Source of the DNA: Thermodesulfovibrionales bacterium
GTDB taxonomy: Bacteria > Nitrospirota > Thermodesulfovibrionia > Thermodesulfovibrionales > SM23-35
DNA: 64,000 nucleotides
Direction of reading: 5' to 3'
Assembly: GCA_963716185.1 (NCBI GenBank)
Contig: OY970295.1
Coordinates: 2,808,356-2,872,355 of the forward strand
Shown here: piece after piece, positions 1 through 64,000 of the stretch
Layout of the letters: every line of letters starts with the position of its first letter
Numbering within the stretch: the stretch's first letter is position 1
Made by a program: the position numbers and the translations under genes
Notes under the pieces: generated by a model
What the model was told of the DNA's origin: nothing
Seen by the model: the letters and a program-made list of their open reading frames with translations, nothing else
Databases searched by the model: none

Positions 1-44
1 AAGGTCTCAGAATTGAATTTTATTACAAAAAATCTCTCCTTGCC

Positions 45-122
45 CCTCTTTGCTAAAGAGGAGAATGACACACCCTGACACCCCTCTTGATAGGGGGAAT
101 TCCTCCCTTTGGCAAAGGGAGG
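45..122. repeat. cluster of three short GC-rich hairpins (REP-like) just downstream of the 150..2402 gene
   Basis: Read directly: cctcttt-gct-aaagagg (45-61), cccct-cttgat-agggg (81-96), cctcccttt-ggc-aaagggagg (102-122). Confidence 0.6.
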
Positions 123-149
123 TTAGGAGGGATTTTACAAACAATGTCG

Positions 150-2402
150 TCAATAACTCCCCTCCTGTAAAACCTCTTCAAGGGCCTTCACGATCTGAGG
201 GTCATATGTGGAACCTGACCCCGCTTTAATTTCGGACAAAGCTTCCTCTTTTGTTAAATGCTTCTTATAATGCCTTTCTGAAAGCATTGCACAATAGGAA
301 TCGACTACCGACAGGACCCTCGATATAAAAGGTATGTCAGGTCCTTTCAATCCTTCGGGATAACCTGTGCCGTCATATTTTTCGTGGTGATGCAGGATCC
401 CCTTCTTGATGTCATCAGAAAACTCAAGGATATTTAACAGCGCGATTGTGGTATATGGATGGATTTTTAAATCCTGTAGTTCAGACGGCAAAAGCGCTTT
501 CTTCTTCAGAATATTCTCATCGATAAGCATAAGACCGAGGTCGTATATCATCGAGACATACAGGGCGTTCCTCTTGTCTTCCTCAGTCGCCTCCAGTCTG
601 TCCATGATCTTTGACACTAAATCGGGCGTGAACCTTTGTTTTTTGTCGTATCTTTTCACGGCATCTAAAAGATCGTCAAAAGAAGTAAGGATTTGATTCA
701 TGTCATTCTCTTTATATCCGCCCGAGTAAAGTCTTTCGAGAAAGTGTGAAATCCTTTCGCCGAAGACCGAGGCTATGTGAAAGTCCCTTTCATTAAATGT
801 TGTAGCGGTTTTCTTATTGTTCAGGTTTAACACGCCCACAACTTTGTCCCGTATCTTTAAAGGCAGGGAAAGAAGGGACCTCGTATTATATTGTGGGATG
901 CTCCTCTTCTTGAAATTCGGGTCCTTTTCGATGTCCTCTATCAAAAGCGGCTTGCCCTCCACTGCCACACAGCCCGAAATCTGGTCGCCGAAATTAATTC
1001 TTGTCCGTTTCACTATTTCGTCGCTCAAACCCCTTGACCCTTTTATTGTCAACTCGGATGTCAGGTCGTTGCAGAGCATTATGGAGCATATATTCAGATC
1101 CAGTAATTCCGAAATAAATTCCACAAACATGTCCATCGTTATATTGACAACGGTTTCCATTTTCTCTTTGGCGCCTACCGGAATAGTAAGAGAAATAAGG
1201 AAGGTATTATCGGTATTTCTTGCTTCGAAGATCCATCCATGCGCCTCGGCAACTTTCTTGGCAAGAGACAACCTTATCTTTTCCGTCGGCCAATCCGCAT
1301 AAAATACATATTTGGATTTATACAAGAATAACAAGACTTCATCCGGCAGCCTCCGGGAAATCGTGATACTGACTTTGATAAAATCATTTCTATCTGCGGC
1401 GATATTTATTGCATCGCCGCTCTGGAGGTAGTAGGACAATCCTTCCAGGAGATTAATGAATAACTGGACAACTTTTATCTTGTCTACCACGGTCTCGTAA
1501 TCACCCTGCTTAATATCCAGTGTAAATCGGAGGTTCTTTTTTGCTACCGCATTACTTATCCCCTTTGATCTTGACACTTCTTTCAGAATATCCGCCAGAT
1601 TTGCCAATGATTTCTTGACGACCATGACTTCGTTCTCAAGTCTCAGAAAATCGAGCAGGTTCTCGACAATAGTAATTAGTCCTGCGGTCTCCGTCGAAAT
1701 GATGTCATAAAACTCTTTTATTCTATTTTTGTTCAGGGTTTCCGACTGTTGCAGATAGTATGTGGCTCCTTTTATTGAATTGAGGGGAGAACGCAGTTCA
1801 TGGGAAATGCGGGTAATAAATTCCGTCTTGTCCATGTCGGTTTCTATAAGTTTCTTGTTTATTTCTTCAAGTTCGGAAGCTTTTGTCTTCAGCTGGTTCA
1901 TCAGAAAGGCATTTTCGATTGTTATGGCCGACTGATCGGCGATGATCTTCAAAAGATTAAACTCATCCTCTGTAAAAGGAGCGCCGTCTTTCTTGTCGTT
2001 GATATTGATAACACCGAGAACTTTATCTTTGCTTATAAGAGGACAGGAAATAAAAGATTTTGTTTTGTAATGGTCCCTTTTTGCACCTTTAAACCGTTGA
2101 TCCCTGTCGATGTCCTCAATAAGAACGGGAGAACGGTCCCGGGCAACTACACCTGCGATCCCCTCTCCCATTTTGATCTTGTAATTCTCGATGAATTGTA
2201 TATCGAAGCCTCTCGCGGCAATGATATACAATTCATTCTTTTCATTCAGCAGCATCACGGACCCCTTCTCTGCGTTTGCATAATTTATGGCACGGTCGAT
2301 CATGATATTTGCGAGGGCATTGACATTATTGGTCGCTGTAAAGACATTGGATATTTCCTGGAGGATCAGAAATTTTTTCTCAAATGACCGGGGGTCTTTC
2401 AT
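150..2402 (-). CDS. multidomain signalling protein: GAF - HisKA-like - GAF - HD-GYP (probable c-di-GMP phosphodiesterase)
   Basis: 750-aa ORF. Two GAF-like blocks (IAGVVARDRSPVLIEDI..., ISGCVAVEGKPLLIEDIEKD...), an H-box FITRISHELRSPLNSI, and the C-terminal HD-GYP signature HHHEKYDGTGYPEGL. Confidence 0.85.
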   Translation of the reverse strand: MKDPRSFEKKFLILQEISNVFTATNNVNALANIMIDRAINYANAEKGSVMLLNEKNELYIIAARGFDIQFIENYKIKMGEGIAGVVARDRSPVLIEDIDRDQRFKGAKRDHYKTKSFISCPLISKDKVLGVININDKKDGAPFTEDEFNLLKIIADQSAITIENAFLMNQLKTKASELEEINKKLIETDMDKTEFITRISHELRSPLNSIKGATYYLQQSETLNKNRIKEFYDIISTETAGLITIVENLLDFLRLENEVMVVKKSLANLADILKEVSRSKGISNAVAKKNLRFTLDIKQGDYETVVDKIKVVQLFINLLEGLSYYLQSGDAINIAADRNDFIKVSITISRRLPDEVLLFLYKSKYVFYADWPTEKIRLSLAKKVAEAHGWIFEARNTDNTFLISLTIPVGAKEKMETVVNITMDMFVEFISELLDLNICSIMLCNDLTSELTIKGSRGLSDEIVKRTRINFGDQISGCVAVEGKPLLIEDIEKDPNFKKRSIPQYNTRSLLSLPLKIRDKVVGVLNLNNKKTATTFNERDFHIASVFGERISHFLERLYSGGYKENDMNQILTSFDDLLDAVKRYDKKQRFTPDLVSKIMDRLEATEEDKRNALYVSMIYDLGLMLIDENILKKKALLPSELQDLKIHPYTTIALLNILEFSDDIKKGILHHHEKYDGTGYPEGLKGPDIPFISRVLSVVDSYCAMLSERHYKKHLTKEEALSEIKAGSGSTYDPQIVKALEEVLQEGSY

Positions 2403-2591
2403 TCTAAAAATCCTTTACGGGCCGTCGCCCAGATTTTTACAGATGTTTTCACCCTGTCTCAAAGGGCAAAAGAAGAAATATTGCTAATTATAACTATTTT
2501 GCCCAAAAATATGAACAGGATATTGATATTTCTCGATTATTAGTCCACTTACTAAGACGGTCATCAGTAAGGCAGCGTTCTTATTGCTCTT

Positions 2592-2660
2592 TGTCATTGC
2601 GGCTTGTCCGCAATCCTTCTGGATTTTTTTCAGAAAGATTCCCGACAAGCGGGAATGACA
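2592..2660. repeat. inverted pair of 24-nt hairpin units (REP-like) in the upstream region of the 150..2402 gene
   Basis: tgtcattgcggcttgtccgcaatc (2592-2615) versus the reverse complement of gattcccgacaagcgggaatgaca (2637-2660). 20/24 positions are identical, and the 4 differences are two compensatory base-pair swaps inside each unit's 7-bp stem. Confidence 0.6.
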
Positions 2661-2859
2661 TCAATGTAGCTTTTATTTATGGCCGATTTATCGGAACAGA
2701 ATTTACCTCGGAGGGCGATAGCCCGAGAATGAGCTCAAATACTGTATCTGCCGTGTTCGCCACTAATCTATGAATAATAAAGGTCAGACTTGAAGATACC
2801 AGGGGCCTCATGAATGGAGTAATGAAGAAGCTTATATCGGTATGTGACCGGGCCTCAAT

Positions 2860-3315
2860 TTAATCACATGCAAAAAATGTGACGTAGGCCCCCACCTTGG
2901 AAATACCTGCAAATTTTATATTCTTATTGACGAGATTAGCGTAATGTCCCTTTGAATTTATCCATGCCTTCAACTGGTCTTCAGGCGTCGGATAGTTCCA
3001 TCCGCAGTTTTCGACACAGTGCATATGCCCGCATTTTTCGAATCTATCGTTAAAATAGTCATGATTTAAAGAGTTTTCTCCATCCATATACTGACTGTGA
3101 CTTATTGCCAGTCTCTGCAAAGTTTTGTCGGCCGACAAAGTATTTAATCCTTTTGAGGCCCTGTATTGATTTATGCAGTGCAGGAGTTCCTTTTCGTAGG
3201 GGGACAAACGGCAGTCATGATCTGTTCCATAAATTACGCCGGCACTCAAAAATATTGTCACCGTCAGATAAAACAGGACCTGAAGAAATAAATAATATTT
3301 TGAATATCTGATCAT
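2860..3315 (-). CDS. secreted CAP/SCP (PR-1 / YkwD-like) domain protein
   Basis: 151 aa with an N-terminal hydrophobic segment. Motifs NQYRASKGLNTL, LQRLAISHSQYM and KGHYANL are typical of CAP-domain proteins. Confidence 0.65.
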   Translation of the reverse strand: MIRYSKYYLFLQVLFYLTVTIFLSAGVIYGTDHDCRLSPYEKELLHCINQYRASKGLNTLSADKTLQRLAISHSQYMDGENSLNHDYFNDRFEKCGHMHCVENCGWNYPTPEDQLKAWINSKGHYANLVNKNIKFAGISKVGAYVTFFACD

Positions 3316-3848
3316 TGTATCGCCCGATACTGATTCAGCGTCTCCGACCCCAACTTCTTTTTAATATGTTCTTCGACGATGAAGAGAGTATCCATCTCCG
3401 CCCCGGCAATTTCCTGCAGCCGGATCAATATATTATGCGGGATATTTTTTCGAAGTCTCCGACAGACATAATTGACGCAAATAATATGGCGTGCCCTGAG
3501 AGAACATCCTTCCTCCGTGAGGAAATAACACAAATCATGATAATATGGCCGCGCAGGCAGGGACCTGCGGAGAAGGAGATTAATCAGCAGCAGAACACCG
3601 TCACATTTATGCCCGGTATGTTTTCCGCAACAGGTTCCCTCGCCGTTGACCGCGCAGTCGGCGCATTCTTTCACTACCCCGGTTGAAATCATTCCCTTTT
3701 GTGTTGCCTCGATATTCTGATCGAGACGGGACAACAACGCTTTAAGCTTTTCATCTTCCAGCAGGGATTTTCCGAAGATTTTCTGAAGCAGAAGGGCCGA
3801 GGCTATTCGGTCGGCTACGGCATTACCGCTGCGCCCGATGGTATCCAT
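3312..3848 (-). CDS. cysteine-rich hypothetical protein (possible metal/Fe-S binding)
   Basis: 178-aa ORF with the clusters CADCAVNGEGTCCGKHTGHKC and CVNYVC. Stop overlaps the start of the 2860..3315 gene by 4 nt and its own start overlaps the stop of the 3815..4612 gene by 34 nt. Family not recognised with confidence. Confidence 0.45.
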   Translation of the reverse strand: MDTIGRSGNAVADRIASALLLQKIFGKSLLEDEKLKALLSRLDQNIEATQKGMISTGVVKECADCAVNGEGTCCGKHTGHKCDGVLLLINLLLRRSLPARPYYHDLCYFLTEEGCSLRARHIICVNYVCRRLRKNIPHNILIRLQEIAGAEMDTLFIVEEHIKKKLGSETLNQYRAIQ

Positions 3849-4612
3849 AAATAGTCTTCTATCCCGGTCTGCTGCCTCAGCCTATGATAGACAATATCCG
3901 CTATTTTAAAGAGGTTGACGGTATCTTCCTTATTATAGATTTTGAGCAATTCAAGCGCTTCGCTGCTTCCTCTCCGGCTGAATTCCCAGAGTTTAATTGC
4001 GTCATAGCCGTTCAGGTTTCTGACGGCAGAATCTCTTTTGATCCCGAGGTCGGTTTCAAGTTTCTTCAACCCCCCGTTAAATCCAATCCTTTTCGAACTG
4101 AAGCAGATGTCAAAATGGGGGATGTCGAACTTCAGCTCGGGCATTGACCTCATAAGGAACGGAACGTCAAAGCCGGCCCCAAAAAAAGTTATAAGGTATT
4201 TATATCTGGAGAATTCCTTTTTCAGGTGATCGCCGGTAAGGTTCTCATCCCTTAAAAAACATTTATAGTCAAAGCCGTCGTAAATTCCGACCACAGTCGC
4301 AAAGCCCCCGCGTCCGGGCATAAGGCCGTTTGTTTCTATGTCCAGGCAGGCCGCGTTGCCCTTGAATATATCGAAAAGCCTCCAGTGTTCTCTGCGTTTG
4401 ATTGTGCTCGCAAAGTATTTTGCATCGGCACTGTCAAGCGCTCTCGATGCGGAAGCCAGACATTCGTCGAACTGTCCTTTCTTGGGAGGGCTTATAAAGC
4501 CCATGTCGGAGGAACCGATGAAATCGTCCCATGTAAGTATGCCTGTTCTCCATAGCCTTTTTTCGAGCTTCTCGCCGATACCGTTTAAAATGCAGAAGGT
4601 ATTTCTGATCAT
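3815..4612 (-). CDS. RNase H-like (DEDD) exonuclease domain protein, YprB-type
   Basis: 265 aa. Motifs ACLDIETNGL, FFGAGFDVPFL and IYNKEDTVNL match the exonuclease I-III pattern. Confidence 0.6.
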   Translation of the reverse strand: MIRNTFCILNGIGEKLEKRLWRTGILTWDDFIGSSDMGFISPPKKGQFDECLASASRALDSADAKYFASTIKRREHWRLFDIFKGNAACLDIETNGLMPGRGGFATVVGIYDGFDYKCFLRDENLTGDHLKKEFSRYKYLITFFGAGFDVPFLMRSMPELKFDIPHFDICFSSKRIGFNGGLKKLETDLGIKRDSAVRNLNGYDAIKLWEFSRRGSSEALELLKIYNKEDTVNLFKIADIVYHRLRQQTGIEDYLWIPSGAAVMP

Positions 4613-4713
4613 GATATTCTAATTTACAAGTTCCATACAATTTTTTGCCATTTTTTAAGATACTCCTTACTTTTTTCAGACGCTTAGGGCTCGAACGCGG
4701 GACGCTGACCTAT

Positions 4714-5394
4714 CTATATTCTAGCTTCAGGAAGATTTATTTTGACGACCTGACCCTTTTCTCCGAGCTTGCCGATCTCTTTCCCGCTGAAGACCAATCG
4801 AACCCCGCCGGCATTACCGATTTTCAGAGAAAAACCTTGTTTTGCATGCCACGTAATCGACTCACCAGGTTTCATCAGTATCTCTTTGGAGTCAGTCTTG
4901 TCAATTATAACAAGAAGCCAGGTAGTGTCGGTAGCAAAGACTTCGAGAGCAAGCTCGGAATTTGCGGGCTTTACAAGGCTCTCTTTTTTTGTCGCCACGG
5001 TCGATACGGGCAAGGAGGCCGATTTTTTCTGACGAGCCGGGAATTGAGCCGACACTATGATTATTGCAGACACAACAAGCAGTGACACAATGAGCACATA
5101 TCTCAGCTTGAATCCTTTCCCCTGGACGACCTCCAGCTCGGAGATTGTATTTTTCTCCGGCTGAGGCGGTAATTTTTGCTGCACATAAGCATCTATCAGA
5201 ATCTTAGGATCCATGTGCAGGATCTTGGCATATTCCTGGATATAACCCTTTATATAAACTTCAGCGGGGATCTTTCCGAGGTCCTCGTCCTCGATCGCTT
5301 TCAGATAGTCATACCTTATTTTTAGGCCATTGGCGATTTCCCTGAGGTCCTGACCTAATTCTTCCCGCCTCTTTTTGAGTATCTCCCCTACCAT
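4714..5394 (-). CDS. rodZ: RodZ-like cytoskeleton protein (HTH + TM + C-terminal DUF4115-like domain)
   Basis: N-terminus GEILKKRREELGQDLREIANGLKIRYDYLKAIEDEDLGKIP, a central TM segment (YVLIVSLLVVSAIIIV), and a C-terminal beta-rich domain. Confidence 0.75.
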   Translation of the reverse strand: MVGEILKKRREELGQDLREIANGLKIRYDYLKAIEDEDLGKIPAEVYIKGYIQEYAKILHMDPKILIDAYVQQKLPPQPEKNTISELEVVQGKGFKLRYVLIVSLLVVSAIIIVSAQFPARQKKSASLPVSTVATKKESLVKPANSELALEVFATDTTWLLVIIDKTDSKEILMKPGESITWHAKQGFSLKIGNAGGVRLVFSGKEIGKLGEKGQVVKINLPEARI

Positions 5395-5502
5395 TGAACC
5401 CCCTCAAAAAAGGAGAAAATCTTTTTAATGATAACATATATGGCTTATGGAAGGGCAACAAATCAAAAGCAGGCAGAACAGCGCTATGCTATTATAGGCA
5501 AG

Positions 5503-6804
5503 ATGAACCGGGTTGTTGTAACAGGGATCGGTGTTCTTAGTCCTATCGGAAATTCGCTGCGTGCCGCCTGGGCCTCTGCAAAAGCAGGGATATCGGGTAT
5601 TATGCCGATAACAAGGTTTGATGCTTCCCGTATCAGGTGGCAATTCGCCGGACAGTTAAAGGGGTTCGATGCCGGGAAGTATCTGACCCGCAAGGAGATA
5701 ACCCGGCTCGATCCATTCGTGCATTATGCCGTTGCAGCCGCTGTAATGGCTGCGGAAGACGCGGGGCTGATAAAGCAGAATGCGGTATGCGGCATGCAGA
5801 ATGCAAATCCCCCTCTGCCTTATATTAGCAACCCGCTACTCGAAGAAGCCGGAGTCGTTATCGGGTCGAGCCGCGGCGGCGTTTGCACTTTAGAACAATC
5901 TTTGGTCGACGGGCATCGGTCTTACATAAAAGAGGACGGGGTATCTTGTGTTGGTCGCCGCATATCTGCATATCTTATGCCTTCGACTACGATAAGCATG
6001 GCTTCTTCTTATGTCGCGCAGAAACTCGGTATAAAGGGCTATTGCCTCGGGATATCCAATGCATGCGCTTCAGGCGCGAGTGCAATAGGGGAAGCATATA
6101 GATTGATCAAATCGGGTTATGAGAATCCTGTCCTCTGTGGAGGCGCCGAGGCCCCCATCTGCAGAATATGCATCGAAGGGTACGGCGCTTCCGGTGTCTT
6201 GTCCAGGATAGAAGATCCATCTGCAAGCAGGCCCTTTGACAGGACAAGGGACGGGTTTGTTCTTTCGGAAGGGGCGTGCATATTGGTTTTGGAAAATTAC
6301 ACGGGCGCTCTGAAAAGAGGAGCTGTGATCTACGGAGAGATCCTGGGTTACGGCAATACGACAGACGGGTTCCACCAGACTATGCCCTCCCCTGAAGGTG
6401 AGGCGAGGGCAATAAGGATTGCTATGGAGGAGGCGGGGCTGAAACCGGAGGAAATCCGTTTCATAAGCGCCCATGGCACCTCAACCCCCCTCGGAGATAA
6501 GACAGAGACCGAGGCGATAAAACTTTTTTTTGGAAGGAGCGCCTATCATATTCCTGTCGCTTCTCTTAAATCCTCGACAGGCCACATGCTCGCGGCATCG
6601 GGGGCGCTTGAAGCCGCGTTTACACTGATGAGCATGAACGAGGGGATAATACCTCCGACTATCAATCTGAAAGAGAGGGATCCCGAATGCGACCTCGATT
6701 ATGTAACTGAGCTTAGAAAATCCGGCATTAAGTTCGCTCTGTCCCAGTCATTTGGTTTCGGCGGATTGAACGCGGTCTTAATTTTCAAGAAGATGAAACC
6801 CTAA
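5503..6804 (+). CDS. fabF: beta-ketoacyl-ACP synthase II
   Basis: MNRVVVTGIGVLSPIG start. Active-site Cys in NACASGASAIG and His motifs AHGTSTPLGD and STGHMLAASG. The track ORF begins at 5428, but the conserved N-terminus starts at the ATG at 5503. Confidence 0.9.
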   Translation: MNRVVVTGIGVLSPIGNSLRAAWASAKAGISGIMPITRFDASRIRWQFAGQLKGFDAGKYLTRKEITRLDPFVHYAVAAAVMAAEDAGLIKQNAVCGMQNANPPLPYISNPLLEEAGVVIGSSRGGVCTLEQSLVDGHRSYIKEDGVSCVGRRISAYLMPSTTISMASSYVAQKLGIKGYCLGISNACASGASAIGEAYRLIKSGYENPVLCGGAEAPICRICIEGYGASGVLSRIEDPSASRPFDRTRDGFVLSEGACILVLENYTGALKRGAVIYGEILGYGNTTDGFHQTMPSPEGEARAIRIAMEEAGLKPEEIRFISAHGTSTPLGDKTETEAIKLFFGRSAYHIPVASLKSSTGHMLAASGALEAAFTLMSMNEGIIPPTINLKERDPECDLDYVTELRKSGIKFALSQSFGFGGLNAVLIFKKMKP

Positions 6805-6826
6805 CCTTCTCAGTACTACATCATTT

Positions 6827-7807
6827 TCATCCCTCATCCTTCAGAAGGAACTCCTTCATTGCTTCATCCTCCGGGCTGTCGGCCCGGTCCAGGTATCTGG
6901 GAGAGAAATGCATAACAACAAGATTTTTCACCCCGGCCCGCCTTGCGATTGTTCCGCTCATCTTAGCTGTGAGGTGGAATCTCTTTAATGCCCTGTCCAT
7001 ATCTTTATCCATAAAATACGCCTCGCAATATAACGTATCGGAATCACGGACGAATTCAATGACCTTTTTGACATTATCGTTGCTGATTGCCATGTCGGTC
7101 ACATAGGAGAGCTTCTGGCCTTTGGTAGTCATTGCGATATCACGAAGTTCTCCAAGCCTGTATCGCCTGTCCGAAATCACGAATTCTGTTTCTTCCGGCT
7201 TCTTTTCTCTGACAGCCTTTTTAAATTCCGAAAGCCATGGGCCTACCGGCAGACCTCTTTCTATCAGAGACGCCTTGTTGATATTAATATGAAATTCCTC
7301 CTCGGCTGTGAAAGCAAGACAGGGGGTTTGATGGTCAACCTGGAGGGCCCTTACAGTAAAGAAAGGTTCTTTTAACAGGATTCCCGTGAAGTCGGTCCTG
7401 TAATTCTCTGTCCTTGCAAAAGCGTTTTCGGCGTGGAAGTTCGACGAGATCAGCCGACCTTTATCTATGGAAAAAACTTCTATTTTCAAAGGGTATTCCT
7501 TTATAAAATTCCAGGTATAACCCCTGAGTTTGCCTTCCACGCAATCGGCTATATTAGAAGGGCCGTACACTCTTAAAGGAGTTTCTCTTCTTAAAAGGGA
7601 CCTTAGAAGCATATCGAATCCTATAAAGTGATCGATATGTGTATGAGTTACAAAGACGTCTGTCGTTTTCTGCAGGTCACCCGGGCCGAGCCTGGAAATA
7701 TTTCCTATATCGAAGAGAAAGGCCCTTTTTTCCCTTATAATCCTGACAAACAGTGAAGGATCTTCAAAAGGGCTGTTGACAAGGCTGTGAATGAATGTCG
7801 GTTTCAT
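6827..7807 (-). CDS. metallo-beta-lactamase fold hydrolase, RNase Z-like
   Basis: HxHxDH motif VTHTHIDHFIGFD. The conserved region starts at MKPTFIHS (ATG at 7807). The longer track ORF up to 8275 would overlap galT. Confidence 0.75.
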   Translation of the reverse strand: MKPTFIHSLVNSPFEDPSLFVRIIREKRAFLFDIGNISRLGPGDLQKTTDVFVTHTHIDHFIGFDMLLRSLLRRETPLRVYGPSNIADCVEGKLRGYTWNFIKEYPLKIEVFSIDKGRLISSNFHAENAFARTENYRTDFTGILLKEPFFTVRALQVDHQTPCLAFTAEEEFHININKASLIERGLPVGPWLSEFKKAVREKKPEETEFVISDRRYRLGELRDIAMTTKGQKLSYVTDMAISNDNVKKVIEFVRDSDTLYCEAYFMDKDMDRALKRFHLTAKMSGTIARRAGVKNLVVMHFSPRYLDRADSPEDEAMKEFLLKDEG

Positions 7808-7910
7808 TGTGATATAATAATACCAAATCGGGCAAAGTTCAAAAGGGCGTGGAATATAAGGCAAAAATTCATTAGTACTCAGCCCGCTTTTAGTAAAAGG
7901 TGGAGGAAAT

Positions 7911-8906
7911 ATGTCTGAATTGAGAAAGGATCCGATATCAGGGAGATGGGTCATCATCTCGGTCGAAAGGGGGAAAAGACCGACTGACTTTGTTTCTCCT
8001 TCCCAGAGGAAAAAGGGGGGCTTCTGCCCGTTCTGTCCGGGCAACGAATATACTACACCATCGGAGATAATAGCCTTCAGGCCGTCCAACACAAAGCCGA
8101 ATTCCCCGGGATGGACATTAAGAGTCATGCCGAATAAGTTTCCCGCCCTCCAGATATATGGAGATCTGAATAAATCGGGAGAGGGCATTTTTGACAAGAT
8201 GAGCGGGATCGGCGCCCATGAGGTCATTGTGGAGACGCCCGACCATATGCTGACCCTTGCAACAATGTCTCTCAAGGCGGTTGAGGATGCTCTTTGGGCC
8301 TATTATTCGAGGTTGACAGACCTGAGGAGAGACCGCAGGTTTAAATACGTGCTGATCTTCAAGAATGAAGGAGAAGCTGCGGGAGCCTCGCTTGAGCATT
8401 CTCATACACAGTTAATTGCGCTGCCCATCGTACCTAAACTCGTTAAGGAGGAGATGGATTCCGCCAAGCGTTATTACGATTTAAAGGAGAGGTGCATATT
8501 TTGCGATGTCATTAGCCAGGAACTGGAGTCCCGGAAAAGGGTGATATACGAAAACTCACAATATGTCGCCATTGCGCCCTTCGCCCCGAGCGCGCCCTTC
8601 GAGACGTGGATACTGCCCAAGAGGCACGATTCGGGGTTTAATCCTCCCGACAACAATTTTTTGTCCCTGGCGGAGATGCTCCAGGTCATCTTAAAGCAGA
8701 TAGACAAGATACTCGATATCCCGCCGTATAATTTTGTTCTTCATACTTCACCCTTTTCGGATGAAGTGAACGATTACTACCACTGGCATATCGAGCTTGT
8801 GCCGAAACTGACAAAGATAGCGGGCTTTGAATGGGGTTCCGGTTTCTATATCAATCCGACTCCTCCCGAAGAGTCCGCAAGATTTATGCGCGAAGCAAAG
8901 ATATGA
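7911..8906 (+). CDS. galT: galactose-1-phosphate uridylyltransferase-family (HIT class) nucleotidyltransferase/phosphorylase
   Basis: 331 aa. CPFCPGNE zinc knuckle, active-site SLEHSHTQLIA (HxHxQ) and PFETWILPKRH. Confidence 0.85.
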   Translation: MSELRKDPISGRWVIISVERGKRPTDFVSPSQRKKGGFCPFCPGNEYTTPSEIIAFRPSNTKPNSPGWTLRVMPNKFPALQIYGDLNKSGEGIFDKMSGIGAHEVIVETPDHMLTLATMSLKAVEDALWAYYSRLTDLRRDRRFKYVLIFKNEGEAAGASLEHSHTQLIALPIVPKLVKEEMDSAKRYYDLKERCIFCDVISQELESRKRVIYENSQYVAIAPFAPSAPFETWILPKRHDSGFNPPDNNFLSLAEMLQVILKQIDKILDIPPYNFVLHTSPFSDEVNDYYHWHIELVPKLTKIAGFEWGSGFYINPTPPEESARFMREAKI

Positions 8907-10360
8907 AAATACTGATAGCTTCACCGGAGGCGGTGCCATATGTAAAGACAGGCGGCCTTGCAGACGTGGCCGGCGCCCTGTGCAGGGAGTTCATAAAAAT
9001 GAACGAGGAAGCGAGGGTCGTGCTGCCTTTATATAAAAGGATAAAGGACAGCGGTGCGCCGCTGCGGGACACGGGAATCATTATTGATGTCCCTGTTGGA
9101 GATAGAATTGTGGCAGGCAGGATTTTCAGCGACGGGCCGTCAAACTTTTTTATAGAATGTGATGAATTTTTTGATCGACCGGAACTCTACGGAACTCCGG
9201 AGGGGGATTACAGCGATAACGCATCGAGGTTCGTATTCTTCTCAAGAGGCATTTTTGAGGCGTGCAAGGCCCTCGGCTTTAAACCCGATGTCATTCACTG
9301 CAACGACTGGCAGACCGGTCTTGTCCCTCTCTATCTGAAGACAATATACAGGACCGACAAGTTTTTCAGGAATACTGCCGCCTTGCTGACCATTCATAAT
9401 CTTGGGTATCAGGGTCTCTTTCCCGCATCAGATATGCCCGTAACGAATCTCGGATGGGAGCTTTTCACCCCGGAAGGCATCGAATTCTACGGAAAGGTGA
9501 ATTTCCTGAAAGCAGGGCTGCTTTCTGCGGATGTCCTCAGCACTGTCAGTACCACCTATGCGAAGGAAATTCTCGATGAAGAACATGGATTTGGCCTGGA
9601 TGGTCTATTGAGGAGCAGGGCCGGTTCTCTTTTCGGCGTTATAAACGGCATTGATTACGAAGAATGGGACCCGGCGGCGGACAAATTAATACCTGCCAAT
9701 TACAGCCGTTCCGATATTTCGGGAAAAGCAGTCTGCAAAATGGAGCTTTTGAAATCGCAGTTCAAAACCCCAAAGAGTGTTGCCGCCCGGAGCATGCCGC
9801 TCATAGGCATGGTCACAAGGTTGTCAGAACAAAAGGGACTCGACCTTGTTGTTCAGTCAATCCCCGGTGTCTTGTCCTGCGGGGTGAAGCTTGTTGTTCT
9901 GGGAAAGGGTGACGAAAGGTACCATAAAAGCTTGTCCGACATATCGGCGCGTTATCGGGGCAAAGTCTCTGTTACGATCGGCTTTGATGAAAAGCTTGCG
10001 CACGAGATTTATGCGGGCTCGGATTTTTTTCTCATGCCCTCGAAATATGAACCGTGCGGGCTGGGCCAGTTGATATCTGAGAGGTATGGTTCCATCCCTG
10101 TGGCAAGAAGGGTGGGAGGACTTGCCGATACGATAAAGGACTTTGAACCGTTGACCTCAAAGGGTACGGGTTTCCTTTTTTCCGATTACACATCTCCCGC
10201 CATGCAGGATGCCCTGAAAAGGGCTTTTTGCGTCTACACGGACGACGGCAAAAGGAAAAGGTTGATGGAAGAGGGAATGAAGACGGATTTCTCCTGGAGT
10301 AAGTCGGCATTGAGATATATTGAACTTTACAAGGTTGCCCTTAAGAAGGAAAGGCTATAA
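8903..10360 (+). CDS. glgA: glycogen (starch) synthase
   Basis: MKILIASPEAVPYVKTGGLADV N-terminus. GT5/GT1 motifs HCNDWQTGL and PSKYEPCGLGQL. The ATG at 8903 overlaps the galT stop (ATGA). Confidence 0.9.
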   Translation: MKILIASPEAVPYVKTGGLADVAGALCREFIKMNEEARVVLPLYKRIKDSGAPLRDTGIIIDVPVGDRIVAGRIFSDGPSNFFIECDEFFDRPELYGTPEGDYSDNASRFVFFSRGIFEACKALGFKPDVIHCNDWQTGLVPLYLKTIYRTDKFFRNTAALLTIHNLGYQGLFPASDMPVTNLGWELFTPEGIEFYGKVNFLKAGLLSADVLSTVSTTYAKEILDEEHGFGLDGLLRSRAGSLFGVINGIDYEEWDPAADKLIPANYSRSDISGKAVCKMELLKSQFKTPKSVAARSMPLIGMVTRLSEQKGLDLVVQSIPGVLSCGVKLVVLGKGDERYHKSLSDISARYRGKVSVTIGFDEKLAHEIYAGSDFFLMPSKYEPCGLGQLISERYGSIPVARRVGGLADTIKDFEPLTSKGTGFLFSDYTSPAMQDALKRAFCVYTDDGKRKRLMEEGMKTDFSWSKSALRYIELYKVALKKERL

Positions 10361-10370
10361 AGTATAGCTC

Positions 10371-12806
10371 ATGGACACAGCGAATAGAGAAAAGTTCACA
10401 GAGGTAATTTTTGAAAATGTCCGCGACGGCATTGTAATACTCGATAGAAACTTCAAAATTCTGGCTGTGAACAATTCTATAGGGAAGTGGATCGACAGGC
10501 CGGTTCCGGACCTTATAGATAAGGACTGCAGAGAAGTGTTCCATGGAATCAGCTGGGTATGTCCTCATTGTGCAGCGGAGGTAACTTTCGAAAAAGGCGA
10601 GGTCAGTATTCTGACCCAGAAGAGTGAGATCAATCATCACGTCTCCTATGCCGAGATATCAGCTTATCCTATAACCGACGGGACGGGCGCAGTTGGTGAG
10701 TGTATAGTGTTTATTCAGGATATAACCGACAGGATGCTCTGTCATGATGAAGTCCTCAGGCTTTATAACGAGGTTACACAGACAAAGGAATATCTCGAAG
10801 GCGTCATTGAGAATTCAGCAGACGCGATAGTCACATCCGACCTGAACGGCATCATCACCTCCTGGAATAAAGGAGCGGAAAGAATATATGGGTTTAAAAA
10901 GGAAGAAGCGATCGGCAGATTTTTGCCTTTTATCCCTGATTTCGTTATCGACCCGGAATGGGAAAACAACCAGAGGATAAGGAACGGGGAAGCATTCAAA
11001 AGGACCGAGACGTTCAGGAAGAGGAAGGACGGTGCAACCATAACGGTAAGCCTTACACTTTCACCAATTAAGAACATAGCGGGAGAGGTTATCGGTGTAA
11101 GCGGTATATCGAGGGACATTTCGGAAAAGAAAAACGTTGAAAAAGAGCTGGTCAGGAGAAACCAGGAACTTTCAAGATTATTTTTTATAAGTTCAGCGAT
11201 GAGGGGGACCCTCGAGCTCGACAGGCTGTTGAGGATGATCCTTACCGCTGTTACGATGGGAGACGGCCTCGGATTCAACAGGGCGATCCTTTTCCTCGTT
11301 GATGAAAACAGGAATGTTTTAAAGGGGGCGATGGGTGTCGGTCCCGCAAGTTATGAGGAGGCTTTTCAGATTTGGAACAGGATCTCCGTGGAAAAGAAGA
11401 CGCTGCCGGATATTATGGGCGATATAGAGATAGGTACCCGGAAGAAGGATTCTTTCTTTGACAAACTGACTCTTGACATAGAGATACCCCTGACGGAAGA
11501 AACTGTCCTCGCAAAGGCGGTGAAGGAGAAGAGGATATTTAATATTGAGAATGTAGCGCAGGAACCTCTTTCGGATCCGGTCATTATACAACAACTGGGG
11601 ACCCGTGCTTACGCCGCTGTCCCTCTTGTATCGAGAAACAGGGTGATAGGAGTTCTCTGGGTTGACAACTTCTTCAATAACAGATCTATTACCGAGGAGG
11701 ACATAAGGTTCTTGACCGCCTTTTCGAACAACGTCGCGTCGGCCATAGAGAATGCCCGGCTCTTTGAACAGGTGAAATTGACGGAGCAGGAACTTGAGAA
11801 CATCTTCGAATCGATATCGGATTTGGTCTACTTTATCGGCGAGGATTATGTCGTCAAAAATATTAATAAGGCGGTGAGCAAGAGATTGGGTAAACCGCCG
11901 GAGGAAATAATAGGAAAGAAGTGTTATGAAGTATTTCACGGCACAAAGGAGCCATGGGCCGAATGTCCCCATCAAAAAACTGTTGAAATGAGAGAGGCCT
12001 TTGTAAAAGAAGTTCAGGACCCTTATATGGGCGGCACTTTCATTATCTCAAGCTCGCCGATATTCGATATGACCGGGCAGTTTATGGGCACCGTGAATGT
12101 GGTCAGTGATATAACCGAATTGAACACCCTGAGACAGCGTGTCGTAAAGACCGAGAGGATGGCCGCGTTGGGAGAGGTGGCGGCAAGAGTGGCCCATGAG
12201 ATCAGAAATCCTCTTGTTTCCCTGGGCGGATTTGCAAAAAGGCTCGAAAAGAAATTAGAAGGTAACCTGAAGGAATATGCCGATATCATTTCAAAAGAAG
12301 TGGAGAGGCTTGAGGATATATTGAATGATATCCTCAGTTTTGTAAAGGAAACGAGGATCAGAAAAGAGGCGGTCTATTCCAACAGACTCATGGAAGATGT
12401 CATTTCTCTCATAGGCCCTGAGATCGCGGAGAAGAACATAACTCTTGTCAGAGAATTCGGGGAACCCTTGGAGTTATTCGTTGATCCTAACAGGATCAGA
12501 GATGCCCTGTTGAACATAATGAAGAACGCTGTTCAGGCCATAGGGACCAACGGCACAATAATGCTGAGGACGTACAGGAAGAACAAATTTTGCGTACTCG
12601 AAATAAAAGACACGGGCCCCGGCATCGGCCAGGAAGATTTGCCTTTTATATTCGACCCCTTTTACACGACAAAGAAAGGGGGTACCGGACTTGGTCTCAC
12701 CGTAACACACAGGATTATAGAAGAACATGAAGGTAATATAGAAGTGGAAAGCAGACCGGGTGCGGGAAGCACATTTCGCGTTTTAATTCCATTGAAGATA
12801 ATTTAA
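10371..12806 (+). CDS. sensor histidine kinase (PAS-PAS-GAF-PAS-HisKA-HATPase)
   Basis: 811 aa. H-box VAARVAHEIRNPL and G-boxes DTGPGI...GGTGLGL. The first and last PAS domains both carry a C-x-EVFHG...CPH Cys/His motif. Confidence 0.9.
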   Translation: MDTANREKFTEVIFENVRDGIVILDRNFKILAVNNSIGKWIDRPVPDLIDKDCREVFHGISWVCPHCAAEVTFEKGEVSILTQKSEINHHVSYAEISAYPITDGTGAVGECIVFIQDITDRMLCHDEVLRLYNEVTQTKEYLEGVIENSADAIVTSDLNGIITSWNKGAERIYGFKKEEAIGRFLPFIPDFVIDPEWENNQRIRNGEAFKRTETFRKRKDGATITVSLTLSPIKNIAGEVIGVSGISRDISEKKNVEKELVRRNQELSRLFFISSAMRGTLELDRLLRMILTAVTMGDGLGFNRAILFLVDENRNVLKGAMGVGPASYEEAFQIWNRISVEKKTLPDIMGDIEIGTRKKDSFFDKLTLDIEIPLTEETVLAKAVKEKRIFNIENVAQEPLSDPVIIQQLGTRAYAAVPLVSRNRVIGVLWVDNFFNNRSITEEDIRFLTAFSNNVASAIENARLFEQVKLTEQELENIFESISDLVYFIGEDYVVKNINKAVSKRLGKPPEEIIGKKCYEVFHGTKEPWAECPHQKTVEMREAFVKEVQDPYMGGTFIISSSPIFDMTGQFMGTVNVVSDITELNTLRQRVVKTERMAALGEVAARVAHEIRNPLVSLGGFAKRLEKKLEGNLKEYADIISKEVERLEDILNDILSFVKETRIRKEAVYSNRLMEDVISLIGPEIAEKNITLVREFGEPLELFVDPNRIRDALLNIMKNAVQAIGTNGTIMLRTYRKNKFCVLEIKDTGPGIGQEDLPFIFDPFYTTKKGGTGLGLTVTHRIIEEHEGNIEVESRPGAGSTFRVLIPLKII

Positions 12807-12826
12807 TAATAAGAGGGAGGAGGTAT

Positions 12827-13177
12827 ATGAAAATACTTGTCGTTGATGATGACCAGCATATCCAAAGGCTTTATAAAGAAGAGTTCGAAGACGAAGGCTA
12901 TGAAGTTGTCGTGGCATCCAACGGAAAGGAAGCGATGGATCTCTTTGACAGTGAATCGCCCGACATCGTTACACTTGACATACTTTTGCCTGATGTGGAC
13001 GGCATCCGGATATTGAGGCAGATGAAAGAAAAGAACCCCAAGATACCTGTTATCATGTCTACGGCTTATGACTACAGGGACGATTTTGCCGTATGGGCTT
13101 CCGAGGCATATATAGTCAAATCTTCGGATCTTGAAGAGCTGAAGATCATGATAAAGAAGCTGCTCAGTAAAGAGTAA
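12827..13177 (+). CDS. single-domain response regulator (CheY-like receiver)
   Basis: 116 aa. MKILVVDDD, phospho-acceptor context IVTLDILLPDVDG and a conserved K in AYIVKS. Confidence 0.9.
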   Translation: MKILVVDDDQHIQRLYKEEFEDEGYEVVVASNGKEAMDLFDSESPDIVTLDILLPDVDGIRILRQMKEKNPKIPVIMSTAYDYRDDFAVWASEAYIVKSSDLEELKIMIKKLLSKE

Positions 13178-15165
13178 TGTCCCGCGACATTTACCTTGAA
13201 AGCACACCTTTACATGAAGCGCTCACAAAGTGGCTTAAAAGACTCGACTCCGAAGGGGTCTTAGAGCCGCTTCCGGGAGAGCGTGTCAGGGTCATAGATT
13301 CCCTCTGCAGGGTTACCGCAGAGGCGGTGACCGCAAAAATATCCTCCCCTTTTTATCATTCCTCGGCAATGGACGGTTATGCCGTCAGGTTTGCAGAAAC
13401 CTTCGGTTCATCGGAAAGGGCCCCCAAAAGGCTCAGGATAGGAGAACAGGCCGTATATGTTGATACGGGCGATCCTATGCCGGACGGATTCAATGCTGTG
13501 GTAATGATCGAGGACGTAAATATTGTAAAAGGTCAACAGTCATCCCCTCCGGATCCCCGCTGTGCAAAGGAGGGAAAAGAGAGGGGATGTGATTCAGAAT
13601 ATATCGAAATAATCTCCCCTGCGACGCCATGGCAGCACGTCAGGGTCATCGGTGAGGACATCGTGGCGACCGAATTGATACTGCCTGAAAACCAGCAAAT
13701 AAGGCCGGTTGATATCGGGGCAATGCTCGCGGGCGGCCGTCTCGATGTTATGGTCAGGCAAAGGCCGAGAGCGGTCATTATGCCGACGGGCACCGAAATC
13801 GTCGAACCGGGGTCCATTCTAAAAAGAGGCGATATAATCGAATACAATTCGAGGGTGCTGGGCGGGCTTGTATCTGAATGGGGAGGCGATCCGGTCAGAT
13901 TCAGGATTGTGCCCGATGACCTCGAACAGTTGAAAAAGGCTGTACTTGATGCGCATAGCCTGGGAGATCTGATTGTCATTAATGCGGGTGCGTCGGCGGG
14001 GTCAGAAGACTTCACGGCGAAGGCCATAGGCGATCTCGGAGAAATCATCCTCCACGGGGTGAGCATAAAACCCGGCAAACCCCTTGTCCTCGGCTGGGTG
14101 AAAGGGAAACCCGTGCTCGGTATCCCTGGCTATCCCGTGTCCGCTTTTATAACGTTCACCCTTTTTGCTAAACCGCTCTTTTATCGATGGCAGGGTCTCG
14201 AAATGAAAGTGCCCGAAATGATGCAGGCAAAGATCTCGAGGCAGGTTGCGTCAACACTCGGTCAGGAGGAATTCCTGAGGGTAAAGCTTGGAAAGGTCGG
14301 TGATAATTTTATTGCGACTCCTGTCACCCGGGGAGCGGGGGTACTGATGTCCCTCGTCAGAGCTGACGGTATCGTGCGAATACCTGCCATGTCCGAAGGC
14401 ATAGGCGCCGGTTCGGAGATTGAAGCGGAATTGATGAGATCCAGGAGAGATATAGAAAATACGATCGTATGTATCGGAAGCCATGACAATGCCCTTGATC
14501 TGCTCGCCAACATACTGAAGAAGAGATATCCGGGATATTCACTCTCGTCGGCGCATGTCGGGTCAATGGGCGGTTTGATGGCCCTGAAAAGAGGTGAGGC
14601 CCATATGGCCGGGACTCACCTGCTCGACGAGGAAACAGCGGAATACAACATATCATTTATAAAAAGACTTCTCGCCGGCAGAAAAATTGTGCTCATCAAT
14701 CTCGTTTACAGGGAGCAGGGGCTTCTGGTGCCCAAAGGCAATCCGAAAAATATCACGGGGTTTAAAGATTTAACGAGGGGTGACATCGTGTTTGTTAACA
14801 GACAGCCGGGAGCAGGCACCAGACTGCTTACGGACAAATGCTTAAGAGAACTCGGTATAAACAATCAGGATGTCAAAGGGTATGAAAGGGAAGAATATAC
14901 TCATATGGGTGTGGCATCGGCGGTCCTGTCAGGGGTTGCGGATACGGGCCTCGCAATCCTTGCTTCCGCGAGGGCGCTCGGTCTCGATTTTATTCCCGTA
15001 GCAAAAGAGAGATATGACCTTGCAGTACCCCGGGAGTCTCTGGATTTAGAGATGGTGGGATGTCTTTTGAAGATCATAAGAGAGGATGCCGAATTCAGAG
15101 ACACGGTCGCCGGGTTGGGAGGATATGATATTTCGGATATGGGCCGCATTATTTATGAGAGCTGA
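13177..15165 (+). CDS. moeA: molybdopterin molybdotransferase MoeA fused to a C-terminal periplasmic-binding-protein-like domain
   Basis: 662 aa. MoeA motifs SPFYHSSAMDGYAV and GVSIKPGKPLVLG. The last ~230 aa resemble a type-2 PBP fold. The ATG shares 1 nt with the regulator's stop codon. Confidence 0.8.
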   Translation: MSRDIYLESTPLHEALTKWLKRLDSEGVLEPLPGERVRVIDSLCRVTAEAVTAKISSPFYHSSAMDGYAVRFAETFGSSERAPKRLRIGEQAVYVDTGDPMPDGFNAVVMIEDVNIVKGQQSSPPDPRCAKEGKERGCDSEYIEIISPATPWQHVRVIGEDIVATELILPENQQIRPVDIGAMLAGGRLDVMVRQRPRAVIMPTGTEIVEPGSILKRGDIIEYNSRVLGGLVSEWGGDPVRFRIVPDDLEQLKKAVLDAHSLGDLIVINAGASAGSEDFTAKAIGDLGEIILHGVSIKPGKPLVLGWVKGKPVLGIPGYPVSAFITFTLFAKPLFYRWQGLEMKVPEMMQAKISRQVASTLGQEEFLRVKLGKVGDNFIATPVTRGAGVLMSLVRADGIVRIPAMSEGIGAGSEIEAELMRSRRDIENTIVCIGSHDNALDLLANILKKRYPGYSLSSAHVGSMGGLMALKRGEAHMAGTHLLDEETAEYNISFIKRLLAGRKIVLINLVYREQGLLVPKGNPKNITGFKDLTRGDIVFVNRQPGAGTRLLTDKCLRELGINNQDVKGYEREEYTHMGVASAVLSGVADTGLAILASARALGLDFIPVAKERYDLAVPRESLDLEMVGCLLKIIREDAEFRDTVAGLGGYDISDMGRIIYES

Positions 15166-16302
15166 TTATCCTTCCTTTTGGGGGTCTGCCTTTTCATCTT
15201 TTACGTCCAGAAGCCTTTTCGCCCCGATGAATCTTTTGAAATAGTATGGCGTATCAAGACTGTCTATAGTCACTTTTTTGGACCCTGATGAGGCGTGAAT
15301 GAACAGATTATTACCGAGATAAATCCCCACATGTGAAGGAAAAGACGCATAGGTCCTGAAGAATACGAGGTCACCGATAGAGAGCTCTTCTCCATTGACA
15401 GGCGTTCCTTCCTGGAACTGCTCCCGTGCCGAACGGGGGAGGTCGATTCCGATCAGGCTGTAAACCTTTTTCACATATGCGGAACAGTCTATCCCGAAGA
15501 GACTGTTACCTCCGAACCTGTACGGGATGTCCAGCAGTTTCTTTGCGAAGAGTATGAGTTTGTCCTGCATCTTCAACTCGCCGCCCTCTTTGGATTCGGA
15601 TATTTTTTCTATCTCTTTTTCAACACCCCCATGAGAAAGCACCGCATCATAGGTTTTTGGTTCATTAGGTTCGGGTTCTGCGGTCAGGAGGATTTTCTGC
15701 CCGGGTTTTAACGAGTCTGTTTCAAGTCCGTTAATGTTCATCAATTCATCGGGATCAATATTAAATCTTCTGGCGATATCCCAGATCGAATCACCTCTTC
15801 TTACAGTGTAATCTTTGAGAGCACTCTTCGAGACGATGAGTTTTTGGCCCACTTTCAGCTTTTTTGATCTTATATCGTTGATCTCCTTCAGTTCATTCAC
15901 GGATATCGAATACTTCTTGGATATAGATAAGAGTGTATCACCCCTCTTTACTACGTGAAATGAAGAGTCCTCCTGATGTGTTACGGGCTTTTCCGCATCA
16001 TGTACGATCTTTGTATCCTTTTCTCTCTTGGTTTTACCGTACTTTGTTCTCGCGGCCCGTTCACCGGCAGGAATTTCTTTTTTCTTTGACGGAATAGTAA
16101 GTTTCGTGCCCGGTTTGAGTTTGCCGGATCTTAGATTATTTGCTTTAATGACGGATTGCGGGCTGACCTTAAATTTCTTGGCTATCTTGCGGGGACTGTC
16201 CCCCCTTTTTGATATGTAAGTAGTGTCAGCATGGACATTTCCTGTAATAAAGATTGCGAGTACAAGATTAGCGATGAAAAGACAAAAACCCTTCATTGTC
16301 AC
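15166..16302 (-). CDS. secreted peptidoglycan hydrolase, 3x LysM + NlpC/P60
   Basis: Signal peptide, then three LysM repeats (Y.V.RGD(S/T)...IAKKF..). C-terminal NlpC/P60 with the catalytic Cys context GIDCSAYV and HVGIYLG. Confidence 0.85.
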   Translation of the reverse strand: MTMKGFCLFIANLVLAIFITGNVHADTTYISKRGDSPRKIAKKFKVSPQSVIKANNLRSGKLKPGTKLTIPSKKKEIPAGERAARTKYGKTKREKDTKIVHDAEKPVTHQEDSSFHVVKRGDTLLSISKKYSISVNELKEINDIRSKKLKVGQKLIVSKSALKDYTVRRGDSIWDIARRFNIDPDELMNINGLETDSLKPGQKILLTAEPEPNEPKTYDAVLSHGGVEKEIEKISESKEGGELKMQDKLILFAKKLLDIPYRFGGNSLFGIDCSAYVKKVYSLIGIDLPRSAREQFQEGTPVNGEELSIGDLVFFRTYASFPSHVGIYLGNNLFIHASSGSKKVTIDSLDTPYYFKRFIGAKRLLDVKDEKADPQKEG

Positions 16303-16311
16303 CTCCTGTAA

Positions 16312-16845
16312 TCATGCTGCCTCTTCACGGATAAGATCTTTTAGAGTAGGCAATTCCGTGAGGTCCTTCAGTCCGAAATATTGCAGAAATTCTCTCGTCG
16401 TACCGTAAAAGAAAGGCCGTCCCGGCGCTTCCTTACGGCCCATTATTTTTATAAGCCTTTTTTCATAAAGAGTTCTTATGGCGCTGTCGGAATTGACCCC
16501 CCTGATCTGTTCGATCTCGGCCCTTATTATCGGCTGTTTATAAGCTATTATTGCGAGGGTTTCGAGCGCCGGCATGGACAGCTTGTTTGAAACATGGGTA
16601 CTCCTGAACTTCCTTACCCATTCGGCATATTCGGGATTTGTCACCATCTGATAGCCATGGGCTATCTCGACTATCATCACACCTGAATTGCGCTCTTTAT
16701 ATTCAGCCATGAGCTCTCCCATAAGCCTTTTTGCTTCAGACTCGGGAAGATCCAGAATATCCTTTATAGCAGCCACTGTCATGACCTCTCCCGAGAGGAA
16801 AAGAAGCGCTTCAAGTATCGATTTTTTTTCTCTGTCGTCGGACAT
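16312..16845 (-). CDS. scpB: segregation and condensation protein B
   Basis: ILEALLFLSGEVMTVAAI, GYQMVTNPEYAEWV and EALETLAIIAYKQPI-type motifs. The track ORF extends to 16884 through a TTG; the ATG at 16845 is more plausible. Confidence 0.85.
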   Translation of the reverse strand: MSDDREKKSILEALLFLSGEVMTVAAIKDILDLPESEAKRLMGELMAEYKERNSGVMIVEIAHGYQMVTNPEYAEWVRKFRSTHVSNKLSMPALETLAIIAYKQPIIRAEIEQIRGVNSDSAIRTLYEKRLIKIMGRKEAPGRPFFYGTTREFLQYFGLKDLTELPTLKDLIREEAA

Positions 16846-16880
16846 AAACCGCTTTAACTTACCAAAAAAAAGCGGAAAGT

Positions 16881-17060
16881 TCAATGATTTTCTTCGAAAA
16901 ACTCTTCTTCCAATGATTTTCTATTAAGTTCTTTTACACGTTTTCTCTCATACCCTCTCCTTCCTTTGCGTGTCGAAACCGGGTGGCTTCTAAGCTTCAG
17001 CGCCGCTTCGAGGGGAAGGCGAGGTTTGGGTTTTCTCCTTTTGAGTGGTTTTTTAGTCAC
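16881..17060 (-). CDS. possible small, very basic protein (59 aa, GTG start) upstream of scpB
   Basis: Hand translation: (M)TKKPLKRRKPKPRLPLEAALKLRSHPVSTRKGRRGYERKRVKELNRKSLEEEFFEENH. The stop overlaps the TTG-extended scpB frame. It is below the ORF-track size cut-off. Confidence 0.3.
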   Translation of the reverse strand: MTKKPLKRRKPKPRLPLEAALKLRSHPVSTRKGRRGYERKRVKELNRKSLEEEFFEENH

Positions 17061-17180
17061 GTTTTTCCTTATAAGAGATATTATGAGGAATTGCCCCTAA
17101 TGATGACAATAGAATTGCCGAGGGTGTATAATTTTCACCAGCAACGAATGCGGTGAACAAATGCAGAAGGGTAGTTTTAT

Positions 17181-18278
17181 ATGAAACGGCTTGTTGTAAA
17201 AATCGGCAGTAATATCCTCGCAGACGGAATAGAGGGGCTCGATACAAAAAGGATCTCCTCCATTGCACGCGATATCTCTGAATTGCAAGACAAGGGCTAT
17301 GATGTTGTGATTGTCTCATCGGGGGCTGTTGCGGCAGGCATGCGCAAACTCGGCCTGAGAGAAAAACCCAGGGACGTAAAACTCAAGCAGGCTGCGGCGG
17401 CAATAGGACAGAGCCATCTTATGTGGGCCTATGAGAGAAGTTTTGGAGGTTACGGGAAGAAAGTTGCACAGGTACTGCTCACGAGGGATGACTTTTCCGA
17501 CAGGAAGAGATATATAAATTCCAAGAACACTCTTATGACGTTAATCTCATACAGGGTTATTCCGATAATAAACGAGAATGATACCGTTGCTACCGACGAA
17601 ATAAAGTTTGGAGATAATGATTATCTTGCCTCTTTGGTTGCCGGTCTTGTCGAGTCCGATAGACTTGTAATCCTCTCGGATGTTGAAGGGCTATATACGG
17701 AGGACCCGGGGCGCAGCTCCCGCGCCAGGCTGATAGAATATGTGGAGGAAATAACGCCCGAGTTCGAAGAAATGGCGGGCGGGGCCGGCAGCACCGTCGG
17801 CACCGGGGGGATGTATTCAAAAATCCTGGCTGCAAAAAGGGCGGTAAACCACGGCATCGCGGTCCATATCATCAACGGAAGAAAGGACGGGCTCCTTGTA
17901 TCTCTTCTGAAAGGCGAACCCTGTGGTACTCTATTCAAGCCGAAGGAAGAGAGGTTGTCTTCGCGGAAGGGATGGATTGCGTACGGCAGCCGCTCAAAAG
18001 GGAATCTTATCGTAGATGAAGGCGCTGCGAAGGCCCTTGTCAAAGGCGGCAAGAGCCTCCTTCCGTCGGGGATCGTCTCTGTCGAAGGACATTTCGATAC
18101 GGGGGATGCGGTCTATTGTCTCGACGCCAAAGGTAACCGCATAGCAAAAGGTCTGACCAATTATTCTTCTTCAGAGGTCAAAAAAATAATGGGGGAGAGA
18201 ACATCCGATATCGAAAGAATCCTTGGATACAAATACTCTGAAGAAGTAATACACAGGGACAACCTGGTGTTGGTGTGA
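17181..18278 (+). CDS. proB: glutamate 5-kinase with PUA domain
   Basis: 365 aa. RLVVKIGSNIL, VIVSSGAVAAG, NENDTVATDEIKFGDND and a C-terminal PUA-like domain. Confidence 0.92.
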   Translation: MKRLVVKIGSNILADGIEGLDTKRISSIARDISELQDKGYDVVIVSSGAVAAGMRKLGLREKPRDVKLKQAAAAIGQSHLMWAYERSFGGYGKKVAQVLLTRDDFSDRKRYINSKNTLMTLISYRVIPIINENDTVATDEIKFGDNDYLASLVAGLVESDRLVILSDVEGLYTEDPGRSSRARLIEYVEEITPEFEEMAGGAGSTVGTGGMYSKILAAKRAVNHGIAVHIINGRKDGLLVSLLKGEPCGTLFKPKEERLSSRKGWIAYGSRSKGNLIVDEGAAKALVKGGKSLLPSGIVSVEGHFDTGDAVYCLDAKGNRIAKGLTNYSSSEVKKIMGERTSDIERILGYKYSEEVIHRDNLVLV

Positions 18279-18308
18279 ACAGGTTTTCGGGCATTTTGTT
18301 TTGATTCA

Positions 18309-18845
18309 TCAGTAACTTAATATCTTTTGAAACATTTGCCGCGCATTCATGAACACATCGATGCAGCTTTTCTCCTGATAGTCCATGTAGGTAAAAAGGT
18401 GCGGCTTGAAGGTGCCTTCTTTCTCTGTGTAAAGAAGAGTCACCTCGCCATAGATCCCTTTCCCTAAATAGATGCGGTGGGCGCGATTTTTCGTGGATGC
18501 GAGGACTATCCTTGACAGGGTGAGATAGCCCGGGTCCAGGTTTATCCGTCTTTTGTCGTCCACGGAAAAGGAGTCTTCGATCTCATTTGTCAGCAGCTTG
18601 ATGCCGGTCAGGTTCCCGGGGTCAATAGGGTTTCTAAAAAAAATGAATTGACGCATGATGGGCCATCCGAGTTCGTCTTTGTAATACGACGAATAATCCC
18701 ATGGCAGGGGAGGGCTTACGGATAAACTGTCTCCAAAGTTTCTTGTGAGGATTTCTTTTGATTGAACGAATATTTCATGGTCGGAATAGAGTGCGCCGAC
18801 GAAAAGCAAAGCCTGTTCAGGAGATTTGATTTTCCCCATGGTCAA
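18309..18845 (-). CDS. conserved hypothetical protein (DUF4416-like)
   Basis: 178-aa ORF with good coding appearance. The family assignment is from memory only. Confidence 0.45.
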   Translation of the reverse strand: MTMGKIKSPEQALLFVGALYSDHEIFVQSKEILTRNFGDSLSVSPPLPWDYSSYYKDELGWPIMRQFIFFRNPIDPGNLTGIKLLTNEIEDSFSVDDKRRINLDPGYLTLSRIVLASTKNRAHRIYLGKGIYGEVTLLYTEKEGTFKPHLFTYMDYQEKSCIDVFMNARQMFQKILSY

Positions 18846-18860
18846 GCTCCGGGAATAACT

Positions 18861-19391
18861 TTAAGATTCTTTCATGAGGGCATGAAAAGACTCGATTGCC
18901 TGTGGAGAATCCCATTCGGCGGGGCCGAGCACTTTATCCCTCAAGATGCCCTTTTTATCGATAATATATGTTTCCGGCACCCCGGTAATGCCAAAGATTT
19001 TAGCGGCAGACTCATCGGGATTGATAAAAACGGGGAACGTGTAACCGTTTTGCTTCATATAACTGGATGCATTAGAAATACTGTCTTTATAAAGGACGGT
19101 CACCATCTTAAATGAAGGGTCTCCTGAGAGAGATCTGAATAATTTCTCGATGGAAGGCAGTTCCTCGACACAGGACCCGCACCACGTGGCCCAGAAATTG
19201 ACGAAGACAACAGATCCCTTCATATCGGAAAGTTTGATCTTATTCCCGTTGAGGTCGACCAGTTCAAAATCCTCCGGAGAGCCGCCTGACTGCGTCATCC
19301 TCGGATTATGTGATGAAGGCCTTACGGTAAAAAAAGCGGCAGCGGCCACTATAACTATGATCAGAAACAGGATTAGAGCTTTAGGTTTCAC
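18861..19391 (-). CDS. TlpA/ResA-like thiol-disulfide oxidoreductase (membrane-anchored thioredoxin fold)
   Basis: N-terminal TM segment and the WATWCGSC active site. Confidence 0.85.
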   Translation of the reverse strand: MKPKALILFLIIVIVAAAAFFTVRPSSHNPRMTQSGGSPEDFELVDLNGNKIKLSDMKGSVVFVNFWATWCGSCVEELPSIEKLFRSLSGDPSFKMVTVLYKDSISNASSYMKQNGYTFPVFINPDESAAKIFGITGVPETYIIDKKGILRDKVLGPAEWDSPQAIESFHALMKES

Positions 19392-19427
19392 TGTGAATCT
19401 GCATGGCTTTCATTAAAGTTGTGCCGG

Positions 19428-21875
19428 TCAGTTGGCGCCGGACAGGATAGATACGGCTTCCTCGGCTTCGACAAATGCGGGCTTGTCGCCTTCGAGAACA
19501 ACTTTTATCTTATGGACGCTCTTAAATTTCCCTATCAGTATTTCCTCGGAAAGCGGATCTTCTATGACTTTCTGGACAGCCCTCCTCATCGGACGCGCGC
19601 CATATGTAGGCTGGTAGTACTTCTTTATCAGCCATTCTTTGACTTCCTGGGCGACCTCGATAACGAGCTCCTGCTGTTCGATCAACAATCTGTTTGTCTC
19701 TTCAACGAGCAGGTCGATAATCGAAAGGAGATGCTCCTTTTCCAGAGGATGGAATACCACTATCTCGTCCACGCGGTTCAGGAATTCAGGATTGAATGTC
19801 TTTTTCAGTTCATTCAAGACGTTTTCTTTTATCTTTTCATAGACCATCTCGGATATATTTCTCTGGAAGCCAAGGGGGGTCGCTTTCTCGATCAACCTCG
19901 CTCCAAGGTTTGAAGTCATGATTATCACGGTATTCCTGAAATCCACTTTTCTTCCAAAACTGTCCGTCAGCACCCCTTCATCAAGTACCTGAAGTAATAT
20001 ATTAAAGACATCGGGATGGGCCTTCTCAATCTCGTCAAAGAGGACAACGGAATAAGGTTTTTTTCTGATTCTCTCCGTCAGCTGTCCGCCTTCTTCATAT
20101 CCAACATAACCCGGAGGGGCCCCGGTCAGCCTTGACACATTAAACCTTTCCATATATTCCGACATGTCTATCTTGACAAGTGAAGATTCATCGTTGAACA
20201 GAAACCATGCGAGGGCCTTGGCGAGTTCCGTCTTGCCGACGCCCGTCGGACCGAGGAAGAAGAAAGAGCCTATAGGCTTCTTGCTGGATTTGAGCCCGGC
20301 CCTTGATCTCCTTATTGCTCTGGAGACCGCCTTTATCGCCTCTTCCTGCCCGATGATCCTTTTGTGAAGATTATCCTCCATCCGGATAAGTTTCTCCGAC
20401 TCCTTCTCTTCCAGTTTCACAAGAGGTATGCCGGTCATCTTGGAGACCGTATATTCGATATCCTCTTCCCTTACATAGGGTATTTCCTTGCTCAGATTAT
20501 CGACCCACTGCTTGTGCAGTTGTTCGTGGAGCCTTTTGAGCTTTTCTTCTTCCAGACGCAGGGACGACGCTTTCTCGAGGTCATGAAGCTTTATATAAAG
20601 ATTCTTCTCTTTCGAAAACCTGTGGATATCGGTCTCCAGGTCTTTGAGTTCCTGCGGGGGGGTATATCTCTTCAGTTTAATCCTTGAGCCCGTCTCATCG
20701 ATAACATCAATGGCCTTGTCAGGCAAATATCTGTCCGCGATATACCTGTCCGACAACTTCGCCGCGATTTCAACAGCGGAATCATTTATTTTGACTTTAT
20801 GGAAAGCCTCATATCTGGACTTCAGACCCTTGAGGATACTTATCGTATTTTCGACATTCGGCGGCTGCACGTATATCGGCTGGAACCTGCGTTCCAGTGC
20901 GCCGTCTTTTTCTATGTGTTTTCTGTATTCATCGGGTGTCGTCGCGCCTACACATTGTATCTCCCCGCGGGAAAGCGCGGGTTTAAGCATGCTCGATGCA
21001 TCGACGGAACCCTCCGCCGCGCCCGCCCCGATCAGCGTATGCAGCTCATCTATAAAGAGTATGACATTGTCCGACTGGGTGATCTCTTTCATCACGATCT
21101 TGAGCCTTTCCTCGAACTGTCCCCTATACTTTGTTCCGGCTATCAGCGCCCCGAGGTCAAGCGATACGATGCGTTTTCCCAAAAGGCTGTCAGGCACATT
21201 GCCGGAAACGATCTTCTGGGCAAGCCCTTCAACTATCGCGGTCTTTCCGACTCCGGGCTCTCCGATAATAACAGGGTTGTTCTTGATCCTTCTGCCGAGT
21301 ATCTGGATGAGACGTTCGATCTCGTCTTCCCTGCATATCACCGGATCGAGTTTCCCCTCTTTGGCAAGCTGAGTCAGGTCCCTACCGAATTCGTCAAGCG
21401 CAGGTGTCGAGCCCCTTTTGTCTTTTACCTGTGTGTGTGCCCTTATCGAAAAATTAATGGTGAGCTGCCTTGCGCCTAAAAGGTTGGCGCCAAAGCTTCT
21501 CAGGATTTTGCCGCCGATACCTTCTTCTTCTCTGATCAGGCCGAGAAAGATATGTTCGCTTCCGATGTAGTTGTGGCCGAGCAGCCTCGCTTCCTCTACA
21601 GCGAGTTCGAGGACCTTTTTGGCCCTGGGAGTAAACGGAATGTCCCCGAAAGTCATGATGTTGGTCCCCTGGGGGAGGTTCCTTTCGACTTCCAAACGGA
21701 CTTCCTCAGGGGTAATTCCCATTCTCTTGAGGATCGCCAAGGGCAGGCCGTCTTCTTCTTTCAGGACCGCAAGTAAAAGATGCTCCGTGCCGAGATAATC
21801 ATTTTGACGCCTCTCGGCTTCCTCTTTTGCATAAATGATTACTTTTCTGCCGCGTTCTGTGAACTTCTCAAACAT
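19428..21875 (-). CDS. clpC: ATP-dependent Clp protease ATP-binding subunit ClpC-type (class I AAA+)
   Basis: 815 aa. Clp_N repeats (GTEHLLLAVL, GSEHIFLGLI), two Walker A motifs (GEPGVGKT, GPTGVGKT) and a middle UVR-like coiled coil. Confidence 0.92.
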   Translation of the reverse strand: MFEKFTERGRKVIIYAKEEAERRQNDYLGTEHLLLAVLKEEDGLPLAILKRMGITPEEVRLEVERNLPQGTNIMTFGDIPFTPRAKKVLELAVEEARLLGHNYIGSEHIFLGLIREEEGIGGKILRSFGANLLGARQLTINFSIRAHTQVKDKRGSTPALDEFGRDLTQLAKEGKLDPVICREDEIERLIQILGRRIKNNPVIIGEPGVGKTAIVEGLAQKIVSGNVPDSLLGKRIVSLDLGALIAGTKYRGQFEERLKIVMKEITQSDNVILFIDELHTLIGAGAAEGSVDASSMLKPALSRGEIQCVGATTPDEYRKHIEKDGALERRFQPIYVQPPNVENTISILKGLKSRYEAFHKVKINDSAVEIAAKLSDRYIADRYLPDKAIDVIDETGSRIKLKRYTPPQELKDLETDIHRFSKEKNLYIKLHDLEKASSLRLEEEKLKRLHEQLHKQWVDNLSKEIPYVREEDIEYTVSKMTGIPLVKLEEKESEKLIRMEDNLHKRIIGQEEAIKAVSRAIRRSRAGLKSSKKPIGSFFFLGPTGVGKTELAKALAWFLFNDESSLVKIDMSEYMERFNVSRLTGAPPGYVGYEEGGQLTERIRKKPYSVVLFDEIEKAHPDVFNILLQVLDEGVLTDSFGRKVDFRNTVIIMTSNLGARLIEKATPLGFQRNISEMVYEKIKENVLNELKKTFNPEFLNRVDEIVVFHPLEKEHLLSIIDLLVEETNRLLIEQQELVIEVAQEVKEWLIKKYYQPTYGARPMRRAVQKVIEDPLSEEILIGKFKSVHKIKVVLEGDKPAFVEAEEAVSILSGAN

Positions 21876-22226
21876 TTATTTTTTTATCACCCCTGCTAAA
21901 TTAAATATACTTCTTTTATCTGTTCAAAGTCAACAATGCGCGCGCCTTCCAACCCGCCATGATACTTTATATACAGCCTAAAATAATGATAAGATTTTGT
22001 ATGACGAAATCTCCAAAGAAAAGGTATACTGTTGACAAGACGGAAAAGAATTTTAATAGAAGCCGGCTTAAGTCCGGGGATAGACATAAAGAAATCCAGG
22101 GAAGGAAAGAGTCCAATATATGTGCGAACTTCTCGTGCCGGATGAGGAAAGCGGGCTGCAAGGGGTTTGAGGGTTGTCCCGGTTATATGTCAAAATAAAA
22201 AATGAAATCTATATTGGGAGGATTGT

Positions 22227-22823
22227 ATGAAAAAACCGTTTTATTCTGTTTTTTTCTTTATATTTCTATGTATTTCCGGTCTCGGTATTTCCGGCTGCGG
22301 CTATAATACTATGCAGGCGAACGAAGAGGCTGTCAAGGCGGCATGGGGTGATGTTGAGGCATCATATCAGAGAAGAAGCGATCTCGTGCCGAACCTGGTG
22401 GAAGTCGTGAAGGCATATGCGAAACATGAGAGGGAAACCCTTACCGCGGTCACAGAGGCGAGGGCGAAGGTCGGAACAATTCAGATGTCGAAGAACATCA
22501 CCGACGATCCGAAGGCCTTTGCACAATTTCAGCAGGCACAGTCCGCCATGAGCAGCGCCCTTGCGAGACTCATGGTCGTCGTAGAAAGATATCCCGACCT
22601 CAAAGCAAACCAGAATTTCCAGGACCTCCAGCATCAGCTTGAAGGCACTGAAAACAGGATCAATGTTGCTCGTGTCCGCTATAACAAGGCAGTGGAGGCA
22701 TTCAATACATCCATAAGGATATTCCCGAACAGCCTTACTAACAGTGTCTTGCTCCACCTGAAACTCAAGGAGCCGTTCAAGGCCGAGGCAGGAGCCGAAA
22801 AAGCGCCAAAGGTCCAGTTCTGA
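22227..22823 (+). CDS. lemA: LemA family protein
   Basis: 198 aa with a lipoprotein-like N-terminus. Typical LemA motifs are QRRSDLVPNLVEVVKAYAKHE and RINVARVRYN. Confidence 0.85.
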   Translation: MKKPFYSVFFFIFLCISGLGISGCGYNTMQANEEAVKAAWGDVEASYQRRSDLVPNLVEVVKAYAKHERETLTAVTEARAKVGTIQMSKNITDDPKAFAQFQQAQSAMSSALARLMVVVERYPDLKANQNFQDLQHQLEGTENRINVARVRYNKAVEAFNTSIRIFPNSLTNSVLLHLKLKEPFKAEAGAEKAPKVQF

Positions 22824-22890
22824 CAGCATGATTCAGGATTCGCGATATACGATGCAAGATCCACAACGCACGATTCAGGATTCACGATGC

Positions 22891-23832
22891 ATGATACGCG
22901 ATGTAAGCCCCGTTTTTAATTCCGCCCCCGGCAAGGTCGCACAGAGAGGGGTTATCCCGTACTTGCTATCCTGTATCCTGTATCTCGTGTCATGTATCTT
23001 TCTCTTATCGCCTGCAGTCTACGCCCTTGACGTTCCTAAGCTTCAGGGCTATGTCAATGATTATGCGGATATGATATCCCCTCAGGTGAGGGATCAACTT
23101 ACTAATGAATTACATGCCTTCGAACAGAGCGATTCGACCCAGATAGTCATCCTGACTATCCCTTCTCTTGAAGGGGAGGCATTGGAAGATTTCAGCATAA
23201 AAGTTGCGGAAGCATGGAAGATAGGGCAGAAGAACAAAGATAACGGCGCGATCCTTCTTGTTGCAAAACAGGAAAGGAAAATCCGCGTGGAAGTGGGAAG
23301 AGGTCTGGAAGGCAGATTGACCGACCTCATGTCCGGAAGGATCATAGATCTTGTGATCCAGCCGAGGTTTAAGAGCGGTGATTTCGACGGAGGCTTTGCC
23401 GCGGGCGTTTCCGCGCTCATAGATGCGACGAGGGGAGAATTCAAGGCCGACGGGGACCGCTATCCCCAGAAACGTAATGGGTTCTCGCGCATTTTTACTT
23501 TCCTCATTTTTGGCGGGATGATCCTGCTCGCCCTCGGTAGTTTCTCGCGTATTCTGGGAGGTATCGCTGGTGCGGTCGGTCTGCCTTTTCTTGTATTTGC
23601 CTCAGGGTTCTCTATCGGTTTGATTTTACTGATCGTTCTTATTGCTGCGGGATTGGGTATAGGGCTATTACTCCCTGTGCTTTTTTCGTCAGGAGGACGC
23701 TATGGAGGCGGAGGTTTCTGGTCCGGCGGCGGGTTCTCGGGAATGGGCGGCTCGGGCGGCGGTGATTTTGGAGGGGGCTTCAGCGGCGGCGGCGGTGACT
23801 TCGGCGGCGGCGGAGCATCAGGGGGCTGGTAA
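22891..23832 (+). CDS. TPM-domain protein (YgcG-like) with TM segments and a Gly-rich tail
   Basis: LQGYVNDYADMISP...TQIVILTIPSL matches the TPM fold, and the C-terminus is a GGGGF/GGGDFGGG tail. The start is uncertain (ATG at 22828, 22852 or 22891); 22891 gives a normal signal peptide. Confidence 0.75.
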   Translation: MIRDVSPVFNSAPGKVAQRGVIPYLLSCILYLVSCIFLLSPAVYALDVPKLQGYVNDYADMISPQVRDQLTNELHAFEQSDSTQIVILTIPSLEGEALEDFSIKVAEAWKIGQKNKDNGAILLVAKQERKIRVEVGRGLEGRLTDLMSGRIIDLVIQPRFKSGDFDGGFAAGVSALIDATRGEFKADGDRYPQKRNGFSRIFTFLIFGGMILLALGSFSRILGGIAGAVGLPFLVFASGFSIGLILLIVLIAAGLGIGLLLPVLFSSGGRYGGGGFWSGGGFSGMGGSGGGDFGGGFSGGGGDFGGGGASGGW

Positions 23833-24476
23833 TGAAACATAAGATAAATGCTGATAGATTTTTTAACAAAGAAGAACGGGAAAGGATAACAAAAACGATC
23901 CGTGAAGTGGAATCCCGCACAATCGGAGAGGTTGTTGTTATGGTCGCCGACAGCAGCGACCAATACCAGGAGACCGAGGTGATGGGCGGAATCCTTCTCG
24001 GCGGCCTTTTGTCGCTGATTATAACCATTTATTTTTTCCACTCGTCCATATGGTCATACATACCGCTAAATTTCTTGTTCTTCTTCCCTTCGAAATATCT
24101 GTTCCGGAAAGTGCCTGTTCTTAAAGCCCCGTTCATCGGGATCAGGAGAAAAGAACATGCCGTGATGCAGAAGGCCGTCAGGACATTTTATGAGAAAAGT
24201 CTTTACAAAACGAGGAAGAACACAGGAGTCTTGTTCTTCCTCTCACTGCTCGAAAGGAAGGTATGGGTCCTTGCGGACAAGGGAATTTATGCTAAGATCG
24301 GTCAGGACACCTTGAATAAATTTGCAGGGTCTGTTTCTAAGGGAATAAAGGAGCGCCACGCCTGCAATGCTTTGTGCGAGGCGATCGAGATGTCGGGAGA
24401 ACTGCTCGCCAAACATTTTCCGATCACGCCGGACGATATTGATGAATTGTCCGATGAAGTCATGACGGAAGAGTAG
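23832..24476 (+). CDS. TPM-domain membrane protein (second member of the LemA-TPM-TPM trio)
   Basis: 214 aa. FFNKEERERITKTIREVESRTIGEVVVMV followed by TM helices. The start overlaps the upstream stop (TAATG). Confidence 0.7.
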   Translation: MKHKINADRFFNKEERERITKTIREVESRTIGEVVVMVADSSDQYQETEVMGGILLGGLLSLIITIYFFHSSIWSYIPLNFLFFFPSKYLFRKVPVLKAPFIGIRRKEHAVMQKAVRTFYEKSLYKTRKNTGVLFFLSLLERKVWVLADKGIYAKIGQDTLNKFAGSVSKGIKERHACNALCEAIEMSGELLAKHFPITPDDIDELSDEVMTEE

Positions 24477-24719
24477 ACCTGAACGTTGCAAAAAAGGTAA
24501 AGCAGATATACTCAAAAACTTTGCAACTCGACAAGATGTCATTGTGAAACGTGTGGCCGCATTCTTAACCTTTTATGCCTTTTGCAGGAAGCCTCCGCCA
24601 ACATTCAGGTCTCTGCGGTGTCTCAGTGCCCAGGCCTTTTCATCATATCCGCCTTCCAATTTCGAACAAATCTTATGCAGGTAATGGGTGGATCTTTCGG
24701 GTTTCAACGATTTGTTATA

Positions 24720-24728
24720 TGATATAAT
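24720..24728 (+). promoter_or_regulatory. candidate extended -10 promoter (TGnTATAAT) for the tRNA pair
   Basis: tgatataat lies ~32 nt upstream of the tRNA-Gln 5' end. No convincing -35 element. Confidence 0.35.
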
Positions 24729-24759
24729 ACTTTTTAATTTTTTCGTTCTATCGCTTTGT

Positions 24760-24833
24760 TGGGGAGTCGTCCAGGGGCAGGACGGCAGACTCTGGATCTG
24801 CTTACAGGGGTTCGAATCCTCTCTCCCCAGCCA
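24760..24833 (+). tRNA. tRNA-Gln (anticodon CTG)
   Basis: Hand-folded cloverleaf: acceptor TGGGGAG/CTCCCCA, D stem GTCC/GGAC, anticodon stem GCAGA/TCTGC with loop CTCTGGA, T arm AGGGG-TTCGAAT-CCTCT, encoded CCA. Confidence 0.9.
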
Positions 24834-24837
24834 ATTC

Positions 24838-24913
24838 GGTCCCATCGTCTAGAGGCCTAGGACGTGGCCCTCTCAAGGCTAAAACACGGGTTCGAATCCC
24901 GTTGGGACCGCCA
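24838..24913 (+). tRNA. tRNA-Glu (anticodon CTC); integration target of the downstream islands
   Basis: Hand-folded cloverleaf: acceptor GGTCCCA/TGGGACC, D stem GTCT/GGAC, anticodon stem TGGCC/GGCTA with loop CTCTCAA, T arm ACGGG-TTCGAAT-CCCGT, encoded CCA. Confidence 0.9.
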
Positions 24914-24926
24914 ATAAAATCAATGA
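24869..24926 (+). repeat. att copy A: 3' 45 nt of tRNA-Glu plus 13 nt downstream (left boundary of island I)
   Basis: The same 58 bp recur perfectly at 37092-37149. Confidence 0.9.
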
Positions 24927-24927
24927 G

Positions 24928-26005
24928 TTATGCCTCATTATAGGCCGCTACATTTAAGGACTGTGCCCCTTTTTGTGCCCCCGACTTCATATCTAATACA
25001 GAAATAGCCTCTCTCAGGTTTTCAACTGAAAGATGAGCATATCTCTGAGTCATGCGGATATCTTTGTGTCCAAGCAATTTTGAGATTGTGTGAAGGTCAA
25101 CGCCTCTTTGTCTGAGATAACTCGCAAAAGTGTGTCTGAGGTCTGAGATCGTGGAAATGAAAGTTTTCTATTCCGGCAACTTCACACGCCTTTTTAAATA
25201 CCCGTTGAAGTTTAACTGGATATATTCTCTTACCGTTGTTGTGGAAGACGAAGTCTTCAATATCCTTTACTTTTTGCATTTCCCTGAATGTCTCAATTGC
25301 TTCAATCGTGAGCGGTAGCCCGATGCTCTCTTTGTTTTTCATTAGAGCGCCCTCGATTACCAAACACCGGGAAAAGAGATTTAGCCATGACCACTTCATG
25401 TTGAGAAGATTTGATTCTCTTAGACCTGTGTTAAGTGCGATTATCACTATAGATTTCAGCCATGCGGGGGCTGTCTTGTCATCGAGAGCATTAAACAGCC
25501 TGCCATATTCATCTTCACTGAGATACCGGACACGCTCATTTTTAACTTGCGGCATTTCGATTGAGTTTACAGGATTGTCCTTGATCCATTTCCATTTTTT
25601 AATGGCGACATTGAACATTCGTTTGAGAAGTCCCATTTCTTTTACTATTGTTGCGGGCATAATCCCCTTGGAATATCTATAACTCTCGTACTCTCCGATA
25701 AGTCTTTCAATGTCCTGTAACTGAGTGTCCTCTCCGAAGTAGGCTTCCAAGTGTTTAAAGATGCTTCTATCCCTTGCCTGATATTGTCTCCTTGAAGTGT
25801 ATTCGGCATCATATTTCTCAATCATCTCTTTTAGCGTTCTTCTTCGAGCCTCAATCCCAAACCATTCGCCTTCTGCAAGTTCATTTAAGACTTTTATCTC
25901 GATTTTTCTGGCAAGTTCCTTACTGCTTGTACCAGTTGACTTTCTTATTAATTTTCCTTGCCATTTAATCTTTATCCACCAGACTCGGCCCCTCTTTAAA
26001 AGCAT
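24928..26005 (-). pseudogene. tyrosine recombinase / phage-type integrase, frameshifted by a 7-bp tandem duplication
   Basis: The track ORF 25097..26005 ends ...HFHDLRPQTHFCELSQTKRR. Deleting one copy of gtctgag (25134-25140 / 25141-25147) restores HDLRHTFASYLRQRGVDLHTISKLLGHKDIRMTQRYAHL..., which carries the catalytic His and Tyr, down to a stop at 24928-24930. Confidence 0.85.
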
Positions 26006-26105
26006 TACATCACCTCCCTCTTGAGGTGGTCTGGTCTCCCTTTACGGGAGTATAAATTGACCTTGCCCCCCAAAACCTCCACGGGGGCAAAAAAAGGATG
26101 AATTT

Positions 26106-26399
26106 GTGAGGGCTATATATTATCTCAGAGAATACTTTGAGCAACTGACAAAAAAACCTCTAATGGGGTTAATTTCTAATATTCTTGATGATACCTTGGC
26201 TGACGCAAACTCAATATGGTATAGAAGAAAAAATAGTGTTGACCTAAATGTCATGGGTATGAATTCTCTTTGTGCAATTCAGAGACAGTATGAATATTAC
26301 AATAACAAGGGTTACATAAAAAAATCATTTGATACAAAGACCCCTTTATGGGAAATAATCAAGGAAAAACACCAAGAGGCAACTGGAAAGCATGATTGA
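26106..26399 (+). CDS. hypothetical protein (GTG start)
   Basis: 97-aa ORF with no recognisable motif. Confidence 0.3.
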   Translation: MRAIYYLREYFEQLTKKPLMGLISNILDDTLADANSIWYRRKNSVDLNVMGMNSLCAIQRQYEYYNNKGYIKKSFDTKTPLWEIIKEKHQEATGKHD

Positions 26400-26457
26400 G
26401 GGAGGTTAGAATGGGCATAACTTATGAAAGACACAAACATGAATTGGTAAAACCATA

Positions 26458-26610
26458 GGACGGAACCCCCCCGCTTGTATGCCTTGCTCAGATTATCGAG
26501 ATTCATGAGAACGATAAACTGTCGGTCAGGGATATTGCAAAACAAACCAAGATACCCCGTTCAACAGTCTTCAGAACAATTAAGCAGTTTAAAGAGGGGG
26601 ATTATTGATA
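26458..26610 (+). pseudogene. fragment of a small helix-turn-helix protein (no usable start codon)
   Basis: Hand translation: ...LAQIIEIHENDKLSVRDIAKQTKIPRSTVFRTIKQFKEGDY*. This is an HTH pattern, but the frame opens right after a stop and has no ATG/GTG/TTG. Confidence 0.4.
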
Positions 26611-27528
26611 AAGAGGGACTCCCCATCAACGGAAATCGTGCTGTCCCAAAAGGCAATACTTTTTCCTGTGTATGAAACCCATGAAAATCGCCATTCCGTG
26701 GCTCCCTAAAAACCTGTCTAACAGGGATTACGTTTTGAGACGGTCAATGGAATTCTTTATACAAAGATTGGGCTGAAAGTTTTTGACTGACTGGCACGGG
26801 GCGGGGAAATGATGAAAAAAGGAAAGATAACGGTATCGAGTATTCCAAAAGACTTATTGCAAAAAATATCGAAAGAAACCCAAGGATGAGAAATTTAGGA
26901 CAATAGAAGAAGAAGGTAGATTTGCCTCTGAGGTTTGGAAGAGATGTTTGCATTATGAGGGGGATCCTATTGATGTGAGTAAATTGCCTAAAGATTATGA
27001 TGTAGATGAATTGAATTATGATCCTGAAACAGTGTACAAACCAAAATTGCGAAAGACTACTAAAAAAATAAGGTACCTACTAAGAAAAAGTGATAAAGCT
27101 GGCAAAGCAAAATAATCAGGTGCCGCAATCTATGCACCACTTCAAAATTTAAGTATCCTCCCCTTTGGTTTGCACAACGAATTCATAATGTTTTCATATT
27201 TTCTTCGCCATTTCTTCATTTTTCCATAGTAATCTAAAGGTAGAAAATAACCTTCAACGTTCTTTCAGTAGCAGCCAGTAATCCCTCCTACTGGCTGCTC
27301 ACTCCTTTTAAACTAGAAATAGCAAATGTTTTTTGCACCCCCTTGAGTTCTCAAGTTTTGATAAAAAGGAAAGGGCATCACACCCAAAAACAAGACATTA
27401 GATCGGCTGGTGCTCTTTAAAGCTATTTTTGAATGTCTTGATAAATAGGACTTGTTATCTCAGACAGCAGCATTATGCCTGTCTCCGCTCTGGGCAGGAA
27501 AGTATCGAAGCCTACCCTACTGAGAAAA

Positions 27529-27879
27529 TTAAGTTTTGTTGATGCCTGAGATAATCCCTTTGGATGCTGAGAGAAATATAGTCTGCTTCTTCTTGTCCAT
27601 GCTTCTGAAAAGGCTTAATATTTCCGCTAACTCGGTTTCGATACCTTTGTCAGTTCTTCCCTGAGATATACTGATAAGATCCGAGAGCGGAATGTCCAGA
27701 GCTTTAGCCACCATATAGAAGCTGTACATAGAGGCATTGACTTTTCCCCGTTCTATGTCGGAAATGTAAGTCGGGTGTAACCCTGAGAGTTCGGCAAGCC
27801 TTTCCTGGGATATCTTCCTTGATTTTCTAACAGCCCTTATTTTGCTGCCAATGGTCTTGAGAAATGTAGTTGTATTCAT
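27529..27879 (-). CDS. XRE-family (Cro/CI-type) HTH transcriptional regulator
   Basis: 116 aa. ISQERLAELSGLHPTYISDIERGKVNASMYSFYMVAKAL. Confidence 0.85.
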   Translation of the reverse strand: MNTTTFLKTIGSKIRAVRKSRKISQERLAELSGLHPTYISDIERGKVNASMYSFYMVAKALDIPLSDLISISQGRTDKGIETELAEILSLFRSMDKKKQTIFLSASKGIISGINKT

Positions 27880-27914
27880 GACTAAGAGGATAGGGGAAAA
27901 ATAGGGGAAATATT

Positions 27915-27956
27915 AATAGTCTATAGTCTATATTCTGCTTGACTTTATAGACTATT
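27915..27956. promoter_or_regulatory. candidate operator: 11-bp perfect inverted repeat in the divergent XRE/28044 intergenic region
   Basis: aatagtctata (27915-27925) and tatagactatt (27946-27956), with an extra gtctata half-site between them and TTGACT (27939-27944) inside the spacer. Confidence 0.55.
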
Positions 27957-28043
27957 TAGGATAATTCAGAAGTGAATGTACCGACAAAGTGGAAACAACT
28001 ATTGTCTTGCAAATATTCAAATAAGTTTAAGGGGAGGATACAA

Positions 28044-28412
28044 ATGAGTCTAAAGAGAATTATTTGCTGCGGACTTGTGCTATGCATTGTTGGATTTCAC
28101 TATACCAACACTGTAATTGCTTCTGAGTCCTTTGTCTTTGGTAAGGCATGTTTAATTCAACCTGAAGAGCGGGACACTAAGAGATCGCCTGAATGTGGGA
28201 TGGAAGAATCACGACCCGAACAACAATCCACCCATGAAGAAATATTTCTGAAATTATTAGGTCTTTACGATTACGCTGCCATCTATGGTTCGGAGGATTT
28301 TCAGGTATTTGGTAAGGATAGAGATAGAGTCCGAGCTTTCTTGATGGTGCAACCCATTTTTTATTATGAAATAAATTATACAAATAAAAGAGGGAAAGAC
28401 ATATCTTTATAG
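28044..28412 (+). CDS. secreted hypothetical protein
   Basis: The ATG at 28044 follows aaggggagga. Signal peptide MSLKRIICCGLVLCIVGFHYTNTVIA. The track ORF starts earlier, at 27972. Confidence 0.5.
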   Translation: MSLKRIICCGLVLCIVGFHYTNTVIASESFVFGKACLIQPEERDTKRSPECGMEESRPEQQSTHEEIFLKLLGLYDYAAIYGSEDFQVFGKDRDRVRAFLMVQPIFYYEINYTNKRGKDISL

Positions 28413-28464
28413 GTGTAAAAAACAAGCCTCAAACTTAGAAAGCTGACAACTTTCAAAAAAATTA

Positions 28465-28650
28465 CTACTCCCCCCCAGCCTGAACAACAACCTTCCTATC
28501 CCTTTCCCGATTATCAAAATCCATGAAGACTATCTGTTGCCATGTTCCTAAAGTCAGTTTCCCTTTGATTATTGGGATTGTCAGGGAATGTGCGTGATGT
28601 CGAGGAAGATGAGGAATAGCATGTTTCTCAACCTGAAAAACACAACTCAC
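28465..28650 (-). pseudogene. C-terminal remnant of a YjbQ/UPF0047-family protein
   Basis: The 61-aa ORF ends ...HAHSLTIPIIKGKLTLGTWQQIVFMDFDNRERDRKVVV, which matches the family's C-terminal third. The N-terminal two-thirds are absent. Confidence 0.55.
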
Positions 28651-28718
28651 CCTTCGGGTAGTGTTAGAGGAAGTTACTGCTTCCTTCCTGTAACAAATGG
28701 GATCAAGAATTGATATAA

Positions 28719-28931
28719 TTGTGCGGAGTAGACATGGTAATAAATGTCGAGCATGAAATCGTCCCTTTTATATGTTCTCAGTGCGGTAAGAGCTTCAGTT
28801 ATGACCGCGGGGGGAAATGTAAAGTATGCAACAAATTGTTTTGTATAAGTCACTTACATCGAACCATCCTCGAAGGCCAGCTAATTTTTCTTTGCAAATC
28901 TTACAAGAAAACCATGAAAGAAAAAGAATAA
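28719..28931 (+). CDS. small zinc-ribbon protein
   Basis: CSQCGK...CKVCNK Cys pairs. The likely real start is the ATG at 28734. Confidence 0.4.
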   Translation: MCGVDMVINVEHEIVPFICSQCGKSFSYDRGGKCKVCNKLFCISHLHRTILEGQLIFLCKSYKKTMKEKE

Positions 28932-28949
28932 CGGCAATAACTCAAAGAT

Positions 28950-29550
28950 AGGTAAGCCACTGGTTTGACCAGTGAGACTATAAAAGGTTTGACCTTGCAG
29001 GATTAAGTAAGATAAACCTCCAGAGAGGCTTGACGGTAGTCAAAGTCTATCTGGAGGTTTATGGATAGTTACAAGAGATTAACACACTCGAAGTACGATT
29101 GTAAGTATCATGTGGTATTTGTTCCCAAAGGTCGGAAGAAAACGCTCTTTGGGAAAATCAGGAAGTATCTGAAGGGAGTATTTCACGAATTGGCGCGGCA
29201 GAAGGGATGCGAGATCATTTCTGGGCACATGGCGATGGATCATGTGCACATGTGTATTTCGATTCCGCCGAAATACTCTGTCTCAGAGGTGATAGGGTAT
29301 CTGAAGGGCAAGAGTGCAATAGCCGTGGCACGGCAATTTGGAGACAAGCAGAGGAATTTCAATGGAGAAAACCTTTGGGCTCGCGGATATGCTGTGTCAA
29401 CGGTTGGCTTTGAGCTGGACAAGATCAAGGAGTACATTGCCCATCAGGAAAAGCTGGACAATGAACAAGAAGAGGGCAGGTTTTAGTATAAACCCAAACG
29501 GCCGTCTTTGAGACGGCTCATAACCGTCAAGCCTCCCTCTTTGAGGGAGT
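28950..29550 (+). mobile_element. IS200-type insertion sequence (tnpA only) with terminal hairpins; boundaries approximate
   Basis: Left hairpin cactggt-ttg-accagtg (28958-28974). An 11-bp stem aaacctccaga/tctggaggttt (29014-29024 / 29050-29060) covers the SD next to the ATG. Right hairpins are gccgtct-ttg-agacggc (29501-29517) and ctccctc-ttt-gagggag (29533-29549). Confidence 0.8.
29061..29486 (+). CDS. tnpA: IS200/IS605-family Y1 (HUH) transposase TnpA
   Basis: 141 aa. YDCKYHVVFVPKGRKK, HMAMDHVHMCISIPPKYS (HUH) and WARGYAVSTVG (catalytic Y). Confidence 0.92.
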   Translation: MDSYKRLTHSKYDCKYHVVFVPKGRKKTLFGKIRKYLKGVFHELARQKGCEIISGHMAMDHVHMCISIPPKYSVSEVIGYLKGKSAIAVARQFGDKQRNFNGENLWARGYAVSTVGFELDKIKEYIAHQEKLDNEQEEGRF

Positions 29551-29553
29551 GTT

Positions 29554-29772
29554 ATGACTATCTTTGCTTTCGATGAAGGACAAGGGTTAAGTGAGCATAC
29601 TGCACCCTTTGATGCAATGGTCAATGTCATTGACGGTGAAGTAAAAATTATTATTTCGGGGAAGGATGACCTACTGAAGGAGGGGGAGTTTATTATAATG
29701 CCAGCAAATGAACCTCATTCCTTAAAGGCTGTAAAAAGGTTTAAAATGATCTTAACTATGATCAGGTCTTAA
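29554..29772 (+). CDS. cupin-domain protein, apparently N-terminally truncated
   Basis: 72 aa. EHTAPFDAMVNVIDGEVKIIISGKD...MPANEPHSLKA is the cupin_2 core. It begins 4 nt after the IS200 right hairpin. Confidence 0.55.
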   Translation: MTIFAFDEGQGLSEHTAPFDAMVNVIDGEVKIIISGKDDLLKEGEFIIMPANEPHSLKAVKRFKMILTMIRS

Positions 29773-29812
29773 ATCGTACAAGCGACAAATAAAAGAAATA
29801 TAGGTAGCCAAG

Positions 29813-30376
29813 ATGAACGATGAAGAAAAAACGAAAGAACAACTCATAAATGAATTGAAAGAATTGCGTGACGAACTTGCTTTTTTTAGAGCATTAAGTT
29901 CCGAAAAGATGCAAATTACAAGGGTATTAGAGGATTTTAAGGAGATATACGAGAATTTCTATAAATCCAATCCGCATCCAATGTGGATTTATGACCTCGA
30001 AACTCTCGCCTTTCTTGATGTCAACGATGCAGCTATAAAACATTATGGTTATTCACGGAAAGATTTTCTTTCTATGACCATCGAGGATATTCGCCCACCT
30101 GAAGATATCCCAGCACTTCTTGAAAATATCACAAAGGTTACTAAAGGGCTTGATGTAGCTGGCACATGGAGGCATATTAAAAAGGACAGAACTTTAATCT
30201 ATGTAGAAATCATCTCTCACACGCTGACTTTTGCAGGGAAGAAGGCTGAAATAGTTATGGCATTTAATGTCACCGAAAGAAAGCAGATGGAAAAAGAACT
30301 GAATGACTATAAGCAAAAATATGGTGAATTGCACCCTCCGTCTGATAACGATAATTTTATTGGTGGTTTAGCCTGA
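29813..30376 (+). CDS. coiled-coil + PAS domain protein without an output domain
   Basis: 187 aa. PAS core PHPMWIYDLETLAFLDVNDAAIKHYGYSRKDFLSMTIEDI...VTERK. No kinase or effector domain follows. Confidence 0.6.
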   Translation: MNDEEKTKEQLINELKELRDELAFFRALSSEKMQITRVLEDFKEIYENFYKSNPHPMWIYDLETLAFLDVNDAAIKHYGYSRKDFLSMTIEDIRPPEDIPALLENITKVTKGLDVAGTWRHIKKDRTLIYVEIISHTLTFAGKKAEIVMAFNVTERKQMEKELNDYKQKYGELHPPSDNDNFIGGLA

Positions 30377-30416
30377 AGATTGGTACTGCTTAATCTCGAC
30401 TTTATCGGACATTGTC

Positions 30417-30623
30417 ATGGCGATATGGGAAAAGGAAGTATCAAGATTCGATTGGCATTATAATGTGACCGAAGAATGTTACCTACTAAAGGGAAAAGTT
30501 GTTGTGGAGAGAAAGGACGGGAAGGTCGAATTCGGAGCTGGGGATTTCGTGACATTCCCTGCTGGGCTGTCTTGTGTATGGGATATAAAGGAACCTATTA
30601 GGAAACATTATAATTTCCGTTAG
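30417..30623 (+). CDS. small cupin (DUF861/cupin_3-like)
   Basis: 68 aa. EECYLLKGKVVVERKDGKVEFGAGDFVTFPAGLSCVWDI. Confidence 0.55.
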   Translation: MAIWEKEVSRFDWHYNVTEECYLLKGKVVVERKDGKVEFGAGDFVTFPAGLSCVWDIKEPIRKHYNFR

Positions 30624-30760
30624 TCTGATAGAATCAAAGGGGGATGGATGACCAATAAATGCGGGATAGAGATTTATAAATAAAATTGCCCTGAGTAAAG
30701 GGTTTAGAGAAAAATATGATGAGTAGAAGACAGACATGGAGTGACAATCAGTAATTTATT

Positions 30761-31951
30761 ATGATGATAAGGAAATCACTACTTTTAAAAATATTTGATG
30801 CAGCATATATGCAGAGATGGAATGATAAAGTTCGACCTGTAGAATTAAGCGAATTAGATAAACAGGCTCATAAGATGCTTATTGCATATTTCTTAGGTAA
30901 ATTTGATGAAGATTCAAAGGGGTTTAGCTGGATAGAGATTATTGAGGGTGGTATCTTTGAACTTTTACAACGACTTGTTATTACTGATTTAAAACCACCA
31001 ATTTTTTATAAGATAAAAGCAGACCCCATTAAATATAGACAACTCAATGAATATGTTTATGGAGAACTGGAATCTATAATATCACCTCTTGGCAAAGATT
31101 TTTGTCGAAAGTTTAAAGACTATTTTACAAATTCAAAGGAGAACCTAAATCAAAGAATTCTTGCTGCTGCTCATTTTTATGCTACCAAATGGGAGTTCGA
31201 TATTATAGAGCGTTCAAATCCTAATGGATACGAGATAGCCCAAATAAAGGAACGACTCCAGAAAAAACAGGAAGAATACTATGATTTAAAAGGCATGGAT
31301 CAATTGACTAACAATATAAAGTATAGAGATTTCATTGATCTGTGTGGTCAACTTAGATTTCAGCAAAGATGGTCTAATTTCCACAGAATACCTAAAACCT
31401 CAGTCATAGCCCATTCATTATTTGTTGCAATATTGTCCTATTTATTCTCCCTTTCAATAAACGCTTGTAAAAAAAGGTCTGTAAATAATTATTTCACTGG
31501 CTTATTTCATGACCTGCCTGAAGTGTTAACAAGGGACATTATATCACCTGTAAAAAGATCTATTGAAGGATTAGTGGACTTAATAAAGGAGTATGAAAAA
31601 GAGCAGATGAGGATAGAGGTTTATGGTTTGATTCCGAAGGAATGGCATAAAGAAATAAGAATGTTTACTGAAAATGAGTTCGAAAATGTTGTAACTATAA
31701 ATCAGAAACTAACTAAAACTACAAGCAAAGAAATGAACCATAAATATAATGTTGATAAATATAATCCGAGAGATGGAGACATTGTCAAGGCAGCCGATGA
31801 CCTCGCTGCATTTATTGAAGCTTATTCAGCGATAAGGAATGGGAGTTCGCATGAGCAACTCCACGAAGCAAAAATGTCCATTAAAAGCAACTATGATAAG
31901 GCAAGTGTTTCAGGAATCAACTTTGGTGAAATATATGCCGATTTTGATTAA
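30761..31951 (+). CDS. HD-superfamily hydrolase, YfbR-like (5'-deoxynucleotidase fold) with a degenerate N-terminal repeat
   Basis: 396 aa. The C-terminal half aligns by eye to YfbR: LRFQQRWSNFHRIPKTSVIAHSLFVA, GLFHDLPEVLTRDIISPVK, IVKAADDLAAFIEA. The N-terminus repeats the first motif (YMQRWNDKVRPVELSELDKQAHKM) but lacks the HD dyad. Confidence 0.6.
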   Translation: MMIRKSLLLKIFDAAYMQRWNDKVRPVELSELDKQAHKMLIAYFLGKFDEDSKGFSWIEIIEGGIFELLQRLVITDLKPPIFYKIKADPIKYRQLNEYVYGELESIISPLGKDFCRKFKDYFTNSKENLNQRILAAAHFYATKWEFDIIERSNPNGYEIAQIKERLQKKQEEYYDLKGMDQLTNNIKYRDFIDLCGQLRFQQRWSNFHRIPKTSVIAHSLFVAILSYLFSLSINACKKRSVNNYFTGLFHDLPEVLTRDIISPVKRSIEGLVDLIKEYEKEQMRIEVYGLIPKEWHKEIRMFTENEFENVVTINQKLTKTTSKEMNHKYNVDKYNPRDGDIVKAADDLAAFIEAYSAIRNGSSHEQLHEAKMSIKSNYDKASVSGINFGEIYADFD

Positions 31952-32089
31952 AGTAAAATCATTTAAGAATTAGATAGGCAAGCTTAATTGGAGGATTAAA
32001 TGAATGCAGAACGAGATAAGATATAAATCAATGTGTGAATTAATATGGTTTGTAACCGGGATTGATAATCTTTTATACGATTAACTGTT

Positions 32090-32386
32090 ATGTCTATAAA
32101 GGAATTTATAGCCTTAAGGGAAGATATTGACAAGCTTATTGAGGAGACAAGAGATTGGATTCATAAAAAATCAATTACAAAATCTTGTAACCGAATCGAA
32201 AAATGCACTGAATTGCTCAATAGTCTCAATAGCTTGGCATCAGGTGATGTTCAAAATAGAGTGGTTTCAAATAGAAGAAATGAAATTGAATATTTAGCTA
32301 AACAGCTTGATGGAATATTATCAAAAAAAGAGGCAGGCAAAAAGGAGGATGGAAATATTGCCAATAAGAGCAAAAGACTAACATAG
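32090..32386 (+). CDS. hypothetical coiled-coil protein
   Basis: 98-aa ORF with no recognised motif. Confidence 0.35.
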   Translation: MSIKEFIALREDIDKLIEETRDWIHKKSITKSCNRIEKCTELLNSLNSLASGDVQNRVVSNRRNEIEYLAKQLDGILSKKEAGKKEDGNIANKSKRLT

Positions 32387-32395
32387 TAAAACAAA

Positions 32396-32424
32396 AGTGC
32401 CTCCACCAAATTAGCAGAGGCACT
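32396..32424. terminator. hairpin between convergent genes (8-bp stem agtgcctc/gaggcact)
   Basis: Followed on the minus strand by a T-rich run (tttgtttt), so it fits a rho-independent terminator for the HU gene. Confidence 0.5.
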
Positions 32425-32439
32425 CCCGATTCCAATAGA

Positions 32440-32712
32440 TTATTTTACTGCATCCTTGAAAGCCTTACCCGCCCTAAATTTTGGAATCTTTCTGGCAAGA
32501 ATTTTTATCGCTTCTCCCGTCCTCGGATTCCTTCCAATCCTGGCTTTCCTTTTGCCAACGTGGAATGTTCCGAAACCGATAAGGCTCACTTTACTTCCCT
32601 TCTTCAGTGCCTTCTTGATTCCATCAATCAGGGAATCGAGTGCTTTTTCTGCTTCTTTCTTGACAATCTTTGCCTCTTGTGCCATTTTGTCAATGAGGTC
32701 TGTTTTCGTCAT
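32440..32712 (-). CDS. hup: HU-family DNA-binding protein (island copy 1)
   Basis: 90 aa. GFGTFHVGKRKARIGRNPRTGEAIKI arm motif. Confidence 0.92.
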   Translation of the reverse strand: MTKTDLIDKMAQEAKIVKKEAEKALDSLIDGIKKALKKGSKVSLIGFGTFHVGKRKARIGRNPRTGEAIKILARKIPKFRAGKAFKDAVK

Positions 32713-32838
32713 ATATGCCTCCTCTTGATTGTTATGTAAAATTATATCAACTTCTTATTGTAAATCAACTGCATTTGTAAATTGTTCGATATATCATCAA
32801 TAATTAGTTATCATCAAAGATTAAGAGGCTATCCAATA

Positions 32839-34182
32839 ATGAAAGTTGGCAGAAATGACCCATGCCCCTGTGGGAGTGGTAAGAAATATAAAAAGTGCTG
32901 TCTCAGTGAAACCTATACCGAGGTGGGCAAAGAAGATTCTATTAGGGCAAGGCTCGTTGAGGAACTTCTTGGGTTCTTTAATAAGAACTATCTATACACC
33001 TTGGAAGATGCCGAGTTGCTGTTCTGGGATGACTTCATTCCAGAGGAGCATCTTCAAGGTATCACCCTTGATATAGCATACCAGAACTTCTGGGAGTGGC
33101 TTGTTTTTGACCACATGATTGATGTGGATAATGAAAAAACCCTCGTAGACCTGTATATGGAGAGTAAGAAACTATCCATAGATGAGCATAAAGTCTTAAG
33201 CATGATGAAAAATTCAGTTATAAGCCTTTACGAGGTTCAAGAGGTATTCCCTGAGAAAGGGCTATTGTTGAAAGACCTTCTAATAGGTGGAGAATATGAC
33301 GTAAGAGAAAAGTCTGCCACAAGAAGTGCCAGAAAATGGGACATCTTTGCTGCAAGACTGTTTCTTGTTGATAACACCCATATCATGAGTGGTTCTGTCT
33401 ATCCCTATAATTTACGACAGAAAGAAAGGATACTTGAGGACATCCATGCAGAGTTTAAGGATTACAAACAAGAAAAGGGTCCCGATGCTTCTATGGATGA
33501 TTTCTTAAAGTATAACAGCGAATACTTTAACTTCTATTGGTATGACTCAATCCAGAACCCTATCCCAATAAAATTGCATACGACAAGCGGGGAGCCATTA
33601 TTGTTTTCAAAGGCAATATTTGAAATAGGAAACAAAGAGGCTGTTTTGGATGGATTAGCAAAGATTAAGGGCTTTGAACAGGAAAAGGATAATTTTGTGT
33701 GGTTTGATAAACGTGACAAGGAAGGGAGTGCCACGATTCTCGGTAGGGCTGAAATAAAGGGCAACAAACTAATACTGGAGAGCAATTCTAAGGAAAGGAT
33801 AGAAGAGGGAAAGAGGCTTATCCTTGAGGCTTTATCAGATGCCGTTATCCACAAGGTAGACACTTTCCAAGACCCTATGGAAGCAATGAAATCGTACAAG
33901 GAGAGTCACACTGAGGGACCCGTAAATGAACTGCCGATGGAAATCCAACAGCAATTCTACACCGAATTTATGCAAAAACATTCTGAAAAGTGGTTAAGAG
34001 AGAAAATCCCTGCCCTGAATGGCAGAACCCCTATGCAAGCCGTAAAGACAGAAGAAGGCAAAAGAAAGGTCATTGAACTATTGAAATACATTGAAAACTC
34101 AGAGGAACATAACAAAAGGGAAGGCAGACCCTTTTATGACATCTCATGGATGTGGGAGAGGCTTAAGATTGAGAGAGAGTAG
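32839..34182 (+). CDS. protein with N-terminal SEC-C zinc-binding motif, function unknown
   Basis: MKVGRNDPCPCGSGKKYKKCC at the N-terminus, from the ATG at 32839 (track ORF starts at 32782). The C-terminal ...IPALNGRTPMQAVKTEEGKRKVIELL resembles antitoxin-type helical domains. 447 aa. Confidence 0.7.
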   Translation: MKVGRNDPCPCGSGKKYKKCCLSETYTEVGKEDSIRARLVEELLGFFNKNYLYTLEDAELLFWDDFIPEEHLQGITLDIAYQNFWEWLVFDHMIDVDNEKTLVDLYMESKKLSIDEHKVLSMMKNSVISLYEVQEVFPEKGLLLKDLLIGGEYDVREKSATRSARKWDIFAARLFLVDNTHIMSGSVYPYNLRQKERILEDIHAEFKDYKQEKGPDASMDDFLKYNSEYFNFYWYDSIQNPIPIKLHTTSGEPLLFSKAIFEIGNKEAVLDGLAKIKGFEQEKDNFVWFDKRDKEGSATILGRAEIKGNKLILESNSKERIEEGKRLILEALSDAVIHKVDTFQDPMEAMKSYKESHTEGPVNELPMEIQQQFYTEFMQKHSEKWLREKIPALNGRTPMQAVKTEEGKRKVIELLKYIENSEEHNKREGRPFYDISWMWERLKIERE

Positions 34183-34185
34183 GCA

Positions 34186-34500
34186 GTGAAACCGAAGAAA
34201 CCCAGAAAATCAGATCCATTCAAAGGCATGAAAAAAGTCATCCCCATCAGACCCCCTGAGAAGGAATTATCCTTTGAGGAGAAAGTTGAGAAGTTCGGAG
34301 AATACATGCATGATCCCGAACAGCACGGCAAGATATTCAGTGAGATGGGCTTTACCTATGTTGAAGATGGTTGTGGAGGTAATTGTGAAATCTGTGAACA
34401 AAAAGCCGACTGTACTGTTTACGAATCCGTTAAGGATTTTGAGATGTCCATAGAGAAAGAGAAGAAGACAAGAAAGGTAGTGCCTTTCAAGAAGAAATGA
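34186..34500 (+). CDS. hypothetical protein with a CGGNCEICEQKADC cluster
   Basis: 104 aa with a GTG start 3 nt after the upstream stop and lysine-rich termini. Confidence 0.5.
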   Translation: MKPKKPRKSDPFKGMKKVIPIRPPEKELSFEEKVEKFGEYMHDPEQHGKIFSEMGFTYVEDGCGGNCEICEQKADCTVYESVKDFEMSIEKEKKTRKVVPFKKK

Positions 34501-35090
34501 AAACCGCCATAGACCACAAGATAACCAAGCTGATAACAATGAGGGAGGACGTGGCGAAGGGAGAGGTCTTCCTGATTACTCGTTTGACCTCATTAAAAAG
34601 TATCTTTGAAACGAAAGCACAGGTGAATGATTTTGCATCCTACATAAGCAGAAAGACCCTATTGAGGATCGGTAAAACAAAACCCAAATATATTGATAAC
34701 TGGGAACAGGATAAAAAACTTATAAAAATTGCTATTACTACGGTTAGAAAGTATCTTGCCAACCCAAAGCAAGCCAGTACCGCTGAGTTAAGGGATGTTC
34801 TATATCGGTTAGAAAAGATTCAGGGATGGGGCAAGAATCCCTGGTGGTCGGGTCAATTGAGGATCATCAACAACTGCTATGCCCTAATCCTTGAAGATGC
34901 TTTATGCTGTATATTAGAGAAAGATATAGACGGCAGAAAAATATATGACATTGCAGCTCATTATGTACTGGCTTTTTCCAATAGTTTCGAAGGAGACATC
35001 ACAAAAAAATCTTTGCCCTATATAGATGATATCATCATATATCTGAGAAAGAACAACAAAACAATTAAAGCTATTACAACAAGAGGTTGA
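34497..35090 (+). CDS. hypothetical protein
   Basis: 197 aa. The start overlaps the upstream stop by 4 nt (ATGA). Confidence 0.5.
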   Translation: MKTAIDHKITKLITMREDVAKGEVFLITRLTSLKSIFETKAQVNDFASYISRKTLLRIGKTKPKYIDNWEQDKKLIKIAITTVRKYLANPKQASTAELRDVLYRLEKIQGWGKNPWWSGQLRIINNCYALILEDALCCILEKDIDGRKIYDIAAHYVLAFSNSFEGDITKKSLPYIDDIIIYLRKNNKTIKAITTRG

Positions 35091-35091
35091 G

Positions 35092-35853
35092 ATGGCCCAT
35101 ACAGGAAGAAACGATCCCTGCCCTTGTGGGAGTGGGAAGAAATACAAAAACTGCTGTCTGAATAGAAGTGGAAGAGACTATTTTGTCGAAAATATTAATA
35201 TAAGCAAGACAAGAGGGGATGATGACATTATTCCTGTAGACACGGTAATTGATTACGGGCAACCATTTACTGATGAATCTTTTTTTAATACCAACAGTGT
35301 GCATGAATTGTCAGGACCTCGATTACTTTATTCGCTGATCCTCAACCCCCATGTTGAGGAGTTAGCACATAAAGCAGTTCGTGGGTTTCTTAATAGAGGC
35401 AAAGAAGAAATGGATCGAATTATAAATGCTGATGATGTAAAGTCCCTGATAGAAATAATGAGGAGGAATCCAGACCCGATAAACCATGTACCACTCATGA
35501 AAAAGCTTGTAAGGTATAAGGAAGAGGCTGTGCCAATGATTCTTCGGGAACTTAAAGAGCCTCAAAATGATTCATTTGTAGAGCTTTCAGCCAGAATACT
35601 ACACAAGGCTGGAACAAATTACTCGAAGGATATTATTGATATTATTAAATCAGGCAACAACAGAAGAGCTTATGTAATTTCAGTGCTGTGTGTTCTGCTC
35701 GGTTTCTATGATAATGACGAATCTGAAAAACTGTTGTGGGATTACTATCATTGCATGAAGAATACATACCCGAATAATACCTATTCTGACGGTCCGTTGT
35801 TGGGCTTGAAAGAGATACGAGAAAGAAGAAGGGAAAAGGCATCCCTGAACTAA
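35092..35853 (+). CDS. second protein with N-terminal SEC-C motif
   Basis: MAHTGRNDPCPCGSGKKYKNCC. 253 aa. Starts 1 nt after the upstream stop. Confidence 0.7.
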   Translation: MAHTGRNDPCPCGSGKKYKNCCLNRSGRDYFVENINISKTRGDDDIIPVDTVIDYGQPFTDESFFNTNSVHELSGPRLLYSLILNPHVEELAHKAVRGFLNRGKEEMDRIINADDVKSLIEIMRRNPDPINHVPLMKKLVRYKEEAVPMILRELKEPQNDSFVELSARILHKAGTNYSKDIIDIIKSGNNRRAYVISVLCVLLGFYDNDESEKLLWDYYHCMKNTYPNNTYSDGPLLGLKEIRERRREKASLN

Positions 35854-35889
35854 TAAGAGAATATACTTAGGAGCGGGATTACCTTTGCC

Positions 35890-36303
35890 TTAAAATCCCA
35901 ACAATTCGGCGGTAATAGTTTTTGCAATATTGTCTTTTGGCATTCCTTTGCCCACATCATCCTGTATTCTTCTGTGCACTACGGCACATAACATCTCGAT
36001 ATTTTCTTTGTTATTTCCCCTGATATCCTCAAGAAGTGCCTTGTTCCCTGTCAAAAAGTTCTGAAGAGCTTCACTGGGAAAATACTTCTTGGTAGAGGTT
36101 ACAAAGTTATCAATGGACTTTCCGACAGCAATGGACGTACAGAGCATTATCGTCAGAAAGGAATAGAACTGAATTGTCTGTTCATCTCCGCTATCCTTGG
36201 CAATGTTCAATTGGATTTCTTCAAGAAGGTCTTTCTTGAACTCGGCAACAGTACAATCAGCCTTCCCGTTTCTGACATCTTCAGGCGTAAAATCCCATTT
36301 CAT
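35890..36303 (-). CDS. hypothetical protein
   Basis: 137-aa ORF, co-oriented with and 42 nt downstream of the second HU gene. Confidence 0.45.
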   Translation of the reverse strand: MKWDFTPEDVRNGKADCTVAEFKKDLLEEIQLNIAKDSGDEQTIQFYSFLTIMLCTSIAVGKSIDNFVTSTKKYFPSEALQNFLTGNKALLEDIRGNNKENIEMLCAVVHRRIQDDVGKGMPKDNIAKTITAELLGF

Positions 36304-36345
36304 AGGTTTATTAAAAAGTATTAAGGTCAGAGATAGATAAAATGC

Positions 36346-36618
36346 CTACTTTACTGAATCCTTGAAAGGCTTCCCGGCTGAAAATTTGGGTACTTTCCGA
36401 GCTGCAATCTTTATAGTTGCCCCAGTCTGAGGATTCCTTCCTGTCCGTGCTTTTCTTTTTGACACTGAGAATGATCCAAAGCCAACAAGTACAACCTTAT
36501 CCCCCTTCTTCAGAGCCTTAACAATGGAATCAATCGTTGCATTCAATGCCTTGCCTGCGTCAGCCTTTGAGAGTAAAGCTTCATTAGAGATTTTTTCAAT
36601 CAATTCTTCTTTTGTCAT
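36346..36618 (-). CDS. hup: HU-family DNA-binding protein (island copy 2)
   Basis: 90 aa. [26 protein letters not shown]. 58/90 positions are identical to copy 1 in my hand alignment. Confidence 0.92.
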
Positions 36619-37091
36619 AGAGTCCCTCCTTCAATATTGGTTGAGAGAAAGTATATCAAGAAGAAAGAATATAAACAAAAGGGGGAGAGCGGATCTTCCC
36701 GAAACTATTCAAGTTAAAAGAGGCTGGTGCGGTTATCGTGGGTTACCGATCGAGAGGGGAAAATTCCGCAGGGGCGTAAAATTACGTTTTCGTTAAAACT
36801 GGATCAGGGAAAAATTTTAAAATTTTGGCTACCTTCAAACTGGGGAAAAGCCGTTCTCCCGCTTTTTACTTTTTTGCTAAAGCAAAAAGTTCCCGAAATC
36901 TACCAAAACAAATTCGTTGACCTGCCAAAAGTATCTAAAAGACTGTGCCCCTTTTTGTGCCCCCTTAGCATGGAAAATAAGAGAAAATAATAGACACATT
37001 AGACACAATAGAAACTATAGAAATGGCTTAAAATAAGGCTTTGAAGGGAGACCAGCCACTATCAACGTTTTACAGAAAATCGCTTATTCGT

Positions 37092-37149
37092 CCTCTCAAG
37101 GCTAAAACACGGGTTCGAATCCCGTTGGGACCGCCAATAAAATCAATGA
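37092..37149 (+). repeat. att copy B: perfect 58-bp repeat of the tRNA-Glu 3' segment (island I / island II junction)
   Basis: cctctcaaggctaaaacacgggttcgaatcccgttgggaccgccaataaaatcaatga is identical to 24869-24926. Confidence 0.9.
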
Positions 37150-37716
37150 CTTACAACGTTTCTGCCTGTATCTTCTCATCTAAACGTGAAGAAAACGTGA
37201 AGTTGAGCTTCGACATTGCACTTCTCAACGAGTCTACATTGAGGTGTGCTAAAACCGTCAGTATTGCTCTCCTCCGAACAGAGAATAGGTTCCTGCTGTC
37301 CGTCAAAGAGGGTTCTCATAGTATCTTTTATCGCTTCATAAGTTCGAAATAATGTGCCGAAACAAATAGAATAGGATAGTCACCACTGAAAGAAAAACCA
37401 TACCCGAGACAGATAATATTCCTCTTAGAACATTTCTTAGATCTTCTACGGAGAGGCGTCCGGCCCACAGCAGTTGTATGAATGGCCACAGTATGTGCGG
37501 CGTTAGTTTCATCCTAATACGCATTTTGAACATGGGTCATTAGGTGAAGATTATTCTCGGAAATGTGCAGTCGAGGGGTTGCCGCGTTTGTGACTTCCGC
37601 CTATCGATACAGGTGATAAAATAAAATATATATCATATGGTCACAAGACTATCAAAGATTTCCTTGGGCACGGTAAAGATGGAATAGAATATAACGTTTT
37701 CAGTACCGGATCGCAT

Positions 37717-38965
37717 ATGAATAGGAAACAAGCACACATTCGGCATACTCCTAAATTAGGAGCTTTAGAAATCCTTAAATATATAGGGCCTGGATTTATT
37801 GTAACTGTCGGTTTTATAGATCCAGGAAATTGGGCTGCAAATGTAGCTGCCGGATCAATTTATGGATACAACCTTCTCTGGATGGTCACTCTCTCTACTA
37901 TCATGCTTATATTTTTACAGCATAATGCCGCACATCTGGGGATTGTTACCGGACTCTGCCTTGCTGAGGCTTCTACAAAATTCTTGGGTAAATGGATGAG
38001 CAGGGTATTCTTAGTCAGTGCAGTATTCGCAGCTATATCTACAGCTTTGGCAGAGATTCTTGGGGCTGCTATAGGGTTAAATATGTTATTCGGGATACCC
38101 CTTATTATCGGCTCATTTCTTACATCTATATTGGTCATCTGGATGCTCATTTCCAACAGTTATAGAAAATTAGAAAAATGGATTATTGGTTTTGTTGCAC
38201 TTATAGGCTTTCATTCATTATTGAATTAATTATCGTAAAATTCCAGTGGTATGAGGCTCTTAAGAACGGTTTTGTACCTTCTTTTCCTTTAGGCTCTATT
38301 CCAATTATCATGAGCGTTCTTGGAGCTATAGTAATGCCACATAACTTATTTTTGCATTCCGAAATCATCCAGAGTCGGCAATGGAATCTTCAAGATAAAC
38401 AGATTATAAGAAGGCAATCTAAGTTTGAATTTACAGATACACTCACTGCAATGGTTGCGGGATGGGCGATAAATAGCGCGATGATAATTGTAGCTGCATC
38501 AGTTTTTCATTCCCACGGGATAACCGTTACGGAACTGTCACAGGCGGAAGCAACTCTTAAACCACTTGCAGGAAATGCTTCTGCAATTATTTTTGCTCTC
38601 GCGTTAATCTTTGCAGGTTTTTCTTCATCAATTACAGCAGCACTGGCCGGTGGAAGCATTTACTCAGGCATTTTCCAAGAGCCCTTTGATATCTCTGATA
38701 ATCATTCACGCATAGGTATAATGTAACTACTTTGGGTGCTCTTCTTATTATTTTCTTCATCAGAGACCCTTTCCAGGGTCTTATCTGGAGCCAAATTGCT
38801 TTAAGCATTCAACTCCCGTGGACTATTTTCGCACTTATTTCCCTTACTTCGTCTTCCAAAGTCATGGACGACTTTTCCAATAGTAAAAGTAATAAATTAT
38901 CTCTTTGGTTCATCGCTGCTATAGTTTCTTTTTTGAATGTAATGCTGCTTATTCAGATAATCTAA
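37717..38965 (+). pseudogene. mntH: NRAMP-family divalent metal transporter, broken by two frameshifts
   Basis: Three consecutive track ORFs in different frames (37717-38229, 38178-38726, 38732-38965) together spell an NRAMP protein (GPGFIVTVGFIDPGNWAANVAAGS..., MPHNLFLHSEI...). Confidence 0.8.
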
Positions 38966-39161
38966 TAAATGTAATTATTCGTGGAGATCCCCTAAATCCA
39001 GAGTCGGCAGTGTTTGTTGCTTTTGGTAATCAATGCACAACGTGACCACTACACGGAAAATGCAGCTTCGTCCTGAAGAATGCACAGCCTTGGAGCGGGC
39101 AAGGTAGTCTTGCGATCTAGACTCCACCTGCCCTCTATGGGTACAACTAAACGTGGTTCAA

Positions 39162-39803
39162 TTAAACCTCGTCAGGAGAACGCAGCTCAGCAGCCTGCAT
39201 TCTCTCTATCCTCTTTATGTCCCGCATGGAAGGTTTGGCCGGTGTTTCCGTATCCTGCGTGCCCACAGCCCAGCTGAGAGGGCGCTTTTCCTCAGCCACT
39301 GCCTTCTGCAGTAACAGTAATCCTTCCATGAAGGCATCGGGACGGGGAGGGCAGCCGGGTATGTAGACATCAACGGGAAGAAATTTGTCGACGCCTTGAA
39401 CCACGCTGTAAATATCATACATCCCTCCCGAGTTGGCACATGATCCCATAGAGATTACCCATCGCGGCAGCATCATCTGCTGGTAGAGGCGTTCTATAAC
39501 AGGGGCCATTTTAATGAAGACCGTGCCGGCGATAACCATCACATCAGCCTGACGGGGTGTGCCCCTGAGTACTTCTGCCCCGAAGCGCGCGATATCGTAT
39601 TTGCTGGTTATGCTCGCAGCCATTTCTACAAAACAACAGGAGAGTCCGAAGTTAAAGGGCCAGAGGGAATTCTTGCGGCCCCAGGCCATAAGATCCTGCA
39701 GCCGGGCAAAAATGACGGAGCGGCGCATGGCATGATCAATAGAGGAGCTTTCAATGATGTCCATTGTCAATGGAGATAATGCCTTTTTCAGTCGCTGTTT
39801 CAT
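39162..39803 (-). CDS. nuoB: NuoB-like (20 kDa / PSST) subunit of complex I-type oxidoreductases; orphan
   Basis: [19 protein letters not shown] and IPGCPPRP Fe-S ligand motifs. No nuoA/C/D neighbours. The true start may be the internal MDIIESS. Confidence 0.8.
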
Positions 39804-40204
39804 GAAGTGGTCATTCTTCCTGTCTGGTTCTCCTTGATTTCGACCTATCAGGGCCCCAATTTAGCGCACCCAACTGCAACAAATAAAGAAGTATTTTAAT
39901 AACGTGACAGAGCAAAGTTCTCATTGGAATTATACCCTATTTCTGTCTGCGCAGACGAGCAATATTTGAAGACAGTTCCACCCATTTCACATCCTGGGGT
40001 TCTATGCACAAATCACCCAAATGTTTTATAGCCTAACCATCGCTACAGATTAAAGACGAAGGTGCTTGATGAAGAGTTGAGGGAAAAGTTTAACCAGCGG
40101 TATCCTGGATTTGAAAAAAATCCGGAAGCTGCGAAAATGGCCACTTAGGTCCCGCGGTTTTTTGCACTCTCCAAGGTGTGCGTGTCATTCCTACGGCACA
40201 GGCG

Positions 40205-41407
40205 TTAGCTCGTTCTTGCCCCGGCTGTTTTCACGGGCATACCCCTAATTCCCATCATCAATCGCACCAAACCATAACTGAGCCAGCTCATGAACCGCAA
40301 ACAAGCGGGTTGCTGTTTCCAATTGTCCTTCAATATCCGCCGGCCATCAGTCTCCATGGTCTGTTTCAGGCTTTGCGTCAGGCTCACGCCAAATTCTTCG
40401 TTTTCAACAACAACATTTGCTTCGCGTGAAAGCAGCAGGCTGAACGGATCGATATTCGAAGACCCCACCGTCGCCCAATGCCCGTCGATCACCGCTACTT
40501 TGGCGTGCAGGAAGCTCCTACGGTATTCGTAAATTTCAATTCCCGCATCGAGGAGATTGCCGTAAAGCGCCCGCGAGGCATAATGCTGGAGAAAATATTC
40601 CACCCTCCCCTGCAGCAGCAAACTCACCCTTACGCCTCGCCCGGCCGCATTGATAAGCGCATGACGAAAATCAAGTCCCGGCAAAAAGTAGGCATGGGCA
40701 AGAATGATCTCGGATTCCGCCTGCTCGATCGCCCGCATATACGCCGCTTCAATGTCCCGGCGATGGCGGAAATTGTCCCGTACCAGGAATGCCGCGCTCA
40801 TGTGCCCCCCGGCAGAGGTTGAAGCAGGCAGTGCCCCGCCCCGGACCGTCCCTTTGCGAAAATAACTCCACGCCACCATTGACCACAGGCGCTGGGCGGA
40901 AAGGCGGATCATGTCCACCAACGGCCCTTCCACGGCTACTGCGTAGTCGTAGCGAGGGGGCATGTCGCTCGTCGTTTCACTGTCATCAATAATGTTGATC
41001 CCCCCGACAAAGGCGATCTCCCGGTCCACGACCGCGATTTTCCGGTGCATCCGGCGCAGGCGCTTGCGCCGAAACGTCCAGGGGGATATCTTGGGCCGAT
41101 AGATGAGCGCCTTCACACCGTCCGCCCGCAGGTTGTCCAGCATGTTCCGCTGCAGGTCCTTGGACCCGTAGCCGTCGATCAGCACATAGACGTTTACGCC
41201 GTGCAGGGCAGCCCGCTTTAGCGCGTTCGCAATCCGCCGTCCGGTGGCGTCATTTTCGTAAATATACGTTTCAAGATAAATTTCATGCCTTGCCCGGTCG
41301 AACGCCGCTTCGATGGCGGGGAAATAGCCTTCTCCGTTCTGTAACAGGGTGACCTGATTGCCCGAAATAAAGCGGGACATGCTCTCGGGTAAGACAGCTT
41401 GATGCAA
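40205..41407 (-). CDS. clsB: ClsB-type cardiolipin synthase / PLD-family phosphatidyltransferase
   Basis: Two HKD motifs: MHRKIAVVDREIAFVGGINI and LHAKVAVIDGHWATVGSSNID. Confidence 0.85.
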   Translation of the reverse strand: MHQAVLPESMSRFISGNQVTLLQNGEGYFPAIEAAFDRARHEIYLETYIYENDATGRRIANALKRAALHGVNVYVLIDGYGSKDLQRNMLDNLRADGVKALIYRPKISPWTFRRKRLRRMHRKIAVVDREIAFVGGINIIDDSETTSDMPPRYDYAVAVEGPLVDMIRLSAQRLWSMVAWSYFRKGTVRGGALPASTSAGGHMSAAFLVRDNFRHRRDIEAAYMRAIEQAESEIILAHAYFLPGLDFRHALINAAGRGVRVSLLLQGRVEYFLQHYASRALYGNLLDAGIEIYEYRRSFLHAKVAVIDGHWATVGSSNIDPFSLLLSREANVVVENEEFGVSLTQSLKQTMETDGRRILKDNWKQQPACLRFMSWLSYGLVRLMMGIRGMPVKTAGARTS

Positions 41408-41584
41408 ACTGTGGCGATGTCGTTTCCTGTGGGGGGATCTCTTCGCCCGGAGGAACTCGGCCTGACACTGAAAGAAGCCAAGGACCTCTTGAAAGGGATT
41501 CTACAGGTAATGGTTGAAACACAAACCGAAGAATATCTTGAACAACAATGTCTGTGTCCTTCATGCGGGGTAACAAAATATTAG
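41399..41584 (+). pseudogene. N-terminal fragment of an ISKra4-type transposase
   Basis: 61 aa: ...ELGLTLKEAKDLLKGILQVMVETQTEEYLEQQCLCPSCG. The pattern is recalled from ISKra4-family N-termini, and the catalytic part is absent. Confidence 0.45.
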
Positions 41585-41595
41585 TGAGGTAGATC

Positions 41596-41892
41596 ATGAC
41601 GAAAGTGGCTTTCTTTAATGTGGATGAAAAAGAACAGGCTGTACTATCAAAGGAATTTGCAGGAGAAAAAACATTTGAATTAAGGTTTAACCCAAAATCT
41701 CTCGATAAACATACTGCATGTATAGCAAAAGAGGCTGGAGGAATAGGGATATTCATCCAATCTAAGATTACTCAGGAGGTGCTTGACCACTTACCGATGG
41801 TGCGCTTCATCAAACACTCATTTTGGATCATGGTCATTCAGTACGGCCTGCACCAAAGAAGTAAAGTCGTCATCAAGGAGCACTATGGATGA
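41596..41892 (+). pseudogene. N-terminal fragment of a D-2-hydroxyacid (D-lactate) dehydrogenase
   Basis: MTKVAFFNVDEKEQAVLSKEF...HTACIAKEAGGIGIFIQSKITQEVLDHLP matches the substrate-binding lobe. Homology is lost after ~70 aa, and the NAD domain is absent. Confidence 0.5.
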
Positions 41893-42019
41893 AGCCTCGC
41901 GAAGTACTTCCCTGAAGTCCTCGAAACTGCTTTCTGATATAATTAAGTAGATCATGAGTGGTAATTAATAAATATGACATAGAGCATCAGAATACATAAT
42001 TACACTCTTCCCATAATAT

Positions 42020-42301
42020 ATGAGAAAAGTTAAACAAATTAATTTTAAAGTTTCCCGTCTTATTTATTCTACGGTTCTTGAAAACATATTTCTTACTGTA
42101 GCTTTAACAGCAATTATTTCTGCCACGATCACCCTGAATTACAAAGATATAATTCGTATAATTTCCAAAATATATTTTTCACTATTCATCTTAATCTTTT
42201 TAATTCTTTATTATTGTTTCGCTTATGAAAATTTTATAAAGAAAGTTAACGGGTGCTGGCTGGCGGTCAACCATAAAGAAAGGGTTGAGGGATCTAATTG
42301 A
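42020..42301 (+). CDS. possible small membrane protein in an AT-rich spacer
   Basis: 93-aa ORF with two hydrophobic stretches and no other support. Confidence 0.25.
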
Positions 42302-42320
42302 TGAAGAAACGGAGGTCATC

Positions 42321-44729
42321 ATGGTTAAATCAGTAGTTTCTCTACCTATGATGTCAGAAGGACCTCTTGACGCAGAGGAACTTCGGAAGATTGACGCCTA
42401 TTGGCGCGCAACCCTTTATTTGTGCGTGGGCATGATTTTTTTGAAGAACAATCCGTTGCTGAAAGAGCCCCTACAGATTGCTCACATCAAGAAGCGCCTG
42501 CTGGGGCATTGGGGATCTGATCCTGGTCAGGCGTTGACCTGGGTGCACCTGAACCGGCTGATCAAGAAATACAACGTGAATATGATCTACATCTCAGGTC
42601 CTGGTCACGGCTCCCCAGCCACCCTCTCCAACGCATACCTGGAAGGGACCTACTCCGAGGTTTACCCGGATAAGAGCGAAGACGAGGAAGGCATGCGAAA
42701 GTTCTTTAAGGAATTTTCATTCCCCGGCGGCATCGGCAGCCACTGTACCCCCGAAACTCCAGGCTCGATTCATGAGGGGGGCGAGCTCGGCTACAGCATC
42801 TCCCATGCCTTCGGGGCAGCCTTCGATAATCCTGATCTGATAGTTGCGGTCATGGTGGGCGACGGTGAGGCTGAAACCGGTCCTCTGGCCACGGCGTGGC
42901 ATTCCAACAAGTTTCTCAATCCCATCCGTGACGGGGCGGTGCTTCCCATCCTGCACCTGAACGGTTACAAAATCGCCAATCCAACAGTGTTGGCAAGAAT
43001 AAGCCACAAGCAACTCGATAGCATGTTTATCGGCTACGGGTATAAGCCCTATTTTATCGAAGGTTCTGATCCAGAAGCTATGCACCAGGTGATGGCTCAG
43101 ACACTGGAAACTGTGATAGCTGAAATCAAAAAGATCCAGCTTGAAGCGCGGACTAAGGGGTTTGATCAATTGCCGCAGTGGCCGATCATCGTGCTTCGCA
43201 CCCCAAAAGGTTGGACCGGCCCCAAAGAAGTAGACGGACACAAAGTGGAGGGCTCCTGGCGGGCCCATCAGGTACCTTTCCAGATTCACGAAAATCCCGC
43301 TCACCTGAAACTGCTTGAAGAGTGGATGCGGAACTACAGGCCAGAAGAATTGTTTGACGAGAATGGCAAGCTGATTCAGGAGCTGAAGGAATTGGCTCCC
43401 ACGGGCTCCCGCCGCCTGAGTGCCAATCCTATTGCCAATGGCGGCCTGGTGCGCAAGGCATTGCGTCTGCCCGATTTCCGCGGCTATGCCGTTGAGGTGG
43501 CTAAGCCCGGCGTCACCCTGGTTGAAAACACCTATGTTCTAGGGGTCTTCCTGCGCGATGTGATGCGCAACAACATGACTAGTTTTCGTGTCTTCTGTCC
43601 GGATGAAACTGCCTCCAACCGCCTCACTGCTATCTACGAAGCAACCAAGAAGACCTGGATGGAGGAAATCAAACCCGAGGATGCTGATGGCGGCGAACTG
43701 TCCCCTGACGGTCGTGTGATGGAAATGCTCAGCGAGCACACCCTGGAGGGCTGGCTGGAAGGTTACTTGCTGACCGGACGCCATGGCCTTTTCGCTTCGT
43801 ATGAAGCCTTCATCCACGTGATTGACTCGATGTTCAACCAGCACGCCAAGTGGCTGGAGAAGTGCCGGGATGTTACTTGGCGAGTTCCCGTTTCCTCCCT
43901 AAACATATTGATTTCTTCCGTTGTGTGGCGCCAGGATCACAACGGCTTCAGTCACCAGGATCCCGGCTTCCTGGATATAGTCACCAACAAGAGCCCTAAA
44001 GTCACCCGTATCTACCTGCCCCCCGATGCCAACTGCCTGTTGTCGGTTGCGAACCATTGCCTGCGCAGTACGGACAATATCAACGTCATCGTTTCGGATA
44101 AGCAGCTTCACCTCCAATACCTGAACATTGATGAAGCCATCCTGCACTGCACAAAGGGGATCGGAATCTGGGATTGGGCCAGCACCGATCAGGGAGGCGA
44201 ACCCGACGTGGTGATTGCTTGCGCAGGCGATGTCCCCACCGCGGAAGCCCTGGCGGCGGACGCCTTGCTGCAGGAGCACTTTCCGGATCTCAAAATACGT
44301 TTCATCAATGTCGTCGACCTATTCAAATTGCAGCCGCAGACTGAACACCCCCACGGCCTGTCAGACAGGGACTTTGACAGCCTGTTCACCACAGACAAAC
44401 CGATCATTTTCAACTTTCACGGCTATCCCTGGCTGATTCACAAGCTCGCTTATCGCCGCACCAATCACGATAACCTTCACGTGCGTGGCTACAAGGAAAA
44501 AGGGAATATCAACACGCCGCTGGATCTGGCTATGCTCAATCAGATTGATCGGTTCAACTTGACGATTGATGTCATCGACCGGGTTCCCAAGCTGCGAGTC
44601 GTAGGGGCTCATGTCAAGGAGTGGTTAAAGAACCAGATTATCGAGAATACCAACTATGCCTACGAGAACGGCATTGATAAGCCTGAAATCACCGAATGGA
44701 AATGGCCGGATCAGACCGATGGACAGTGA
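42321..44729 (+). CDS. xfp: phosphoketolase (xylulose-5-P / fructose-6-P)
   Basis: About 800 aa. [37 protein letters not shown]. The ATG at 42321 follows ggagg. Confidence 0.92.
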
Positions 44730-44863
44730 CCGGTAAGCATTCAATTATATATATAGGTGCTTTATTCACCTATCCCATGAACTTTATTCTATCTTGGGGG
44801 GTTGCTATACAGGTCTCACAGAATAGTTTTCTGGGGATTCCTTGGCAGTATCCCTGAAGTAAG

Positions 44864-45513
44864 ATGATAACATCGAAAAGAGAATTTGTATTTTTGTTTG
44901 ATGTTGACAATACTCTGCTCGACAATGACAGAGTGGAAAGCGACCTCAGGAGCATGTCGAAAGCGCGTTTGGGCTGAAAGCAGGGATCGGTATTTTGCTA
45001 TCTTGGAAGAGTTGCGAACTGAGCTAGGGTACACAGACTACTTGGGGGCGCTGCAACGCTACCGGCTCGAGGAAATGTGCGATCCTCGACTGCGACAGGT
45101 TGTACTACAGTTCACTTGCTGCCCTTCGGCATGTTAGCGTGTGGGGGGCAACGGTTAGCCTGTCCGATGGCGATGCAGTCTTTCAACCTCGCAAAGTGCA
45201 CCGATCGGGGCTGTGGGATGCGGTTGAAGGACGGGTCCTGATTTATATACACAAAGAGCAGATGCTGGCTGACGTCGAGCGGCGATACCCTGCCCGGCAT
45301 TACGTCATGATTGACGACAAGTTGCGCATTCTCACAGCGATGAAAGAGGCATGGAGGGACCGGCTGACTACAGTTTTTCCACGTCAGGGACACTATGCGC
45401 TTGACACTGGAAATGTCACTGCCTATCCGCCGGCCGACATCACTATTGAGCACATCAGCGATCTGGTCAATTACGATCTGTCTGCATTTATAGGCACCGG
45501 CGCCGGAGAATGA
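44864..45513 (+). pseudogene. HAD-family hydrolase, disrupted (three frames)
   Basis: Hand translation from the ATG at 44864 gives MITSKREFVFLFDVDNTLLDND... (DxDxT), which stops at ~44975. Homology continues in the other two frames (track ORFs 44886-45137 and 45100-45513: ...SLSDGDAVFQPRKV...VMIDDKLRIL). Confidence 0.65.
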
Positions 45514-45675
45514 AACTGTCGTTGTGGCGTAGACGCTGTTTTCGATGACATACTTGAAGGACACAATAGATGAGTAATCCAAGAAGAATCAGCAGCCCGA
45601 TATACGCTTTTCTATCCACTGACGTGAGGGATTCGATTTCCTTACAGAGCTTGCTCCATGTACCTGACCATTCAG

Positions 45676-48105
45676 CTATAAGCCGAATCTTCTGAATAGA
45701 TAGTATTTAGGAAAATCAATGCCGAGCATAAAGATCGCAGAGATTCCCAGAACAATAAGCACCTGATATGCAGCAAGGGCAGGGACAAATATACCGTATA
45801 CCCCCATGAGTGTAAATACGGTAAGGGTCGCCACTGTAGAGAGAAGCAATGCATTGCCTGGCCGTGATGACCAGAAGTATCTTCTCTCCCTTACTACGAG
45901 CACCCGAAACTGACTTGTAAATACAAGGAGCAACATTACAAAGGTCTGTAGTTTCTGTCCTTCTAAACGGAAATAATTTGAACCGACCAGAATTACAATA
46001 ATGCCTTCCGCAATTAACAGTATCCCTATAATAAGTGATGCTAAAGTAATATTCTTTACATTCCACTTATTAGGGTTGCTTGTATACTTTACATTATCAG
46101 TTGCCAGAGACATTGTCACAAAATCGTTTGCAAATACAATGAGTGCCATATCTAAGAGAGAAAGCACCATCACGCGTAACAAGAAAAAACCTGCAGTCAA
46201 TAAGCCGATAACCTGTATAACCTTGGTAACCTTATTTATAACCCATGTAAGCATTCGCTGGTATGTCTTTCTGCTTACTTCTATTGCATCAATTATAACC
46301 CTTAACCCCGGTTCTGTTAATACGATGCTTGCGGACGCCTTTGCCACATCTGTTGAATTACTCACTGCTATTCCCATTTCTGCTTGTTTTAGCGCCGGAG
46401 CATCGTTTGCGCCATCTCCGGTCATTCCTACCATGTGGCCCCTGGATTGCAGGAGTTTCACGATCTTATACTTATCCTCGGGATATATCTCGGCAAACCC
46501 GTCGCTTTCTCCAACAATCTTCATCTGTTCATCTTCGTTTAAACCTTCAATGTCCGCCATCCTGATAATGTTACCGCCAATCCCTACCTTGCCGGCTATT
46601 TCTTTACCTATGGCAATGTTATCACCTGTAAGCATCATAGGTTTTATTCCCATCTTTTTTGCTTCTTCTATCATGGTTATTGAATCTCCTCTGGGCGGGT
46701 CTGACAGCGGCACAAATCCCGCAAGTCTGAAGTTATCCATGTCTTCGCCTTCTGATCTTGCAACTGCAATCGTTCTGTACCCTTTCCGTGATAACTCTTC
46801 TAATGTTTTGTTTGTCTTCTCCATGGTATCTTTATCGATCCCGCGACACATAGATATAACTATCTGGGCCGCACCCTTAATGCCCTTAAACCGTTTTCCA
46901 TCGGCTTCAACGATTGCCTCTGTTCTCTTGGTTGAAGGATTAAAAGGCGCATACGATATCTGCTTGTATGCATTGATATCGGTTCCAATGGTTTTGGCAT
47001 ATTCAATAATGGCAAGATCTATTAGGTCCATGCCTTCCTCTTTAGACGCCAAAGCAGCTATGGCGATAACATCCTCTTTTTTATATCCGGAAAACGGTAT
47101 GCTGTCAGTGACTGACAATTTATTCTGTGTTATCGTACCTGTCTTATCGAGGCAAAGAACGTCTATAGAAGCGGCATCCTCGATCGAATCGAGCTTGGTT
47201 ACCAGCACCCCCTTTTTGACAAGCTCCATTGCACCAGCAGCCTGAACTATGGTGAGCACGGCGGGAAGGGCTACAGGGACCGCTCCCATAAGGAAGATCA
47301 CAGCGAAAGTCAGTACTGTTACAATATGTTCTTTCTGATGCACCAACAAACCGAATGCCAAAACGGAAAGTAATGCGGCTATCCCTAAATACATCATATT
47401 TTTGATTATAGCCATCATTATTTCCTCTTGATGAGACTTCGGCTTTGCTATTTTGACCAATTCGGCTGTTTTGCCGAAGTATGTATTTGCTCCAGTGTTG
47501 ACTACCACACACCTGGCTTCTCCTCGCCTCACCGTGGAGCTGGAGTAGATGATGTCCGATTGATGCGTATCTACGGGAAGCGATTCACCGGTCAGGGCCG
47601 ATTGATCAATTGAGAGTTCGCCGCTCACAATTCGAGCATCTGCCGGTACTATATCCCCAAGTCCGACAGAGATGATGTCTCCCGGCACAATCTCTTTAGC
47701 CCCTGCCGTCACCCATTTCCCATCTCGCAATACCTTTGCTTCGATTGCCAGCTTTTTCTTGAGAAGCTCGACTGCCTTTTGTGAGCCGCGGGAGTGTATG
47801 TGGCCTATGATGGCATTTATCGTGAGCAGCACAAAGATAATTATCCCTTCAAGGTAATGTTTCAATGCGAACGAGAGCCCCATAGCCAGCTCCAGCAACC
47901 ACGGCATGGGACCCCAGTAGCGCAGCAAAAATTCGAGAAAGGGATTCTTCTTTTTCTCTACTATTTCGTTATACCCGAATATCTTGAGACGATTTGTCAC
48001 TTCAGATTCAGAAAGGCCGTCTGTAGTTGTCTCTAAGAACTTAAGGGTCTCCTCCAAAGAGATTTTTTTGTATTCGGATGTGTTTCTGAGTTTTAGATCC
48101 ATCAA
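45676..48105 (-). CDS. P-type ATPase, plasma-membrane H+-ATPase-like (P3A-type)
   Basis: 809 aa. GLSESEVTNRLKIFGYNEI, TGES, CLDKTGTITQNKL, MLTGDN, GMTGDGANDAPALKQAEMGIAV. Confidence 0.88.
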   Translation of the reverse strand: MMDLKLRNTSEYKKISLEETLKFLETTTDGLSESEVTNRLKIFGYNEIVEKKKNPFLEFLLRYWGPMPWLLELAMGLSFALKHYLEGIIIFVLLTINAIIGHIHSRGSQKAVELLKKKLAIEAKVLRDGKWVTAGAKEIVPGDIISVGLGDIVPADARIVSGELSIDQSALTGESLPVDTHQSDIIYSSSTVRRGEARCVVVNTGANTYFGKTAELVKIAKPKSHQEEIMMAIIKNMMYLGIAALLSVLAFGLLVHQKEHIVTVLTFAVIFLMGAVPVALPAVLTIVQAAGAMELVKKGVLVTKLDSIEDAASIDVLCLDKTGTITQNKLSVTDSIPFSGYKKEDVIAIAALASKEEGMDLIDLAIIEYAKTIGTDINAYKQISYAPFNPSTKRTEAIVEADGKRFKGIKGAAQIVISMCRGIDKDTMEKTNKTLEELSRKGYRTIAVARSEGEDMDNFRLAGFVPLSDPPRGDSITMIEEAKKMGIKPMMLTGDNIAIGKEIAGKVGIGGNIIRMADIEGLNEDEQMKIVGESDGFAEIYPEDKYKIVKLLQSRGHMVGMTGDGANDAPALKQAEMGIAVSNSTDVAKASASIVLTEPGLRVIIDAIEVSRKTYQRMLTWVINKVTKVIQVIGLLTAGFFLLRVMVLSLLDMALIVFANDFVTMSLATDNVKYTSNPNKWNVKNITLASLIIGILLIAEGIIVILVGSNYFRLEGQKLQTFVMLLLVFTSQFRVLVVRERRYFWSSRPGNALLLSTVATLTVFTLMGVYGIFVPALAAYQVLIVLGISAIFMLGIDFPKYYLFRRFGL

Positions 48106-48176
48106 AGCCTTTCTTTTTTTCCGAATTGTAATTGCAGCCGGTTCCCTTTGTGCTTCCTTGGGAACTGCGCCATTGA

Positions 48177-49319
48177 CTAAACGCCGAATTCCTGCAAGGT
48201 CCGCAGATAGCCGATAATATCCTCCCGGCTGAGCATGCCCTGAATCTGTCCGTCTACCATTACGGGAAGTTGATTGACCCCGTCGCGGTCCATCTCTTCA
48301 AGCGCTGTCCACAACTCCTCATCCGGCCGCACCCGTTTCGTTTGCTCTATCGGGATCATGGCTTGACCTATGGTCATCGCTGGCCATTCAGACCGCGGGA
48401 CCTCCTTTATGTGATGCAAGGTCAACAGGCCAATAACATCATCACCCCGCTTGACCACGAAACTCCGGCGACCGCCGCCCAAAATGTGATCGTCTACCAG
48501 TTTCTGCAAGGTAGTGCTGGCAGGGAGGGCTGCGTATTGCCGATTCATTGCCTGCGACACTTTATGACCTGCCAGCATATCCTGGAGCGCCAGTTGCTGA
48601 ACCTGCCCCCGGGCGGCGCTCTCCAGGAACCAGCCGATGAATGCTATCCAGAGGCCATTGACGAAGTTACCGGCAAACATTTGCCACACACCGAAGAAGA
48701 TGAAGATGTAGGCGACGAAACGCCCCACATTTGCAGCGATGAATGTCGCCCGGCGCATGTTGTGGGTGATGCGCCAGACAATGGCACGGAAGACACCGCC
48801 ACCGTCCAATGGAAAGCCCGGGATAAGATTGAACAGACCCAAAGCGATGTTGATATAGACCAGATACTTGAACAGGGCGAGAAGCGGGGCTATACCTGAG
48901 AAGAAAGAATGCATCAGACTGAAAAGGGCTGCCAAAATGAAACTGACAACAGGGCCTGCAATAGAGATCCAAAAACCGGCTGCGGCGCTTGGCGGTTCGG
49001 CGCCGATGAGGGATACGCCGCCAAATATAAAGAGCGTGATGCTTCGCACCGAAATTTTGTAATGCATCGCCACCACCGAATGTCCCAACTCGTGCAGCAG
49101 TACGCTCACAAACAACATAACGGCTGTTACCGCGCCCATGACCCAATATTGGGCCGTGGGCCAGCTCTTAAACTCAGCCGGGTAGTAGCCAACGGCCATC
49201 GTCCAGGTGAGCAGTACAAAAATCAAAAACCAGGAATAATCCAGTCCAATAGGGATACCTAAAATACGTCCTAATGAAATTGTATGTCGGTTCATTTCCT
49301 CTACCTCCTCCCTCTTCAT
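48177..49319 (-). CDS. site-2 protease (M50) family metalloprotease with a C-terminal CBS pair
   Basis: HELGHSVVA (HExxH) and NLIPGFPLDGG. The C-terminal CBS-like repeats end ...NQLPVMVDGQIQGMLSREDII. Confidence 0.85.
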   Translation of the reverse strand: MKREEVEEMNRHTISLGRILGIPIGLDYSWFLIFVLLTWTMAVGYYPAEFKSWPTAQYWVMGAVTAVMLFVSVLLHELGHSVVAMHYKISVRSITLFIFGGVSLIGAEPPSAAAGFWISIAGPVVSFILAALFSLMHSFFSGIAPLLALFKYLVYINIALGLFNLIPGFPLDGGGVFRAIVWRITHNMRRATFIAANVGRFVAYIFIFFGVWQMFAGNFVNGLWIAFIGWFLESAARGQVQQLALQDMLAGHKVSQAMNRQYAALPASTTLQKLVDDHILGGGRRSFVVKRGDDVIGLLTLHHIKEVPRSEWPAMTIGQAMIPIEQTKRVRPDEELWTALEEMDRDGVNQLPVMVDGQIQGMLSREDIIGYLRTLQEFGV

Positions 49320-49402
49320 TTGATTGTCTTTCTCATTTTTCTTCCTCCTTGTGCAAACAAAACATCATACTTCCACTCTTCCTCAAGAGAAGAGGATGAA
49401 GG

Positions 49403-50134
49403 TCACTTCATCCTGAGCAGAGGAACGAGGACGATGCCGATAAAATCCTGGAGGAAGTGCATCACGATGGGCGCAACGAGGCTTTGTCGCCACAGGTATA
49501 CGAGCGCGAACACCGCCCCCATCACTCCAACGGTGACCACCCCAGCCGAACCCTCATAGCCGTGGCCGAGGGAAAAGATTGCAGCCGAAAGTAATACCGA
49601 TACCGCAGGACTTTGTGTGATCGCTTTGAAACGCAGGATGAGGTATCCGCGAAAAATAGTTTCCTCTGCCACGGCAACGACAATAACCAGAATGAAGGCG
49701 AGCAGAAATTCTGTTACTCTTTTTTCGTCGACTAATGCAGGCAATGGAGTCGATGGGACTGAGAGACCAGCCTTCTGTAAAGCACTTTCCAGAACAGATG
49801 CACCAAAGAATAGGGGAATAAAGAGTCCTATGCCCAAGCCGACTTCTTTCCAACCGTTCTTCAAAGTCCAGCCTATATCTATGACATGCTCCTTATTGTG
49901 CCAGAGAAAGAAAAGGACGAGGCTAACAAGAGCAAGGTCACGCAGAATGGTCGCAGATGACACGAGCACGAAACTCAAGGTTCCCGGCTTAATCACGAAG
50001 AAGGAGAGCACCATGGACGGTACGATAAGAAAAAGAAAAACGAAGACCTCGATGAGCTTCTCCTTCCGACCGAGATGGATGCTGCTTCTCGAGTTCGTAT
50101 CGCTCTGATTCAAGCCTGCTCTCATGGATACCAT
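49403..50134 (-). CDS. CPBP-family (CAAX/Abi-type) intramembrane glutamic endopeptidase
   Basis: AVAEETIFRGYL (EExxxR) and FSLGHGY motifs with multiple TM helices. Confidence 0.8.
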   Translation of the reverse strand: MVSMRAGLNQSDTNSRSSIHLGRKEKLIEVFVFLFLIVPSMVLSFFVIKPGTLSFVLVSSATILRDLALVSLVLFFLWHNKEHVIDIGWTLKNGWKEVGLGIGLFIPLFFGASVLESALQKAGLSVPSTPLPALVDEKRVTEFLLAFILVIVVAVAEETIFRGYLILRFKAITQSPAVSVLLSAAIFSLGHGYEGSAGVVTVGVMGAVFALVYLWRQSLVAPIVMHFLQDFIGIVLVPLLRMK

Positions 50135-50302
50135 CTCCCGTTTTCTCGCTCCCTTTGTTCTCTGCCTTTCACCATTCTTGCCCTTTTCTTATCAAACTTG
50201 CCGTAACGGAAGGACAGGGTGGGCAGTGCCAGAAGATTTAGAACTGTCGCGGTCATGAGACCTCTAGGGAAAGACCATCACCAGTAGTTCAATACCTCCT
50301 TT

Positions 50303-50818
50303 TTAAGAGCTATGAATCGTCGTCTCAGTTGCGTGAGTCGTCTCTAAGATCTTTTTTGCCTTTTCCACTTCTTCACCCGTACCATGCGCAACCAGCAGGA
50401 ACTTATTTGACTTAAGAGAAGTTTCGTATTTAACGACACTGTCCTTTGGAATACCGATACTGTATAACGCTGCTCCAACAGCGCTCAGGCCACCCAGAAC
50501 AGCGGCACCTTCAAGTGCGCCAATAATCCACGACACCAGTGGACCGGCTACGACTATCGGACCAATGCCGGGAATGAAAAAGAAGGCAGAACCGAAAAGA
50601 AATCCCCATATGCCGCCCCAGAATGCCCCCAACTTTCCCCAGTATTTAACACGGTCACCCGTATTGTAATAGCCCACCACATGCTCATCAGAATGATAGT
50701 CCTTGCCTACGATAGATAGCTTCTTCATTTCAAATCCTGCTTTCTGCAGTTCCTTGATAGCATCCTCTGCCTCTGTGTGGGTGTTGTAAATAGATACAAC
50801 CGAATTTTTCTCTGACAT
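50303..50818 (-). CDS. general-stress-type membrane protein (YflT/DUF1269-like)
   Basis: MSEKNSVVSIYNTHTEAEDAIKELQKAGF... then Gly-zipper TM segments (GAFWGGIWGFLFG...). The ATG at 50818 is preferred over the track start at 50944. Confidence 0.6.
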   Translation of the reverse strand: MSEKNSVVSIYNTHTEAEDAIKELQKAGFEMKKLSIVGKDYHSDEHVVGYYNTGDRVKYWGKLGAFWGGIWGFLFGSAFFFIPGIGPIVVAGPLVSWIIGALEGAAVLGGLSAVGAALYSIGIPKDSVVKYETSLKSNKFLLVAHGTGEEVEKAKKILETTHATETTIHSS

Positions 50819-51341
50819 GATTTTAATCCTTTCCTTAGTAAGGTATTTTTTTAAAGCCACCGACAAGATCGTTGGTAGTTTACTTACTCTTTCCTTTTGT
50901 TTTCGCCGCTGGAGTTTTCTTTTCCAAAGACTTGATATAGGCAACTATATCTTTCATTTCTTGCGATTTTGTATCAAGGGCTTACCCTTTTAATTCATTT
51001 ACAATACAAGTGTTTATAGACTCTTTCACCTCATCTCCTTTCATCATAGGATTAGTGCTATAACCCTGTCAGAAAATTAGGAAAGCCGAACTTATAAAGT
51101 TTATCCTTCAGTTGCAATATACATGCCCGAACAAAACTTGTTGCTTTTATTGAGAATTAAAAAGAAAGAGTTGTATTTCTGCCAGGGAAAATACCCGACT
51201 AATAGGGCATTTTACCCCAAATAATGTAATAAACAATATTGTTGTCTATTTGTCTATGGTTGAAATCTTTACAGATTAGGGAGAATCTATAAATCATACT
51301 TTAGTAAGGAACTCATACAAAAGTTTTTTTGAGAAGATAAC

Positions 51342-52489
51342 CCACTAGTGTAATGTCCCACTAATATCTTGACAATAATGGTTTATTGTGGTAAACTTTT
51401 TTTATGTGGGAAAAGGCAAACGCGTTGAAGATGACAAACGACCAGCGTGCGACATTGGAAGCTTGGAATCGGGCGAAGACCAGCCCTCAGCGAACGGTTC
51501 TACGGGCGCGCATTTGCCTGTTGGCGGCGGACGGCCTGTCGAATAACGCTATCGCCGCCCAACTGTCCACCTCCCGCCCGACAGTAATTCAATGGCGCAA
51601 ACGTTTTGAGGAGCACGGACCGATTGGATTGGCTGAGGACGCACCCCACGGCCCGAGTCCTCAGGCTCTTCCACTGGACCGAGTGAAGGCCATTATCGAG
51701 GCTACTCTCCACACGACCCCTCGCGATGCCACGCATTGGTCCGTGCGTTCGATGGCCAAGGCCCAGGGGGTCGGGAAGTCCACGGTGCAACGGATATGGG
51801 ACGCGCACGGTCTTCAACCCCATCGAATCGAGACATTCAAGTTGTCCAAGGACAAGCGGTTTGTCGAGAAACTGACGGATGTGGTTGGAGTATACCTGAA
51901 TCCTCCGGACAAGGCGGTGGTGCTGTGCGTCGACGAGAAAAGCCACGTTCAGGCATTGGACCGGACGCAGCCCGGCTTGCCGATGAAAAAGGGGCGATGC
52001 CGAACCATGACCCATGACTACAAACGCAACGGCACCACATGCCTATTCGCGGCATTGAACGTGCTGGAGGGTAAGGTCATTGGCTCCTGCTATCCGAGAC
52101 ATCGCAATATTGAATTTCGGAAGTTCCTGCGACAGATCGACGCAGCTGTGCCCGCAGAGTTGGCCATCCACATGATTTTGGACAACTATGGCACCCACAA
52201 CCACCCCAAGGTCAAAGCGTGGCTGGAAAAACATCCGCGTTTTCACCTTCATTTCACGCCGACCAGTTCATCGTGGTTGAACTTGGTGGAGAGATGGTTC
52301 GGAGAAATAACGCGGAAACGCATTCGGCGCGGAGTTTTCCGAAACGTCCCGGAACTCGTCGCGGCAATCGAAGATTTCATCCATATCAACAATGAGAATC
52401 CAAAGCCGTTCGTCTGGACGAAAAAGGTCGATGCTATATTGGAAAAGGTCGCTCATTGTAAAGCCGTTATAGGGACACTACACTAGTTG
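51342..52489 (+). mobile_element. IS630-family insertion sequence
   Basis: Terminal inverted repeats actagtgtaatgtccc (51344-51359) and gggacactacactagt (52472-52487), with 15/16 complementary. Single transposase ORF. Target duplication not resolved. Confidence 0.8.
51404..52486 (+). CDS. IS630-family DDE transposase
   Basis: 360 aa with an N-terminal HTH. VLCVDEKSHVQAL, DYKRNGTTCLFAAL, MILDNYGTHNHPKVKAWL, TPTSSSWLNLVERWF. Confidence 0.92.
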   Translation: MWEKANALKMTNDQRATLEAWNRAKTSPQRTVLRARICLLAADGLSNNAIAAQLSTSRPTVIQWRKRFEEHGPIGLAEDAPHGPSPQALPLDRVKAIIEATLHTTPRDATHWSVRSMAKAQGVGKSTVQRIWDAHGLQPHRIETFKLSKDKRFVEKLTDVVGVYLNPPDKAVVLCVDEKSHVQALDRTQPGLPMKKGRCRTMTHDYKRNGTTCLFAALNVLEGKVIGSCYPRHRNIEFRKFLRQIDAAVPAELAIHMILDNYGTHNHPKVKAWLEKHPRFHLHFTPTSSSWLNLVERWFGEITRKRIRRGVFRNVPELVAAIEDFIHINNENPKPFVWTKKVDAILEKVAHCKAVIGTLH

Positions 52490-52522
52490 CATAAAATAAT
52501 GCGAAAAAAAACGACTAAATCA

Positions 52523-52597
52523 TTGTAGTGGCCTCCTGTGTTGGATAAAATGGCGTTGCATGACATCTAAAATATCCAACACAGGAGGCCACTACAA
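52523..52597. repeat. 25-bp perfect inverted repeat with a 25-nt spacer
   Basis: ttgtagtggcctcctgtgttggata (52523-52547) and tatccaacacaggaggccactacaa (52573-52597). Confidence 0.9.
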
Positions 52598-52700
52598 GTG
52601 AATTTTAGCATAACATGCGGACGACACCTTCTTGGGTCTCGCACGGCCTGGCATCTTCTCTCCAGAGCAGACAAGGGCACGCCCCAATAAAGTGCCTTCC

Positions 52701-53666
52701 TTAGGCCCTCGCCTCACGCCGCGCGAGGATCAGCCCGGGCGCCATGGGCAGCCAGAAGGTGAAGAAGCGGAAGAGTAGTGTCGCCGCGAGAGCGGCGGCG
52801 ACCGGCACTCCGATGAGCTTGAGCGTGGCCACGGAGACGGCCTCGAAAACCCCAAGCCCCCCAGGAACTACTCCAAGCGTCCGCGCCAACGTCGAGAGCA
52901 TGAAGCTCGCAAAGACTGGCGCTGGATTGACCGTAAGACCGAGGGCCCACAGCATGACCCAGAGTGTCCCCGCATCGAGAACGAGGATCGCGAGCTGGAG
53001 GCCCGTGCACCGCGTGATGAGCGAGACATCGTGAGCAATGGCTGGCGTCGCCTCACCAAGCACTCGAAGTGCTGGCCTGATGAAGGGTAGCCGCTCGATC
53101 CAACCGGGCAGCGTCCGGCCGCGGCTCACCCACAGGAGGGCCATGGGAACGGCTGTTGCCAGGGGCGCGAAGATGCCCGCTGGCACGGCCATCAACGGTG
53201 TGAGGTCGCCGTGTACCCAGACGATACTGAGAGCGATGCCCAGAGCCAGAGTGTAGGCGGCGTAGTAGCTCACGAGATCGATGACGACCGCGGCCATACT
53301 TGCGCCACGCGGCACGTCGTGGCGGTCCAGTGCCCGGATGACGAGCAACGTGCCGCTCAGGCCAACGCTGGGAATGGCCTGGTCCATGAAGAGCTTCGAC
53401 AGCCCCAAACCGACATAGGACCGGAACGGCCTCGATATATTCGCGCGGCAAAGGACTCGCTGCCAGATCAGGGCGTCCGTCATGTAGGTTCCAATCTGGA
53501 GCAAGAGGGCGACGAGCAGCCAAGCAGGCCGAGCGTGGAGCATGAGCTGAGCGAAGGCCATCTCCTGGCTGTAGTGTGTGGCGAACATCACCACGGCGAC
53601 CAGGAGGCCCAGCCCAAAGAACCACGAGACCCAACGGGCGATAGCCTTTGGTCGACCCACTGTCAT
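52701..53666 (-). CDS. UPF0104 / lysyl-phosphatidylglycerol-synthase-TM-like flippase-type membrane protein
   Basis: 321 aa with ~8 TM helices, in a very GC-rich segment. The family call is from overall pattern only. Confidence 0.55.
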   Translation of the reverse strand: MTVGRPKAIARWVSWFFGLGLLVAVVMFATHYSQEMAFAQLMLHARPAWLLVALLLQIGTYMTDALIWQRVLCRANISRPFRSYVGLGLSKLFMDQAIPSVGLSGTLLVIRALDRHDVPRGASMAAVVIDLVSYYAAYTLALGIALSIVWVHGDLTPLMAVPAGIFAPLATAVPMALLWVSRGRTLPGWIERLPFIRPALRVLGEATPAIAHDVSLITRCTGLQLAILVLDAGTLWVMLWALGLTVNPAPVFASFMLSTLARTLGVVPGGLGVFEAVSVATLKLIGVPVAAALAATLLFRFFTFWLPMAPGLILARREARA

Positions 53667-53914
53667 CGTAAGCCCACAAGTCCAAGCAAGCGCCCAATAA
53701 CCGTCGTAACGGCCATATCGAAGCCGGCACCGACAACAGTTCGAATTGTTGCATGGCGGGTGTCCACCTCGGCGTGCGTGAGCCCTGTTTCTGGGTTCAC
53801 GCGGTGCTCCGCGAGCGCGTCGGAGACCGGCACGAAAGCGATATCGGGCTCCCTATCCGTTGCCGGCTTCGAGGTCGGGCTTTCCACTACGGATTTCTTT
53901 GTGACTGTTTGCAT
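53663..53914 (-). CDS. hypothetical protein (possibly a remnant of a cation-ATPase N-terminus)
   Basis: 83 aa. ...LAEHRVNPETGLTHAEVDTR resembles Cation_ATPase_N. The stop overlaps the downstream start (ATGA). Confidence 0.3.
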   Translation of the reverse strand: MQTVTKKSVVESPTSKPATDREPDIAFVPVSDALAEHRVNPETGLTHAEVDTRHATIRTVVGAGFDMAVTTVIGRLLGLVGLR

Positions 53915-53919
53915 AGTGA

Positions 53920-54053
53920 CTATCCTCCGATTCTTGTTACACCGACCACCACGGGGAAGCCGTGGTCGGCCATGTTCAGCAGGAGATACGCCCTATGACG
54001 CCCAAGCCGATTATGCCGATTTCATGTCCTGGTTGTGGACGCTTATTCGTCAT
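53920..54053 (-). pseudogene. N-terminal fragment of 6-phosphogluconate dehydrogenase (frameshifted)
   Basis: Hand translation: MTNKRPQPGHEIGIIGLGVIGRISC*, then in the next frame LLLNMADHGFPVVVG. Together these give the GxGxxG NAD-binding start of Gnd. Confidence 0.5.
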
Positions 54054-54072
54054 TGTTTTGCCTTCCGTAAGA

Positions 54073-54430
54073 TCAGCGCTGCCACAGGATCCGAGAAGCT
54101 TCCAGGGGAACCGTAACGCCGTCGTAGGACGGTATCACTCGCGCCGTATAGTCCTTAGATAGACGTGCCGTAGGCACCTGCGCGCTATAAACATAGTCGC
54201 TAGCCGTGCCTGCCAAGTGCAGGACACGCGTCATCTAATGCCGCACCGGATCGCCGCCGTTGACATTGCAGGAGAAGATATCTGGATAGAAGAAGAATTT
54301 CTCAAACGGGATGATCTGCCAGCCATTGCTTTAAGAGAGGCAATGGAGAGTTTTTCGGATCATGCGTTCCGAACGTGCAATCCTCACTTCGTCAGCATAA
54401 AGGTCGACTCGCACTGCATTCGAGTCGAGG
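54073..54430 (-). pseudogene. decayed 3' end of an alpha-glucan phosphorylase-like gene
   Basis: Hand translation on the minus strand, interrupted by stops: LDSNAVRVDLYADEVRIARSERM..., ...GGDPVRH*, ...YVYSAQVPTARLSKDYTARVIPSYDGVTVPLEASRILWQR*. Recalled as the C-terminal signature of that family. Confidence 0.4.
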
Positions 54431-54827
54431 TAAGAGAAGGTTTCAGCGGAGTTGGTTTCTTTTTGGCTATCATTAGTTCCTTTTATAAAAAGCAATTTTA
54501 TCACAAAGCATATTCATTTTCAAATTTTTTCTCCCTGTCCGGTTAGACATCAGCTACACCTAAAAATGAAGAAATATGTTTGGTGATTTACGTTTGAATT
54601 GCCGTATCGCAACCTGAAGTTCAAATATATATTTATGTACGTACATCACTCTCGCACCGGGGCATCGCATTGTGAGTTATTTTCAGTAATCAGCAGGGGA
54701 CGGAAATCTAAAAAACATTTAGTACTATGAGTTATGAGCAATAATTTCAAACAATTACTTGCGCGTAGTTGAAGGGGGACCTATGAACAATAGGTAAAAA
54801 GGAAAGCGATATTAGCCTTTAAGATAA

Positions 54828-55100
54828 TCATGAGTGCCGATCGATAAGTCTGCCTGATAAAAATTTATGTATAATGCTTGATACCAGTGTCTGATAGGGT
54901 ATTCCTTCCTCTATAGCCTTTACCTTTAAGGCGTCAAGGTCTTTTTTAGCTATACGGATATTCATACGCTGGTCTTTTGTTATGGTCGCTCTTGCATACG
55001 CTTTTGACCTTTTTATTTCTTCCTTCAGGTTGGGAATGGTCTTCCACTCATCTTTCTCAAGCGATTCCATCAATTCCTTTTCTTCTTTTGTCAGTTTCAT
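54828..55100 (-). CDS. brnA: BrnA-type (CopG/RHH) antitoxin
   Basis: 90 aa. ...DQRMNIRIAKKDLDALKVKAIEEGIPYQTLVSSIIHKFLSG. Confidence 0.7.
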   Translation of the reverse strand: MKLTKEEKELMESLEKDEWKTIPNLKEEIKRSKAYARATITKDQRMNIRIAKKDLDALKVKAIEEGIPYQTLVSSIIHKFLSGRLIDRHS

Positions 55101-55381
55101 TTTTGCTCTCCTTCCCTCCGCAGATATTTCTGGGTATATTTGCGGCTTGGGAATATTGTCTTTAAAAAACGCACCCCTCTTCTATCTTCGAAGGGTACTA
55201 CATATGCATAGTCGTCAACATCAATGACGTAGAGCTTTTGATCACTGTATTTCATCCTGGTTGGATGTTCCAGGATATCAAGTATACGGTCATTTAAAAT
55301 AAGAAACACAATTTGCTCAAATGAAATGCCTCGCTCCCTCTTGAGGTGCTCATTCTTGTCGTTGTCCCAATCAAAAACCAC
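55097..55381 (-). CDS. brnT: BrnT-type (DUF497) ribonuclease toxin
   Basis: 94 aa. MVFDWDNDKNEHLKRERGISFEQ... The stop overlaps the brnA start by 4 nt. Confidence 0.7.
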   Translation of the reverse strand: MVFDWDNDKNEHLKRERGISFEQIVFLILNDRILDILEHPTRMKYSDQKLYVIDVDDYAYVVPFEDRRGVRFLKTIFPSRKYTQKYLRREGEQK

Positions 55382-55635
55382 GATAATATGATAATCCTTT
55401 ATGTGTGCCTTTTGTCAATACAATAATTCAGCATAAGAGCTCCGAGTCCCCTCTGTTTGTGAATCAGGTAGACCTACTGAATCTCATAAACGCACCGTGA
55501 AGAAAACGTGAAGTAAACATATCTAAAACGATATAAACATATCGAAACATATAGAAGAGGGGAGGGCGGTGAAAAGCTTAATCTGCAAGGGTTTTTCCGG
55601 TATTTTCAAGCACTTGTCAGATCCTGCCTTTAACT

Positions 55636-55689
55636 CTCTCAAGGCTAAGACACTGGTTCGAATCCCGTTGGGACCGTCAAGCAAAATTC
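55636..55689 (+). repeat. att copy C: decayed repeat of the tRNA-Glu 3' segment (island II / III junction)
   Basis: ctctcaaggctaaGacacTggttcgaatcccgttgggaccgTca has 3 substitutions in the tRNA-derived part, and the tail has diverged. Confidence 0.8.
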
Positions 55690-56054
55690 TTAATAATTAC
55701 GGTATCTTTCCTTATTTAAAACCATTCTACGGAATGCTAAGAAATTCGTCGAATGAGTATTCATTTTGGTGTTTTTGTTGGTGTTTTAGAAATAGCGGCT
55801 CCAGTCGAGTCTGGTGATGACTTCTTAGCTTTTGGGGACGACGTGGGGATGACGTAGCGTCGTCTTCAGAGATGAGTGCACGGCTACGGACAGTGAACGA
55901 TTAAGTCCTGTCTGCTCGTCTCTTTACGAAAGGAACACCTCTTCCTCACATTGACCGATGTAATTAACACCTCCTACAAGCAGAGAATTTTATAAATCGG
56001 GGGACTTATTTATTTCCAAAAGAATATTTGGTATAAAGCTGAGTTTCAGAATAC

Positions 56055-57038
56055 TTAAGTGCTACCCTCTCTATCACGAATTGTGAAGTAAAAAGTCGAA
56101 CCTTTTCCAGGTTTAGACTCTACCCAGATTCTTCCTCCATGATGTTCTACGATTTTCTTACAGACTGCAAGTCCTATGCCGGTGCCTTGATATTCGTTTC
56201 TTGTATGTAATCGCTGGAAGAGTGAGAATATTCGTTCAAAAAATCTCGGCTCTATTCCAATGCCGTTATCCTTAATAGGGAAAACCCATTCATCTCCTTT
56301 CTGTTCGGCTGAGATATGGATTTTTAGGGGTTCATTGCCACGAAACTTAATAGCATTGCCTATTAAGTTCTGGAATAATCGGCTTAATTGAGAAGCATCT
56401 GCCGTTACAGTTGGCAGGAGATCATATGTCAGTTCTACATTGCTTTCTTTTATAACTGTGCGAAGATTGTAAATAGCCTCCTCTAAGGCTACTGAGCAAT
56501 TTATAGGTCTAAAGTTTTGTCTCTTTGTCTCTACCTGTGAATACGTCAGCAGATCTTTAATGAGTAGTTCCATTATTTTGACACCTGAAACTATATAATC
56601 AATGAACTCATCAGCTTTTTCATCGAGTTTGTCTTTGTATCGTTTCTCCAGTAATTGCACAAAGCTCGCTATAGTACGTAAGGGTTCCTGTAGGTCATGT
56701 GAGGCTACATAGGCAAATTGTTGGAGATCGGCATTCGACCGAGCCAGTTCCTTCATTAATATCTTCGACTGCTCCTCCGCCTGCTTGCGTTTTGTGATAT
56801 CTCGAATGTTGCATTGGATAACTCTGTTGCCATTCACAAGATAAACGTTACTGACAAACTCCACGTTGATGTTACGACCGTCTTTTGTTTCAAGCGGCAA
56901 ATCTTCATAACGGATATAACCTTTCTTTTGCAATTCTGAAAAAGCATTCTGTGATGACACAATATCTTTAAAAAGACCGATTTCCCAGAGTTTCTTTCCC
57001 AAAAACTCCTCATGAGGTAATACACTATCGATTTCCAT
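56055..57038 (-). CDS. PAS - HisKA - HATPase histidine kinase (cytoplasmic)
   Basis: 327 aa. H-box YVASHDLQEPLRTI, N-box NLIGNAIKF, G-boxes DNGIGI...GTGIGL. Confidence 0.88.
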   Translation of the reverse strand: MEIDSVLPHEEFLGKKLWEIGLFKDIVSSQNAFSELQKKGYIRYEDLPLETKDGRNINVEFVSNVYLVNGNRVIQCNIRDITKRKQAEEQSKILMKELARSNADLQQFAYVASHDLQEPLRTIASFVQLLEKRYKDKLDEKADEFIDYIVSGVKIMELLIKDLLTYSQVETKRQNFRPINCSVALEEAIYNLRTVIKESNVELTYDLLPTVTADASQLSRLFQNLIGNAIKFRGNEPLKIHISAEQKGDEWVFPIKDNGIGIEPRFFERIFSLFQRLHTRNEYQGTGIGLAVCKKIVEHHGGRIWVESKPGKGSTFYFTIRDREGST

Positions 57039-57182
57039 TTACATGCTGCATCTTATTAAGTATATAGCTGAGTTGACAAGGAAGAAGATGAGACTTGGTC
57101 TTTCTATGTCTGATAGGGCGAGTCCTATCTTCTATATTTTCTATAAAAAAGGAGCTTATTGGCCGGGCTCGCTCAATACAAA

Positions 57183-58286
57183 TCAATTTAGATGTGAACT
57201 AAATATTTCATCAAAACGGAAAGCTATTTGGGTGAATGCATTCAAAACAGCAGGGTTAAAGTGCTGTGGCATTGTCCTTCCGTCTCCCTCCGTAATGGTT
57301 CTGAAAGCTTCTTCATGACTCAAAGGAGGCTTGTACGGTCGTTTACTTCTGAGAGCGTCATACTGGTCTACAAGCATAACTATCCTGCCTTCAAGCGGTA
57401 TCTCGTCCTCCATCAACCCTCTCGGATACCCTCCGCCACACCATCTTTCATGATGATTTAATGCAATGGATGCTGCCAACTGTATTATCGGATTCGATGA
57501 ATCTGCCAATATCTTGCTTCCGAGGGTAGTATGTGTTTTCATTGTCTCAAACTCTTCCACTGTCAGACTGCCTGGTTTTAAGAGTATATTGTCAGGTATC
57601 CCGAGTTTCCCTATATCGTGCAGCGGGGCCGCGAGGATTATTGTCTCGACCAAATCATTATCTGAGTCCAGAGCTCTGGCAATTTCCCTTGAATAGTATC
57701 CTATCCGAGCAATATGGGCACCCGTATCAGTATCCCTGAATTCAGCAGTTGTGGATAACCGCTGTATAATCTCTAAGCTCATGTTTTTGACAGTAGATAC
57801 GGCATCAGCCAATTCATTCGTTCTAAGCATAACAGTATCTTCCAGGGTATTTTGATAATTATTTTGAGTCTCTGTTTTTTTGTAATAGTGAATAGCTTTC
57901 TCTATGACACGGATAAGATTGGCTGACTTATACGGCTTTGTAACGAAATCAAAGGCACCTCGTTTTATCGCATCGACAGCAATATCAAGTTCCGCATATG
58001 CAGTCATTAAAATTACCGGGATTTCAGGTTTAACATTATGGATCTTCTCAAGAAGCTCGATACCTGACACCACAGGCATCCTGATATCTGTCAGTACAGT
58101 AACAATTCTATTGTCTTGTAATTTATTGATGGCATCTTCTGCGTTTTCACAAGTGATAACTGACAAGCTATGGGATCTGATCAATGAGGAAACAGCTTCA
58201 AGAACATCGATATCATTATCTACAACAAGGATCTTTCCTTCTGTGTTGGTACTTATTAATTCCGGCATTTTCTTCACTTCTCTCAA
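57183..58286 (-). CDS. response regulator with HD-GYP output domain (RpfG-like)
   Basis: 367 aa. REC (ILVVDNDID...VLTDIRMP) followed by HD-GYP ([11 protein letters not shown]...[14 protein letters not shown]). Confidence 0.88.
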
Positions 58287-58667
58287 AAGCTTTTATCAGC
58301 AATTCGATTATCTTTCCTTCTCTCAAGTTACTCTTAGTTTCAGCGCATACGGGAAAAATGTCAATCCTACCGGGGTAGGGATGGTCGAGGCCCTTCTTAA
58401 CTTAAGACTTGGTAAATTCGTTATCTATTTTTATTTGTACTCGTGAGAATTGTCGCAGGCGCAAGGGGTGTTTGTAACAGAAAGGAAGGAGGTATTATTG
58501 AAAAAAAGATCTTGATTGGTGTCATTTTCGAGCCGAACTAATTTAGGTCGTACTCGATCCCACCGCATCGCCTCAGTTAAAAAGGATGCTGCGACGCAAC
58601 TGGCCCTTTTGGTGTTTTTTGGGTGTCACTACTTATAACTAATTGATAAATAAAGAATGGCGAAGCT

Positions 58668-58721
58668 CTCTCAAGGCTAAAACGCGGGTTCGAATCCCGT
58701 TGGGACCGCCAATAAAATCAA
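58668..58721 (+). repeat. att copy D: 54-bp repeat of the tRNA-Glu 3' segment, 1 mismatch (island III / IV junction)
   Basis: ctctcaaggctaaaacGcgggttcgaatcccgttgggaccgccaataaaatcaa. Confidence 0.88.
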
Positions 58722-58825
58722 GCACTTAGAGCTATTTTGCACTTTCTGTCACTTCAGAATGTAGCAGATTTGTAGCAAGCGCATTGAACTTCAGGAATTG
58801 TTTTATATTTTGTTATAATTAGTGT

Positions 58826-59044
58826 ATGAAGACTGTAACTTTAAAAGAAAAAGCCATAAATATGCTGGAGAGCTTGCCAGAAGATAAACTTGAATCTGCA
58901 ATAGATTATCTAAAGTTCCTGCAGGGCGATTACGACTTGTATGATGTTAATAAGAACCTTAAAGAAGCCCTCAGCGAGGTTAAGTTAATAAGAGAGGGAA
59001 AGATAAAGACTAAAACGCTCAAACAATTTCTGAATGAGCTATAA
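58826..59044 (+). CDS. putative antitoxin of the downstream RelE/HigB-like toxin
   Basis: 72 aa. Overlaps the toxin ATG (59034) by 11 nt. N-terminal MKTVTLKEKAINMLESLPEDKLESAIDYLKFL. Confidence 0.55.
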   Translation: MKTVTLKEKAINMLESLPEDKLESAIDYLKFLQGDYDLYDVNKNLKEALSEVKLIREGKIKTKTLKQFLNEL

Positions 59045-59142
59045 AATAATCCCTGCCCCTCGTTTCCAAAGAGATGTTAAATTCCTCAAAAAGAAATATC
59101 GAAATATCATCTCTGATCTTGATGAATTCAACATCATCCTTA

Positions 59143-61100
59143 CCCATCTTCAACACTTCGCCAAAAATAATTTAGGAATAACAATAAGTTACGAGGGGGG
59201 GAAATAGGCGTGGCACTATGAAATGATCTATTCTTATGTTTTATGAGCATCATCTTAATCAAACCGTACTCTTATCGTCCGTGCTCATAATTCTCACAGT
59301 TGGTGGAACAGCTACCCCCGCTGCCTGAAATGCCTTGCCGGCATCTCCCTTCAGTTCGCTCCTGAGAAGAACTTCCTTGCCGCCGGTCTGTATCCTGATT
59401 TCTTTCACTTCCTCAAGATCATTCATAAGGTCTGCCCATTCTACCTGCCATCCTCTTTGATCCATTCGTCTCTGCAATTCCTTGATAAGAAGGAGTGACA
59501 GGAAGCTGCAAAATACATGGCCCCGTATTGTCTCATCACATTTGTGGTATATCGGTCGGGTACTCAATATGCTCTTCATAGTACGGAATATCTGCTCCAC
59601 CATCCACAGTTGTTTGTATTGAAGCGCTACCTCACGGGATGGCAGATCCGAATTAGTCGTTAATACCCATTTGCCGTCATACCGGGATTCTTCCTTTATC
59701 TTCTCTTCGTCTATTTGAAACCTCGTCCCCGTAAGCTTGAGATATTTCCTGTATCCTTTATTGCCGACCAGTGCCTTCTCGCTCCGTTTGATTTTATCCT
59801 TTAAGGTGGCAATGATCGTCTCCCTGTCCAAGGCGTCTTTCTTGGCTTGGTCTTCATTGAGACAAATAATATATCGCCTGTCTTTGGCTATGACCTCTTT
59901 GACTTTCAGCGGCGACGGGGACTTGCTGTGCGTTCCTTTCGGATACACCTCCTCATAACGGCCACCTCGCCCCATGACTTCTTCTTTCACCTCTTTCTGC
60001 CGTCTCATCCTGACCCCTAAAATATATTGTATCCCTTTCGTCCTCTCTATCTCTTTGATCGTCTCTTTGCTGATCATTCCCCTATCGGCCACTATACAAA
60101 CCCTCTGTATCGCAAACCGGCTCCTTAATCGATCCATCACCGGCAGCAACGTCTTCACATCTGTCGTATTGCCGGGCCAAAGCTCACAGCATATCGGCCT
60201 GCCTTCATTGTCTATGATAATCCCTACGACCATCTGCTTCAGATCAGGCCGATGATCCTTTGAATGCCCATAGGCCCCGATCTCCTCCCCTCCGTTTCCC
60301 TCAAAATAGATGCTCGTCGTATCAAAAAACACCAGGGTGAGGTCTCTGAATAAACTCCTCTCCCTTTGAAATATCCCCTCTTCGATCAGGTCCTTTATGC
60401 ATCTCGGTGCAAACGGCGTCGCCCCTTTTTGTTCTTCCTCCGGCAGCTCTTCCCCAAGCCATGCCATCGCCCTGTACAAATGATGAAGGTCTATCTTCTC
60501 CGTCCCGGCAATCTTGTACTGCTCCTTCCACTTCTCCGCCGCCCGGTCAGAGCCCGATACGCTTAATCTGTGCAGCACAGTTAAGAAGATCGCTCGCTCT
60601 ACCGGAAACTGATACTTCCTCTCCCCCAACAACTCTTCGATCACACACTGTATCCCAGTATCTTTCCATAACCGTCCAAATACCATAGGTATACCGACTT
60701 TTGCATCTTCCACTGAGGGAACAACGCCTTTTTCATAGGAGTCAATGATTGCCAGTTTTTCGGAAAAGCGCACCCCAGACCGCAGGAGACTGTCGAGTTC
60801 CCCTGTTTCTTCCAACCTGTCAAGGCGTCCCAAGGTGCCGATAACCTTTTGCCGGACATGTCCCTTATCCCATATGCTCTTTACGATTTGAATATATTTT
60901 CTTGGACCGGATGGCTTTATCCTGATAAACATAGCATTAGTATTATAGGTATTTAAGCACGACATTTCAACCTAATAATGCTATCAACGTGGCACTATGT
61001 TTGACCCTTATTCTCATTTGCTTTTCTCGTAAGTAGGCTTAAATACTGGGTTTCCGTCTTTGAGGTGTCGCTTTTTTAGGGGGCAACTGTTGAAAATGAG
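59143..61100 (-). mobile_element. IS1634/IS4-type insertion sequence (1958 bp)
   Basis: Terminal inverted repeats cccatcttcaacacttcgcc (59143-59162) and gggcaactgttgaaaatgag (61081-61100), with 15/20 complementary. 5-bp direct target duplication CCTTA (59138-59142 and 61101-61105). Confidence 0.8.
59259..60965 (-). CDS. IS1634/IS4-family DDE transposase
   Basis: 568 aa. The N-terminus FIRIKPSGPRKYIQIVKSIWDKGHVRQKVIGTLGRLD is typical of IS1634-type enzymes. D...D...E blocks (FFDTTSIYF, IVADRGMIS, ...YKQLWMVEQIFRTMK). Confidence 0.8.
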   Translation of the reverse strand: MSCLNTYNTNAMFIRIKPSGPRKYIQIVKSIWDKGHVRQKVIGTLGRLDRLEETGELDSLLRSGVRFSEKLAIIDSYEKGVVPSVEDAKVGIPMVFGRLWKDTGIQCVIEELLGERKYQFPVERAIFLTVLHRLSVSGSDRAAEKWKEQYKIAGTEKIDLHHLYRAMAWLGEELPEEEQKGATPFAPRCIKDLIEEGIFQRERSLFRDLTLVFFDTTSIYFEGNGGEEIGAYGHSKDHRPDLKQMVVGIIIDNEGRPICCELWPGNTTDVKTLLPVMDRLRSRFAIQRVCIVADRGMISKETIKEIERTKGIQYILGVRMRRQKEVKEEVMGRGGRYEEVYPKGTHSKSPSPLKVKEVIAKDRRYIICLNEDQAKKDALDRETIIATLKDKIKRSEKALVGNKGYRKYLKLTGTRFQIDEEKIKEESRYDGKWVLTTNSDLPSREVALQYKQLWMVEQIFRTMKSILSTRPIYHKCDETIRGHVFCSFLSLLLIKELQRRMDQRGWQVEWADLMNDLEEVKEIRIQTGGKEVLLRSELKGDAGKAFQAAGVAVPPTVRIMSTDDKSTV

Positions 61101-61338
61101 CCTTAGTGATAATCCTTTTTATGGTGAAGCCATCCCGGGGTTAGAAGGAAAGGTATTTAAGGCGCGTCTTGCAAGTTCGGATATGAAAAGCGGGAAAAGT
61201 AAAGGCTATCGCATAATCTGTTACGCTCTGATAAAGGAAAACACCATCTACTTGCTTACTATCTATGATAAGGCATATAAAGAAAACATCTCGGCGGGAG
61301 AAATTAAAGAAATAATTTTAAAATATGGACTTTAAACC

Positions 61339-61364
61339 AAGGGGCAAAATAGAACCGTCCCCTT
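61339..61364 (+). terminator. hairpin aagggg-N14-cccctt followed by a T-rich run, downstream of the toxin 3' part
   Basis: Read directly. 6-bp stem, then tatttctgtt. Confidence 0.35.
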
Positions 61365-61428
61365 TATTTCTGTTCGATGATAATGAGCGTATCGCTGAGT
61401 CATTCTGCCGTCCCTGTATCTCAAGAGT

Positions 61429-61617
61429 TTACCCTTCCGATTTCATTCTTGGTGCCTGCTGTTTCAGTCGTTCTGGCAGCCATACCTTTATGAGCGACTG
61501 GTAAGGCACATCTCGTTTATTTGCCTCAATGCGTATCGCTTCAAGGAGCGAGAGAGGTAGCCGCAAGGAAATGGATTGAGTAGAAGGCTTCAGATCCGGG
61601 AAACGGGCGCGAACCAT
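61429..61617 (-). CDS. brnA: BrnA-like (CopG/RHH) antitoxin, second copy; start uncertain
   Basis: ...FPDLKPSTQSISLRLPLSLLEAIRIEANKRDVPYQSLIKVWLPERL. Family-like sequence (KKLKAIPKFKSEAEERRFWETHDTTEYFD) continues upstream in frame to 61740, but with no canonical start codon. Confidence 0.55.
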   Translation of the reverse strand: MVRARFPDLKPSTQSISLRLPLSLLEAIRIEANKRDVPYQSLIKVWLPERLKQQAPRMKSEG

Positions 61618-61714
61618 CTTAGAGGAATCAAAATACTCGGTCGTATCATGTGTCTCCCAAAAACGGCGCTCTTCCGCCTCTGACTTAAACTTCGGGATTG
61701 CTTTTAATTTTTTG

Positions 61715-61864
61715 CTAATATAACTTCCTTTCTTTGGCGTTCATATTACGGGCGGATATAACCCGCACCAGGGTGCCAGCATGTCTCACTGTGAAAATGA
61801 CCATCAAGCGTCGACCGTTTGCCGTTTCTCCGAGAGCCCGATATCTCCGTTCGGATTCAAGGTC
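61715..61864 (-). pseudogene. C-terminal remnant of a BrnT (DUF497) toxin
   Basis: Hand translation: DLESERRYRALGETANGRRLMVIFTVRHAGTLVRVISARNMNAKERKLY*. The N-terminal half is missing, and the frame opens right after the vapC stop region. Confidence 0.55.
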
Positions 61865-61883
61865 TTAAGCAGACTTTACGGCG

Positions 61884-62306
61884 TTAGGATATCAAGTGAC
61901 TCTTCAGCTGCAATTTGCAAAGGCGACGGTCGGAAGAAACAAAAGTCACATTATCGCGCTTCAGGTTCAGGGCTATTGCAAGCTGAACACTGTCAACCGG
62001 TTTCATGTATCTTTTCAGAATAAGATCCTCGGCTTTGATAATGTCTTCTGCAGATACGTCGAGGATAGTAATATTAAGAGCACCGATATCCTGGTAGAAG
62101 AAAGTGCGTTGCTTCAAGAACTGTTCCTCTGTTGTGATCTTGTCGATTTCACAAAGCCTCTTCAGGTTGGAAATGATTTCAATAATAGTTATCGAAGATA
62201 TGAAGATAGGATCATCGGATTCTTCGAGTATCCGGGAGACCAATGCGGTCCCTTTCTCGGCCTGGTATCTTTTGAATAAAGCGCTTGTGTCTATGAAAAA
62301 GGGCAT
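61884..62306 (-). CDS. vapC: PIN-domain toxin VapC
   Basis: 140 aa. MPFFIDTSALFKRY (first acidic residue), later ISSITIIEI and ...FVSSDRRL. Confidence 0.8.
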   Translation of the reverse strand: MPFFIDTSALFKRYQAEKGTALVSRILEESDDPIFISSITIIEIISNLKRLCEIDKITTEEQFLKQRTFFYQDIGALNITILDVSAEDIIKAEDLILKRYMKPVDSVQLAIALNLKRDNVTFVSSDRRLCKLQLKSHLIS

Positions 62307-62309
62307 CAG

Positions 62310-62483
62310 CTATCGCTTTTCTCTTTCTTCAATAACTCTCCTGGAAAGAGAAATGCCGATGCCTGACAGACTCCGCTGTATGTCCTTCAAAGTAACATCT
62401 GTGTGGCCCTGTCTCTTCAGATGCCGGTGAAGCTTTGTGCTCATGCGAGGCTGACTCGGAGTTTTCGCAAGGGCTTTTGACAT
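62310..62483 (-). CDS. putative VapB-position antitoxin (57 aa, below the ORF-track cut-off)
   Basis: Hand translation: MSKALAKTPSQPRMSTKLHRHLKRQGHTDVTLKDIQRSLSGIGISLSRRVIEEREKR*. Strong SD (aaggaggtg) 8 nt upstream, and the stop lies 3 nt before the vapC ATG. Confidence 0.6.
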   Translation of the reverse strand: MSKALAKTPSQPRMSTKLHRHLKRQGHTDVTLKDIQRSLSGIGISLSRRVIEEREKR

Positions 62484-63264
62484 GATTCTAACACCTCCTT
62501 ATTGCCTCAGTTTATCAAGGGACGAATACTTCGGTCAAGATGCCAATTATTTATCATTTCTTCTCATGCTATATAAGATATCTTGTTGCCTACTCCGAAG
62601 GTGACTGCACAATAGAAATGATGATTATCATTCGAGACGGGGCACCCTTCTATGAGCCGGTGCACAATACGGGAAGTGTCTCTTATTTTTTTCTTTCTGA
62701 TTTGTGAACATAGAAAACTTGACCCGTGCGCCGTTTTGCTGGGCATGCTATATTTCAAGACCCTACATTACTACGCTACGCATTGCAATATGCTTGCCGG
62801 TGTTTTGGAATTCAGGATTTCTTCAAACTCTCCTTTTGTCAATTTCAAAGAATTGACCCCATATTACATCTCACAATCTTTTAAAACTATGGCGTAGCGG
62901 TAAGATGGTTTTAAATGAAAACTGATAACCAGGATAGAAGGGCAATATCGATCAATGAGCAACGAAGGATCAGGGCGCGATTTATGATTCTGCACCCGAG
63001 GACATTACCATCACTTTCTTAAAGGTGCTTGTTTGAATAATATTCGTGCAACGGACTCTTAAGTCATCTCTTATTTTTTCAAGCCATTGAATTCAGAGGT
63101 GGCCCCAGCTGTTAATAACTTGATTACTTCACTCATAATCACTACTATAGATATTTAAGAATTAAGTGTCAACAACTGCAATTTGTTCATATGGGAATCA
63201 GTGCATTTAGATTGCACTTTTCAGTGAGGGTCTTTGTGTCCATTTCTTTGATGAAGAATAAACG

Positions 63265-63453
63265 ATGAAAGAGCTACTTGAGCTTTTAACAGAATTCGCA
63301 AAGAAATATCCCAAATTACAGTGGCCGACTCTTTTCCTGATCTGTGCGGTAATAATATTAATTTGGAAGTTGATAGAAAAACTCCTTCCCAAGGCGGTCG
63401 CTCAATTAATGAAAACATTAGAAAAGCGATTTTCAGCGAGGAGGGTGCGCTAA
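63265..63453 (+). CDS. possible small membrane protein
   Basis: 62 aa with one TM segment (PTLFLICAVIILIW). Weak support. Confidence 0.25.
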   Translation: MKELLELLTEFAKKYPKLQWPTLFLICAVIILIWKLIEKLLPKAVAQLMKTLEKRFSARRVR

Positions 63454-63693
63454 TGCACAAGAAACCGCGATACGTGAATTTACAGTTAATATGCAGACAC
63501 CCAACTGGTTATCTTGTATACGTTCTGTGGCGAAATACCATACTGATGCTCCCTTGGATGCTGTTTATAATCCCTTGCGTTTCAAATTCTCCCATCGTGC
63601 TCTGCAATATACATCTACTACTATTGAACGAATACTCTCCGAAGCTAATCCGGTCGCTATCACGGGCCACCTGGCAGTGGAAAATCCACAGTG

Positions 63694-64000
63694 ATGAGCA
63701 TTTTGGCAATTGCGTATGCTAAAGATGCGGTGGTTGGCTTATTTACGTTATTACCCTTATTCGTGCCTATTTGTATATTAATAAAGCTTGACTCGTCTGG
63801 TCCCGTGATGATTCGTCTTCAAAGAGTTGGGAAGGACGGTCGCATCTTCGCACTTCTGAAGTTCCGGACTATGCACTCTGACATAGAAGGTAGAGCGGGC
63901 GCGATTTGGTCACAGGCAAGCGATCCGCGGATTACAAGAATTGGAAGATTCTTGAGGAAAATCGGTATCGACGAGTTTCCCCAGTTCTACAATATCCTCA
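63694..64000 (+). CDS. undecaprenyl-phosphate sugar phosphotransferase (bacterial sugar transferase family), 3' end outside the window
   Basis: Hand translation: MSILAIAYAKDAVVGLFTLLPLFVPICILIKLDSSGPVMIRLQRVGKDGRIFALLKFRTMHSD...DPRITRIGRFLRKIGIDEFPQFYNIL. The ORF runs off the window, so it is absent from the track. Confidence 0.8.
   Translation, partial: MSILAIAYAKDAVVGLFTLLPLFVPICILIKLDSSGPVMIRLQRVGKDGRIFALLKFRTMHSDIEGRAGAIWSQASDPRITRIGRFLRKIGIDEFPQFYNIL

Follow-up and report, generated by a model that had tools for sequence, protein, structure and literature searches.

A probable CIME-like decayed integrative element, carrying a truncated kinase and a REC-HD-GYP regulator, in a tandem array at a tRNA-Glu gene of a Thermodesulfovibrionales-like bacterium

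The segment at positions 55686-58665 of the window (the whole 64-kb stretch of DNA analyzed here) is best explained as a CIME-like decayed integrative element within a tandem accretion array of a Thermodesulfovibrionales-like bacterium, a reading to which we assign a probability of roughly 60%. A CIME (cis-mobilizable element) is defined by the retention of attL and attR together with the absence of integration and transfer genes (PMC5704250). This segment, hereafter element III, keeps both of its att copies and both of its arm repeats while integration and transfer genes are absent from it, which places it within that definition. It is the third of at least four tandem, decaying integrative elements that make up the array at tRNA-Glu(CTC). 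Among sequenced genomes, those nearest to the host are MAGs of Thermodesulfovibrionales/Nitrospirota. In the mechanism that we favor, each element would have arrived by tyrosine-integrase recombination between an attP site and the 3' end of the tRNA gene, and each integration would have left a partial copy of the tRNA at the far end of the element. Successive elements would in this way accrete at the tRNA-Glu(CTC) 3' end, each bringing its own pair of arm-type heptamers beside both att copies. The array and element III are a known kind of structure, as tandem accretion of ICE- and IME-type islands at tRNA genes has been described, including for ICESt1-related elements (PMC5704250).

The integration target is the tRNA-Glu(CTC) gene at 24838-24913 (plus strand; identified by ARAGORN and by sequence), which is the one complete copy in the array, lies at one end of it and supplies att copy A with its 3' part. 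LemA/TPM genes precede it at 22.2-24.5 kb. The 22-nt att core GGTTCGAATCCCGTTGGGACCG has four exact matches in the window, all on the plus strand, at 24889 (within the tRNA gene), 37112, 55655, and 58687, and no match occurred in any of 100 shuffles. Similarity among the att copies reaches approximately 52-60 nt. Both attC (55634-55685, plus strand) and attD (58666-58717, plus strand) reproduce part of the tRNA-Glu 3' end, attC being where element II ends on the right and element III begins on the left, and attD being the corresponding boundary between element III and a fourth element. They are 88% identical and have the 22-nt tRNA-Glu core in common, in agreement with the original prediction of a discrete, att-bounded segment. 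The tRNA 3' end is repeated at least three times in direct orientation, with the complete tRNA in a terminal position, and the locus fits a tandem accretion array. The array extends past attD, where the fourth element begins with an arm repeat of its own at +49, followed by toxin-antitoxin-like ORFs and an IS. An Rfam search of 54-64 kb gave no match.

The intervals of the array also behave as separate elements with their own ends, being marked by matched arm repeats of TGTGCCCC, CGTGAAG, and TTGGTGT and, after attD, by an unpaired TGTAGCA repeat. In element I, the left arm repeat (two copies of TGTGCCCC, 24962-24981, plus strand) has an identical partner at 36944-36963, and in element II the left arm repeat (two copies of CGTGAAG, 37185-37202, plus strand) has an identical partner at 55496-55513; in both elements the left repeat and the 3' end of the integrase gene overlap. 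Element III carries TTGGTGT-N5-TTGGTGT as its left (P') arm repeat at 55766-55784 (plus strand), 87 nt beyond the tRNA-like end, and TTGGTGT-N4-TGGGTGT as its right (P) arm repeat at 58609-58626 (plus strand), 40 nt ahead of attD, so that the right arm differs from the left by one mismatch and a 1-nt change in spacing. The arm repeat of element IV, TGTAGCA-N4-TGTAGCA at 58760-58777 (plus strand), lies 49 nt after attD, a position that matches that of the left arm repeats in elements I and II, and its partner is outside the window. The paired arm motif that had been proposed for the segment is borne out by the word TTTTGGTGTTTTT, common to 55764-55776 and 58607-58619 and in each case inside the tandem heptamer pair. 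Words of at least 13 nt were shared in 2 of 3000 Markov simulations and in none of 3000 random pairs of low-GC segments. Cognate arm pairs have 24, 19, and 13 nt in common, as compared to 6-10 nt for non-cognate combinations, and exact heptamers repeated in tandem with a spacing of 11-12 nt number only 20 in the 64 kb, 6 of them beside att cores.

From their position, the heptamers are putative arm-type protein-binding sites. The arrangement resembles the att sites of lambda-type integrases, in which a core shared with the tRNA is accompanied, at fixed distances on either side, by short direct repeats in the arms; it departs from them in that protein binding to the heptamers is here suggested by their position only and in that the spacing of element III (+87 and -40 nt) is unlike that of elements I, II, and IV (+49 and -121 to -128 nt). 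Element III may have used a different type of integrase, or its arms may have been rearranged. This unusual geometry, together with the absence of a mobility gene from element III, could also be taken to mean that the segment is no separate element. In that case attC would be a secondary att-like sequence or one internal to an element, and the stretch at 55.7-58.7 kb would belong to element II as its tail or to the element beginning at attD as its head. It would fit such an arrangement that at another locus, L012, an intact copy of the kinase described below lies near XFP phosphoketolase and PLD genes, kinds of genes also present in element II. However, the CGTGAAG pair of element II closes at 55496, just to the left of attC, a separate matched arm pair brackets the interval between attC and attD (P ~0.001), and non-cognate arm combinations have at most 10 nt in common, which makes this the least probable of the readings that we considered.

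The four neighboring elements share the tRNA-Glu core and differ in their arm heptamers (TGTGCCCC, CGTGAAG, TTGGTGT, and TGTAGCA), three of the four at identical positions. This pattern could reflect a family of integrases that all target tRNA-Glu but diverge rapidly in the arm sites they recognize, such that stacked elements are not cross-excised, with element III a non-autonomous rider that a cognate integrase located elsewhere in the genome could still mobilize; we regard this proposal as decidedly doubtful.

No intact integrase was found in any element within the 64-kb window. The tyrosine integrase gene of element I (24931-26005, minus strand) is frameshifted, with a 7-bp tandem duplication of CTCAGAC at 25134-25147 in the HDLRHT box, and the integrase of element II is represented only by a short C-terminal remnant, AHLNVDSLRSAMSKL, at 37202-37249. 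Between attC and attD, neither an integrase nor a remnant of one was detected by Pfam, by tblastn with the reconstructed integrase or by six-frame reading, just as had been predicted, and the tblastn and six-frame searches gave no integrase trace adjoining attC or attD. An integrase of the element I type had been suggested as a helper. We rejected this candidate, as the gene is frameshifted and the TGTGCCCC arm repeats of element I differ in both sequence and position from those of element III. It is unlikely that element III moves alone; it could only do so with a cognate integrase from elsewhere in the genome or by composite excision.

The cargo of element III comprises two genes only, a kinase with a shortened PAS domain and a REC-HD-GYP regulator, and on this point Pfam and the sequence agree with the initial description. 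The histidine kinase (56055-57038, minus strand; 327 aa) has a partial PAS domain followed by HisKA (E = 6.7e-13) and HATPase_c (E = 1.1e-29) domains and aligns to residues 95-414 of P0129, an intact homolog of 414 aa in which the PAS domain spans residues 59-169. Its nearest homologs (P0128-P0134) are cytoplasmic PAS-HisKA-HATPase sensor kinases of 414-417 aa with a complete PAS domain, 82-90% identical to it over residues 95-414, and it shares with them an intact H-box (SHDLQEPLR) and ATPase domain. In contrast to these homologs, the kinase in the window is without residues 1-94, which comprise an N-terminal coiled coil and the first 36 of the 111 PAS residues, and its native upstream region has been lost in the same 492-bp deletion. 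The first ~75 residues correspond to the C-terminal two thirds of the PAS fold, a stop codon lies immediately 5' of the Met, and the first 7-9 codons derive from former intergenic DNA. No PAS family scored above the Pfam threshold against this protein, and no complete PAS sensor precedes its DHp and catalytic domains, both of which are retained.

The extent of the deletion is given by the metagenome contig L014, which carries the same regulator-kinase pair with an additional 492 bp consisting of the kinase upstream region and the first 94 codons. Positions 292-1718 of L014 match 58437-57008 of the window at 94.9%, positions 2211-2516 match 57016-56711 at 91.5%, and the intervening 1719-2210 (492 bp) is absent from the window, with the junction at 57008-57016 (minus strand) and a microhomology of TTCCTCAT and TATTCTCAT at its two ends. 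Judged by this alignment, the kinase in the window is a deletion product, and the claim that the segment holds a self-contained two-component pair is not supported. The dN/dS of the truncated kinase (0.21-0.32) does not exceed that among the intact copies (0.13-0.33), so that as a pseudogene test it does not discriminate. The remaining 319 codons are free of stops and frameshifts. Since dN/dS is not raised and these codons are open, either the deletion is recent or the remnant is still useful. If expressed, the remnant would probably not retain the normal response to signal. A promoter and terminator scan of the segment gave counts no higher than those in shuffles. Upstream of the truncated kinase there is a TTGTCA-18-TAAGAT site (57079-57050), which we record as a sequence feature and not as evidence of expression.

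The regulator (57183-58268, minus strand; 361 aa) appears intact and resembles RpfG-type REC-HD-GYP proteins, with a receiver domain (Response_reg, E = 1.1e-26) that has the acidic pocket and the acceptor Asp, Thr, and Lys motifs (VVDND, TDIRMP, LMTAY, and TKPY), followed by an HD-GYP domain (HD_5, E = 2.7e-29) that contains PLHDIGK. Among solved HD-GYP structures, PmGH (4mcw) and PA4781 (4r8z) are the closest, and the HD, HH, and GYP motifs of the regulator align with those of PmGH (E = 3.5e-45). The 11-residue GYP motif differs from the canonical RpfG-type HHExxDGxGYP in having Cys in place of Asp, a variant present in 32 of 126 close homologs. By homology to PmGH and PA4781, the regulator is predicted to be a phosphorylation-controlled c-di-GMP phosphodiesterase. 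The regulator scored 207.8 bits against the NCBIfam NosR-family model, below the cut-off of 400 bits. Its dN/dS indicates purifying selection, and against locus L001 it shows 1 non-synonymous and 6 synonymous differences. The region upstream of the gene (58269-58472, minus strand) is conserved with L014 up to 58437 and with L002 up to 58472. The backbone encodes a further HD-GYP protein at 150-2402, as the original prediction had it, with the architecture GAF-HisKA-HD_5.

It is also important to consider where else these two genes occur together. Besides the window, the pairing was found only in L014. Four of the five other close kinase copies, all four full-length and each in a different context, have no such regulator adjoining; the kinase without this regulator is seen in L012, L095, L096, L097, and the contig of P0134. 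Relatives of the regulator have as neighbors quite different kinase types, IS21 or other genes. Kinase and regulator are thus not conserved neighbors in relatives, as they would be in a cognate operon; the pairing is lineage-specific, contrary to the view of the pair as a conserved unit. A metagenome search with the kinase returned only distant kinases (at most 71% identity), with a REC-HD-GYP gene near 1 of 80 loci. A genome-contig search with the regulator gave nine loci, and no tRNA or att was found within 10 kb in the seven closest that were scanned.

The bounded unit itself was likewise looked for in other genomes, tRNA-Glu loci having been proposed as the place to search. Neither the att core (with up to 4 mismatches) nor the arm motif of element III was present at any of 97 loci retrieved for the regulator or the kinase, mostly short contigs of 1.8-4 kb on which a more distant att site would go unseen, and a metagenome scan for the att core, a gap and a TTGGTGT pair gave 0 matches. 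Matches to the att core in viral contigs were set aside as irrelevant, since they fall in other tRNA genes with the same T-arm in phage contigs; by eye, these are mostly tRNA-Asp (GTC anticodon).

These results bear on the possibility that element III is a natural non-autonomous mini-island, mobilized in trans by a helper integrase and spreading a c-di-GMP-degrading pair as a unit. Such an island should keep both att copies and arm repeats, and attC and attD do still carry an identical 22-nt core as a possible crossover site; the intact, selectively maintained regulator and the presence of the same pairing in L014 are also what one would expect. We nevertheless consider it quite unlikely. The kinase is truncated by a deletion and usually occurs without this regulator, no second bounded copy was found in any collection searched, the window contains no intact integrase and none was found from an element with matching arm repeats, and L014 is without a right arm at the corresponding position, the 291 bp upstream of its shared region being unrelated to the right arm in the window. 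Of the two options first offered for the unit, moving or left behind, the second is the better one, and the loci searched gave no sign of an independent distribution.

The recurrence of the two genes in other contexts raises a further question as to how they came to lie between attC and attD. The kinase module (55973-57079, minus strand) has 83-93% nucleotide identity with L012, L014, L095, L096, and L097, which are unrelated contexts, 492 internal bp being absent in the window. Like the regulator module (57183 to approximately 58400-58470), it recurs in several unrelated contexts with sharp boundaries. L001, at 99.4% identity, matches the window only up to the regulator stop codon, and P0004 is an 82% identical paralog of the regulator. 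Regulator and kinase might, on this evidence, have reached this site separately, through exchange with the many paralogs of their families by gene conversion or homologous recombination, in which case the cargo would be uninformative about the original element. We hold this to be unlikely as an explanation of the segment, although it is compatible with decay of an integrated element and not exclusive of it. The L001 contig, which begins 162 bp 5' of the gene and derives from the sample that also gave L002, may be a chimera of metagenome assembly. Moreover, the kinase module has its left boundary at any of three positions spread over approximately 70 nt, and a precise mechanism is for this reason less likely. 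Mobility of the recurrent 1.5-kb kinase module as an integron cassette or IS-like unit was rejected, as inspection by eye showed neither terminal inverted repeats nor GTTRRRY-type sites and the left boundary is variable. The two ends of the kinase module carry a 21-nt direct repeat, of borderline significance by a rough estimate, which was not found elsewhere.

Our preferred reading of element III as a decayed integrative element, and not a designed mini-island, follows from its degenerate att and arm sequences, the 492-bp deletion and its decaying neighbors. The att copy and arm repeats of element III are the most degenerate in the array, attC being the most diverged of the four att copies with approximately 5 mismatches and a different 3' flank, and every element that neighbors it is visibly decaying. 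Local decay of this kind suggests that element III was derived from a larger element by deletion. A larger, integrase-bearing parent with TTGGTGT arms was not found at the 97 loci or in the metagenome pattern scan; of the notion that the segment is the eroded core of a larger element, the erosion is thus evident and the larger parent is not.

Like CIMEs, element III is flanked by attL/attR-type direct repeats of the 3' end of the target gene, is without integration and transfer genes, and lies in tandem with mostly decayed elements at the same site. Unlike them, it has no functional partner element in the window, and the arm repeats of its neighbors differ, so that cis-mobilization by a neighbor is doubtful. 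It also occurs in an uncultured bacterium of Nitrospirota type, not in a Firmicute.

Within the poorly studied, uncultured Thermodesulfovibrionales and Nitrospirota, the locus offers a clean example of islands that stack at one tRNA gene and decay to integrase-less remnants with signaling genes. It also counsels caution, in that a gene pair bounded by att sites is not necessarily a designed mobile module; in the present case a deletion has left only a remnant of the kinase, and the two genes are paired in a lineage-specific manner. Since the arm heptamers are specific to each element and lie at fixed positions, they could serve to delimit elements of this kind in related genomes, and could address how integrases that share a common core site avoid mutual interference.

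The tRNA-Gln and tRNA-Glu(CTC) genes were located by ARAGORN at 24760-24913, and exact repeats of the 22-nt T-arm/acceptor core of tRNA-Glu lie at 37112, 55655 and 58687, each of them on the + strand (the core was matched in none of 100 shuffles). By alignment, each att copy spans from the anticodon loop (CTCTCAAGG) to approximately 10-14 nt beyond the tRNA end, with copies A and B identical, copy D (attD, 58666-58717) having 1 mismatch within the tRNA part, and copy C (attC, 55634-55685) having approximately 5 mismatches and a differing 3' flank.

When 150-400 nt on each side of every att copy were compared, each interval was found to have its own matched arm motif, always a tandem heptamer or octamer with 11-12 nt spacing. 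Element I (A-B) carries TGTGCCCC twice in a left arm at 24962-24981 (+49 past the tRNA-like end) and a right arm at 36944-36963 (128 nt before the next att), element II (B-C) carries CGTGAAG twice at 37185-37202 (+49) and 55496-55513 (121 nt before the next att), and element IV (D onward) carries TGTAGCA twice at 58760-58777 (+49), with its right partner outside the window. In elements I and II the left arm repeat overlaps with the integrase gene at its 3' end. Element III (C-D) is the exception to this common geometry, with TTGGTGT twice in a left arm at 55766 (+87) and a degenerate right arm at 58609 (40 nt before the next att) whose second unit is TGGGTGT. The window holds 20 exact tandem heptamers at 11-12 nt spacing, 6 of which adjoin att cores. 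The longest common words of the cognate arm pairs are 24, 19 and 13 nt, as opposed to 6-10 nt for the nine non-cognate combinations; since a common word of at least 13 nt arose in 2 of 3000 simulations and in none of the 3000 randomly drawn segment pairs of low GC, the predicted paired arm motif of element III, with its 13-nt word, is real. The array holds at least four elements, and attD is a junction within it, not the edge of the backbone. The same tRNA-Glu core and arm positions with different heptamers in elements I, II and IV suggest related integrases whose arm specificity has diverged. Of the by-products of the analysis, these position-fixed, element-specific heptamers are the most reusable.

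Only two credible genes lie between attC and attD, both on the minus strand, and the coordinates and gene content originally predicted for this 3-kb segment are correct. The HisKA + HATPase_c kinase (56055-57038, 327 aa) was also predicted to start within a shortened PAS domain, which holds: its nearest homologues (82-90% identical, 414-417 aa) have a complete PAS domain, and in the intact 414-aa homologue P0129 the PAS fold covers residues 59-169, while the window kinase aligns only from residue 95. The explanation comes from L014, a JGI contig, where window 58437-57008 matches 292-1718 (94.9% identity) and window 57016-56711 matches 2211-2516 (91.5% identity). The 492 bp between the two L014 matches, comprising the kinase upstream region and first 94 codons, are therefore absent from the window. 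Short repeats, TTCCTCAT and TATTCTCAT, flank the deletion, and the present ATG (57038) is former intergenic DNA joined in frame; the shortened PAS is the product of this deletion. Values of dN/dS do not separate the remnant kinase (0.21-0.32) from intact copies (0.13-0.33), so this was either a recent loss or a tolerated one.

The REC + HD_5 regulator (57183-58268, 361 aa) looks intact. It has a complete set of REC motifs, PLHDIGK and a variant HD-GYP signature motif, and PmGH (4mcw, E = 3.5e-45) and PA4781 (4r8z) can be aligned to its HD-GYP domain over the HD, HH and GYP motifs. A Cys replaces the canonical Asp of the signature, which is a subfamily mark and not a lesion, as it is present in 32 of 126 close homologues. 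Window 57183-58391 is 99.4% identical to 1-1248 of L001, a metagenome contig that begins 162 bp upstream of the regulator gene, with 1 non-synonymous and 6 synonymous changes in the regulator. The identity ends exactly at the regulator stop codon, past which L001 has a different PAS-PAS kinase, a REC gene, DsrE and cobalamin genes. The break stems either from paralogues that recently recombined or underwent gene conversion, or from chimeric assembly of the contig. Among named genomes, Thermodesulfovibrionales and Nitrospiraceae MAGs come closest and contain several regulator paralogues; a paralogue with 82% identity was found. The second HD-GYP protein expected at 150-2402 was confirmed as GAF-HisKA-HD_5.

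The proposal that kinase and regulator form a unit travelling with its att sites is not upheld by their distribution. Among the loci compared with the window, the two genes are adjacent only in L014. The kinase module (window 57079-55973 together with the segment deleted there) recurs with 83-93% nucleotide identity in loci L012, L095, L096 and L097, and also on the contig of homologue P0134, with different neighbours on both sides and no REC-HD-GYP gene. Across six loci (the window, L014 and these four), the module measures approximately 1.5 kb (the gene with ~210-280 bp upstream and 20-80 bp downstream) and neither flank is related from one locus to the next. A 21-nt direct repeat (56025-56045 and 57054-57074, 86% identical), of borderline significance by a rough estimate, brackets the module in the window. 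Relatives of the regulator adjoin a PAS-PAS kinase (L001), a Cache-HAMP-GAF kinase next to metG and holB (L005), IS21 (L003), a glyoxalase (L013), or a PilZ-REC gene and integrases (L002/L004). In L002/L004 (1-9800, a Thermodesulfovibrionales MAG) a 78%-identical paralogue lies just past a primase-integrase element with two integrase genes and a DnaG/Toprim protein, and no tRNA or att core was found in that stretch. The att core (≤4 mismatches) or the arm-III motif occurs in 0 of 97 fetched regulator or kinase loci, no tRNA was seen in the flanks (up to 10 kb) of the loci scanned, and a metagenome pattern scan for the att core with a TTGGTGT pair gave no match. The 291 bp of L014 upstream of the common region are unrelated to the right arm of element III. 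Neither a second att-bounded copy nor a larger element with TTGGTGT-type arms was found in any collection searched.

The other elements are decayed as well. In element I the tyrosine integrase adjoining the tRNA carries a 7-bp tandem duplication (CTCAGAC CTCAGAC, 25134-25147) exactly within the HDLRHT box, which splits it and leaves the last catalytic His, along with the Tyr, cut off from the remaining protein; this is not a homopolymer-type assembly error. An IS200-type Y1 transposase (29061-29486) and a stand-alone 187-aa PAS-only ORF (29813-30376), which may be another sensor-protein fragment, are also found there. Element II retains only ~16 C-terminal integrase codons (AHLNVDSLRSAMSKL, 37202-37249, - strand) beside attB, together with an IS630-type transposase. 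At its start an Nramp transporter gene (37717-38726) is split into two overlapping ORFs by an apparent frameshift, and the GC of the element, ~0.5, is backbone-like. It also encodes XFP phosphoketolase, a PLD-type enzyme, P-type ATPase, M50-CBS and YflT (40205-44729); L012 (3667-13547) has the intact kinase in similar stress-type surroundings (BON, XFP, Usp, PLD), the two XFP genes sharing 67% DNA identity. Beyond attD are small toxin-antitoxin-like ORFs, an IS4-type DDE transposase gene (59259-60965, 568 aa), a PIN gene and a short integrase-like C-terminal remnant (GRMTQRYAHY, ~61383-61430, - strand, ~2.7 kb past attD). Of the two small ORFs flanking the IS4-type insertion, that downstream (61060-61335) has a weak, sub-threshold RelE match, so the insertion may have split a toxin gene; that upstream (59034-59200) has no Pfam match, and no clear terminal repeats were found for the IS. 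As predicted, element III has no integrase of its own, with no trace adjoining attC or attD, and none of these elements is currently movable by anything that the window encodes.

Element III fits the definition of a cis-mobilizable element (CIME), having kept its att sites and lost integration and transfer genes; tandem accretion arrays like the one holding it have been reviewed (PMC5704250). The original reading as a mobile two-component mini-island is partly supported: the att boundaries and private arms stand, but the kinase is truncated. A decayed remnant, putatively of a larger parent element, is favoured over a purpose-built mini-island by several observations, namely the deletion inside the segment, an att copy and arm repeats more degenerate than any others in the array, the decay of every neighbouring element, and the lack of a second bounded unit in any collection searched. 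Today the regulator is likely one more predicted REC-HD-GYP c-di-GMP phosphodiesterase in a genome with several, and it may receive its input from a non-cognate kinase or from the remnant kinase, which is probably no longer responsive to its normal signal.

Follow-up and report, generated by a model that had tools for sequence, protein, structure and literature searches.

An IS1634-family insertion sequence within a HigB2-like toxin gene beside an intact antitoxin gene

Within a 64,000-nt stretch of Thermodesulfovibrionales DNA (contig OY970295.1, hereafter the window), a gene for a small RelE/HigB-like toxin is broken by an insertion sequence while the partner gene upstream appears whole. An initial annotation, made from the sequence alone, read this as a toxin-antitoxin module inactivated by transposition. 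The locus raises the question of whether the interruption is genuine and precise, and if so whether any active toxin could still be produced and what has become of the antitoxin.

The interrupted toxin gene and its empty site

The toxin gene lies on the + strand in two parts. The 5' part (59034..59142) comprises codons 1-36 and one further base, and the 3' part (61106..61335) picks up at the second base of codon 37 and runs through codon 112 to the stop. In its present form the toxin reading frame runs into the inserted element and ends at 59207, giving a product of 57 aa of which 36 residues are native and 21 foreign. The insertion target, CCTTA, corresponds to toxin codons 35-37, and joining 59142 to 61106 restores a continuous frame, ...DLDEFNIIL followed directly by SDNPFYGEAIPG... 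The in-frame junction proposed initially was therefore reproduced, with the length of the rebuilt protein corrected from about 113 to 112 aa. We found 36 homologues of the rebuilt toxin, most of them exactly 112 aa long. Failure of such homologues to align across the junction had been named beforehand as evidence against the reconstruction; their alignment was gapless at this point as protein, and also as DNA, with 602 bp of the window aligned to a related locus (L003) with zero gaps.

An uninterrupted allele was also observed among relatives. In this locus (L095) the site is empty and CCTTA occurs just once; nucleotide identity of its flanks to the window is 92-95%. At about 93% identity L095 was the closest uninterrupted allele, and none of identical sequence was found. 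The empty site came from a search with the antitoxin; scanning metagenomes for the rebuilt toxin gave three loci only, none closer than 79%.

The inserted element and its relatives

The element occupies 59143..61100 (1,958 bp), with its transposase gene on the - strand, antisense to the toxin-antitoxin operon. It is bordered by two copies of CCTTA (59138..59142 and 61101..61105), the 5-bp target duplication described in the initial annotation. The terminal inverted repeats are CCCATCTTCAACACTTCGCC (59143..59162), beyond the 3' end of the transposase gene, and GGGCAACTGTTGAAAATGAG (61081..61100), ahead of its start. Compared as CCCATCTTCAACACTTCGCC and CTCATTTTCAACAGTTGCCC, the latter being the reverse complement of the other end, they were identical at 15 of 20 positions, the same count as originally given for these 20-bp imperfect repeats. 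The core of the inverted repeat came no higher than 19th among 66 inverted pairs when 2.5 kb were searched for repeats, and alone is not beyond chance; the 15/20 match carries weight because it falls exactly at boundaries that were fixed independently in three ways, namely by L001, by L005 and by L006-L009, as follows.

A Logan contig from another sample (L001) was 100% identical to the window over exactly 1,958 bp (window 61100..59143), and its flanks differed from those of the window from the first outside base on both sides, the left flank of L001 being 3 bp long. The boundaries of this identical copy match 59143-61100, which upholds the view that the element interrupts the toxin gene precisely. 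A further contig (L002) consisted of the element alone. A copy with 76% nucleotide identity (L005) gave an alignment reaching the same ends, with a TATTA duplication, and a single Nitrospiraceae genome contained four copies (L006-L009) that ended in CCCATCTTCTACAGT / ACTGTAGAAGATGGG, with CTTGG, TCAAA, TTATA and TGTGA as their 5-bp duplications. Relatives of the window element carried CCCATCTTCTACAGT at both ends, and the five related copies (L005-L009) had CCCATCTTC-type ends in common, each with a 5-bp duplication. Different termini in other copies had been put forward as grounds for rejecting the proposed ends; the same termini were observed in L001 and L005-L009.

The transposase open reading frame (59259..60965, - strand) encodes 568 aa, and its true start is probably the ATG at 60932, with a promoter-like TTGAAA-17-TATAAT just ahead of it at 60970..60942. 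The product matched the NCBIfam model for the IS1634 family (NF033559) with 393 bits against a cutoff of 100, covering model positions 1-481 of 483, in agreement with the earlier label of an IS1634-type element, and matched Pfam DDE_Tnp_1 with 68.9 bits. Residues D215, D294, E457 and K464 were conserved in the transposase and invariant in at least 97% of 66 distinct relatives. Its YREK motif reads Y450-x2-L453-x3-E457-x6-K464, with L453 in the place of the arginine.

Members of the IS1634 family are 1,500-2,000 bp long with ends of the pattern C-----YT, and have a DDE triad and a YREK-type motif from which the arginine is usually missing (De Palmenaer et al. 2008, PMC2266710). The window element agrees with this description in its length (1,958 bp), its ends (CCCATCTT... 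and CTCATTTT..., both of the family pattern), its long transposase and its replaced YREK arginine. Membership also calls for a target-site duplication of 5-6 bp, and those of the window and L005-L009 were all 5 bp, whereas IS1634 and IS1549 themselves are reported to make long, variable ones. The closest copy found in a genome had 81% protein and 76% DNA identity to the window element, and most relatives came from metagenome-assembled genomes of Nitrospirota and Planctomycetota. By sequence comparison, the window element is new within the IS1634 family. The intact open reading frame and the 100% identical copy at another site in another sample indirectly suggest that the element may be mobile.

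The toxin-antitoxin pair

The rebuilt toxin scored 24.5 bits against Pfam PF06296, below the gathering cutoff of 27, and 21 of 22 aligned homologues matched this family at E <= 0.01 (best 4.3e-11). Among solved structures, HigB-2 chains were closest in sequence when the PDB was searched with the toxin family profile (E = 1e-14). An AlphaFold2 model of the rebuilt protein (pLDDT 91.2, pTM 0.85) had the topology beta1-alpha1-alpha2-beta2-beta3-beta4-alpha3, which is the RelE fold, in which an N-terminal strand and two helices pack on a three-stranded sheet with a C-terminal helix after it. With Foldseek, the nine best PDB matches were all HigB2 chains (TM 0.68-0.72), followed by RelE, YoeB and YafQ. 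The original RelE/HigB-like label was correct, and these sequence and fold matches narrow it to HigB2-like (PF06296).

Vibrio cholerae HigB2 (PDB 5ja8, 5ja9, 5jaa, 8a0x), a ribosome-dependent mRNA endonuclease, shares its layout and four active-site residues with the rebuilt toxin, at just 22-29% identity in structural alignments. Toxin residues R57, R72, Y90 and K92 align to VcHigB2 R51, R64, Y82 and K84, which mutation showed to be needed for activity in an active site almost identical to that of RelE (PMC5416850). All four are invariant or nearly so in the toxin family and are encoded by the 3' part of the gene, together with beta2-beta4 and alpha3, whereas the 5' part encodes beta1, alpha1 and most of alpha2. 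The insertion falls in the modelled helix alpha2 and parts beta1 and alpha1-alpha2 from the catalytic sheet.

Upstream of the toxin, the antitoxin gene (58826..59044, + strand) encodes a helical 72-aa protein of no described family. Its reading frame is present in full, as had been reported, and retains 42 of the 42 invariant columns of alignment A3. It overlaps the start of the toxin gene by 11 nt and is preceded by a TATAAT box (58812-58817) within the block ATTTTGTTATAATT, which is conserved in L003 and L004. A database entry identical to the antitoxin (100%, P0043) was also observed. A 72-aa gene overlapping by 11 nt the gene for a toxin of either 112 or 116 aa was found in L003, L004, L085, L088-L093 and L095; these ten related loci, like the window, all have the antitoxin first, and the neighbourhoods differed among loci. 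Conservation of these overlapping, co-oriented genes points to a type II toxin-antitoxin module, in which conserved pairing marks the 72-aa product as the putative antitoxin.

Family searches with the antitoxin gave weak Pfam DUF2281 matches in 5 of 34 members and none in NCBIfam, and a PDB profile search gave a single chance-level match. Neither a helix-turn-helix nor a HigA match was found in the Pfam, NCBIfam and PDB profile searches, and the structure model was poor (pLDDT 58.5). The V. cholerae toxin gene precedes that of HigA2, a protein with a disordered N-terminus and a helix-turn-helix (PMC5416850), whereas the window has the antitoxin first. Since the antitoxin gene lies upstream and its product is not of the HigA type, a higBA operon was ruled out. 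The window pair shares the toxin superfamily and the antitoxin-first order with E. coli RelBE (RelE; PDB 4fxe, 4v7j), but RelE matched the toxin family only weakly in sequence (E = 0.03) and the antitoxin had no match to RelB. Helix alpha3 is displaced by both HigA2 and RelB.

The pair directly adjoins a tRNA-Glu integration hotspot with three tandem inserts. A pattern search located 44 nt that repeat the 3' part of tRNA-Glu(CTC), from anticodon loop to CCA, at 58668..58711 on the + strand. The full tRNA-Glu gene lies at 24838-24913, and of the three repeats of this kind that follow it this is the last. Homology to L095 and to a further related locus (L094) starts exactly at this repeat, which looks like an attachment-site remnant and belongs to the context of the locus rather than to the locus itself. 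No RNA gene was found beside the locus by Rfam or ARAGORN. Among ClpC homologues, the top matches with a name, at 91% identity, came from Thermodesulfovibrionales / Nitrospirota, in keeping with the origin of the window.

Fate of the toxin and retention of the antitoxin

The ancestral locus would have been a type II operon in which a 72-aa antitoxin gene overlapped by 11 nt the gene for a 112-aa toxin of the RelE/ParE superfamily. The 1,958-bp IS1634-family element then transposed into CCTTA at toxin codons 35-37, duplicating these five bases and coming to lie antisense to the operon. The toxin frame now stops after 36 native and 21 foreign residues, and the 76 C-terminal codons, with all four active-site residues, are displaced downstream by 1,963 bp; no separate promoter was detected for them. 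Given this early stop and the displaced catalytic codons, active toxin is most probably not made. The antitoxin gene and its promoter region were left untouched by the insertion. We hold this account as a whole, from ancestral operon and IS1634-family insertion to a most probably inactive toxin and an untouched antitoxin, with high confidence. The initial proposal that the toxin was disarmed and the antitoxin orphaned is well founded, and we infer loss of toxin function together with continued antitoxin expression.

Four alleles whose antitoxins are at least 97% identical, three of them from metagenome contigs, place the insertion among other changes to the same toxin. The toxin is intact in L095, carries a nonsense change (E81*) in L094, has lost codons 12-112 through a 402-bp deletion in L096, and holds the element in the window. 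Between the window and L095, pN/pS was 0.08 for the antitoxin and 0.23 for the toxin, the latter comparable to intact pairs (0.21-0.25), all from small counts. The insertion appears to be recent, judging from the 100% identity of the L001 copy, the perfect duplication and a toxin pN/pS like that of intact pairs.

These alleles bear on whether loss of the toxin was selected and not just neutral, with the antitoxin kept for an anti-addiction or regulatory role. We consider this possible but doubtful. One intact, one nonsense, one deletion and one insertion allele among four, the low antitoxin pN/pS (0.08) and a position beside the tRNA-Glu hotspot with its three tandem inserts are all in its favor, and anti-addiction by chromosomal toxin-antitoxin systems is an established concept (PMC12548467). 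However, the set comprises four alleles only, three from metagenome contigs, and if the inactivations are recent the low antitoxin pN/pS mostly predates toxin loss. Neutral decay also predicts that the toxin is lost first, because loss of the antitoxin first would be lethal, and no second toxin copy was present within the window. We would propose only tentatively that in this Thermodesulfovibrionales lineage the toxin was removed repeatedly and independently (in three of the four alleles) while the 72-aa antitoxin was actively kept. If this is true, the orphan antitoxin would be a working gene, for example one conferring immunity against the same toxin on elements entering the tRNA-Glu hotspot.

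A partly live toxin, in which read-through or an outward promoter allows a start at an ATG within the element and the resulting fragment is held in check by the antitoxin, seems to us improbable. The ATG (61096-61098) lies inside the 61081..61100 repeat in the frame of the toxin 3' part, 12 nt downstream of AGGGGG (61078-61083), and would give M-S-L followed by residues 37-112, a 79-aa fragment holding all four active-site equivalents; the strong purifying selection on the antitoxin (pN/pS 0.08) could be read in the same way. Such a fragment would lack beta1, alpha1 and alpha2, which make up one third of the toxin and contribute to its core in the model, and a gap of 12 nt between a ribosome-binding-like motif and its ATG is long. 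Scans found no + strand promoter-like site near 61000-61100 and three + strand terminator-like sites inside the element. Sister alleles moreover keep the same antitoxin despite a nonsense codon or deletion in the toxin, and retention of the antitoxin therefore needs no live toxin. An assembly artefact, with the element misplaced in an intact gene, is highly improbable: the element is repeated in metagenomes (alone in L002, with another flank in L001), a setting prone to misassembly, but a misjoin would not make a perfect 5-bp duplication whose removal restores a gapless 112-aa frame, nor one equal in length to those of five related insertions.

Inactivation of the toxin by insertion remains the preferred reading; as an event it is clean but of an ordinary kind. 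Pedersen and Gerdes reportedly found in 1999 that hok/sok loci in the E. coli K-12 chromosome had been inactivated by insertion elements, a natural inactivation of chromosomal toxin-antitoxin loci like that in the window; these are said to be type I systems, whose antitoxin is an RNA, with the insertions near the reading frames and not precisely inside them. Current understanding is unchanged by the present locus, which offers a tidy example.

L095 and the window form an exact before-and-after pair for an IS1634-family insertion. In this family, ends and target choice show poor conservation and have received little study outside Mycoplasma and archaea; the termini and 5-bp duplication are now defined for a Nitrospirota branch. 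The insertion, nonsense and deletion alleles make up a small natural series in which toxin loss comes first, in line with theory. For annotation, the two parts of the toxin gene are best treated as a single pseudogene. The locus also reveals a 72-aa putative antitoxin, not described before, in conserved antitoxin-first pairing with a HigB2-type toxin, and provides a starting point for testing the antitoxin.

The interrupted toxin gene and its relatives

The interrupted toxin ORF starts at position 59034 on the plus strand, 11 nt before the end of the antitoxin ORF, and runs into the inserted element to a stop at 59207; the rest of this protein is encoded by the 3' part (plus strand, frame ending at 61335). 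With 59142 placed next to 61106 (...ATC CTT AGT GAT...), the translation reads ...DLDEFNIIL SDNPFYGEAIPG..., and the product has 112 aa. From this junction translation and the ORF map, the coordinates and description in the initial annotation were exact except for the toxin length, given there as ~113 aa. A protein search with the rebuilt toxin returned 36 relatives, of which most measure 112 aa exactly and the closest is 90% identical, and their alignment was gap-free at and around the junction. The locus without the element and one CCTTA also aligned with a related toxin-antitoxin locus (L003) over 602 bp of DNA, gapless across the junction. Homologous toxins were thus compared across the proposed join at both levels, protein and DNA, with no gap.

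An uninterrupted allele, which the initial annotation had suggested seeking in relatives, was found through the antitoxin search. Contig L095 carries an antitoxin (cluster P0042, 97% identical to that of the window) followed by an intact 112-aa toxin, and matched window positions 58668-59142 and 61101-61336 at 92-95% identity. Its two alignment blocks overlap by exactly five bases, CCTTA, present in L095 as a single copy. L095 thus shows a close relative with the site empty. In L003 (224-770, compared with window 58826-59142 plus 61106-61335) we observed a close toxin (pS 0.19) and a distant antitoxin (pS 0.69), the latter resembling the antitoxins of related loci L004 and L085; this mosaic divergence suggests recombination within the operon. 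Another toxin homologue, P0029 (81 aa, from a 60-kb ENA contig), is family-like for ~60 residues, then diverges and ends early, and this more distant relative looks like a frameshifted allele.

Identification of the toxin as RelE/HigB-like was borne out. In the PDB, its family profile hit chains of HigB-2 from Vibrio cholerae at E = 1e-14 and RelE of E. coli only weakly, and the top nine Foldseek matches to solved structures were all HigB2 chains. The rebuilt toxin scored 24.5 bits against Pfam PF06296, slightly below the cutoff of 27, and 21 of 22 toxin homologues matched this model. A confident AlphaFold2 model (pLDDT 91.2) predicted beta1 (4-7), alpha1 (9-18), alpha2 (25-38), beta2 (53-59), beta3 (70-78), beta4 (83-91) and alpha3 (100-109). 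VcHigB2 activity requires R51, R64, Y82 and K84 (Hadzi et al., PMC5416850), equivalent in the HMMER alignment to R57, R72, Y90 and K92 of the rebuilt toxin, which are invariant or almost so across the toxin family. Because these active-site equivalents are conserved, the ancestral gene looks like that of a working ribosome-dependent mRNA endonuclease. The insertion point lies after codon 36, close to the end of helix alpha2, and in the model the element parts beta1-alpha1-alpha2 from the sheet bearing the active site.

Boundaries and family of the element

The sequence CCTTA was observed at 59138-59142 and again at 61101-61105, enclosing 1,958 bp (59143-61100). The terminal inverted repeats, CCCATCTTCAACACTTCGCC and the reverse complement CTCATTTTCAACAGTTGCCC, agree at 15 of 20 positions, which confirms the described 5-bp target duplication and 15/20 repeats. 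The 14-nt core of the inverted repeat ranked 19 among 66 inverted pairs in a repeat search of 2.5 kb; by itself the repeat is no better than chance, and the limits of the element are set by independent evidence. Over exactly 1,958 bp, corresponding to window 61100..59143, contig L001 from a different sequencing run (Logan SRR27973869) shows 100% identity, and the two sequences diverge at the first base beyond the element on both sides. Contig L002 consists of the element and two bases, nothing more. L005, a copy from a Nitrospirota genome with 76% DNA identity, aligned to the extreme ends with TATTA on either side. A single Nitrospiraceae genome contains four further copies (L006-L009); these have common ends, CCCATCTTCTACAGT / ACTGTAGAAGATGGG, and 5-bp flanking duplications of CTTGG, TCAAA, TTATA and TGTGA, respectively. 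Comparison with other copies, another suggested check, therefore gave the same limits (L001, L005), and the L005-L009 copies show that ends of the CCCATCTTC type, along with target duplications of 5 bp, are traits of this element group. The window contains one copy. In L001, a frame of at least 289 aa (1962-2828) with no Pfam match abuts the identical copy; its product is rich in glycine, asparagine and tyrosine and resembles an outer-membrane protein. Because this frame is open from the element edge, the L001 copy may likewise interrupt a gene.

The sole long minus-strand ORF of the element (59259-60965) encodes a 568-aa transposase, and its score of 393 bits against the NCBIfam IS1634-family transposase model (cutoff 100) confirmed the IS1634-type assignment. 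It also matched Pfam DDE_Tnp_1. Residues D215, D294, E457 and K464 did not vary when 66 distinct relatives were aligned, and the motif reads Y450-x2-L453-x3-E457-x6-K464, with leucine (L453) at the YREK position where IS4 proper has arginine. The IS1634 family is described as having lengths of 1,500-2,000 bp, ends C-----YT, a YREK motif mostly without the arginine, and AT-rich target duplications of 5-6 bp (De Palmenaer et al., PMC2266710), and the window element agrees in length, ends, motif and duplication alike. The annotated transposase ORF contains, within its first 12 codons, a strong, near-consensus promoter-like site on the minus strand (TTGAAA-17-TATAAT, 60970..60942), and the true start is therefore probably the ATG at 60932 (MFIRIKP...). 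This ATG is about 10 nt past the -10 box, and a nearly leaderless transposase mRNA is suggested.

The antitoxin and the tRNA-Glu surroundings

The upstream antitoxin (58826-59044, plus strand) is intact as described, being full length at 72 aa and retaining 42 of 42 columns invariant among six of the paired-locus proteins. A 72-aa gene upstream of the toxin with an 11-nt overlap was observed at all related loci examined (L003, L004, L085, L088-L093, L095), and the genomic neighbourhoods of these loci differ. Antitoxin homologues formed 48 clusters, nearly all of 72 aa. Searches of Pfam, NCBIfam and PDB gave no family match save weak DUF2281 hits, and the protein was predicted to be helical with low confidence (pLDDT 58.5), a frequent outcome for antitoxins whose folding accompanies binding. 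The antitoxin family appears not to have been described previously. V. cholerae higBA differs from this module in gene order and antitoxin type; the module would work like a RelBE- or HigBA2-type system, but it lies outside the higBA operon family.

For the ClpC protein encoded in the window, the top named homologues (91% identity) belong to Thermodesulfovibrionales / Nitrospirota. A full tRNA-Glu(CTC) gene (24838-24913) adjoins a tyrosine-recombinase (integrase) gene (25097-26005, minus strand). A 26-nt core of the tRNA 3' end recurs at 37111-37136, 55654-55679 and 58686-58711 (0, 2 and 0 mismatches; none expected by chance), each repeat comprising the 3' 44-46 nt, from anticodon loop to CCA, and about 10 nt more. 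The last copy, of 44 nt, precedes the toxin-antitoxin locus by 115 nt. Homology of L095, L094 and L004 to the window begins at the tRNA fragment, and L004 and L095 likewise have the fragment upstream of their own toxin-antitoxin locus. The arrangement suggests that one tRNA attachment site took up three inserts in tandem (about 12.2, 18.5 and 3.0 kb). Just past the first repeat are two overlapping plus-strand ORFs of 170 and 182 aa (37717-38726), which may be one frameshifted gene, as the 170-aa ORF matches only the first third of an Nramp metal-transporter model. The second insert holds an unrelated, IS630/Tc1-like transposase gene (51404-52486, plus strand; Pfam DDE_3 and helix-turn-helix domains).

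Downstream of the split toxin is a decayed brnTA pair (61429-61880, minus strand). Its BrnT-type toxin remnant keeps the C-terminal ~50 codons only (DLESERRYRALGETANGRRLMVIFTVRHAGTLVRVISARNMNAKERKLY), preceded by stop codons. The adjacent BrnA/CopG-type antitoxin has a good Pfam match (65 bits), but its first ~30 residues lack a standard start codon. Next comes a vapBC-like pair that appears intact (61884-62483, minus strand), in which a PIN-domain protein of 140 aa has a partner of 57 aa upstream. Together with the split toxin, these make three toxin-antitoxin loci side by side, two with apparently dead toxins.

Age of the insertion and probable loss of the toxin

Both toxin halves are without stops or frameshifts, the target duplication is perfect, and the L001 element copy is identical. 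The toxin pN/pS against L095 was 0.23 (0.21-0.25 for intact pairs) and that of the antitoxin 0.08, all from small counts. Given the undamaged halves, perfect duplication, identical copy and pN/pS, the insertion appears young relative to the synonymous divergence of roughly 14% between the window and L095.

The identical P0042 antitoxin was observed on three contigs. Its toxin is intact in L095 (1264-1602), carries a nonsense change in L094 (GCA_017973895.1, 1618-1860; E81*, GAA to TAA at codon 81), and in L096 (258-356) has lost codons 12-112 through the absence of 402 bp relative to L095, which joins the antitoxin to the native downstream GH130-family gene. Within the clade, toxin loss with the antitoxin kept is thus recurrent, and nonsense change, deletion and element insertion are its three distinct routes. 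Losing the antitoxin before the toxin would be lethal, so neutral decay predicts this toxin-first loss. The pattern would fit equally if the antitoxin were kept for an anti-addiction role (PMC12548467).

Because the fold is split and a promoter scan detected none ahead of the toxin 3' part, we infer that toxin activity was lost. At the element end (61078-61098), AGGGGG is followed 12 nt later by an ATG (61096) that shares the reading frame of the 3' part (MSLSDNPFY...), so translation of a 79-aa fragment containing all four active-site residues is possible in principle, though an active fragment made from read-through RNA is unlikely.

The event is thus real, recent and precisely resolved, a new element of the IS1634 family having entered the gene of a HigB2-like toxin, and the initial annotation is supported. 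Since this kind of event is well known, the novelty is modest: the locus adds new members of familiar kinds and an undescribed antitoxin family.
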